This document shows, piece after piece, positions 1-64,000 of a stretch of DNA of 64,000 bases. Each line of letters begins with the position of its first letter. Within the stretch, counting starts at the first letter, position 1. Source of the DNA: Piromyces finnis finn (Eukaryota; Fungi; Neocallimastigomycota); contig MCFH01000003.1 of NCBI GenBank assembly GCA_002104945.1, forward strand, positions 372,001-436,000, given 5' to 3'. The position numbers and the translations under genes were made by a program. The notes beneath the pieces were generated by a model. That model searched no databases. It was not told the origin of the DNA and saw nothing but the letters and a program-made list of their open reading frames with translations.

Positions 1-86
1 AAAATAAATAAAGGGAGTTTGAACGAAATAATTAATTACAAAAGGAATAATTTATCAAAGTAATAGAATTAATTATTACTATTACT

Positions 87-800
87 GTGATTATTACCAT
101 CTACCACTTACTACCTATCACCATTACCACTACTACGATGATTATTACTATCTACCACTTACTACCTATCACCATTACCACTACTACGATGATTATTACT
201 ATCTACCACTTACTACCTATCACCATTACCACTACTACGATGATTATTACTATCTACCACTTACTACCTATCACCATTACCACTACTACGATGATTATTA
301 CTATCTACCACTTACTACCTATCACCATTACCACTACTACGATGATTATTACTATCTACCACTTACTACCTATCACCATTACCACTACTACGATGATTAT
401 TACTATCTACCACTTACTACCTATCACCATTACCACTACTACAATGATTATTACTATCTACCACTTACTACCTATCACCATTACCACTACTACGATGATT
501 ATTACTATCTACCACTTACTACCTATCACCATTACCACTACTACGATGATTATTACTATCTACCACTTACTACCTATCACCATTACCACTACTACGATGA
601 TTATTACTATCTACCACTTACTACCTATCACCATTACCACTACTACGATGATTATTACTATCTACCACTTACTACCTATCACCATTACCACTACTACGAT
701 GATTATTACTATCTACCACTTACTACCTATCACCATTACCACTACTACGATGATTATTACTATCTACCACTTACTACCTATCACCATTACCACTACTACC
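87..800. repeat. 51-bp minisatellite, 14 near-identical copies plus a degenerate 15th
   Basis: Unit atgattattactatctaccacttactacctatcaccattaccactactacg recurs every 51 bp from 87 to 800. The 257-aa ORF is the repeat read in frame. Confidence 0.97.
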
Positions 801-2663
801 ACTATGATGACAATTACCTACTACCTACTTCCTCCTACAACTTTTTTCTTTTATTCCTAAAAATGAATTCCATTTTGTTCTTTAGCCTTAACCCTTTCAA
901 ATTTTCCATTTTTCATTTTTCTTTTCTGTCACCATCTTCATCTCAATAAAAAGTTTAAATTTCATTTATTTTCATTATAATCTACAATATATTAATAGTA
1001 TATTAAATATAATATTTAATATATTATAAATATGAATATATTAAAATTATTATCAATTTCTATTTTTTATCAAGGAATAGTTGTTAATATAATAAATACA
1101 TATTATGATTATAATGAAATATATTAAAAATCAATTATAATAAATTCTATTGAATATTATTGGTGGGAATAAATCATGAAAATTTTAAAAGTCAGTTTTT
1201 TTTTTATTGATCAAAAAATGAAACAAGAGCAGAAAAAGTATAAGAAAAAAAGAGTGGAAAAAGAGGTTATTCTAAGTTATAATAAAAAAACAATATGAGT
1301 AGGGATGATGAAGAGAAAGAAAAGAAAAAAAAGAATTATTAATAAAAGGTAAAATAATTAATATAAATAGTTGATTCAAAATTCATAGGATTTATTGAAA
1401 AAAGAGAAAAAAAATAAAAATTCAAAAATCAGTACAAATAAAAAAATTAAAATTTGTAGCACTTTTTTTTACTACTTTTTTATGTTTTTATGGTGATTTA
1501 GTTGAATTGAATTCAGCTAAACTTCTGCCTAAAAAAACCTTTTTTTTTTTACTCTTTTCATTTTAAAATTTTTTCATTTTTGAAATGTCACAAAAAATTT
1601 CTCCAATTTCAATTACATCAACGTATTACATTTAATTACATTAATGTAATAAATGTTTTTAATTAAAAACCAACTTTATATTCTAAAAAAGGAATGATGA
1701 AAAAAAACTTTTTTTAACGATAACTTTGTGAATGAATAATGAAGGATGATAATAATGGTTTTTATACTATAAAATATTTATAATTGTTATCATTATTATT
1801 ATGATTATAATTACCACCATCATAATAATAATTATTACCTCTACCATTATAGTTTAATTTTTATATAAAAGTTTAACTTTTAAAAATATATTAAATTCTT
1901 GTTTATATTAAATAAATACAGAACAAACTTTTTTATTTTTTTTATGGTGTTAATAAATATAAATGTATATATAATGCCAACATAAAATAAAGTAATTTTT
2001 ATCAATGCTTGTGATGAGTGTTGAAATAGTTGTATAAAGGTTTAAACTATTTTCTTCTTTATTCATTCTATTAAAAATCCTTTCTTCTATTTCTTCTTGA
2101 ATATTCAGTTATAGTTTTTTTTTTTTAAAAAATGTTAGAATTCTATTAGTATAATTAAAGTTTTCAATTTAATTCATTTTTTTAATTAATCGGATAATGA
2201 AAAGGAAATCGGCAAGCAAAAAATGTTTACTTTGAAATAAATATGGCTTTATGTATAGAGAGTAAGCAATCATTTTCAATTCTTATCTAGCATGACCGAA
2301 TGATTTTTGTTATTTTTAGCAAAACTTTTTTTTTTATCTATTCAACAAAACAACCATTCATTTTTTTTTAAAAAAAGAAAAATAGAATCTTTTACATTGT
2401 ATTATTATTTAATGCTAAATGATAATAGACGACAATTCATAGCAAAAATTCATTAGTTATTAAACTTTATAAATTCAAAAAAAGTAAATTATCACCAATA
2501 ATGATAAAACCTTTTTTTTTTTCTTTTTAACTTTTTATTATTAACAATAATGTAATAATAAATTAAAAAATATTGACAAAATAAAAGGAAATTGATATTG
2601 AAAATAACTTTTTTTTTTTTTATCAAAGAATTGCTTTTAAACTTTTTCTTTCTTCTTTCCTAT

Positions 2664-2755
2664 AATTACAGTTTTAATTACATTTTTAATTACATTTTAA
2701 TTACATTTTAATTACATTTTAATTACATTTTAATTACATTTTTAATTACATTTTT
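2664..2755. repeat. 11-12 bp tandem repeat (taattacattt)n, about 7 copies
   Basis: Directly visible tandem copies of taattacattt(t). Confidence 0.85.
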
Positions 2756-4923
2756 TTTGTTAAATAAATTATTATTTAAAACTTTCATTCCATAGAAATA
2801 GTAAAAGTAAATAGCGTTAATAGGAAGACAAACGTTAAGGATGGAATCCTTTTCCATTACAAGGGCTATTAATCCTTCTTCCTTTTTTTCTTCCTATTCA
2901 TTTCCTTTATAGTGGTATTTCTTTGGTAGGGTCAGTAAAGAGTCAAGGCTTCTTTTCCTTTTTATTATTTTATTATTTGTCTCTTTTTGTTATAAAAATA
3001 AATACTATATATTGTATTATATTGTAATATATTTTAATTCATTATTTATTTATTTGTATTATTATCAATAGAAGAAATATTATATTCATAAATGTATGCT
3101 AATATACTGTACAATATATAAAAATAAATTAAATCATATATTAGGTGTACTCTCCTTTTATCAATTTTTTTAAGGAGAGCAAAAGCGTTTATTTAATTTT
3201 AAAATAGGATTTTAGATTTTTTAGGTAACTATTGTTGAATAAACAATATATTATAATATATTATAATATATTATTAATAAATTGTTTTAATCTATTTTTA
3301 ATATAAATAGTTTTGATATAACACACAATAAACATACAATATATTATTTATATATTATCTATTATTCAATAATATATATTATATTCTATTCAATAATATA
3401 TATTGATAATAGTAATTCTTGATTTGATATTCAATTCAATATATGTTAAGACTCACAAATCAAGAATAATACATAAATCTATAACCATCACATGATTATT
3501 TTCACATGTCAAACACCAAATAAATTCAAGTTGATTATACTGTTAATATATGATCCTCCATATAATCTTATTTTGATTTAAATACTTTTAATTTATTCGT
3601 TTATTCATAATATATGTATCAATTTATTTTGTTTGGTAATCAAAAAAAAAAGAATTTTAAATAGAAATAGAGTTTAATACTAAAAATTTTTATAATTAAA
3701 TATAAAAAGTTTAAAAAATAATAAATAAATAAATAAATAATATATTAAATAAAAGAATAAATAAATAATGAATTAAATAAATATATTATCAATAAATAAA
3801 TATATATTCTTAATTATTTAAATAAATTAATAAACTAAATAGATAAATTAAATAATAAATAAATAAATGGGATGATTTTATTATTAAAAAAAAAATTGCA
3901 TAATTATTTAAAGATTTTTAAACATTCATTATTATTTGTTGAACAATAAAAAAAAAAAAAAAAAAAAAAATCATTAATAATAAAGAAAAAATTTTTTTTT
4001 TTTTTTTTTTTTTTTGTAATTTTTTCTTTGGAAGTTCATCCTAGAAATTTTTATTTTTTTTTTAAAGATTTGTTGGAACAAAAAGAGATTTTTTGTTAAT
4101 AAAAAAGAAGGAAATTTGAAAAAAAAAGTGTCAAATGAATTAAAGAAAATTTTAGTTTAAACAGAAAAGAAAAAAAAAGGAATAATAAGAATCAAAAAAA
4201 TTAAACAAAAAAAACAAAAAAAAAAAAAGATTTCTTTTATCCTTTTTTTTTTTAATAAAACACATTTTTAGTTCAAAAAAAAAAAAAAAAAAAAAAAACA
4301 TTTCTTTTTATAGATAAAAAGAAGTAAAAACAAACAAGCAAATAAACCAATAAGAGGGAGTTGGTTAAATTTTAAATTAGTTTTTTTTATTATTTAATAA
4401 AATATTTATTTATTTAATTATTTAAAGTTTAAAATAAAACACTAAAAAGTATAAAAAAAAAATACTTTAAAAATAATAATCAGTAGTAATTTATTTCAAG
4501 TAATAATACAATAAATTAAAGGTATACAAAACTACTTTTAATAATAGTTTTAAAATAGTTGGTATTATAAATATTTGGGTTTTTTTTATTTTTATAAAAT
4601 AGTAAGATTTTTTATTTTAAATATCTTTATTTTTAAAAAGGACATGAAATATAGTGTAATTTTATTTTAAAAAAATTATTATTTTCAATCCTTTAATAAG
4701 TGAACATTTATATTTTATATTCAAAAAAAAAAAAAAAAAAAAAAAGAAAAAGAATAAGCTTTTTTTTTAAAAAAAAGAAAACAAATAATTATTAAAACAA
4801 TTTATTTTATATAAAAATCAATATAATATTAAAAATATTATATAAATAATACGAGATAGTATTTAAAAAGTTTAAAAATTCAGTAAAAAAAATTTTTTTT
4901 AATACAATAAAACATTTATCAAA

Positions 4924-7243
4924 ATGAGAGATAATATTGATATCGTTGTCGATAAAATAAAAGAATTAGAAGAAAATATGGACAATCAAGATATTGTCAA
5001 TTGTAATCGTAGCTATGACAGTAACCAAGGTGATTCAAGTACCACTTTGGAAAAAGATACAATTTCAATAAAAACTTCTTCTTCAACACTTAATTCTCCT
5101 TCTTCAACCGTTGTAGATACCACAGAAGAAGAATATATTGATCCTCGTTCAAAATATTCTCAAGCAAGAAAGAAGCTTATTTTATTCACTATTGCTTTTG
5201 CTGGTCTTATTGGACCAATTGGTAGTACAATTTATGTAAGTGTCATTATTTTGAAAGAATGAGAATATTAAAAATTTTTTTTATAATAGAGTTTTTTTTA
5301 TTAGTATAAAGAATTTTATTAATGAAACTAAATATTAATTTTTAAAAATGTTTATATATATAGTACCCTGCCATGAAGGTTATTGAAAAAGATTTACATA
5401 CCACTAGTTATTTAGTTAATTTATCTGTTTCTTCCTTTATGGTTACTATGGCAGTTATGGTAAATAAAGTGTTATGATTTTTGATATAATAAGGATAGGA
5501 AAATAATTTAAAAAAAAATGAAAGGAATTGGTTGAGAAATTTTTATTCATTTTTTTTTAATTATTCATTATTTTGCAAATAGCCTTTAGCTTGGGGTGTA
5601 TTTTCAGATGTCTATGGTAGAAGAAGAATTTATATTGTGTCCTTATTTATTTCTTTAGTTGCTGGTATCGGTTCTGCTTTATCAAATAACATTTATTTAT
5701 TATTAATATTTAGAGCTATTCAGGTAAAACGAAAAATAAAAAATGATACAATAAATATTCAAAAAAAAAAAAAAGTATTCAAAAAAAATTACATAGGATT
5801 AAAATTTTATTAAAAATTGTAATAAAAATTAACAGGGTATTGGTTGTTCTTCTGTAAATTCAGTAGGTGCAGGAACAATTTCTGATGTATTTTTCCAAGA
5901 AGAAAGAGGAAGTGCTATGGGTATTTACTATTTAGGTGCTTTAGTTGGTCCTGCTGTTGGTAAATTTTCAAATAATTTAGATTTTAGTAAATTTAATATT
6001 CAAAATAATTATCATCATTTTTACCAGGATAATAAAAGGTTTATTATTCTTGTAAAAATTATTTAATTATTAAAATTTTTTTTGATTATTACCAAAAAAA
6101 TAATAATTAAAATTTAAAAGAGTAAAAAATAATTATAGGGGTAGAATAGATTTATTAAATTAATTTATTTTTTATATTTGTATTCATAAATAATCAATCT
6201 CTTTTTTTATAGGTCCAATTCTTGGAGGTGTTATGACAGATTATATTGGTTGGAAATCTATCTTTTGGTTATTAGCAGCAATTTCATTAATTTCATTCGT
6301 TATGATTTACGTCTTTTTACCAGAAACAAAAATCCCACCACCACCAGGTGTAGAAGAACCAAAGAAAAGTTTAAATCCAGTTAAACCATTAGCTTACTTA
6401 CGTTTCAAAAATATCAGACTTGTTATTTGCATGGTTTGTTTAATTTATGCTAGTTACTACAGTATTAATATTGGTTTACCAAGTGATTACGGAGATAAAT
6501 ATGGTTTCAGTTCAACTTACACCGGTTTCATGTACTTTGGTGTTGGTTTAGGTAATGTATTAGGATCATTATATGGTGGACGTTATTCTGATTTCATGTT
6601 AAAACGTTCCCAAAAGAAGCTTTCCTTAAAAATGAAAGGTGGAAATATTCCATCCGAAGGTAGATTAAAGAGTATCATTCCTGGTTTAATTTTATTCCCA
6701 ATCGGTTTATTATGTCATGGTTGGTCTGTTAACTTTGTATGGCCATGGCTTATTCCATTTATATCACAATTTGTTGTTGGTTTCGGTATGATGTTTGTTT
6801 TCTCTTCTACTTCTACTTATTTGGTCGAACAATTCCCAGAAAATTCAGCAGCTATTATGAGTGTTAACAACTTTTCAAGATTTACTGTATCTACCATTGC
6901 TATTACAGTATATCAACCAGTAGTAGAAGTTATTGGTACCGGTTGGTACTTTACTGCTTTTACTTGCTTTAGTTTACTTGCTGCTCTTGGTACTTTATGG
7001 GTATACAAGAATGGTGAAGCCTACCGTATGAAACGCAAACCATGGTGTGATCAAGTTATTGATGTTCCAATGACTGAAATTAAGATTGATGAAAAGAATA
7101 ATTCAAAAGAAACAATAAAAGGTGAAATTGATAATGATGAATTAACCGAAAATGTAAATAATGATATAACTGAAATAAAATCACTGGATAAAGATCAACA
7201 AACTGTACATTCACTAAATAAAAATGATTCAAATAATAAATAA
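4924..7243 (+). CDS. MFS drug:H+ antiporter, DHA1 family, 5 exons, 567 aa
   Basis: Exons 4924-5235, 5364-5459, 5583-5723, 5836-5959, 6213-7243; all GT-AG and phases close. MFS motif A (WGVFSDVYGRRR), GAGTISDVF..EERG and antiporter motif C (GPAVGPILGG). Confidence 0.93.
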
Positions 7244-10200
7244 TATAGGAAAATAGATAGTATTTCATATTTGCAAATACAATAGTATAAATTAAAATAC
7301 ATTAGAATAGAGAGGTTATACACAACTTATTAATTTAAAAAATATACATAGAGATTAAGAATAATAATCAAAAAAAAAATTTCTTTATCACAACAAAAAG
7401 CTTTTTTTTTTATTTTATACTTTTAAATACTATTGTCATTTGTAAAAAATAATACAATTGTATATATTATTATTTGGAAAAGTTATTTCATTTTTAACAT
7501 TTCACGTATATATCCTACACACCATATAACACATTCCTAAGAAAATGAAATTATTTATACGCATTTAGATCAAAATGAAAAAAATAATTTATAATTTTAA
7601 TGCCCAACAATAACAACAAAAGAATACAAATTCATTAAAAAATCAATAACAAAAAATCTATTCTTGATAATTTTTCATTTATTTTTTTTTTTTTTAAATT
7701 TTTATTTATATATATCAGTAACATCAGTAAAGTTAGTAAAATCAGTAAAATCAGTGCAATTTTTTTTAATGTTAAAAAAATATTCATTTTTCAGTACCAT
7801 TTTATTTTAATAAACAATAAAAAATCTCTTGAATTCCAACATCATAGAAATTTCCAAAAAATTATCAAATCCCAAAAAAAAAAAAAAATCACAACAAACC
7901 TATTCATAATACAAACAATTCAGTATAATCATTTAATAAAACAAAATACCAAATTTAAAATAAACTTGTATAGTCAATTTTTATGGTGTAAAGAGTTGAT
8001 TATAGAAGTTAAAAAAAAAAGAGTTTAACTATTTTATAAATAGAATTAAAAATAGATAGAAATTTTTATTTCTATTTTATAAAAAAAAAGCTCTTCCATC
8101 CCAACATTAAAGAAAAAAAAAAAATCCAAATTAAAAAAAGAAAAAACACATATAAATATATATATATTACATTTTTTTTTACAAAAGAAAAAAAAAAGAT
8201 TTTTAATATTTAATAGAAGTAATTAATGATTTTATGATTAGATAGAATAAATAATAATTCGTAACTAGGAAAGGGTGTTTGTTCAAATAATTAAAAATGA
8301 TCGATCATATAATAATTTAATTTTTAATAATAATCATAATAATTAAAAAAATGATTTTTTTATTTTTATTTTTTTATAATGCAATTATCTACTTTTATAT
8401 TTAAAAAAAAAAAAAAAAACAATAAATAATTATATACCAAAAAAAAAAAAAAAAGAAAGATTCAAATCAATTTGTTACTTAAGGGGATAAAGAAAGAAAG
8501 AAAGAAAAAAAAAGATTTTATTTTATCGATAAAGAAAAAGTATTAATTTATTTTTTATTATTAATATTAGTAAAGTAGTATTTTTTTTTTTTTAAAAAAA
8601 AAAGGAAAAAGAAAGAGAAAAAGAGGGGGTAAAGTAAGTCATAACAACAGTAGCAATAATACCAATATTAAAAAAAGAATTGAAATTTGATTTCTAGTTT
8701 GTTAAAAATGAAATAAAATATAAATTGAAAGGTAATTATTACAGAATTATTTTTATTTTTATTTTTTTTTAAAAAAAAGGCATATTTAATTAAATATTAT
8801 CAGACCAACTAATTTATCTTTTTTTTATTTTATTATTTCATTATAAATTATAATAGAAAAGAGACAGTTGTTCTATTTCAATTCAAGAAAAACAGAAATA
8901 ATTGAACTATAAAAAAAACCTAATGAAAGACTCTTTTCTTTTAAGTAATATACCCAAAAAAAATTTTTATATGTCTTCCCAATATTATTTTTATTTTTAT
9001 TTTACTAAAATTAAAAAAAAAAATATGAAGCAAAAAAAAAAAATCTTTTAAATTTGTTTTTTAAAGATTTTTTTTTTTTTTTCTTTTCATATTTTTTTTT
9101 CTTAATAATATTATTATTATATTATTTTATTTTATCTTATTTTTTCTTTTCTTTTTCCATATAAATATATCAATATTTTTATGATAAGTTATTATAAAAA
9201 AAAAAAAAAAGAATAAATAAATGTTTTTAGTATTAAATTTTTTTTGAAAATAAATAAAAATATTTTAAGTAATTCTAATTATTTTTAAAAAAAAGGGTAA
9301 ACTTCATTTTATAATAATAATAATTTTTTTTTTTTCTTTTTAAAAAAAAAAAAAGGAAGAAGAAAAGGGAATCATTTTTAAAAAAAAAAAAAAAAAAAAA
9401 GTATAAACTAAAACTTTTTTTTCTTTTGAGATAAATATGGTTTTAAGAATGTTAAAATTATTAATATTTTTAGTAGTTGTGGATTCTTTTCAATTAAGAA
9501 AGAAACAATGAAATTTGTTGATTTTTTATTATTGTATCCTGTGTATGACACTAAATGTTTAAAAAGACACATCCTAGACTTTTTCTTGCATAAAACTTTT
9601 TAATATTTTTTCTCTAATTTTGATCATTAAATATAAACTTTAAAAATTATGAAATATTTTAGATTTGAACTATACCTTTTTTATTATTTTTTTATTATTA
9701 CTTTATTTTTCTTCTTTCAAGAAAAAAAAGTATATTTAGTTTTATTTTTTTTTTCTCCAAATAACTAATTGGAATTACTAAAAAAAGAAAAATGTATACA
9801 AAATAAATAATAAATAAATAAAAAAAGATACTATAGAAAATGAATACATTTATTTTTTTTTTTTTTTTAATAATAATGATAAAGTTTTAAAAGTATATGT
9901 TTTTTTTTTTTTTTTTTTTTTTTTTTCTTAAAAAGGAAAGGCTTTTTTAAAGTTTTTTATATTAATGTTATCCTATATTTAAAGTTTTACGATCATTTTT
10001 TTTTAATTATATATAATATAAAAATAAACAACTTTAAAATATGGTATTATTATGTATATTATTATTATCTTTTTAGTATTTTTTTTTTTTTTTTTTTTTT
10101 GTTTCAAATTTAAATTAGATCTTTTACAATAATAATTAAAATAAAAAGAATGTATTCATATTTTATTATATTTAATTATTATGGAACAGATAAACTTTAA

Positions 10201-10482
10201 TAATAAAAAAATATTTTAAAGTATTTATAATTTTACTGATATTGTTCTTTCTCATTTTAAGTATATTTGGAAAAATTTAAAAAAAAAAAAATAAAAAATA
10301 AAAAAAATTTAATAATTTATATATTATAATTTATATTTTCTGAATTTCTTTTTTTTTTTTTTTACTAAAAATTTCATACAATATGTTAATTATAATAATA
10401 TAATTCAATTCTATTGTTTTTTTTATAAAAATATATATATATATATATGTGCAGCAGCCTATAAATAATATTACACATACAA

Positions 10483-14086
<3,604 letters not shown>

Positions 14087-14807
14087 ACCTAATGATTATT
14101 TATAATCATTTTAAATCTTAACCTACCCATACTATTTATCAATAAAAGTTTTTCCAAATATATATATATATATATTAAATTATAGTATATTTTCTTTTTT
14201 GATATATCCTATTAACATTTTTTTTTTTGGAATAAAACAAAATCATTCATTGAAATATATTATTTAAAAAAATATCAAATAAACTATTAAAATTATTAAT
14301 TTTTTTCCTTTATAAACCTTTACACTTTCAGAATCTAATAAAAAAAAGACATTATATATAATACATAATATAAAAACTTTTATGAATTTTTTTTTTAAAG
14401 ACTACTTGAAAGATTAGAGGTATTTCTTTAATCATTAAATAATATTTAAATAGTTGCTCATTTGTTATTAAAAGTCTAGTTTATTGTACCAAAAGATGTT
14501 TAGAGGGTTTTTTTTTTTGATTATTTTTATTAAATATTTATTATAATATTATATATTGTAATATGTACTATATGTACTATATGTTAAATAGTATTAATCT
14601 TGATTTTTGTAAACTTTTTGAAGGTTTATTTAATATTTTAAAAGTCAAATATGCAATCATTTCAATTGTAAAATTATTTTTCTCAAGAATAATAATAGTG
14701 GTGGCTTTTTTTTTAATTTTAATTGAAATTAACTTTATACACCCTACTTTTCATATTCTTAATGATTTTAGGTATAACTCCCTAAACATTGGAACATTTA
14801 ATTAATA

Positions 14808-14872
<65 letters not shown>
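14808..14872. repeat. (TAAA)n microsatellite
   Basis: Directly visible. Confidence 0.95.
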
Positions 14873-14876
<4 letters not shown>

Positions 14877-15052
14877 CTCGAAAAATCTTAATGGACAAGC
14901 CTACCAACAATAAAATTTGCACCGCCTACTAACTTTCCTAAAAAAAAATAAGAAAGTCAGCAGATAAGTAAAAAAAATTAATTTAACAATTTTACAGAAA
15001 ATCCAAAAAAAACTAATTTATAATAATGTATAATCATAAAAAAAGTGATTTA

Positions 15053-15190
15053 CTATAATGAATAATAAATAATAAATAATGAATAATAAATAATGAATAA
15101 TAAATAATAAATAATGAATAATAAATAATAAATAATAAATAATAAATAATAAATAATAAATAATAAATAATAAATAATAAATAATAAATA
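15053..15190. repeat. Compound A/T satellite of aataataaat-type 10-11 bp units
   Basis: Directly visible tandem units aataataaat and gaataataaataat. Confidence 0.85.
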
Positions 15191-16969
15191 TTAAATATAT
15201 AACTTCTACATATAAAAAAAATTGACATGTTAATATATCCTTTAATATATAAAAGTCAATTTAGGTTAAAACTCAATTCATTCATTCTTATATATTATAT
15301 TAATTTAATAATATGTCAAAAATAAAGAAATTAATCAATATATAAAAAAAAAGAAGTGAGTAGTAATAATTAAAGTTACCTCTGATTTCTTCATTTTTAA
15401 TTCCCATTACTTTTTTCTTTCTTGGATATAAAATAAATTAGGACATTATTGAAATAAACAATTTGATTAAAATCAAGTTATACCATAATAACATTTTTGT
15501 AAACTATAAAACAGTACTTACACCATTTTTATAAATTTTCTTTTTTCTACTAAATCAAAGTCTTCTTTTAATGGCATGCATGCGTTTTTTTAATCCACAA
15601 TTTTTTAATTTAATATATCAAAAAAAGAGGGTTTGATTTTTTTTTTAATTTTTTTTTATTTGATTTATTAAATCATGTCACTAAAAAAAAATTAATAAAA
15701 AAACTTTTTAATGAAAGCAATAAGAATAATAACGAAAATAAACTAGAAAAAAAACTTTTTCCTATTAGTTTTATATAAAAATAAATAAAAAAAAAAAAAA
15801 GGGAAAGATACTTTTTAAACTTGAAATAAACTGTTTTCTTAGCATTTTATTGTGTTTGCTTTTACAGAAAATAAGTTAAAAATAAGAATATATTAATAAT
15901 ATGAAATAAATATATATTAAAATATATTCTTTATATATTACGCAAATATATTCTAATATAAAAAAATAAAAAAAAACCAAATAAAAAATTGAAATTACCT
16001 ACACAAGAATAAATAATAATTTAAGCTAAATTAAAAAAAAAAGAACAAAACTTTAATATTATTTATTTTTTCTTTTTCTATATAAATGAACCCTTTTTTT
16101 AGTATTTTAAGTTTAAGCCATTACATTGATAATTTATTTAATTTATTGAAAATGTGTTAAGCCATATATAAAAAATTTCTAAATACGGAAAATAACTATT
16201 TCGTGTAACAATATAAAAATTTAATTTAATTAAAATTATTGTTACATTTTTTCCTATTTAAGAAATATTAATTTATTTTATTTTAATGGATGATTGTAAT
16301 TTTTATTTTATTGAATAAATTAATTGGATAAAATAATCATCATTTTCTTATATCATTTTCAATAGATAATATATTATAATAAATTGAAATGTACAACTAA
16401 TATATATAATGAATATATTCTAAAATAATATTTAATATATTTTCCATAAAAATAAAAATATAAAAAATTTCAATTTTTTCTTTTTTTTTTTTTTACAATT
16501 TTTTTGAAAAAAAAAAGTTCTTCTTTAATTTCAGTAATATTGAAAGAAGACCATTTTTATTTTGTTTTATTGCATTGGAAAAGGGAAAAGCATAAAAAGA
16601 AAAGAAAGAAAATTAAAACTTTTACCTTTATATAAAATTAAAAAGCAAAGAAAAAAAAAGTAAAAACACAATTGATTAAAAGTAATTTAAATTTTATTTA
16701 ATATATAAATTTTTTATTTTACATTTTGTTAAAAAAAAAAAAAATACATTTCAATATTTAAATTGAGTGATAATCAATATTTTATTTATCACTTTGTAGT
16801 ATTAAATAAAATAACAAAGAAAAATAAAATAATAATAAAAAAAAAAGAAAAGAAAAACTTTTTATTCTTTTAATAAAAAATAGTGTTAAATAATAAAAAA
16901 CCAAACTTTTTATAAAAAGTGAATTTTGAATTTCATTAATATATTTCAAATAAAAAGGAAAGAAATAAA

Positions 16970-18205
16970 ATGAAATCTCTATTAATTATCACTTTAGCAT
17001 TTATATGCATATTTGCTCATCGTACTTTGGCTCATGAAAATAGTTTGTATAATAACTAATATAAATTTCATTATTTTATATTCTATATAATTTGTAAAGT
17101 AAAAACTAATATCTAATGTTAATATTTATTTTTTTATTATTAATAACATTATATATATATCTTTAAACCTTTTAAAATATAATAAAAATTTTACAATATA
17201 AATAAAAGTTGAAAACATGGATCTTGAAGAAATTTTAGATACTTTTCAGGATCCAGATAATATTATTATGAATAATAACTATAACAATAATAGCAATAGC
17301 AATGAAAAGGTTGAAAACAGTAATATTAACATTAACCAGGAAACAAATACTATGAATGATATACAAACAGAATTATTGGTTAGTCAACCATTCCCAGAAT
17401 ATAATGATAATAGTGGAAATACAGGTGCAAAGATTTATGTATTAAGTGGTGTTGGTTTTACTAGTGTAGCACTTATTGCCTTTTTGGGTTATAAAAATTT
17501 TAGAAAAAATGCAGAATTAGATGAAATGAAAAAAGAATTATTATTTGAAAGTATGGAAGAAAATAGAAATGATATTTCAATGCCTGATAGAGTTAAACAA
17601 ACTAAATCAATAAATAGATTATCTAAAAGTTTAAGTTTAAATTTATCTGATATATTTAATGAAGAAAAACCAGTTGTTTCATCCTCTATATATTCTGATA
17701 ATTATTCCCTTGTTAAAAATAGAGCTTATAAATGTCATTTTAACTGGTCACCCTTTAATTCTGATGAAATTATTTTAAAATGTGGTGATCTTATATGTGT
17801 CAAGGTAAGCCGTTCATTTCCTTTTTCATATTCTAATAGTATTTAATTATGAAAAAAAAAAAAAAAAAAAAAGAGAGAGAGAATGAAAATAAAATCAATG
17901 ATTAAAATATACATAATAAGAATTAGTTTTGATTAACAATATATCTCTTTTTCTCTCTATATTTATATATTTTATAGGAATCATATGATGATGGTTATTC
18001 ACTTGGTCGTAATTTATATACTAGATTTTATGGTATTTTCCCAACTTGTTGTTTATCAACACCAGAAGAAAAGATGATGGGGTCTGAATTAATTAAAGAA
18101 GGTGAATTTGAATCAATATTGAAGAGAACTTCATCCAAGAATATGACAAAACGTTCTAGAAGAGCATCATCATCTGTATCTGTTGTTATTCCAACTTGGA
18201 TGTAA
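16970..18205 (+). CDS. Single-pass membrane protein: signal peptide, Asn-rich ectodomain, TM helix, cytoplasmic SH3 domain; 3 exons, 298 aa
   Basis: Exons 16970-17042, 17209-17804, 17978-18205; phases close. Signal peptide MKSLLIITLAFICIFAHRTLA, TM IYVLSGVGFTSVALIAFLGY, SH3-like AYKCHFNWSPFNSDEIILKCGDLICVKESYDDGYSLGRNLYTRFYGIFPTCCL. The first intron boundary is the least certain. Confidence 0.8.
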
Positions 18206-20799
18206 TAACCAGGAAAAATTGAAACCAAAACAAATTTTACCCACCCCCTAAAAAAAAAGCAAAAGTTCAAGAAATAGTAATACTTTTTTTTTTTTCTTAT
18301 ATAATCCAATAAGGAAAATAGAAGAAATAATAATATAAAATAGCATGATTTATTTAATTTTCTTAATATATAGTATTATTTCTTTACTATTTTTCTTATA
18401 AAATTATAGATTTTTTAAATACTATTAAAATATTATTTATTTTAGTAGTTCTATTTTTTAATTAAACAAAAAAAAGATATTTCTTTTTTTTTTTTTAAAT
18501 TTTTAGATTCCACTTCAGTTTTTATTTTCGTTTAATTTTCATATTAAAAATAAAAAAAAACCTCAATATTATTTTAATTTTATACATTTTATTTATATAT
18601 ACATGTACCTTTTTTTTTTAAAGTATTGAATTTAAGAATTTTATATAATTCTTTCAATATATATGAATATATAATATTTATAATTTTTTATATTAAACCT
18701 TTTAAATAAGCATTTTCTTTTATTCATATTTTCATTATTAAAAATAAAAACTATATTATGATGAAGAGAAGGAAATCATATTAAAAAAAAAAAGTAAGAT
18801 TTCTAATATTTATATGCATACCTTTCATATATATAACGTATTTTTTTTTTATACCCATAACTTTCCAATATCTTATTTTTTGAAATTTTAGATATTACAA
18901 ATAAATGCCCATTGAAATAAAAAAAATAATAATAATAATAATAAACTTTAATTATAAGAATAATAAAATAAATATAAAAAAAAGTGTAATCTTTTTTTTT
19001 TTAGAATAATAAAGTGTATTTTATACAAATTACTGTATTTAAATGATACTAAAAGGGACTAGGATGTTAATTAAATAATAGAGTAATTGGTTGAAAATTC
19101 CAAATAGTAATAATCATAAAAAAAAAAAAGAATAAAAATTTTTTTATTAAAAGAAATATGAAATAATAATAATATAATTGATGCTTATATAAGTTTAATA
19201 TAAGAAACATTTAAGTATCGTTACAGTCTTCAACTTTTTTAAATAAAAAATTATTTCTTTTATTAATAAAAAGCAATGCATTATAAAATAAATTTATAAT
19301 AGATGCCAACAATAACATTCATATATAGCCGTAATGATATAGATGGGAAAATTCAATAGGTAAATGACTAACGGTAACTACATAATAAAATTCTTACCAG
19401 AATTATATGATAGTCTAATATAAAGTATTGAATTAAATTTCTTTTTTATTTTTAAATATATATGTAGTTAAAATACTTTATAATATAGAGAAGAAGTATA
19501 TCCTTAATTCATTGAAGAAATATAAATTATAGAAACACGTTTGGAAACATGTGTATATAAAAAAAATATTTATATGAAAACCATGTTAATTATGAAAATT
19601 TTAATGTTCTTTCTTGGTTATAGTTCCATTCATCTCTTCTATTAATTTTTGTGGACGCTTTTAATATTTCAATAGAAAAATTATCAAAATTGATTTCTCC
19701 TCTTGTTAATTTAGAAATAATTATGCTTAAACAGATTCACAATCCCATAAGTCCAATAGCTTTAAGTCAGCGTAAATTGGTTATAGCCTAATTCTATAAA
19801 TTATTTTTATTTTATACTAAAAAGAAAAGTATTTATTTATATTATTAAAGAACATAAATATGTTTTGGTTTTACTTCTTTTTAAAAAAAATATGAGTAAT
19901 AATATTTAAAGTTATAAAAATTACTTAAATATTGATTTATTGATTAATATTAACATAAAAATGCATGATTAGATAAGAAAAAATATAAATTATAATAACT
20001 ATTAAATAGTTTTTGAAATATATGTTCATAAATACGAGTTTAAATATTATATTGAGATATTTTAACCCTTTATATTATAAATGACACTTTAATTAAAATT
20101 TAGAGCAGATTTAATGGCTGTTAAAATTTCATCTAAACTAATATCTTTATTAATATCCCGATCTTTAATATATATATATCGAGTTATTCTACTTTATTCT
20201 ATATTACTATGTATTATATGTATTATAACATATATAAAAGAAAATTAAATATAATTTTCTTTTTATTTTTAATATCCTAATTACATATTGCTCAAATATT
20301 ATAGATAATAAAATTATTTGATGTTTTCAATTATAATAATTTAGTATTAAAATTATATAATATGAATATTAAAATATAAAATATTCCCTCTTTATTATTA
20401 CAATTAGTTATATAATCTTGGAATTGTTGTTAAAGAAAGGATTCTTGTAAGAAGGACTCACATCTTCGCCTAATATAATAATATATTATTATTACAACAA
20501 CAAAAAAGAAAGAGCATTAATCATTTTATTAAATAAATTTAAAATAATAAATTTTAATTATTAAAAAATTAAAATTTTATTGTTATAAAAGATTTTATGG
20601 GTTAATAAAGTAAAAAATCAAAATCTACTACTAAAACATAAAAATTATTGGAATAATTTGATTTTGGAAAAGGGAGGAGATATTAACTATGTTACAAAAA
20701 ATGGAAATAATATTTTATTTTATTTATTGCAAGAATAAAAAACTTGATTTTTCAAACCTGAAGTTTGTTTTGTTAAATAATGTAGATAAAATCTTTAAA

Positions 20800-22560
20800 A
20801 AAATGAAAAGGATATTAATATAAATGTAGCTGGCTTGGTAACTGATGTATTATCAATACCTGAAAATAATTTTGAAATGGATAAATATTTTATTGAAAAT
20901 GGATTTGATATTAATAAAAAAAAATATGGTGGGCTAAATGGATTACATAATTTTGTAATGAATGGAAATATAAAAATAATAAAATACTTAATAGAAAAGG
21001 GGATCAAGAATAATGAAATAACAAATTAAGGTGATTCTGCATTAACTTTTGCTTTGAAAGTGAGTAATATTAAAATAGTAAAATATTTAGTTGAAAATGG
21101 TATATATTTATATACAGAGAATAATAAAGGCAGAGATTTAGTTATGAAAGTATTAATTTTTAATCATAGTGATATAGCCAAATATTTGTTAAAAAAGATG
21201 AATTTTTTTAAAAATAAAAATCAATGCATATCTTTTTTTGAAATTAGCATGTAAAACCGGCCGGTTTAATTGATATTGTAAAATATTTGATTTATAAAGG
21301 TATATTCATTGTAGAAGAAAATATTAATGATATTGAATACGATATAATAATGAAATCTAAGATTGGATATTTAAGTATATTAGTATATGTATATAAAAAA
21401 ATATAAAGGTGAGCAAAATAAGTAAGAATAATATTATTGAATTAAATAAAGAAGTTGAAAATGGCGATATAACATTAGTTGAAAATTTTATAAGAAAGAG
21501 AACTATAAATATCAATGAAGAAAATGATAAATATACAAAAGAAAAAAAAAATTAATATATTATTGATGTCATGTTATAAAGGTAATTATTCAATTAATTA
21601 CTATTTTAATTGAAAGTGGTACAAATATTAATAGAAAAGATAATAATGGCTATGATCACAAAAAAGGATATATTAACATAGTTAAACTTTAAGTTAAATT
21701 TTAGTATAAATATACATCATAAAGATAATGATGGATGAAGTTCCTTTTTTCATGTCACATTATATAATCATTTAAACATTATTAAATATTTATTAAGTAT
21801 AGGATATAATATTAATGGAAAGGACAAGAACGGTAATAACTTATTAATAATAGCAGGAATATTAAACCATTTTGAATTAATAAAATTCTTTATAGAAAAT
21901 AAAATTAATATTTTTGAAAAAAATATATATGGCTTTAAGGCATTAATGGTAGCTACAATTACAAGAAATCTTGAAATTATGAAATACTTGAAAGATCAAG
22001 GATTAGACATTAACAGTAGGAAGTAGATATGGATGGAATGCCTTAATAATTACAACAGAATTTGACCATTTGAAATTATAAAATATTTTAGTTGAAAATA
22101 AAATAAATATTCATAGAAACGATATAAATAATTTTAATTCATTGTTTCTTTCATGTAATAATGGATATTCAGAAATTGTTAACTATTTAATTAACCAGGG
22201 AATAAATATTAATGAAAATTGTTTAAATTGGGATATAAGGTTGATATACGCAGCCAAAAAAGGATATTTAGTGTATTTCTGTGAATATGATCATTTTGAT
22301 GTTTGTAAACATCTAATGAATAGTGGATGTGACATCAAACTAAAAGATAATAACAACAATTGTTTATTTTATTCTGGAATTAACTTTTCTGTTCAAATAG
22401 AACAGTATTTCATTATTAATAAACATATTACGTTTTATTGAAAATATTATTTATTAAATAATAAATAATATTTATATATGTACATAAAATAAAGCTATCT
22501 GTAAATTTTGTGGAGAAAGGCGGTATTATTGATGCAAAAAAAAAAATATTCCAAAATACT
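20800..22560 (+). pseudogene. Degraded ankyrin-repeat gene
   Basis: Consecutive ankyrin-like units (NGNIKIIKYLIEKG, SNIKIVKYLVENG, NGYSEIVNYLINQG) broken by an in-frame TAA at 21027-21029 and several frameshifts. Ends approximate. Confidence 0.8.
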
Positions 22561-23261
22561 AAAAATATGAATATTATGTATAAAATATAATAAAAAAAAT
22601 GGAAGTTATTAAAAGTTAAATACATCCATATGATAAACCTTAAGATTTATTATATATATTTTCATAAAGAAAGTTTATATTAATCTGATGAGTTTCGTTA
22701 GCACACCAATATTATGAAAATTGAAAGGGTTATATTTGTATGTAAGGTCGAGGTAATAAAATTTAAGTTTGATGAAATTATTAATAATACCATACTATTA
22801 TTATAAATGTTTTGCAGATATAAAAAAATAAAAAATATATTATTTTGCTGAAACCTTATCTTACTTAACATTTTAATATGTTTAATCTTTTATTTAGTAT
22901 AAATTTTTAAATATTTGATCATTTCTTTTAAATTTAAAATATCTTTTTAATTTTTATTTTTTCTTAAAAAATTAATACCAATAACTACCATAGTAACTAA
23001 AATATCAAAAAAAAACTATTATATCCATATTCATTTATATGAATATAACAATTAAAATAAAAGAAATAATAATAGATAATAATAATAATAATAATAAAAA
23101 AAAACTACTTTAAAAAATTTTTTTATTATAAAATGTTTAAAAAAAAAAACTTTAATTAAAAAAAACTATTTAAAGTTTAATTTTTATTTTATCAGTTTTT
23201 ATAATAAAAGTAATTATACGAAGTGTAGAAAATAGAAAATATACAATAATACAATAATACA

Positions 23262-23265
<4 letters not shown>

Positions 23266-23341
<76 letters not shown>
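23266..23341. repeat. (AAT)n microsatellite
   Basis: Directly visible. Confidence 0.95.
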
Positions 23342-23344
<3 letters not shown>

Positions 23345-23665
23345 GCAATCATAATAAAATACTACTAATACCTATAATAAATAAAAATATAAGAAAAAAA
23401 TAAACTTTTAAAGATTAACATATATTATTAGTCCATAGATAAAAAAATAAAACATTTTCTTCTTTTAAAGTTAATTTAAATATCATTTATTAAATACTTA
23501 TCTACCTTTATAATATATATATTTTATTTTTTGGGATGCCTATTGCTAAAAATATAGTATTATTATTCCTGCTATAATTACTTGCTATCACAATATAAAT
23601 TATTATTACAATTATTAAAATATACCAAAAAAAAAAGAAAAATAAAGAAAAAGAAATATAAAAGA

Positions 23666-25337
23666 ATGCTTTATCCAAAAAATAATAGATATCATTCTAC
23701 TTATCATGAAAAATTATTTTATGAACCATCCAAAGATGTGGCGGATGCTCGAACTCAAAGTTACTTTAATTGGTATAAAGGCGATAAAAATAATATAAAA
23801 GATAAAAATTTTTATCCTTCACGTTGGCCGAGAATTACAAATAATGAAAGGAATTATAGTCATGATGTTTTTAAATTTGCAAATACCTCTTCAACAACAA
23901 CCACCGATAAACATAGTTCAGGTATATCATCACATAATTAACTTTTTTTTATTTTACAAAAAAAAAAAAAAGAAAATATATAAATTACATATAAATTATT
24001 ATATTATACTTATCAATTTATGTAATTTTAAAAAATAATAACAACATTAATTCAGATAGATTTTCTCGAGGTAATATAGATAATTGGTTAAAGGAAGAGC
24101 AAAAACAAAGAAGAGAAATTTCTAATAATCATATTAATGCTGTTAGGTAATCTATATTTTAATGAATCATACATGTATACATTATAAATAAACGAATTAT
24201 TATTAGTTTTAAATTTCACTTTTTTTTTTTTTTTTATTATTATAATTATTTATTATAGTAATGATAATATATTAATATATTAATTCTTTCTTTTTCTTTT
24301 TATTTTATCTAAATATATAAAAAATATTAAAACTTCATTTAATTTCATTTCATGAACAATTCATGTACATTTTATTCATCATTAAATTTCATTATTTATT
24401 ATTTTTAAAATACTGTATATATATAAAAGATTAAGTCGAGAAAGAAGAGATACAGAAAGATGGAATAAAATTGTAAATAAAGATATTGCAAATGAAAAAA
24501 AAATTGTTGAAAGACGGTTACACTCTAAAACTAATAAACCAGGGTAAATTATGTTATATAAATTAAAACAAAAAAATGATAATATATATCAATTTCTTTT
24601 TATCTACATTTAAATCAATTGAAATATATATATTAATTTATATTAATAAATAAATATATGATATGTTTCTTTTTTTCAATCAAAAAAAAAAAAATATATT
24701 AAATATTTCCTGCTTTCTTTTTATTCCCAAAAATACCCAATGTTAATTAATCATCTATTTTTCTATTGTAAAAATACTATCAATATCATTATTTCATTTA
24801 ATAGAAAAGGATTTAATATAATTAATAATCAGTATACTGAAAATGAAAGTGGTAGAGAATTAGCTTTAATTGATTCAATTGAAAAGGTAATGAAATATAT
24901 ATATATATATAATATATAGAGAAAATATAATTTATTATTATTATAGAGAAAAATATAATAAATATTTATATTAATTTCATTAATTTTAATTACATACTTT
25001 TATAAATATATATACATACACAAACAAAATGATTAAATAATTAAATATTTAGCAAAAAGTGAATTATTTATCATTAAAAAAGTATGAAAGAATGAATACG
25101 TATAACCCAGTGAAAGGATATGATATTAAAAAAAGATTACCAGAAGTAGCTACAAAACTAGAACCGGTTAATAATCATTCTTTACATAATGATAATAGTG
25201 CAGCATCAGTAGAACCTATTTATTATTTGAATGTTAATAATCAATCTAATGCTACAAATCAACTTGAACATATGTTAATGTCTAGTAATTCAGAATTAAA
25301 AAGAAGAAGAGAAAGAATGAAAAATCCAATCATATAA
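23666..25337 (+). CDS. Uncharacterised basic, hydrophilic protein, 5 exons, 275 aa
   Basis: Exons 23666-23921, 24056-24146, 24430-24543, 24805-24886, 25053-25337; all GT-AG, phases close with no internal stop. No domain recognised. Confidence 0.75.
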
Positions 25338-27733
25338 TAATAATAATAATAATAACAACAACAACAAAAATTTAATAATAAAATAAATGAGGAAAGAAAA
25401 TCTATATTTATGTTTATATATTAAAAAAGAAAGCATTACCAAAACATATAAATCAATACAAAATAATATTAAAATAGGGGGGAAGTTGTATTACGTATCA
25501 ATTCTTCCTTTCTACCAAATTATTTCATCTTTATAACGTTTTATATGTATACACCTCTAAATGTATTTGGATATGTATTTTCTGTCAAAAATATTTTTTT
25601 TTCAGTAAAAAGCATTCACGTTTAAAATATATAAAAAAAAAAATTATTTTTTTCTTCTTTTTTGTATAATGTCTATAAATTAATAAATTCATTCTTTTCC
25701 TCATTTTATTATTTTTTATCATAGGAAATATACATGAAAAAAAAATATTCTTTTCAAATTATTAAAAATAAAAACCAGCAACAATATTTTTCAATACTAT
25801 TACACTAGATAAAATGTATATAAAAATATAATATATATAATAATAATAAGGGAAAAATCTTTTTTTAAACATTTAATAAAGCATATTTATTTTTTAAAAA
25901 AAAACCATTAAACATAATTTTATTTTATTAAAATTGTGAACATCTCTTTTCTGAAACATGGTATGAAAAAAGAAAAATCTTGGATATGAAGAGATAATTT
26001 TAAATGTTAGCTGTTTTATCATACTTTCTTTCTTTTTTTTTTTAAAAAAACAATTAAGTTAGATGTTCTTTTTTTTTTTTTATCAAGAATAATTTTTGAT
26101 TTCATTTTATTTTTATACATGGATTTTAACAGATAATAATTAATATGTTTAATTAATAGCTCATTTATTAATTATTTTCTTTTTCATTTTTTCATTAGTT
26201 TACATAAATTTACTTTATGTTAATTAATTAATTAATTTTCATAGTTGAAGCTTTCATTACTATATTCTATATTTAATCCTTTTTTTTTTATTTTTTTATA
26301 TAATTTTATATATATGCTTTCTTTTTTTTTTTTTTTTTTTTCTTCATTTCTCTAGTTTTTTCATGATATTTTTTTTCTACATGATTTTTTTTAAATAGTG
26401 ATGATGATTCCAATATATATATTGTGTTACTTTACAAAATTATAGACATTTTTTCATGAGAGTTATTAAATCTATATATTTAGGTATTCCTAAGTCGTTT
26501 TAAATCTTACTTGGAAACTATTCATGAAAGTATATTATTTCTATTTATACTTTTAGGCTTTAGAATGGAATATATCCATTTTTTATTATTAAATTTATAG
26601 TTCTATTTTATGTTTTAATGCATTGAATATATTTAATTATTATAATAAATATTTATAAGATAGTAATATAAAAGACAAAAAGAAAAGAAAAAAAAAAATC
26701 ATTTTAAATAAATAAATATAACATTATTAAAAGAATGACTGGACTCTTTTTCTGTAGATTTTTCTATTTAATTTTAAAAAAAGTTTTTTAATTAAGAAAT
26801 TTTATATATAAAAAAGATATATTATTTACTGTAAAATAGAATGCATAGAACATTCTGAATAAGATTTTTTTTAGGTTTAAATATAATTATATTATTAAAT
26901 CTTAGTTTTTTTAATTGAAATTTTTTTTATTTTTATAATATTTAAGGTTTGAAATCAGTAATTATATAAATTAAATTGTATATGAATATAAATTTTAAAA
27001 AATTTATCTATCTATATATTTATTTATTCATTTACTTTTATAGAATCCGAGTGCCTGCCAAAAAAAAAAAAAGAAATAAAAAAATATCTTTATTAAGATA
27101 TTTAAATAAATATATATATATATATATATTTAATATCTCATAAAAAATAAATAATAAAGAATATTATATTAAAATAATATAATTACAAAAAAAAAAAGTT
27201 GATTTTTAGTATTTTTGGTTATATTAGTATAAATGTATTCAATATCAATAATACCAAAAAAAAAAAAAAAAAAGAAATTTAAAGTTCTTGATTATAATTT
27301 GATAGTTATTTTCATTATGATTATAATACTAATATAATTTGTTTTACTAATATATAAACCACTCAGTTATTCCATTTAATTTTAATCTTTCCCCATAATA
27401 AAATTTACAGAGTTTATTAAACATTGATTTAGACAATTTAAACAACTTTTATATTATTGTTTTTACTTATTTTTTTATTTTATTAATAATAGGCATTATT
27501 ACCAATATGCAATTTTTAAAATTAAATAAATAATTAATTACAAAAAGAAGTATATTATATTTCTTTTCTAGATAAAAAAATAAAAAATTCATTTCATTAT
27601 AATTAAATAATATTATATCAATATATATGAATTATTATGTAGCGTTGATATTAATAATATTTTTAAAAATAATATGGGTAACAAGGGAAAAGGTAAATAA
27701 AAATTGTTAATATTTGTTTTTCATATTTTCTTT

Positions 27734-30731
<2,998 letters not shown>

Positions 30732-30812
30732 TATTTAAACATTTTTTTTTCTTTTTGTCCTTTTTTTTTTTTTTTAAAAAAAGCTAAAAATACCATAAAT
30801 TTTAAATTTTTA

Positions 30813-30847
<35 letters not shown>

Positions 30848-31221
30848 AAAACAAAGATAAATATAATTGGTTTATAAATTTTTATAAAAAAATTAAAGAA
30901 AACAACCAAAAGTCAAAGGTGGTGGTTTTCTTTTCTTTTTGTACAGGTTTATAAAGATTTTCATAAAAATTAAACTTTTTGGTTTTTTACTTTTAATTCT
31001 TTTATATATAATATATTTATTATTTATTTTTATTTTTTGTTAATTGATGATTTACACCTTTATTAAAAACCTTTTTTTCTATGGATTTTAATAAATTTTA
31101 TCTTTCCTTTTAACACTCCTTCATGGATCTTTCGATATGAAAAAGTATTTCGAGGGTTATTAATTATTATTAAAGTTATAATTATTATTATTATTAGTAT
31201 TAATTATTATTACTATTACTT

Positions 31222-31253
<32 letters not shown>

Positions 31254-31267
31254 TTTAGATTTTTATT

Positions 31268-31299
<32 letters not shown>

Positions 31300-32150
31300 G
31301 TTATTTATTTATTTTGTATATCTGTATATCTTTAATAAAAAAAATAAAGTTTTATAATTAAATAATACCTTAAATTATTTTTATTTTTTTTATTTTTTTA
31401 GTTTTTTTGTTTTTTTTTGTTTGTTTATTTTTATGTTTTAAAAAAATTATTATTTCTAAATATTATATTATTAATGATTTAAAATCAGTAATATTATAGT
31501 GTAGTTTTATTTTTATTTATAATATTTTTATTTAAAATTAGTGTTATTTTTTTTTCTTTCCCCCTTTTTCTTTTATCCTTATTACTATAAGTTATTTTAT
31601 ATATTAAAAAATTATTTTAGAGAAACGACATAAAATAATTTGTGTAATATACAAGTATTATAGTAGTAATGATTATTATGGGGAAATAAAAAATAATAAT
31701 CTTTTAATTTTATTTATTATTATTCAAATTAATCCTATAATAGATAAAATAAAAGAAAAAAAAAATATTTATTATTATTTTTTATTTTGAAACAATTCCA
31801 TAAAAAAAAATAAAGTTTTTCTATGGAAAAATGATTTTAATCATGAATTCTTCTTATTTAATGTACGTATTGTATTTATATAATTTATTTCTTTTTGAAA
31901 TTATTTATTGTTGCTGGCCTAGTTGGATTGTCCTTTAAAGAGTTAATGAACTATTTTTAGGCGTCTATCATTAATATTCACATTATTACACTACGTTTTA
32001 CATTAATTAATCTACCAGAATAGGATGGAATTCTTTTTGGATGATTTATTCATTTTCTTTTTTATTTTAAATAGTTCAGGCACACAAAAGTAAAAATAAT
32101 AATATAAAATGTAGAGAATTAGAATGATAAATTTCTAAAGAATAAGATAT

Positions 32151-34733
32151 TTAAGAAGAATATTGGTTATACACAAAACTTACCTTTGTTTGATTGTTGG
32201 TAATAAAACTACCAATACCACGACGTTCCATCATTTCAATTGGGGATACTTGTGAAGTAACTCCAAAACTATGATTATAATTATTATAACCACCAATAAA
32301 ACTTGAATTGACGCTATTATGCTTATTCATCATTACTGGACTTGTTATATTCATACTGTTCATACCCATATAACTCTTTTTATTTCCAAATTCACCACTT
32401 CCACTTAAAAAGCTCATCATTCCTGAATCGTTTAAACTAAACTCTTCTTCTTCTTCTATTTTATTTGGATTGAAACTTTTTACCTTGTTTGCCTTAAGTA
32501 TTGGTGTCATTACTGGTGGTTCAGTTAATTTGGCAGTCTTTTGAAGCTTTACACGAGTTTCTTGTGAAACATGTTGCAAATTACGATAATTAGAGTAATC
32601 TGTAGCTGACTTTGCATTTGTACGGTACCAACCATTAGCAGCAGCAGCAGCAGTTTGGGTTGGGCTTATTGGACTCATTGGATTGGGTGTATTTGAATTT
32701 GACATACTTTTACTATAAATAGATGATTTATCCATTAAGAAAGAAGAATCTTCATCATTCTTTACAGAATAAGCATATTCACTTTCCATGTTTGGAGAGA
32801 GAATACCATTAATACTCATATTTACACTATTCTTTCTTTTTGGAGTAAAGTCCATGGTTTGATTTTCGTATATAGTAGGATAATTTGATTTACTTTCATA
32901 AGCTATTGTAGAAGCAGATTGATTGCCAAGCATTGGTTCTCTTGTTTGACGACCAGTATTCTTTATTGGAATTAATGGTAATGGTTTTCTAATAGTATTA
33001 GTACAGGCACGTACTAAAACATTAATCCATGTTACAACACCTAATTGATCTTCAGCAGCTAAATGGATGCTACCTAATCTTGGATCCTTTAATAAAAAGT
33101 TGTGTTTAACGGCGTTATCGCTATTACTATCAGGTAAGATTTTATAAGTGGCATCTAATTCAAGAATTAAAAGAACCTTGGATTCACTGATATTCACTGA
33201 GCTTTCATCATCACTATCCGGTGATTTTAATATGTAAAGTTTATTATCGATTAATACAACCCAACGCTTTTTCCATTCAACTTCGTCATCGAAACGAACA
33301 GAAAGCCAACCTTTACGTTCAGCATTCTTAAAATCAAGGTTGTTTCCATTGGCGTTTTTGTATTTGTCAGAAGTAGATATAGACATGGAACGTGGTAATT
33401 GGTTTACTGGCATAATACCACTTTGATGGTTTTCACCTTGTAAGGATAAAGAGCGATTACGATTTCCCATGGATCCCATAGTTATTCCGGAGATACCAGT
33501 CATTCCACCATAGCCATTATTAATGGAAGTATTTGAAAGTTCAGATGGTTTATAAACATTAGGAGTAACAGGTAATTCATGATGACGTTTTTCTAAACCA
33601 GTATTGAAATTAACACTTTCGTTGGAAGAATTGGATTTTGGTATCTTTTTACCTTCATCATATTCCATATCGGATTTATCATAGTATTCACTGATAGAAA
33701 AGTTAGAGGAAGATTTATGCATTTTATTATCTTCTTTATCATATTTTATGGAACTACTATTAATACTTTCATAATCAGATACATAAGATGTACTATTACG
33801 ATTAAAGTTACTAAATAACGATTTATTTTCAGAATATTCCTCCCTGAGGGTAAGAATTTCATGAAGAAGTTCTATTCTTTCTGATAAGGAATTAATACCA
33901 TATTCTCTTAATTTTGAAAGATTCAAATCTAATAGTTTATCACCAGTGATATTATTTTCTTTAATAGCTGGGATAATTTTTTCATAGGCAATACTCATAA
34001 GCCATTCGCATACCTCATTAACTGACCAATCTTGTGGTTTTCTAACCTGATTAACTTGTCCAACAACGACTGATATATTTTTTGGTAAAGAAACGGTAGA
34101 TTGTTGGGACTGAGTATGAATAGATGATTGAAAGTAAATATTAGGTTGAGAATAGCTCATAGGTTGACTATTATTATAAGAATTATTACTTTTTATTCTT
34201 ATATCATTAGAAGTAATACGATCCAAATCACCACCCATGGTTCTAAAATTATTAGGAAGAGAAGTACTCACTCTTGGTGAAGAAAGCGGTTTCATACTAG
34301 AAACAGATCCTTCTGGTGAGGAAGGACGATTATCAAAACCAGAAGAATTAGTAGATTCACCTGATTTAGAAAAACTTCTATGAATTCCATCTTGGCTATT
34401 ATTTAAAGATAATGAATTATTAAAGGTACCAAATGGGGATACCATAAGATGATTATTGTAATTGTCTTCGATGATATTTGGAACATAAGAATAACCATTT
34501 TCAAAAAATTTATTAATATTTACATTGAAAATGTTTTCTGTTGTTGTGAAATTTACAGGAAATAAACCTTCATCACCACTTAAGGTACGACCTTTCCACC
34601 AACCATCATTAAATTCTTCATCTTTTTCTAAAACTAAAATAGGATCACCAGTTTGGAATTCAATTTCATCTTCTTCTTCTCTTTCAAATGGATGTTTTCC
34701 AAATATAATTAAAGGTTTAGTTTCTTTTGTCAT
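32151..34733 (-). CDS. BOI1: SH3-SAM-PH polarity scaffold, Boi1/Boi2/Pob1 family
   Basis: N-terminal SH3 (EDEIEFQTGDPILVLEKDEEFNDGWWKGR...EGLFPVNF), SAM (WSVNEVCEWL...ITGDKLLDL), PH (RKGWL...WKKRWVVL...WINVL). A GTAAGT donor at 32183 suggests a final exon I cannot fix. Confidence 0.88.
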   Translation of the reverse strand: MTKETKPLIIFGKHPFEREEEDEIEFQTGDPILVLEKDEEFNDGWWKGRTLSGDEGLFPVNFTTTENIFNVNINKFFENGYSYVPNIIEDNYNNHLMVSPFGTFNNSLSLNNSQDGIHRSFSKSGESTNSSGFDNRPSSPEGSVSSMKPLSSPRVSTSLPNNFRTMGGDLDRITSNDIRIKSNNSYNNSQPMSYSQPNIYFQSSIHTQSQQSTVSLPKNISVVVGQVNQVRKPQDWSVNEVCEWLMSIAYEKIIPAIKENNITGDKLLDLNLSKLREYGINSLSERIELLHEILTLREEYSENKSLFSNFNRNSTSYVSDYESINSSSIKYDKEDNKMHKSSSNFSISEYYDKSDMEYDEGKKIPKSNSSNESVNFNTGLEKRHHELPVTPNVYKPSELSNTSINNGYGGMTGISGITMGSMGNRNRSLSLQGENHQSGIMPVNQLPRSMSISTSDKYKNANGNNLDFKNAERKGWLSVRFDDEVEWKKRWVVLIDNKLYILKSPDSDDESSVNISESKVLLILELDATYKILPDSNSDNAVKHNFLLKDPRLGSIHLAAEDQLGVVTWINVLVRACTNTIRKPLPLIPIKNTGRQTREPMLGNQSASTIAYESKSNYPTIYENQTMDFTPKRKNSVNMSINGILSPNMESEYAYSVKNDEDSSFLMDKSSIYSKSMSNSNTPNPMSPISPTQTAAAAANGWYRTNAKSATDYSNYRNLQHVSQETRVKLQKTAKLTEPPVMTPILKANKVKSFNPNKIEEEEEFSLNDSGMMSFLSGSGEFGNKKSYMGMNSMNITSPVMMNKHNSVNSSFIGGYNNYNHSFGVTSQVSPIEMMERRGIGSFITNNQTKVSFVYNQYSS

Positions 34734-37700
34734 TGTTGCTAGAGTTGTTGTTTAATACCGTTGTTTATTGTATAATAAATAGGAAAATAATTGGTAAAGA
34801 TGTTTTTTTTCTTTTCTTTTTGTTCTTTTAAAATAATTTGTTTTTAAAAAAAATTTTTTTTTGGTTGTTTAGTGTTGTAGTTATTTATTGGGGGTAGTTT
34901 ATATTTTATTTATTTAAATACTAATTTGATAAAATTATTATTTTATTATGTTTATAATATTAAAAAAAATTGTTCGACCTTTTTACAAGGACTATTATTG
35001 ATTTGGTATTATATTTACAACTGTTGATAATATAATAATTTTTAAATTAGTATTATATATTTATGTCTTTAATAAAAACTGTTTATAAAGTTTTATATTT
35101 TAATATAAATGACACAAATTACAGGACCAAAGTTGGTTTAGTTTGTTCGTTTTTTTTTCTTTTTTACTCTTTAACTTTGGAAGTTGAAATAAAAAAATAA
35201 ATTAATAATATTATCAATTTATTTTTGTTTTTCTTAAAGATTATTGTGTATTTTATTAATAAATAAATATTCTATTATATATATGTTTTTTTATATAAAT
35301 TAAATTAATAAAAATAATTTATATAAACTATCGTAAAACAGTTTTTTATCACTATTTTTTATATCGTTTTTTTTAAAAAAAAATAATTTATTATTAATAG
35401 CTAACAAACTTTTATATATAATATTATGGTAATAATTAATTTCAAATATATTAATAAAAATAATTATTATCTGATGAAACGTTTTTCTTTATTCAAAGGA
35501 AAAAAAAAAAAAAAAAGAATTTTTCTTTTAACTATTTAATAAAAGAATATTATATATCTTATATTTTTAGCTATGTTATTATCCTTGAAAAAATATTAGT
35601 ATTATTTAAATATTCGAATTAATTTATATTTATATTTGTTATTATTTCTTTAATTTTTTTTCAAAAAAAAAAAAAAAAATTTCAATTACTATTTTTCTTT
35701 CACAATTTTCTCTAATTTTTTTTTTTTAAAAAAGTTATCTTTTTCTTTAAAGTATTTCTTTAGTCAATAAATATTAATACTTTTTCATAGAAAAAAAAAG
35801 GATAATAAAAAAAAGGAAAAGAATGAAAAAAATAAACTTTTTTTTTTTAATAGTTTAGCTATATCATTATATTATTTAAAGAGACAAAAGTGAAGTTTTT
35901 TTTTTAATTTTTAATAAAGAAAAAGAAAGAAATAATAACTTCTAAAACAATTTATAATAATTAAATTGTTTTTCTTTTTTTTTCTTATTATTTTTATTAT
36001 TATTATTTTTTACTTTTTTTTGTCTTAATTTACAATAGGAATCTTAAAAAAAAGCAAAATTCTTGAAATTCCTAATTCTTGCTTTTTTTTTTTTTTTTAT
36101 TTAACAAAAAGAAAAGAAAATAAAAATTATAAAATTATAATTTTTTTTTTTTTTGTTTTAATAATTTAATTTAATATCAAATTAATATAAAATTCATATT
36201 AAAATAAAATAATATAAAATTATTAAATTATAATATATAACAATATATTTAATAATATATTTAATAATATATTTAATAATAAAACCTTTTTTTAAAGGTT
36301 TATTTATACCATAGAAAAAAAAAGGTTTCTAATGAATCAGAAAAAGTTAAATAATATATGAAAGAATATATTATTAATTTAATAATATATTGAATATATA
36401 TCAGCCTTTAAAGTCATAATATACTATTCTATAGATAAATTAATTTATTTATATATATAAATATTTCTTATTAAAAAAAATAAAGAAATGAATTAAAATA
36501 ATTTATTATGATATTATATTAGAGTAAATTTCCAATATTAATATTGATTCTTTTAATACAAAAAAGAAATAATAAAAACAAAATTAATTTTATTATATAA
36601 TAAAATTAAATTAATATATTATTCCAATTATAGTACATTATATTAGTAAATATAGTTTTAATATATTTGAAAATTTTAAAAGTCTAATATAAACATTTTT
36701 GGAACATTTAAATAATCAATAAGAATTCAAACTTTATTTAATATTATTTTGTTATTGAACACAAATTTAATTTAATTTATTTATTAATTTAAAATGTTTT
36801 AATATCTTACACAATTCCAAAATATTTAATAATATATTATAGAGTAAATAGAATATATATTAGATTAAATTATTTGATAAATAATATCATTTCAAAAAAG
36901 ATAAAAAATAATAGTAACATAGTAACACAAATTAATTATTCTTTTTTATTTTTTAATTATACTCTAATGATATTATTATTTTATTATTTTATATATTATA
37001 CATTATATACAATATATTAATAATATATTAACAAGTAGTCAAGGTTTAATTTTATTTTTTTTTATAATGATAAATCATCTTTTTTTCAAAAAAAAAAATG
37101 TTTCTTTTTTACAAATATTATATTAAATTAAATAGATTTAATTTATTTTTATATTAAATAATATATTAAATAAATTGAATCATTTATTTTACTAATTAAA
37201 TGTTAAATATGATCATCCCTTTTTCAAAAGAAACTAAAGGTTTTGGTTTTGGTTTTAGGTTCCTTTTAGGAAGAAAGAATGATTTGAATGAAAGGAAGGG
37301 AAGAATCATTTGTAGGAGTAGAGACAGGAATAAGAATGAAATGCATGATGTGTTGTTTTGAATGTGTTTGTTAGTAGCGTCACTATTTAATGTTCTTTAT
37401 GTAAAGTTTTTTAAAAAAATAGGATAAAAACTGATGATGATATAATTAGTATTTAATAAACTTTTTAAATTATTAGATGGACAATGAATGCATACTATTC
37501 TCTCATGGTATAGAAATAGATAAAAGAGAACAAATCATTGGCTTTTCACTGACAATGAATAAAGGTAAAAAGAAACCTTTTATATATATATATATATAAT
37601 AATAACATCTATGAAATATTAAAATGCTAGTTCTTTCGTTCTTTCTCTATCAATTTCAATTTTATTTTTTTTTTTAAAAAAAAATATGGCCATTCTATTG

Positions 37701-38892
37701 AACATTATCATTAGATTGAATATGTAAAGGTATATTAAAAAAAAAAAAAAAAGTATCGTAAAGCAACAACAAATTAAAATGAAATAAACATTATTTTTTT
37801 ATTATTATTAAATATAAATGATTTTGAATAGTTTCAGCAATGACTTTCTCCTCATCATAGAATACCATGAGAAAAAGATAGCTTGGTATTATGATGTTTT
37901 TTTATTTTATATACCCTTATGAAATAGAATGAAATAGACCTCTTCTATTTATTAAATGGAAATATTAAAAATTTATTAATATGAAATAGAAAAAAGTATT
38001 GTAATTGCCATGCTATTATGTAATGCTATTATGCAATAACGCTATTATGTAGTACCATGAATAGAAAAGGATTAAAATTCTTAATAGACTTTTGGTATTA
38101 TTTATGATTATTCATTATTCCTATTATAATAATTATTTATTATAATAAAACTTTATCAACAATATAAATTATTCATATATTTTAATATATTTGTATCACA
38201 TATCATTTATATTGAAATTAGTATATTAGTATTATTCTTTACATTGTTGGTTATACAGAATAAAATTTTAATTTATATTAGAAAAAATTTCCATTGATTT
38301 AGGTATTAAACCTTATTTATTAATAAAAATAAAAATTTCCTTGAATCTATTAAATTTTAATTTATAATAATTAAATAATATTAACTTTAATATATGATAA
38401 ATTAATAAATTTAAATTAAATAATTAATTTCTGTATCACTCAAAATGTTAATTATTCCATAAATAGAAAGTGTTTAATTTTTTTATTAAAACTAAAAAAA
38501 AAAAAAAAACTGAAAGACCTTTTTGAAAGACCTTTTCCTCTTGCTTGTTGGCTTTTTAACTTTTTAACTTGTTGGATTGTTTGGCTGCTTGATTATTATG
38601 GTTAAATAAAAGAGATAAAGGGAAAAAACGAATTTAATTCTTTTCCTTATATTTAAGCATTACATTAATATATTGTTTGTTATTATTCATTCATTACTAT
38701 AAAATATTTATATATATATTTATTTTTTTAACTATATTACTTTCTTTATCATTTTATGGAATGAAGTACTTTTTTTTTTTTGGTTGTTGTTGTCTTTAAA
38801 TTATGTTTAAATTTATTAAAACTTTTTTTTTTTTTTTTTTAATTTTTCTATTTCCATTTTTTAATAATTTCCTTTTAAGATTTAATAAGTTT

Positions 38893-38926
<34 letters not shown>

Positions 38927-39193
38927 GAATGTTGTTAATTCAAAATGCTTTTACAAAAAAAAAAAAGAAAAGATGAAAATTTTTAAAATTTGAGCATTCA
39001 GAAATGTAGATGGACTTTCACTCTATAATTTTTTTTTTTTTTTGAGAAATTGAAAAAGAGGATGAAAGGTAACAATAGTTCTACTAGAGTTTCGCTAATT
39101 ATTTGGACATTTTTAACCATAATAAGAATCAATAAAAAATAATAACAAAAATAGCAACAGCAACACAATGAATGCAATAACTTAACTATTATT

Positions 39194-39197
<4 letters not shown>

Positions 39198-39236
<39 letters not shown>

Positions 39237-39766
39237 TTCCGAGTGCATTTCTCCCATCGATCAGAGTTAGCTCCAATGGTGGTTCTTAGAGAAACGTTGG
39301 CTCATTCCTATTGCTAGGTGGTTGTGACCCTCCTGGTCTGTCATACTGTTTCTTCAGCTTCGACGCTCACTTAATCCATGTACATTAGATGCATGTCGTT
39401 GTACGATATTTCACAACTACAATGCTAAGCCTCTTATAGTCAATTTGATCACGTGTCAACCGCCCCCTAATGTTTACACTTAAATTGATTAAGGAATATT
39501 ATGTGTTTTTGGCATAGCCTAAGTCACCACTTATTAAGTTCTAATTTGGAATGTACCATGTACACTAGACCCTCTCAGGCCGGCTAGACGAGTGTTATTA
39601 TCATAGTAGTAAATTAGAAAGTTCATTTATACTTACCTGAATATCATAACCCAACCCATGGCAAAACCTGGGAAAATCCACAGGCACTGACATCTGCGGG
39701 GTCGAACCAGAAGCCTTATGTATGCTAAGGAAACGCCTTAACAACCAGGATAAAAACTGGAACGAC
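39198..39766 (-). mobile_element. Putative tRNA-derived SINE with LINE-related 3' tail, poly(A) and 13-bp TSD
   Basis: TSD actattatttcaa at 39185-39197 and 39767-39779; T36 at 39198-39233 (poly(A) on minus strand); tRNA-like head with TTAGCAT loop and GGTTCGACCCC B box; 39328-39368 is 37/41 identical to LINE 53353-53393; visibly GC-richer than the flanks. Confidence 0.85.
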
Positions 39767-40652
39767 ACTATTATTTCAAAACTATAAAATTTTCATAAAT
39801 TTTTATTATAGAAAGATCAAAAAAAAAAAAAAAAATTACATTAAAAATAAAATGTTCATTCCTTCAATTTCATTCTATAAAGTAATAATAAAAACCTTTT
39901 TATTATTATTTAAGACTTTAAAATTCAACCATGTCTTTTCTTGTTTTGTTTTGTTTTGTTTTTTCGATATTTTCACCATCTTTCTCATGCATAGTGACAT
40001 TTTTTTTTTGTTTCAAAATAAAATGAAAAAAAATGTTTTAAAAAGTTAAAAATTAATATATAAATTAAAATGTTACATTTTTTAATTAATTTTTTTATTT
40101 TTTATTTATTATTATAATTCTTTTTTAAAAAAATTAAAAGCCATATTGAGGAATTAAAATGATGAGTGCATGTGTTATTTATGTATAATTTACATAAAAC
40201 TATACACTTTTTTTATAGCAAAAGGTAGGTAATATTAATTATAAAAGTTTTATTTTTATAAAAGATAGTTTATAATCATATCTCTATCTACATGTGTTTT
40301 ATTTCAAAAAAGTATTTTCAAAAATAAAAAAAAAAAGAAATTACTTTATTTAATAATATCTTATATAATAGTATCAGTAAAATTCATTAGTAATAGATTT
40401 TTTTATAGTATTTTATTTAAGGGATTAATACAATATATATTAATATGTTAGTTATGATAAAAAAAAATACATAAAGGATTATATTAATATATAAGGAATT
40501 TTAAAAGAAAAAAAAAATAAATAACAATTATTATATAAACATGTTGTATAATCATATCTAGGTGTCTATTAGATGAGGATGATAAATAAATGATTTATTA
40601 ATATATATATTTCAAGAGAAGGAATAATGATAATGACTTTTTATATTGATAA

Positions 40653-42131
40653 TTAATGGGAAGACGATGGGATGGTAATATGATGATGAGTAAAGTTTTC
40701 ATTTGTATCACTTATACTACTTTGACTTTGTGAAACGTCTGGGGAAGTGATTCTTGAAGAATTTTCGGAAGCTGTTTCAAAATCTAATTCTTCTTCGATT
40801 CCTTCTTGATTACGATGACATAATTTATCCTTGAGGGTGTAAACATAAAGCACAAAGGACAAAAGGATAAGCATGATAAACCCCATAAAAATGAAAAAAT
40901 TGTTATTAATAAAAGGTGCTTGATATTTTACTTTACTATCAAAACATATACTTCGATATTGATTGCAATTGCCACTTAAACAGTCACTATTTTGTTGACA
41001 TTTTTCATTTATATTTTGGGCACAACCTATGGAAAAGTCATCCTTTCTACGTTGTATTTGACATAAAGAGATGGGTTTTTCATTACGAACAATGCAACGT
41101 CCATCATTACATTTACCGGAAAAACATTCATCATTGGTGGTGCAAGATCCATTGGAATTGCAATTCTCATCTCCCGAAATACACGAATGAATAATTAATC
41201 TTTGATTGGGATTTTTTTCATTAATAAAAGACATACCATATTGCATTTGAGATTTTACAAGATAGGGTGCATAATTACTTTTATAATATATACATGTTTT
41301 GGTGTTACATGCAAATGTCACATCGCAAAGAGTATAACTGGTATTATTAAAATAACTATAGACGGTTCTTGGTCCTCTACTGTATTCTGGGCAAGTTGTC
41401 ACAAATTCATCAAGCATTGTACTAGTTACAAAAAAATATTGATTAAAAAAAAAAAAATCAATAATTTGATAAATGTATAAAAAAAGATTTTATTAAATTT
41501 TTAAGATTTTTATTAAATTTTTAAATAAAGAGAGATGTGTGTGTGAATTTGTGATTTTTAATAACCTATTTCATTTTTAATTATTTTATTTTCCTATTAC
41601 TTACACATTCATAATTTTTATATCCTTCAAGGTAAAATTGGTATAACCATAATAAAAAGTATCATTTAATTCATTATTATCGATGGTATTATTTTGTGTG
41701 TTGGAATCATTTGGATTATCGACAATATATTTTATTGTACCATTTAAATTACTAAATAGATTTAAATCATTTAGATTATTAATATTGTCATATATATTGT
41801 TGTTAACAGTGTTAACGGTGTTGGAATCACTTGGACTATTTATGGTATTATAAACATTGTTGGAATCACCTGAATTATTTATGGTATTATAAACATTGTT
41901 GGAATCACCTGGACTATTTATGGTATTATAAACATTGTTGGAATCACCTGGACTATTTATGGTATTATAAACATTGTTGGAATCACCTGGACTATTTATA
42001 GTATTATAAACATTGTTGGAATCACCTGGACTATTTATTATTTGTGTATTTTGGACTTGTTGACTCTCTGTAAATCCAATAAAAAGTAAAATTAATAATA
42101 CAGATTCAAGTATGGAAATCCCTTTAAACAT
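40653..42131 (-). CDS. Type I membrane protein: signal peptide, 13-aa tandem repeats, Cys-rich ectodomain, C-terminal TM; 2 exons, 431 aa
   Basis: Exons 42131-41605 and 41421-40653 join in frame. Signal peptide MFKGISILESVLLILLFIGFTES, Cys pattern CTTNDECFSGKC and CQQNSDCLSGNC, TM FFIFMGFIMLILLSFVLYVY. Confidence 0.82.
41820..42045 (-). repeat. Coding 39-bp tandem repeat (NSPGDSNNVYNTI), about 6 copies
   Basis: Unit ggaatcacctggactatttatggtattataaacattgtt on the + strand. Confidence 0.95.
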
Positions 42132-43109
42132 TATCGAATTTCTTTTTATAAAATTGATTATATTATATATATATATTTAATTATAAATGGTATATTATAT
42201 TATATTATTATAATAATATTATATATTTTATTAGTGTAGGTGTAATTTTATAATTAAATATATATAATTTAATTCATTTCTTTTTTTTTTCTTTATTTAT
42301 TTTAATTTTTTTATTATTTTCTTAAAAAAAAAAAAGAATTTTTCTTTTATTTATGCCAAAAATAAAATTTTCATTAAATTTATTATTTAAAAAAAAAAAA
42401 AAAAAAAACGTTGTAAATTATTTAGCTTTTTTTTTATTGAATTAAAACTTTTTTTTTATAAAAAAGAAAAAGCACACAAACTAAAAATAAAAAAAAAAGA
42501 ATATAAATATTAATAAATAAAAAAGTAATAATAATAAATAAATAAATAAATAATTCTTTTTTTTTTTTTTGTTGTTGTTGTTGTTACGGCGGCGGCGGCT
42601 AAAGATAGTAACAGTATCAATAAATTTTATTGAAAATTTTAATTAATTATAAATTAAAATTTCTTTTTTTAAATTTGTATTAATAAAAATGTTACACTAA
42701 AATTTTTTATGATAATACACCAACCAACAAAACGCAACAACAACACCACTCTAAAAATAGAAAAAAAATGAATGTTTTTTAAATAGAAAAAAAGGAATTA
42801 AAAAAAAAAAAAAGTAAAGTGTACAACACTTGAAAGAATTAATACTAATTTCTTAATTGTTAATATTATTTTTCTTTATTTTTTTTTAAATCTTTATATT
42901 ATTTTTTTTTTCATTATAAATCTACTCTTTTTTTCTTACTATAAAATTTTATTTTTTTGAACATGGAGTTCTATTGTAATACTTTTTTTGTAAATTCTTC
43001 TTTTTATATATATAAACATTACATTTGTAATTTCTTTTATATATATATATAAACAGTACATTTGTAATTTCTTTTTTTTTTTTTTTTTTTTTACCCTATC
43101 CTAAAATTT

Positions 43110-46100
43110 CTAATGTAATTTATCGGAAACAAATTCAGTGGCTTTGGAAAGAATATTCAAGGCAATATTGGCTCTTTTCTTATAAATTTTATTTTGTATA
43201 ATATCAACAACATTATAATGTCCTTTCTTTTCAGCAATTTCTTTTGCCGTCTTACCCTTTAAATCATCTTGATGACGAATACCATTTTTGGTCTTTTTTT
43301 GTAATTTGACATTATTATCAATAAGCTTCTTGACTACTTCACTACTACCTTTATAACTTGCCCAGTGAAGCGCTGTCCATCCATTTTGATCAATGTATTC
43401 CAAGGCAACTTTTTGGGATTCAATAATATTGACGGCATGAATAAAATTATTCTTTTTAATCTCATTAATAAGAACTTCGGATTCTACAATAATGTCATGA
43501 CATAAATCTTCTTCTTCTTCTTCTTTTTCCTTCTTTTTCTTTCCTCCTTCTTCTCTTTTTTCATCCCTTTCCTTTTTCTTTTCTTCTTCTTTTTTATTAA
43601 AGGTGGAAAGAAGAAGAGTTTTATTTGCTTTTTCATCCATCTTTAAGAAATAATCAATTAAAAGCTTAATAATATCTTCATTCTTCATTTTATAAGCAAT
43701 GTCTAACACCGTCAAACCATCATTATTCTTTTTATGAAGCGTTGGATGACTTTCTAATAAATATTCAACAATCATGGGGTTGTTATAATAAACGGCAAAA
43801 TGTAACGCTGTCCAACCATCAAACGTTGAAAGATTAATGTTGACTTTATGATCCATGAGAAGTTGAATAACATTCTTATTGTCATTTTCACAGGCAATAT
43901 GAAGTGCTGTTTTACTGTCATGGGTTGTTAAATTAACCTTGGCCCCATTTTCTAAAAGATCCCGGACCACTTCGGTATGCTCATTTTGACAGGCAATATG
44001 AAGAGGGGTCCATCCATTGAGATTCTTGAAATTAATATTTGCATTATGATGGATTAAAAGTTGTGCAATGGTATGATTACCATATTGACTTGCAATATGT
44101 AATGGTGTATTCATATTATTATCTTCTTCATCAACATCTGCATGTCCATAGCGTATCAAATACTTGGCTAATCCATAAAAATTCTCTCGAGCTACAATAT
44201 GAAGCGCAGTCCAACCTCCGGAATTCTTGGCATTGACATTGACATGACCTTTATTCAATAATAATTCCACCATACAAAGATTATTTTCTTCTGTGGCAAT
44301 ATGAAGAAGCTTGTATTCTTCAATGGTCTTCAAATGAATATCAGCGCCTTGACTTAATAAATACTCTACAGTTTGGTAATGGCCATTACTACAGGCTATT
44401 TGAATGGCACTCCAATCATCGGTTACTTTATCAATATCTGCACCGTGATCCACTAATAATTTAACAATGTCATTGAAACCATTTTGACTAGCTATGTAAA
44501 GTGGACTGTAATGGTCATTTTCAATGTTTTTATCAATACCATGATGAATAAGACATTCCACCACTTCATACTTATTATTACTAACAGCAATATGAAGAGC
44601 AGACCATCCATCCACCGTCTTTTCATTTAAATCTACCTTTCCTTCATCAATAAGTTTATTTAATTGTTTGATATCCCCATTCATACAAAGAATATGAAGT
44701 TTACTCCATCCAATCTTTTGATAAAAGGAGGCACCAATCTTATTGTTAAGTTGAAGAGACAAGTATTTCCTTTTACCACTTTTGGATCTTTTCTTTAATT
44801 TGCTGGTATTGGTATTACTTTCAGTTTCATTCTTTTTTACATCGGCATTGTCATTCATTTTGTTAGCGTCAGAAACTATTTCTATTTGAGAAGACGTTGG
44901 AGTTATCATTTCACTAGACGTAACGTTTGAAGCATCGGATTTTTCAGGTATTAATGGAGATGATAATGACGTATCGTTAGGGATCACTTTATCTTCATCA
45001 CCATCACTATCAGAATCCCATTCAGATTCTGATGAAAAGAAATAGTTTTCTTCTTCTTCTTCTTCTTTCCCCTTTGAATAATTTCCGCCTTGTTCTTTTT
45101 TCTCTTGTTTATATTTTTCTGTCTTTTCGAGTAATCTGGTAATATTACTAAATTGTCTTTTTTCAGCAATTTCATAAGCAGTTTTATTTTCCTTATCCTT
45201 AATAGTTATATCTGCCTTATGTTTAATGAGACATTTAACAATATTTTCATAACCATAATAACAAGCCATGGCTAATGCCGTCCAACCATTGATATTTTGC
45301 ATATCAATGTTAGCATTAAAATCTAATAATAATTGGAAAATTTCTAAATTATTATATTTGGTGGCAACCATAACAGCAGTTTCACCATAATTATTTTGAA
45401 TGTTAATATCCGCATTATTTTCTAAGAGCACTTTAACAATACTTATATGGCCATTACGACAAGCGGCAAGAAGAGCTGCATCGCCAAAATTATCTTTATT
45501 GTTCACCTTTGAGAAAAATTTTAAGAGTTTATTGACTACTTCTAAATGACCTTCCTTGCTAGCAATAATTAATGCTGTTTCTTGATAATTATTTTGATAG
45601 TTAGTATTAGCATTTTGTTGTAAAAGTTGTTGAATCATTTTCATTTGACAATTTTGACTAGCTACCATTAAAGCTGTCCAGTTTTCACTATTCGGTACAT
45701 TAACATCAACATTTTGATCAATGAGAAATTGGAAGAACTTTTCCTGACCATAAATACAAGAAATAATTAAAGCTGTACTACCATTAAAAAGTCTGTTACT
45801 AATATTAACACCATAATCAATTAATTTTTGTAATAAATCAATGTTATCTTTTTCATTGGCAGTTAATGAAAATTTAGTTTTTCTACGGAAAAAGGCTCTC
45901 TTTTCATTATTCTTAACATATTCAACAAAACCAGTGAGACATGGGAAGGAGGCTTCGTCAGTCGATAAGAAATATTCTCGTTTCATGATGCTGAAACACC
46001 TTTCACTATTTTGATCAATACAACTACTGCTTCCTTGAATGAAATAGCTGTTTTTATCTTCATTAACAATAGCCATATTTCTATTACCATATTTACTATA

Positions 46101-48074
46101 ACTAAAAGTTCTATTTGCAAATTCTTCATCTGAACAATTAGATGAACTTCTACCAAGATTGATAATCATACGGTTTAAGGAATTTGAAAAGTTAACTTTA
46201 CCTCCAACATTTTTTGTTACAATTTCAATGTTGTTGTTATCAGAAGTGTTGCCAACTTCAATCTTACTTTGGGATGCTGTTAATTCAATATTCATATTTT
46301 TCTTTTTAATGTTTTCAAGTAATAAACTTGAACGCTTATTGGAGGTTTCTTCAATTTGACTTACAATCAATGGTTCTTCACTACCATTAACTTTAAATTA
46401 AGATACGATTATATATAATTTATTTTATCATAAAGATAATGGTTAATTATAATTTATAGTTTATAATAAAGATAATGATTATATATAATTTATAATTTAT
46501 AATAAGATAATGATTATATATAATTTATAATTTATAATAATAGTGATAGTCAATTATAATTTATAAAAAAAAAAAAAAGTTTGATAAAAATAGTTATATT
46601 CACCTGAGTTAGAATCCTCATTATTGAAAGAAAATGATAACCTAGTTGTCGTTAATGTTGTCGTTGTTACAACTTGTGTCGTTTCACAAGAATAGGAAGC
46701 AATTTTTTTATTATTCATATTACTCTTTGGTAATGTAAATGAAAGTGATGATATTGATGATGGTTGAATTTGTTGATTATCCATTCCATTTAAATTGGAT
46801 GTGGAAATAACGGTAGTAGTTGAAGAGGAAGGTGATAACGGATTAAATAATAAATTGGAAGGATCTTTATTTACTTCGCCTATATTATTTGATATTGCAA
46901 TATTAGTATTGTTCATTAAATTACTATTTAAAAAAGTATTACTCTCTTGATAGCCTGGTAATGTTGTTACAGACATTGTTGGTGTTAACGGTGGAGTAAC
47001 ATAAGCCATAGTTCCATTATCATAATTCATTGTTGGAGTTGAAAGGAGGGAATGTAAAAGATTATCATGTAATAATTTAAAGATAACTTTGTTCTTTTTA
47101 TAAAGTGCCCATGAAAATGATGTAAAACCGCGATTATTCTTCAAATAAGTTAATGCATTATAACAAAGTAAAAGTTCAACAACACTTTGATGTTGATTTT
47201 TGCATGCCCATATCAAAGCAGTATCACCATCTATATTTTGAATATTTACATCAGCACCATTTTCAAGTAATGCTTTTGCAATTTTTTCATTACCAATTTT
47301 ACATGCATATATTAATGGAGTATAATTATAGGTACCGCTTTTAAGATTTATACCTAAATCATCTAATAAATTACATAAACATATAGATATATATATATTA
47401 ATAGTTTTTATATAATATTGTTGTTAATGATAAAACTATAAAATTTTATTAATAACATTACCTTTATTGTCAATATCACTATCAAGAAGAATTTTTACAA
47501 TCTCTTCATGATCATTTTTACATGCATATGTAAGAGCTTTATATTTTGCATTATTTATAATAGTTGGATCAGCACCATGAGCTAATAAGAGTTTTGCAAT
47601 ATCGGTATAACCTTCACGACAAGCCCATGTTAATGCTGTATTACCATGAATATTTGTCATATTAATACTAACATTTTCTATATTTGTTTCTAATCCAGGC
47701 TTATTACCATTAAATAGAAAGTGCTTCTTATTCTAATATCATTATATATATATATATAATAAATAAATAAATAAATAAATAATATTTTATAACTAAAAAT
47801 ACTTGAATCATAAAATACATTTATTACATACATGATTTTCCAAGTAATTATTAATATCAAACGGCATGTTTTCATTACTTTTATTACCAAGTAATAAAAG
47901 TCTTACAACTGCGACATTACCATTACGACTGGCCCAAATTAATGAAGAATTACCATTAACATCTTGGAAATTAATATCTAAATTTATATCTGGATTAAAT
48001 AAAAGCTCTTTTATTTTTTTGATATTTCCAGTTTTACAATATTTTAATAATCTTGCGCTATTACTTGACCTCAT
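43110..48074 (-). CDS. Large multi-cluster ankyrin-repeat protein, 4 exons, 1515 aa
   Basis: Exons 48074-47832, 47726-47462, 47362-46604, 46390-43110; phases close. More than 20 ankyrin units (GWTALH, GNTALTWAC, GDAALLAAC) in clusters separated by Ser/Thr-rich and acidic/Lys-rich linkers. Confidence 0.9.
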
Positions 48075-50231
48075 TCTTGTAAAATAACTTTTTTTCTTAA
48101 ATTAAATATATTTATATTATTGATTTTAATTTTATTATAGTATATCAACTTTTTATTTCTTATTTATTGATATATTCCAATATTAATATTATTATTTTTT
48201 TAAAAAAAAAGAAAAAATAAAAATATCAATAATGAAAAATGTTATAACATATATTCTTTCTTTATAATATTTTATTGATTTATAATATTTAATAAAATTT
48301 ATTAAATAAAGAAAATGTAATTACAATAAAACTTTTGAAATTTCGATTGTTTAATAAATATTGTTAAAATAAGAATAATAATAAAAAAAATTGTAAGACG
48401 TAATAATAAAGTAATAATATAAAGAAAAAAATATCGAATTTGTTAATTTTTAAGAATTTTTTATTCAAATTCTTTTTTTTTTTTTTTTTTTTTATTTATT
48501 TATTTATTTATTTATTTTCTAAACTTTTATATAAAAGTATTTTAAATCTCTATTTTCAATTATAAAAATCTTATAATGATAAAACTAGATTATTAATATA
48601 TATTTATATACAGAAGTCAGATAATTGTATATATAGTTATTTTTATTTAATACATTATTTACTTTTTTTTATTATTATTACAAAAATATAAAAAAAAAAT
48701 TGTTAAATTATTCTTATTAATTGGATATATAATAATGATTATTACTGTTTTAATAATAATGAAAAAAAAAAAAAAACAATAATTAATGTTATTAAATATC
48801 TATTAAAAAAAACAACTCTTTTAAATAATAATAATAAAAATAAATAATTCTAATACTTTTTTACAATTATTTTTTTTATTCTTTTTCGAATTTTTTGTTT
48901 TGTTGTTTGTTTTATTGATAATTTCTCTTTGTTTATCTTATTCTACAAATGTTTAATTTTTTTTTTTTTTTTTAATTAAATGACAATATAAATAATATTT
49001 TTATTTATAAATGTTATCTATATATTTTTTAATTATTTAAACCTTTTGTTTTTTTTTTACTTTTACTTTTCTTATTTATTGTTTTATTTCTTTTTAATAA
49101 AAAAATTACTGATAAAAAGTATTTTAATATTTTATTGCAAAGAAGAATTTTGATTTTAATTTATCTTTTCTTTTTTTTATAAAGTTTTAATTTTATTATT
49201 ATTTAGGGTTTATGATGCTGATTTAATTAATAATTAATTGAAAATGTAGTACAAATTAACTTTATTATTTGTTAAATTTTATTATTTTGTGGCGTATTTT
49301 AATAATTGTATAAATGTAGTACAAATTAAATATAAAAATGTTGTAAAAATTATTATATTAGAGGTTCATTATAATTAATAAACCATTCAATCTTTTTTTT
49401 TTTTAAGACAAATTCTTATATTATTTTGGAATTTATATCAGAATTTCTTCTTTTACTTTATTCTTAGCAACATTTATATATTGTTAATTAATCATTATGT
49501 TAAATTTACAAACAAAAATAAACTATCTCATTTAAAAGTAATTTTGTGAAATTAACCTCTACTTATTATTTGTTTTATATTAATTCTATTTCAATTTTAT
49601 GTTCAGTTTTTTACTTTTTTCTTAATTGTTATCATTATTTTATACATCTTAATTTTTGTAATAGTTATGTTAATAAAAATATTTTAAAAATATTATATAA
49701 ATATAAATAATTGTTTACATTATTTAAAAAATATATTCTCTTAAAATATATATATCAATTCGTAGGAATTCTACTGGTTATTTATAATAACTATTCATAT
49801 ATTTATTTCAAAATTCTAAATTATCCATTATCATTTTTAGTTATCATATTCATAAAAAACAAAATGAAAAATTTCAATATCTATTATAATAAATGATATC
49901 TCTAGTTTCTTTAGAATTAATAACTCTATTTAATTTTTATTGAAGTTTAGAAAAAAAAAACTGTATATTTATTATTTTAACTCTATAAAATAATAAATAT
50001 TTGACATAAAAAATTTTTTATTAATATACTATTTTTATAAATATATTAATAATATATTTTATTATTAACAATATTTATAGAATATATAAACTTTTACTTT
50101 CTTATTTTTTAATAAAAATAAGTTTATTCTTTTAATTTGATTATTAATATAATTAGAATTAAATTATATCAAATAGTTAGAATATAAAAAAATTATTTTA
50201 TTAATATTTAATTTTATATATTATTTTTTAT

Positions 50232-51185
50232 TTATTTTATCCAGCTTTTGATTTTATCAGAAATGGTTTTTTTATGCTCAAAGAATAGGCAATGATTGCC
50301 ATTTAATACAACAGTTTCACTACCTGGATTAGCATTTTTCATTTCTTGATGTAAACTTAAAAAGTCTTCAAAATTATCCCTAATTGAACCAAGAAATAGA
50401 ACGGTTGGAATAGAATCAGGAAAAGATAAATCCGATACAGAATTTACTTTCTTTTCAGAACCAAAGTATTCATATACAACATTATTATTACAAAATCTAT
50501 AATTTAAAATAATTTCCAGAGCTTCCATATCTTCTTCAGAATACTAATAATTTGGATCTAATTGTGGTTGAATTATACTTTGTTGTTTATAGCTTTTAGG
50601 TAATAATACCATTAATCCTAATTTATTAGCAATCATTCCAATGCCTCTCTCTAGCTTTTCTTTTATATCATCTATTAGTGATATATTAGCAGTAAAATCT
50701 CTTGGGGTTGTATCTAACCCAATATATCCTAAAACTTCTTCTGAATATTCATTAGAATATGCTAAAGAATAAATACCTCCAAAGGAATGTGCCATTAAAT
50801 AATATTTTTTAACTCCTAATTTTTGTACACAAGTATGATATTCAGAAATAATATTTTTTACATTTCTTTCATCTTTTGTGAGATCTGAAAGACCATATCC
50901 AAATGGTTCAATAATGATTATTCTGTATTTATCAGCAAGAGATTCAGCTAAAAGTTTGTATGTAATGACTGGAGATATTATACCTAAACCAGTTAAAAAA
51001 ACAATGTTGGTTTCATTTCCTTCACCAAAAATACCAACATTCATTTTTAAACCATTGACATCCACTTTAACACCATAATCAAGAGCTTCAAATTTTTATT
51101 TGGTATTGTTGATATTAAATGCATTTATACCACTTACACCAGCTAATAAAGCAATAATATAACCAAAAATACTAAAAATTAACAT
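50232..51185 (-). pseudogene. Intronless, secreted, bacterial-type alpha/beta hydrolase with two in-frame nonsense codons
   Basis: One frame of 318 codons from ATG 51185 with a signal peptide; internal TAA at 51098-51096 and TAG at 50546-50544. Motifs IVFLTGLG, IEPFGYGLSD, nucleophile elbow AHSFGG and C-terminal His (NGNH). Confidence 0.85.
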
Positions 51186-52292
51186 TTTTTTTTTATAATT
51201 ATATTATTTTAATATAGTATTCTTTATTTTTTATAAGATACTAAATATACTTATTTATTTTTATTTAAATATATTAATAAAGATATTTCCTTTTTTTTTT
51301 TTTTTTTTTTTTTTTGTTTATTTCTTTTTGGTACTTTTTTCTCTTATTATATTTTTGAATTGAATTATACAAAAATTAATAAATATATAAATAAATAAAT
51401 AAATATATAAATAAATAAATATATAAATAAATAAATAGATTAAAATATATACTAATATATATTAATATATATTAATTTATATAATCTATGCTTCCATACC
51501 TTAAATATTATAAAAATAAAATTATTAATTAAAAATTATTTAAATTATATTTAATATATGATTATAATAAACCTTATCTAATAATAAAAATTTATTATAA
51601 TTTTTATCATAATAAATTTTTATTATTAAATAAGGTTTATTTAGCTTATATAGAATATTCTATGTGTTCTATTTTATGGAAAATATGTATTTTTTTGTAT
51701 AAAATTTCTTTATTCTAAAATTAAATAGAAAAATCGATTAATTTTAATAATGTTATATTTATCTATTTAAAAATTTTTTTTCCTTTTTTTTTTTATTTTA
51801 TAAGTAAATATTTATAAACATTTATTATAATAATAAATTATATTAAATACATTAGAAAATATAATAAAATTATAAATTTAATAATAAAAAGCTTAAAAAA
51901 TATAAATAGAAATAATATATTTTTCATGAATAGTTTTCAAGTAAGATTTGATATAAACTTCTCACGTCATGGTTTAAAAAATATGAATATTTTGAAGAAT
52001 ATTATAGCAAGGATACTATTATATATGAACCGTCATTACCATTTTCCTAAAAATATAAAAATAATGATTTAAATACACAAAAAATTTACATTTGAGTGAC
52101 AAATAAATGATATATATAATTTATACAACAAGGAGCAACAAGAAGAAAAAGAAATTGAAGTTGTTTGGAGTTTCTTTTTTAAGATACTAAAGATTTATTT
52201 AATCATTTCCTTTGAATCATATATCTTAACTAAGAAAAAATAATCATTATAAATTCTAGTTGTGAATAAATATTAATAAATTCGAATATTGT

Positions 52293-53039
52293 ACTGTTGG
52301 AATTACGTTGACTGAAAAAATTTAATAGCTGGACTATGGAATCATAATGTTTAATACGGATATCTCTAAATGTTGGACAAACTAATAACCAATGTTTAAT
52401 ACTTTGAACACCACACTTGCAACATTGACAGTAGTTACGACAAACTAGATCAACAAATTTAGCAACTTTGGCAATTCTAGCATCCAACTTGTATCCGCTT
52501 CTTTCTTTCAATAGCCAGTAGAAGCCATAGGCAAACTCAGGGTATTCATAACATAATTTAATAAAATCTTAAGTTTCAATAAATTTATTATCATCATAAT
52601 ATTGCGCTTTTATTGAATTCCCTTTGAGATCTTTCCAATAAAAGTTTTTAACTGCTTTAACATCTCCATGTTTCTTTAGTTTTTTATCAAGTGTCCTACT
52701 TGATTTGCACCACGTGTATTTTCTAAATTTAGGAATGTAATTGACAAGGTGTGAGATAATACAATTTGAGTTTTTCCATTTGTTAGGCACGTTCCCAAGG
52801 AGATCCAATCAGGGAAGTGTTGTGATATATAAGATTTGATTTTAATAGCTGACATATTGAAGTCTCCTATAAGGATAGCTGAGTGGTTGAATTTGTTATG
52901 TGTTGTTAACCACTTATCAAGTTCATCAAAGGAAATTAATCTAGCATCCGGCCATCTAGTATACGGAAATAAACTGACTCCAAGATTTTTGTACTCTTTA
53001 AATATATCATTAATAAAGAAATTAAATAGAATAGGTGAA

Positions 53040-53041
<2 letters not shown>
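52293..53041 (-). mobile_element. Mosaic LINE relic D: RT C-terminal piece, 15-bp leader motif, endonuclease piece of another family, RT-core piece
   Basis: 52293-52785 closely matches copies A/B; 52785-52799 equals 58687-58701; 52801-52970 encodes WLTTHN...AILIGDFNMS (divergent EN); 52971-53041 encodes LSPILFNFFINDIF. Confidence 0.85.
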
Positions 53042-53081
<40 letters not shown>

Positions 53082-53254
53082 GGCATCAAATATTTTAAAC
53101 TTCATTATTAATTTAATTAAAATTATAATACATGTAATAAAAAATTAAAAATAAATAAAAATAAAAAAAATATGTTTAAATAAACACAAATGAATAAAAT
53201 TTGGGTATAATGTATTCTAGTAATTTTAATTAAAGTAAGAAAGCCACTATCATA

Positions 53255-56200
53255 CTAAAGTATAATAATTGTATTTGACTTCCAATGGGACACCGAGCCA
53301 AAGATCAAAATTTTATCATGGGAAAAATTATGATCTCCATTGGTTGCGCTGGCCCTCCTGGCCTGTCTTACTGTTTCTTCAGCATTGACGCTCTTGGATG
53401 TTGCTTCAAACCTTTTGAACATTGACCATTGCTGGCCAATAGCAAAAGGCATGATTTTGGTTAGAAGTTCCGCGGTTACCGTCAAGAATGGTGTTCCTTC
53501 ATTAGTACCAGATTGAATCTGACGCTTACAAAGTTCTTTCCATTCCCTTGAATTGTAATTAATATTGTTAAAACTTCTTCCCCCAAGAAGGAATTTAAAT
53601 ATTTCACTGCACACACTAGAATAATCATACACATTAATATTCACCGGATTATTAGAACTATTACTATCATCAACTAAATTACTATCTAAATTAGAATTAT
53701 TATCATCACTATTGCTATCATTACTAATATTATTATTTCTATTACTACTATTGTTATTATTACTATTGTTATTATTAATATTATTACTATTACTATTACT
53801 GTTATTGCTATCTCTGCTGATATTAACATTTTCATTATTATTGATAGGACTATTGGAATTACGTTGACTGAAAGAATTTAATAGATGGACTATAGAATCA
53901 TAATGTTTAATACGGATATCTCTAAATGTTGGACAATCTAATAACCAATGTTTAATACTTTGATCTCCACACTTGCAACATGGACAGTAGTTAGGACAAA
54001 CTGGATCAACAAATTTAGCAGATTTGGCAACTCTAGCATCCAACTTGTATCCGCTTCTTGCTTTCAATAGCCAGTAGAAGCCATAGGCAAACTCTGGGTA
54101 CTCATAACATAATTTAATAAAATCTTTAGTTTCACTAAATTTATTATCATCATAATATTGCGCTTTGATTGAATTCCCTTTGAGATCTTTCCAATAAAAG
54201 TTTTTAACTGCTTTAACATCTCCATGTTTCTTTAGTTTTTTATCAAGTGTCCTACTTGATTTGCACCACGTGTATTTTCTAAATTTAGGAATGTAATTGA
54301 CAAGGTGTGAGATAATACAATTTGAGTTTTTCCATTTGTTAAAACATCTAACCTGAGCTAACGCACATTTGGCTGACAATGGAGGAATATTCAAATCTTT
54401 TGAAATAGAGTATAAAGATATAAACGATACAGCTTTATGAACTCCGGCAACCCATCGTATTCCTTTGTTAACATGCTTCTGAGCAATCCTAGACCTAGCT
54501 TTGTTGGATCCAAGTAATGGTGCAAAGTATGAAACTCTGCTAATCACTTGTGAGTTAAGTACTAGTTTTTTGAAGGGAATAGGAATATTAGGATTTCTTA
54601 AGAATTTACTGACTGAGAAAAGTCCTTTCAAAACCTTGTTATTAAGAGCTTTAATTACTGGTTTAAGGGACAGATTCTTATCAAATGGAACACCAAGATA
54701 AGTATAACAATCAGTAGTTGGAATGGGTTGTCCTGCTAAGTAAAATGTTGGATCTCTCTTGTTCTGATTTTCTATTGATTCAGGACGAATCACCATCGTT
54801 GAACACTTCTGGATACCAAATTCCATTTCATTATACAAGGCCCATTCATTAACTCTTCTAAGCATCTTTTTTAAGCATCCTCTTGTTGGAGCACAAATAA
54901 CTATATCATCTGCAAAAAGTCCACCACAACATCGAGTGTCACCTAAACTGACTCCGAGATCTTCACACTCTTTAAATATATCATTAATAAAGAGATTAAA
55001 GAGAATAGGAGAAAGAGGGCATCCTTGACGGACTCCTTTCTTCACATCAAAAGATTTCGAGAATTGTCCATCTAATTTGACATTAGCCTTAGATGTTAAA
55101 TATAAATTTTTGATAAATTGTAGACTCTTACCTCGGATTCCTAAACAATCTAATTTATGGAGAATATTACCGATTGGGACTGAATCGTATGCTTTCCTGA
55201 GATCTAAAAAGGCCAAATATGTCTCTTTATTATCTAATTGACGTCTACGGCATATTTCTTGGATTGAAATGAAAAGACTGATACTTTCTTCCTTTTTTCG
55301 AAAACCAAATTGTTCAGGTCTAATGAAATTATTCTTTAGACCATATTCTGAGATTCTAGTGGTGACAATTTTGGAAATCAACTTAATACCATTATTGATA
55401 AGTGATATACCTCGATAGTTATCACAATCTGTCAAATCTCCCTTCTTAGGAATAGAAACAATACTGGATTCATTCCATGAGTTGGGGAAGTCTCCATCCC
55501 AAATACGGTTGAATAATTTAAGAATAAAATTTAAACCATAAGCATCATTATCTGAAGTGGTATTACCGGAAGAATTATTATCTGTAGCATTATTAGAATC
55601 ATTACTTGATGGAATTAATGCTTTGTAAAATTCAATTGGAATACCATCCGGACCTGATGCTTTATAATTCGGAGTAGAGAGGATAGCTGACTTGACTTCA
55701 TCAATACTAATATCTTGGTTGATATCCCATTCATCAAGCATAGGGAGTGAAAAACGTTTATTCGTTGGTTCTTCATACCAATGCTCCAAATCAAGACTTA
55801 CACCACTTGGATCTGATGCAAGCTTTTCGAAATGATCATGCCACACATCTAGTTGTTCTTCCGTAGCAACAACTAATACTCCATTTTTGTTTTTAATTGG
55901 TTGAGCAATAAAGAAAGAATCTTTTCCAATTTTTGCAGTTTTCTTGATCCATTTCCAGGCCTTCTTAGGATTATGACTTTTCATATACTCACATCCTGTT
56001 TTAATCCAATGAAGATATTCTTGTTTCCTAAATTCATTACATCTTTTGTGGATGTAATCAATGAGCTTACGGTAGATTTTAATTCTTTTAATAAATTCAT
56101 CTATATCATAAATTCTTTCTTTTTTAAATCTCTTATACAACTTCATTTTGATTTTTTGGAGATTAAAAATTTGTTGTGAAATATGAAATGAAGACTTTAT

Positions 56201-57814
56201 AACATTATTTGCTGAGGTAATACTGAGCTCGTCTGCAATTGAAAAAGCAGTTGAAGTAAATTCTTTGGAAAGTTCATCTGTAGAAACATTAGGATCGTTG
56301 AATTTTGCTGAAAGTATTTGGAATTTATTATGACTGAGAATAGATTCCTTTTCCTCAATACATTTTAATCTATTCCATTTCAGAATTTTCTTAGGAACAT
56401 TAAAGTCATTAGAAAAATCATCCATAGGAATAATTTTACCATTAATAAGAAGTGGCTTATGGTCTGATACAGGATAAAAATTATTTATAAATGATGCTGA
56501 GTGAATAAGATCTTTCATCTTCGAATTGATAAGAGCATGGTCAATGTCGGAAGATTGTTCACCTCGAGTCCAAGAGATAGTAGACCCTCTAAGCGGAAGA
56601 ATCTCCCAATCTCCTAATCCATTAGTTGATAACCAGTTGGATAATTTTACTTTAGACATATTAAAATCACCAACAAGAATCGATGGATGGGATGAATGAG
56701 TTTGTAACCACAAGCGAACTTCTAACTTTGCATGATCAACATAGATGTTGTGATGACTATGAGGCATATAAACATTTCCAATCGAGCATTTGAATCTATT
56801 CCAGAGACTAAAAGTATAAATAGAAATAATATACTTTCCAGAGAAGTTTTCAAGTGAGGCTTGACACGAATTGTGAAAACCTAAATATAAACCTCTCATT
56901 CCCGGAACTGATTCGTCAGCTTTCTTGAAAAAGTGTCTATAGTTTCGCAAAGTAACACGACAAGGATAATCTGTATTCGAACCAGAACCATTACCAGTTT
57001 CTTGGAAACATAAGAATAATGGTTTGAAAATAGCTGTGAAATAGCTAATACTATCTCTCTTTTCGTGATTCCACCCATTGGTGTTCCAACTAAGACAAAA
57101 AGAAAAGTTATCAGGCTTGTTGGATGAGGAAGAATCGTTGCTATTATTATTATTATTAAAGTCATCGTTATTAATGGATGATGCATCAGAGGAATAAGTA
57201 GAACTATTACTAGATGGCTGTGAAACTGAAGAACTATCAACTATTGAACTGTTATCAGAGTTGATAGAGCTATTAGAATTAATTGTTGAATGTTGAGATT
57301 GAAATTGTGTTTGCTGTAGATCTGGAATATTTTCATGATGGGAAACTTGTTGAAGATCTTGTTGAAGATCTTGTTGAAGATCGGATTGTTGATGAGATTG
57401 TTGAACTGATTGTTGAAATGATTGTTGAATAGAATGTTGATGTTTATTAGAAACTAAAATTTTACGTTTGAGAGTGGAAAAAGTGTATTTGTGATTCCTT
57501 CTACTACGAGCTGAAAAGGAAATTGAGGTAACTGAAAGTTTCTTCTTTAACATGTGTAAGATTTTAATACAATCTTTCGATGAACCATGAACCTTGACTA
57601 AGAAAAAGTGATCATTGAAAGTCTGAAAATATTTAACACTAATAACTGAATTAAATTTATCTTCTAGAATAACCTCGAGTTTTTCCCATAGCATATTTAC
57701 TGACCATGATCGAATACCACGGATAAAGAAGGAGCGAATATCATCTAAGGGGATACCATAAGACCGGGTACCACGTCTGATATAATTCTTGTCTTTAATA
57801 TAAAGGACTGACAT
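53255..57814 (-). CDS. LINE polyprotein, 1519 aa: RRM-like N-terminus, Gln/Ser linker, APE endonuclease, reverse transcriptase, CCHC knuckle, Asn-rich tail
   Basis: EN motifs SWNTNG, LCFQET, ILVGDFN, SDIDH, SDHKPL; RT motifs YRGISL, QFGFR, FLDLRKAYDSV, GVRQGCPLSPILF, FADD, YLG; knuckle CPCCKCGDQSIKHWLLDC. The RRM-like call is by pattern only. Confidence 0.95.
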   Translation of the reverse strand: MSVLYIKDKNYIRRGTRSYGIPLDDIRSFFIRGIRSWSVNMLWEKLEVILEDKFNSVISVKYFQTFNDHFFLVKVHGSSKDCIKILHMLKKKLSVTSISFSARSRRNHKYTFSTLKRKILVSNKHQHSIQQSFQQSVQQSHQQSDLQQDLQQDLQQVSHHENIPDLQQTQFQSQHSTINSNSSINSDNSSIVDSSSVSQPSSNSSTYSSDASSINNDDFNNNNNSNDSSSSNKPDNFSFCLSWNTNGWNHEKRDSISYFTAIFKPLFLCFQETGNGSGSNTDYPCRVTLRNYRHFFKKADESVPGMRGLYLGFHNSCQASLENFSGKYIISIYTFSLWNRFKCSIGNVYMPHSHHNIYVDHAKLEVRLWLQTHSSHPSILVGDFNMSKVKLSNWLSTNGLGDWEILPLRGSTISWTRGEQSSDIDHALINSKMKDLIHSASFINNFYPVSDHKPLLINGKIIPMDDFSNDFNVPKKILKWNRLKCIEEKESILSHNKFQILSAKFNDPNVSTDELSKEFTSTAFSIADELSITSANNVIKSSFHISQQIFNLQKIKMKLYKRFKKERIYDIDEFIKRIKIYRKLIDYIHKRCNEFRKQEYLHWIKTGCEYMKSHNPKKAWKWIKKTAKIGKDSFFIAQPIKNKNGVLVVATEEQLDVWHDHFEKLASDPSGVSLDLEHWYEEPTNKRFSLPMLDEWDINQDISIDEVKSAILSTPNYKASGPDGIPIEFYKALIPSSNDSNNATDNNSSGNTTSDNDAYGLNFILKLFNRIWDGDFPNSWNESSIVSIPKKGDLTDCDNYRGISLINNGIKLISKIVTTRISEYGLKNNFIRPEQFGFRKKEESISLFISIQEICRRRQLDNKETYLAFLDLRKAYDSVPIGNILHKLDCLGIRGKSLQFIKNLYLTSKANVKLDGQFSKSFDVKKGVRQGCPLSPILFNLFINDIFKECEDLGVSLGDTRCCGGLFADDIVICAPTRGCLKKMLRRVNEWALYNEMEFGIQKCSTMVIRPESIENQNKRDPTFYLAGQPIPTTDCYTYLGVPFDKNLSLKPVIKALNNKVLKGLFSVSKFLRNPNIPIPFKKLVLNSQVISRVSYFAPLLGSNKARSRIAQKHVNKGIRWVAGVHKAVSFISLYSISKDLNIPPLSAKCALAQVRCFNKWKNSNCIISHLVNYIPKFRKYTWCKSSRTLDKKLKKHGDVKAVKNFYWKDLKGNSIKAQYYDDNKFSETKDFIKLCYEYPEFAYGFYWLLKARSGYKLDARVAKSAKFVDPVCPNYCPCCKCGDQSIKHWLLDCPTFRDIRIKHYDSIVHLLNSFSQRNSNSPINNNENVNISRDSNNSNSNSNNINNNNSNNNNSSNRNNNISNDSNSDDNNSNLDSNLVDDSNSSNNPVNINVYDYSSVCSEIFKFLLGGRSFNNINYNSREWKELCKRQIQSGTNEGTPFLTVTAELLTKIMPFAIGQQWSMFKRFEATSKSVNAEETVRQARRASATNGDHNFSHDKILIFGSVSHWKSNTIIIL

Positions 57815-58458
57815 GATAATAAATTCTAATTAAAAATATTGAATATAAAATAAATACTAATAAAAATTATAAATATAACGTATATGGAAAAAAAATCTGT
57901 CTCTCTCTCTCTTCTTAAAAGTACTGGATAGTACAAAAATTGTTACGATGCTTTGTTTAAAGTTTCTTTTTTTTGAATTCTAGTTGTAAATTTTCTTTAA
58001 AAATTCTAGTTTTGGTTTGTTGTTAGTAAATTCGAATCGCTTTTTGACACTAAAATTGTTTGACTTTACTTTTCATTAAATATTTAAATTGGTAAAAAAT
58101 TTGAATCAAGAATGTCGACACCAGAAAGCTTGTGAATAGTATTTTTACATGATGTAGAGTGAATCAGTCTCTTACAAGAAACAATACAACAATAGCTACA
58201 TGAATATAAAAATACAATGCAAATGCTAAAGTTGACTACATTGGATTCTTACAAGAGAAGAGTAGTACTACATGAATACATGAATAAAAGAAAAAATACA
58301 GCAACAAAATGTATTACTCTTCTAATTAAATACTATACAAACTTACCTGAATATCAAACATTCAACTTATTCATCAAATACTTAATTCGATGAATAAAAT
58401 GTTTTTTAATCGCTCAGTACCATGAGCTTAGTCCTAATAAATTTCCCTTAAAGACTAA

Positions 58459-58705
58459 CCAAGCATCCATTGCGCAATGCTTGGATTTAATTCTTCCTAC
58501 TCTCTCAGTACCATGAGCATGAGTAGACCCCCTTGAGAAACTACATTTATTAAATAAAATGAAGGCACGTTTCCAAGAGGGCACCAAGCATCCATTGCGC
58601 AATACTTGGATTTAATTCTTTCTACTCTCTCAGTACCATGAGCATGAGTAGACCCCCTTGAGAAACTACATTTATTAAATAAATGAAGGCACGTTCCCAA
58701 GAGGG
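58459..58705. repeat. Two tandem ~125-bp structured monomers at the 5' end of LINE copy A
   Basis: 58459-58583 and 58584-58705 differ by a few substitutions and one 1-bp indel; a 15-bp piece (ctcagtaccatgagc) recurs at 58413-58427. Confidence 0.95.
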
Positions 58706-58719
58706 AGTTCATCAATACT

Positions 58720-58721
<2 letters not shown>

Positions 58722-58752
<31 letters not shown>

Positions 58753-61700
58753 GGCATCAAATATTTTAAACTTTATTATTAATTTAATTAAAATTATAAT
58801 ACATGTAATAAAAAATTAAAAATAAAAATAAAAATAAAAAAAATATGTTTAAATAAACACAAATGAATAAAAATTGGGTATAATGTATTCTAGTAATTTT
58901 AATTAAAGTAAGAAAGCCACTATCATACTAAAGTATAATAATTGTATTTGATTTCCAATGGGACACCGAGCCAAAGATCAAAATTTTGTCATGGAACAAA
59001 ATTATGATCTCCATTGGTTGCGCTGGCCCTCCTGGCCTGTCTTACTGTTTCTTCAGCATTGACGCTCTTGGATGTTGCTTCAAACCTTTTGAACATTGTC
59101 CATTGCTGGCCAATAGCAAAAGGCATGATTTTGGTTAGAAGTTCCGCGGTTACCGTCAAGAATGGTGTTCCTTCGTTAGTATCAGATTGAATCTGACGCT
59201 TACAAAGTTCTTTCCATTCCCTTGAATTGTAATTAATATTGTTAAAACTTCTTCCCCCAAGAAGGAATTTAAATATTTTACTGTACACACTAGAATAATC
59301 ATACACATTAATATTCACCGGATTATTAGAACTATTACTATCATTAACTAAATTACTATCTAAATTAGAATTATTATCTTCACTATTGCTATCATTACTA
59401 ATATTATTATTTCTATTATTGTTATTATTACTATTGTTACTATTACTATTGTTACTATTACTATTGTTATTACTACTATTGTTACTATTACTATTAATGT
59501 TATTACTATCTCTACTGATATTATCAATTTCATTATTATTGATAGGACTATTGGAATTACGTTGACTGAAAAAATTTAATAGCTGAACTATGGAATCATA
59601 ATGTTTAATACGGATATCTCTAAATGTTGGACAATCTAATAACCAATGTTTAATACTTTGAACACCACACTTGCAACATGGACAGTAGTTAGGACAAACT
59701 GGATCAACAAATTTGGCAGCTTTGGCAACTCTAGCATCCAACTTGTATCCGCTTCTTGCTTTCAATAGCCAGTAGAAGCCATAGGCAAACTCTGGGTATT
59801 CATAACATAATTTAATAAAATCTTTAGTTTCAATAAATTTATTATCATCATAATATTGCGCTTTGATTGAATTCCCTTTGAAATCTTTCCAATAAAAGTT
59901 TTTAACTGCTTTAACATCTCCATGTTTCTTTAGTTTTTTATCAAGTGTCCTACTTGATTTGCACCACGTGTATTTTCTAAATTTAGGAATGTAATTGACA
60001 AGGTGTGAGATAATACAATTTGAGTTTTTCCATTTGTTAAAACATCTAACCTGAGCTAACGCACATTTGGCTGACAATGGAGGAATATTCAAATCTTTTG
60101 AAATAGAGTATAAAGATATAAACGATACAGCTTTATGAACTCCGGCAACCCATCGTATTCCTTTGTTAACATGCTTCTGAGCAATTCTAGACCTAGCTTT
60201 GTTGGATCCAAGTAATGGTGCAAAGTATGAAACTCTGCTGATTACTTGTGAGTTAAGTACTAGTTTTTTGAAAGGAATAGGAATATTAGGATTTCTTAAG
60301 AATTTACTGACTGAGAAAAGTCCTTTCAAAACCTTGTTATTAAGAGCTTTAATTACTGGTTTAAGGGACAGATTCTTATCAAATGGAACACCAAGATAAG
60401 TATAGCAATCAGTAGTTGGAATGGGTTGTCCTGCTAAGTAAAATGTTGGATCTCTCTTGTTCTGATTTTCTATTGATTCAGGACGAATCACCATCGTTGA
60501 ACATTTCTGGATACCAAATTCCATTTCATTATACAGTGCCCATTCATTAACTCTTCTAAGCATCTTTTTTAAGCATCCTCTTGTTGGAGCACAAATAACT
60601 ATATCATCTGCAAAAAGTCCACCACAGCATCGAGTGTCACCTAAACTGACTCCTAGATCTTCGCACTCTCTAAATATATCATTAATAAAGAGATTAAAGA
60701 GAATAGGAGAAAGAGGGCATCCTTGACGGACTCCTTTCTTCACATCAAAAGATTTCGAGAATTGTCCATCTAATTTGACATTAGCCTTAGATGTTAAATA
60801 TAAATTTTTGATAAATTGTAGACTCTTACCTCGGATTCCTAAACAATCTAATTTATGGAGAATATTACCGATTGGGACTGAATCGTATGCTTTCCTGAGA
60901 TCTAAAAAGGCCAAATATGTCTCTTTATTATCTAATTGACGTCTACGGCATATTTCTTGGATTGAAATGAAAAGACTGATACTTTCTTCCTTTTTTCGAA
61001 AACCAAATTGTTCAGGTCTAATGAAATTATTCTTTAGACCATATTCTGAGATTCTAGTGGTGACAATTTTGGAGATCAACTTAATACCATTATTGATAAG
61101 TGATATACCTCGATAGTTATCACAATCTGTCAAATCTCCCTTCTTAGGAATAGAAACAATACTGGATTCATTCCATGAGTTGGGGAAATCTCCATCCCAA
61201 ATACGGTTAAATAATTTAAGAATAAAATTTAAACCATGAGCGTCATTATCTGAAGTAGTATTACCAGAAGAATTATTACCTGTAGCATTATTAGAATCAT
61301 TACTTGATGGAATTAATGCTTTGTAAAATTCAATTGGAATACCATCTGGACCTGATGCTTTATAATTTGGAGTAGAGAGGATAGCTGACTTGACTTCATC
61401 AATACTAATATCTTGGTTGATATCCCACTCATCAAGCATAGGAAGTGAAAAACGTTTATTCATTGGTTCTTCATACCAATGCTCAAAATCAAGACTTACA
61501 CCACTTGGGTCTGATGCAAGATTTTCGAAATGATCATGCCACACTTCTAGTTGTTCTTCCGTAGCAACAACTAATTCTCCATTTTTATTTTTAATTGGTT
61601 GAGCAATAAAGAAAGAATCTTTTCCAATTTTTGCAGTTTTCTTGATCCATTTCCAGGCCTTCTTAGGATTATGACTCTTCATATACTCACATCCTGTTTT

Positions 61701-62881
61701 AATCCAATGAAGATATTCTTGTTTCCTAAATTCATTACATCTTTTGTGGATGTAATCAATGAGCTTACGGTAGATTTTAATTCTTTTAATAAATTCATCT
61801 ATATCATAAATTCTTTCTTTTTTAAATCTCTTATACAACTTCATTTTGATTTTTTGAAGATTAAAAATTTGTTGTGAAATATGAAATGAAGACTTTATAA
61901 CATTATTTGCTGAAGTAATACTGAGCTCGTCTGCAATTGAAAAAGCAGTTGAAGTAAACTCTTTGGAAAGTTCATCTGTTGAAACATTAGGATCGTTGAA
62001 TTTTGCTGAAAGTATTTGGAATTTATTATGACTGAGAATAGATTCCTTTTCCTCAATACATTTTAATCTATTCCATTTCAGAATTTTCTTAGGAACATTA
62101 AAGTCATTAGAAAAATCTTCCATAGGAATAATTTTACCATTAATAAGAAGTGGCTTATGGTCTGATACAGGATAAAAATTATTTATAAATGATCCTGAGT
62201 GAATAAGATCTTTCATCTTCGAATTGATAAGAGCATGGTCAATGTCGGAAGATTGATCACCTCGAGTCCAAGAGATAGTAGACCCTCTAAGCGGAAGAAT
62301 TTCCCAATCTCCTAATCCATTAGTTGATAACCAGTTGGATAATTTTACTTTAGACATATTAAAATCACCAACAAGAATCGATGGATGGGATGAATGAGTT
62401 TGTAACCACAAGCGAACTTCTAACTTTGCATGATCAACATAGATGTTGTGATGACTATGAGGCATATAAACATTTCCAATCGAGCATTTGAATCTATTCC
62501 AGAGACTAAAAGTATAAATAGAAATAATATACTTTCCAGAGAAGTTTTCAAGTGAGGCTTGACACGAATTGTGAAAACCTAAATATAAACCTCTCATTCC
62601 AGGAACTGATTCATCAGCTTTCTTGAAAAAGTGTCTATAGTTTCGCAAAGTAACACGACAAGGATAATCTGTATTCGATCCAGAACCATTACCAGTTTCT
62701 TGGAAACATAAAAATAATGGTTTGAAAATAGCTGTGAAATAGCTAATACTATCTCTCTTTTCATGATTCCACCCATTAGTGTTCCAACTAAGACAAAAAG
62801 AAAAGTTATCAGGCTTGATGGATGAGGAAGAATCGTTGCTGTTATTATTATTATCAAGGTCATCATTATTAATGGATGATG
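58722..62881 (-). mobile_element. LINE copy B, 5'-truncated, with EN-RT-knuckle frame still open
   Basis: T28 at 58722-58749, same 3' UTR as A, open frame 58989 to about 62880; homology to A ends at aatggatgatg (62881), within the pre-EN linker. Confidence 0.96.
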
Positions 62882-62895
62882 AGGGCAACTGAAAT

Positions 62896-62898
<3 letters not shown>

Positions 62899-62934
<36 letters not shown>

Positions 62935-64000
62935 GGCATCAAATATTTTAAACTTTATTATTAATTTAATTAAAATTATAATACATGTAATAAAAAATTA
63001 AAAATAAATAAAAATAAAAAAAAATATGTTTAATAAACACAAATGAATAAAAATTGGGTATAATGTATTCTAGTAATTTTAATTAAAGTAAGAAAGCCAC
63101 TATCATACTAAAGTATAATAATTGTATTTGACTTCCAATGGGACACCGAGCCAAAGATCAAAATTTTGTCATGGAACAAAATTATGATCTCCATTGGTTG
63201 CGCTGGCCCTCCTGGCCTGTCTTACTGTTTCTTCAGCATTGACGCTCTTGGATGTTGCTTCAAACCTTTTGAACATTGACCATTGCTGGCCAATAGCAAA
63301 AGGCATGATTTTGGTTAGAAGTTCCGCGGTTACCGTCAAGAATGGTGTTCCTTCATTAGTACCAGATTGAATCTGACGCTTACAAAGTTCTTTCCATTCC
63401 CTTGAATTGTAATTAATATTGTTAAAACTTCTTCCCCCAAGAAGGAATTTAAATATTTTACTGCACACACTAGAATAATCATACACATTAATATTCACCG
63501 GATTATTAGAACTATTACTATCATTAACTAAATTACTATCTAAATTAGAATTATTATCTTCACTATTGCTATCATTATTAATATTATTATTTCTATTACT
63601 ACTATTGTTATTATTACTATTTCTATTATTACTATTACTACTATTGTTATTATTACTATTGTTATAATTATTATTGTTACTATTACTATTACTGTTATTG
63701 CTATCTCTACTGATATTATCAATTTCATTATTATTGATAGGACTATTGGAATTACGTTGACTGAAAAAATTTAATAGCTGGACTATGGAATCATAATGTT
63801 TAATACGGATATCTCTAAATGTTGGACAATCTAATAACCAATGTTTAATACTTTGATCTCCACACTTGCAACATGGACAGTAGTTAGGACAAACTGGATC
63901 AACAAATTTAGCAGCTTTGGCAACTCTAGCATCCAACTTATATCCGCTTCTTGCTTTCAATAGCCAGTAGAAGCCATAGGCAAACTCTGGGTACTCATAA
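62899..64000 (-). mobile_element. LINE copy C, 3' part, running off the window
   Basis: T33 at 62899-62931, same 3' UTR and C-terminal coding region as A and B. Confidence 0.96.

Follow-up and report, generated by a model that had tools for sequence, protein, structure and literature searches.

The 569-bp insert on the minus strand of the window (the whole 64-kb stretch of DNA analysed here) is a real and young SINE. We consider it very probable that it represents a full-length copy of an abundant Piromyces finnis family of SINE-type retroposons, moved by the proposed mechanism of target-primed reverse transcription (TPRT) with the help of a LINE.

The insert and its copies

The features of the insert are listed below in window coordinates.

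39185-39197, no strand: target-site duplication (TSD) copy at the poly(A) end; exact 13-mer with two occurrences in the window
39198-39233, minus strand: A36 tail (T36 on the plus strand), from direct reading and homopolymer ranking
39234-39318, minus strand: 3'-terminal 85 nt, unlike the LINE 3' UTR and every fetched locus
39319-39368, minus strand: LINE-derived two-hairpin module (sense 399-448), 85% identical to three LINE copies, with covariation
39369-39686, minus strand: body without detectable relative, containing a 16-nt splice-donor-like motif at 39631-39646
39687-39766, minus strand: head, with a B box (39698-39708), TTAGCAT (39722-39728), a weak A-box-like stretch (approximately 39742-39752) and T5 (39752-39756)
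39767-39779, no strand: TSD copy at the 5' end, the same 13-mer; the family 5' boundary at 39766 is set by contigs entering other flanks

The insert is 569 bp long, of which 533 bp precede the tail; it runs on the minus strand from 39766 to 39234, followed by A36 to 39198. It is bounded by the 13-bp duplication ACTATTATTTCAA (39185-39197 and 39767-39779), both copies of which adjoin it exactly. This 13-mer occurs twice in the 64-kb window, 0.04 occurrences being expected, and when random pairs of 60-nt stretches from this AT-rich DNA were compared, a repeat of at least 13 nt arose in about 0.9% of trials. The T36 run on the plus strand at 39198-39233 is the pure A36 tail of the minus-strand element; together with two LINE tails it makes up the three longest homopolymer runs of the window. 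Insert, exact duplication and A36 had all been described by the sequence-only reading, and each was confirmed in the window. An A-tail together with a target-site duplication is the hallmark of TPRT. The nick deduced from the junction, TTTCAA/AACT on the plus strand, is unlike the classic L1 nick site, TTTT/AA, and, coming from one copy, defines no site preference.

The GC content of the insert is 41.5% against 19.5% in its flanks, the window mean being approximately 20%. Its longest ORF has 55 codons' worth of amino acids (55 aa), which bears out the earlier statement that it encodes no protein; at 533 nt plus A36 it lies under the approximately 700 bp expected of a non-coding SINE. Seven pseudo-ORFs of the element were absent from the protein collection searched, an Rfam search of the insert matched no family, and the fold of the whole element is no more stable than that of shuffled sequences (z -0.42). 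Elsewhere in the window, the 860-aa product of the ORF at 32151-34733 shows 100% identity to a protein recorded under the name of Piromyces finnis, so that the host of the element is a fungus of the anaerobic gut group; exact look-ups of the window ORFs returned no record.

The abundance of the element was assessed by mapping Logan contigs of four runs on positions 38700-40300. In DNA run X3, 942 contigs fell on this stretch, with a depth of 150,000-575,000 in the element against about 4-240 in those flank bins having any depth; the summed depth in the element is thus some 10^3-10^4 times that of the flanks, it being understood that summed word depth is not copy number and that AT-rich flanks may be under-sequenced. 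Taken from this depth, a family size of the order of 10^3 copies is suggested. Several of the DNA-run contigs continue into differing flanks exactly at 39766, and this position is therefore a 5' end shared by the family. Many contigs, a common 5' boundary and differing flanks are what dispersed copies would give; distinct TSDs rest on the loose ends of contigs. The window itself holds one copy. A single copy only, which the sequence-only reading had named as grounds for abandoning its proposal, is contradicted by the 942 contigs and by the differing flanks at 39766.

The only departures of this copy from the majority sequence are one at 39666 and a 2-bp gap following 39668, and a 505-nt contig from another run is one letter and a 2-bp indel away from it. 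Because of this near-identity to the majority, the perfect TSD and the pure tail, the copy is young.

Other collections were also consulted. Exact 23-mers from the body and head of the SINE had no match in metagenome, genome and viral contig collections, and of the words sampled 18-29% were present in gut metagenomes. The region upstream of the orthologue in Piromyces sp. E2 (L089) showed no SINE, 7126 of its 12705 bases being N.

The head of the element and its RNA

The head carries GGTTCGANNCC, a consensus B box, at 39698-39708 (sense 59-69). It is the single match in 64 kb on both strands, and none was found in 100 shuffles. Its spacing would set the start of a type-2 promoter near position 1, which is the family 5' boundary. 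Counted back from the B box by direct reading, AGC falls at tRNA positions 34-36 within a seven-base loop, TTAGCAT. Pairing of the tRNA kind, also by direct reading, is found in the T-stem (4/5), the D-stem (3/4) and the anticodon stem (2/5), with hardly any in the acceptor stem, and an A-box-like stretch fits about 6 of the 9 specified positions. The Rfam tRNA model gave no match at E-values up to 10, even with 111 nt searched, and ARAGORN made no call with its thresholds set to 85% or more of the defaults. At 80% thresholds ARAGORN made a call of 94 nt, which was rejected as meaningless. For comparison, tRNA genes were sought in the window and in 80 fetched loci, and none was present.

The tRNA head proposed earlier is accordingly retained in part: the B box and the tRNA-like geometry stand and are what favours a tRNA origin, which we regard as partly supported, and the two tRNA searches go against it. 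Judged from these sequence features, transcription of the SINE by Pol III is likely.

In RNA run X4 the depth was 28,000-205,000 over the element and 0-52 over its flanks; perfectly matching contigs had depths of up to about 23,000. The depth is thus high in RNA-labelled runs, in the reading of which it must be borne in mind that DNA or read-through transcripts may be present in such libraries. Near-identical SINE contigs (on 39255-39757) were also encountered at a depth of 3-6 in RNA runs assigned by their labels to other organisms (X2 and X7). Given the enormous depth in the organism of runs X3 and X4 (organism A), sample carry-over or labelling is a more likely source of these contigs than presence in other species.

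The principal competing account accepts a LINE-mobilised poly(A) retroposon and has its RNA made by Pol II or by read-through, the tRNA-like features being relics or coincidence. It would agree with the tRNA models finding no match, with the length of the element (533 nt) and with the sense-strand runs of T in the first 105 nt (T5 at 11-15, T4 at both 91 and 101). These runs are potential Pol III terminators, and they are spanned by the near-full-length 505-nt contig, itself from an RNA library. The exact B box speaks against it, however, being the only one in 64 kb and placing the start near position 1, at the 5' boundary that the copies share. We therefore hold this account to be unlikely, and prefer a Pol III-type promoter in the head.

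The resident LINE and the shared module

Three LINE copies lie at 53-64 kb of the window.

53042-58721, minus strand: LINE copy A, full length; poly(A) 53042-53081, ORF 53255-57814, module 53341-53393, monomers 58458-58705
58722-62898, minus strand: LINE copy B, 5'-truncated, 97.3% identical to A; module 59015-59067
62899-64000, minus strand: LINE copy C, running off the window, 94.4% identical to A; module 63195-63247

Copy A possesses an uninterrupted ORF of 1519 aa with an APE endonuclease domain (30.1 bits; Pfam cut-off 24.5) and an RT domain. The best solved relative of its protein is human L1 ORF2p (E-value 7e-33), and relatives of the LINE protein bear Orpinomyces and Neocallimastix names. 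An intact APE-RT ORF thus lies 13 kb from the SINE, in a LINE whose copies are 94-97% alike, and we infer from this that the LINE may mobilise the SINE in trans.

The three copies share one orientation in a head-to-tail array, each with a T run of the plus strand at its end, and their 5' ends begin immediately behind the poly(A) of the neighbouring copy (e.g. 58721 after the T run at 58722-58752). Since the 5' ends abut the poly(A) of the next copy, repeated insertion into or beside existing A-tails is suggested as the origin of the array. The leader of copy A contains two tandem 125-bp monomers, 96% alike (58458-58705), reminiscent of the promoter monomers found in the 5' UTR of mouse L1 elements.

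The SINE matches this LINE over a short stretch. Sense positions 399-448 align with 53393-53341, 59067-59015 and 63247-63195 at 85% identity over 53 columns (E-value approximately 1e-11), and this internal 50-nt module is the only significant similarity between SINE and LINE in the window. On the LINE side the module is coding (KSVNAEETVRQARRASAT); it falls within the terminal part of the APE-RT ORF, ending 86 nt short of the final base of the stop codon. Its GC3 is 0.56 against 0.25 for the whole ORF. The distance from the module to the poly(A) is 260-310 nt in the LINE and 85 nt in the SINE, and a comparison of the last 85 nt of the SINE with the 173-nt LINE 3' UTR gave no match. A 3' terminus common to both, as in stringent LINE-SINE pairs, was thus not found, the common part being internal and, in the LINE, coding. 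The sequence-only reading had spoken of a LINE tail. The homology is real (85%, 50 nt), but as the match is internal and the terminal sequences differ, the "tail" is an internal module from the ORF end and not the LINE 3' end. The further proposal that the insert is a non-autonomous partner of this LINE lineage is supported by the module: among 11 lineages the resident LINE is the best match, with 85% identity as against 75-81% for the ten others.

A 16-nt sequence resembling a consensus splice donor, TGATATTCAGGTAAGT, is identical in the SINE (39631-39646) and in the leader of LINE copy A (58341-58356), with an E-value of 0.005-0.03 within the window. The 16-mer was absent from the leaders of the other fetched module-bearing LINE lineages, and a splice-donor motif was found in one of the 12 leaders searched (L003).

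The module was then considered as an RNA, in an alignment of 12 rows comprising the SINE and 11 LINE lineages, i.e. the resident LINE and ten from gut-fungal metagenome and transcriptome contigs. Two hairpins can be formed, at columns 13-37 and 39-51, with 84.6% of the cells paired. Changes on both sides of a pair occur in 7 of 13 pairs, against 2.8 +/- 1.2 in shuffles (0 of 500 as high) and 1-3 with slid partners, the structure having been derived from the same 12 sequences on which its covariation was scored. RNAalifold, run unguided, returned the same two helices. Some of the compensatory changes are at third codon positions, for example U-A to C-G at columns 21/30 in two lineages, and at columns 14/36 a change of Val to Ala is paired with a synonymous change in Arg. 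Between the SINE and LINE copy A the second hairpin differs by one exchange of A-U for G-C. The folding energy of the SINE module alone is unremarkable in comparison with shuffles (z -0.74), so that support for the hairpins comes from covariation and not from energy. The encoded peptide may explain part of the conservation of the module in the LINEs.

In two distant LINE lineages (L006:3698-3763 and L007:6492-6557) the first hairpin is preserved through exchanged base pairs, and L006 has a different small hairpin (AGAA/UUCU) where the second would stand.

The 50 nt common with the LINE ORF end and the 16-nt motif common with the LINE leader could be taken to mean that the insert arose from the neighbouring LINE by internal deletion or 5' truncation. 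Colinear similarity over most of its length was nevertheless lacking, the similar part being 50 plus 16 of 533 nt; about 467 of the 533 nt are unlike any LINE copy in the window or in the fetched LINE loci, the 3' ends differ, and the 16-mer does not recur in the leaders of the other module-bearing lineages fetched, all of which renders such a derivation highly improbable. That the insert is a single processed pseudogene derived from a cellular RNA, or that it arose in assembly, would suit the one copy seen in the window but is hardly to be entertained in view of the contigs, hundreds in number, that independent DNA and RNA runs place on it, their common 5' boundary and the Rfam search without a matching family.

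For the SINE family that we favour, the following course of events is proposed. The SINE RNA would start at position 1 (39766), probably from an internal promoter of the Pol III type in the tRNA-like head, and would end in the A-tail. The APE-RT protein of the resident L1-like LINE would nick the target and reverse-transcribe from the poly(A), giving rise to the 13-bp duplication. The two-hairpin module of 50 nt, presumably copied from the LINE ORF end, would be a likely extra handle by which the LINE machinery takes the SINE RNA. The poly(A) alone may be enough for mobilisation, since the module is internal and the 3' ends of LINE and SINE differ.

More tentatively, and with rather less than an even balance of confidence, it may be proposed that the hairpins in the last codons of the LINE act in cis as a handle for its own protein and were captured by the SINE, so that stringent recognition would operate alongside the poly(A). 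To our knowledge, such a coupling of LINE and SINE, by a handle in coding sequence together with poly(A), has not been described for L1-like elements. If correct, it would also account for the unusual success of this SINE in a fungus of an early-diverging lineage. Whatever its function, the covarying module offers a testable candidate for the choice of RNA template by an L1-like enzyme.

Comparison with other LINE-SINE systems

The sequence-only reading knew of no described family matching the element, and full-text searches on SINEs and non-LTR elements in Neocallimastigomycota or Piromyces yielded no paper. The SINE can be compared with three kinds of known system.

Stringent pairs such as UnaL2/UnaSINE1 resemble the present case in having a conserved stem-loop common to LINE and SINE, the pairing of which is kept by compensatory changes. 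There, LINE and SINE have their extreme 3' end in common, located in the UTR beside short repeats. The Piromyces module, in contrast, is situated inside the LINE ORF and away from both poly(A) tails, and the terminal sequences differ.

Alu and B1 with L1, which are mobilised in the relaxed, poly(A)-dependent manner, are similar in their L1-like APE-RT partner with poly(A), long pure A-tail and 13-bp TSD. The head of Alu is derived from 7SL, and Alu is not known to have any sequence in common with L1. The Piromyces SINE differs in sharing a 50-nt structured module with its LINE, and its head is tRNA-like at best.

The tRNA-derived SINEs of fungi include MgSINE of Magnaporthe, Foxy of Fusarium and AfuSINE2 of Aspergillus fumigatus, all from Dikarya and present in approximately 5-160 copies (PMC5063351). 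These elements, compared here by description, are likewise short and non-coding, with A/B-box heads, TSDs and a dependence on LINE-like elements. The heads of AfuSINE2 also fail to fold as a cloverleaf, and AfuSINE2-1a resembles a LINE 3' UTR (PMC5063351). The Piromyces SINE, by contrast, belongs to the Neocallimastigomycota, has a depth suggestive of about 10^3 copies, and carries a LINE-derived part that is internal and comes from coding sequence.

The described fungal SINEs are few, low in copy number and known from Dikarya alone (PMC5063351). In the literature searched, a family of some thousand copies or more, highly transcribed and resident in an anaerobic gut fungus, would be the first of its phylum. 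Such a family would make up a visible share of the repeats in a genome of 20% GC, and its insertions would be ready markers for Piromyces strains. Many of the DNA contigs follow the element only in part, after which they diverge, or they leave out 73-280 nt (at 39412, 39568 and 39668), which points to subfamilies or to related families sharing segments with this SINE.
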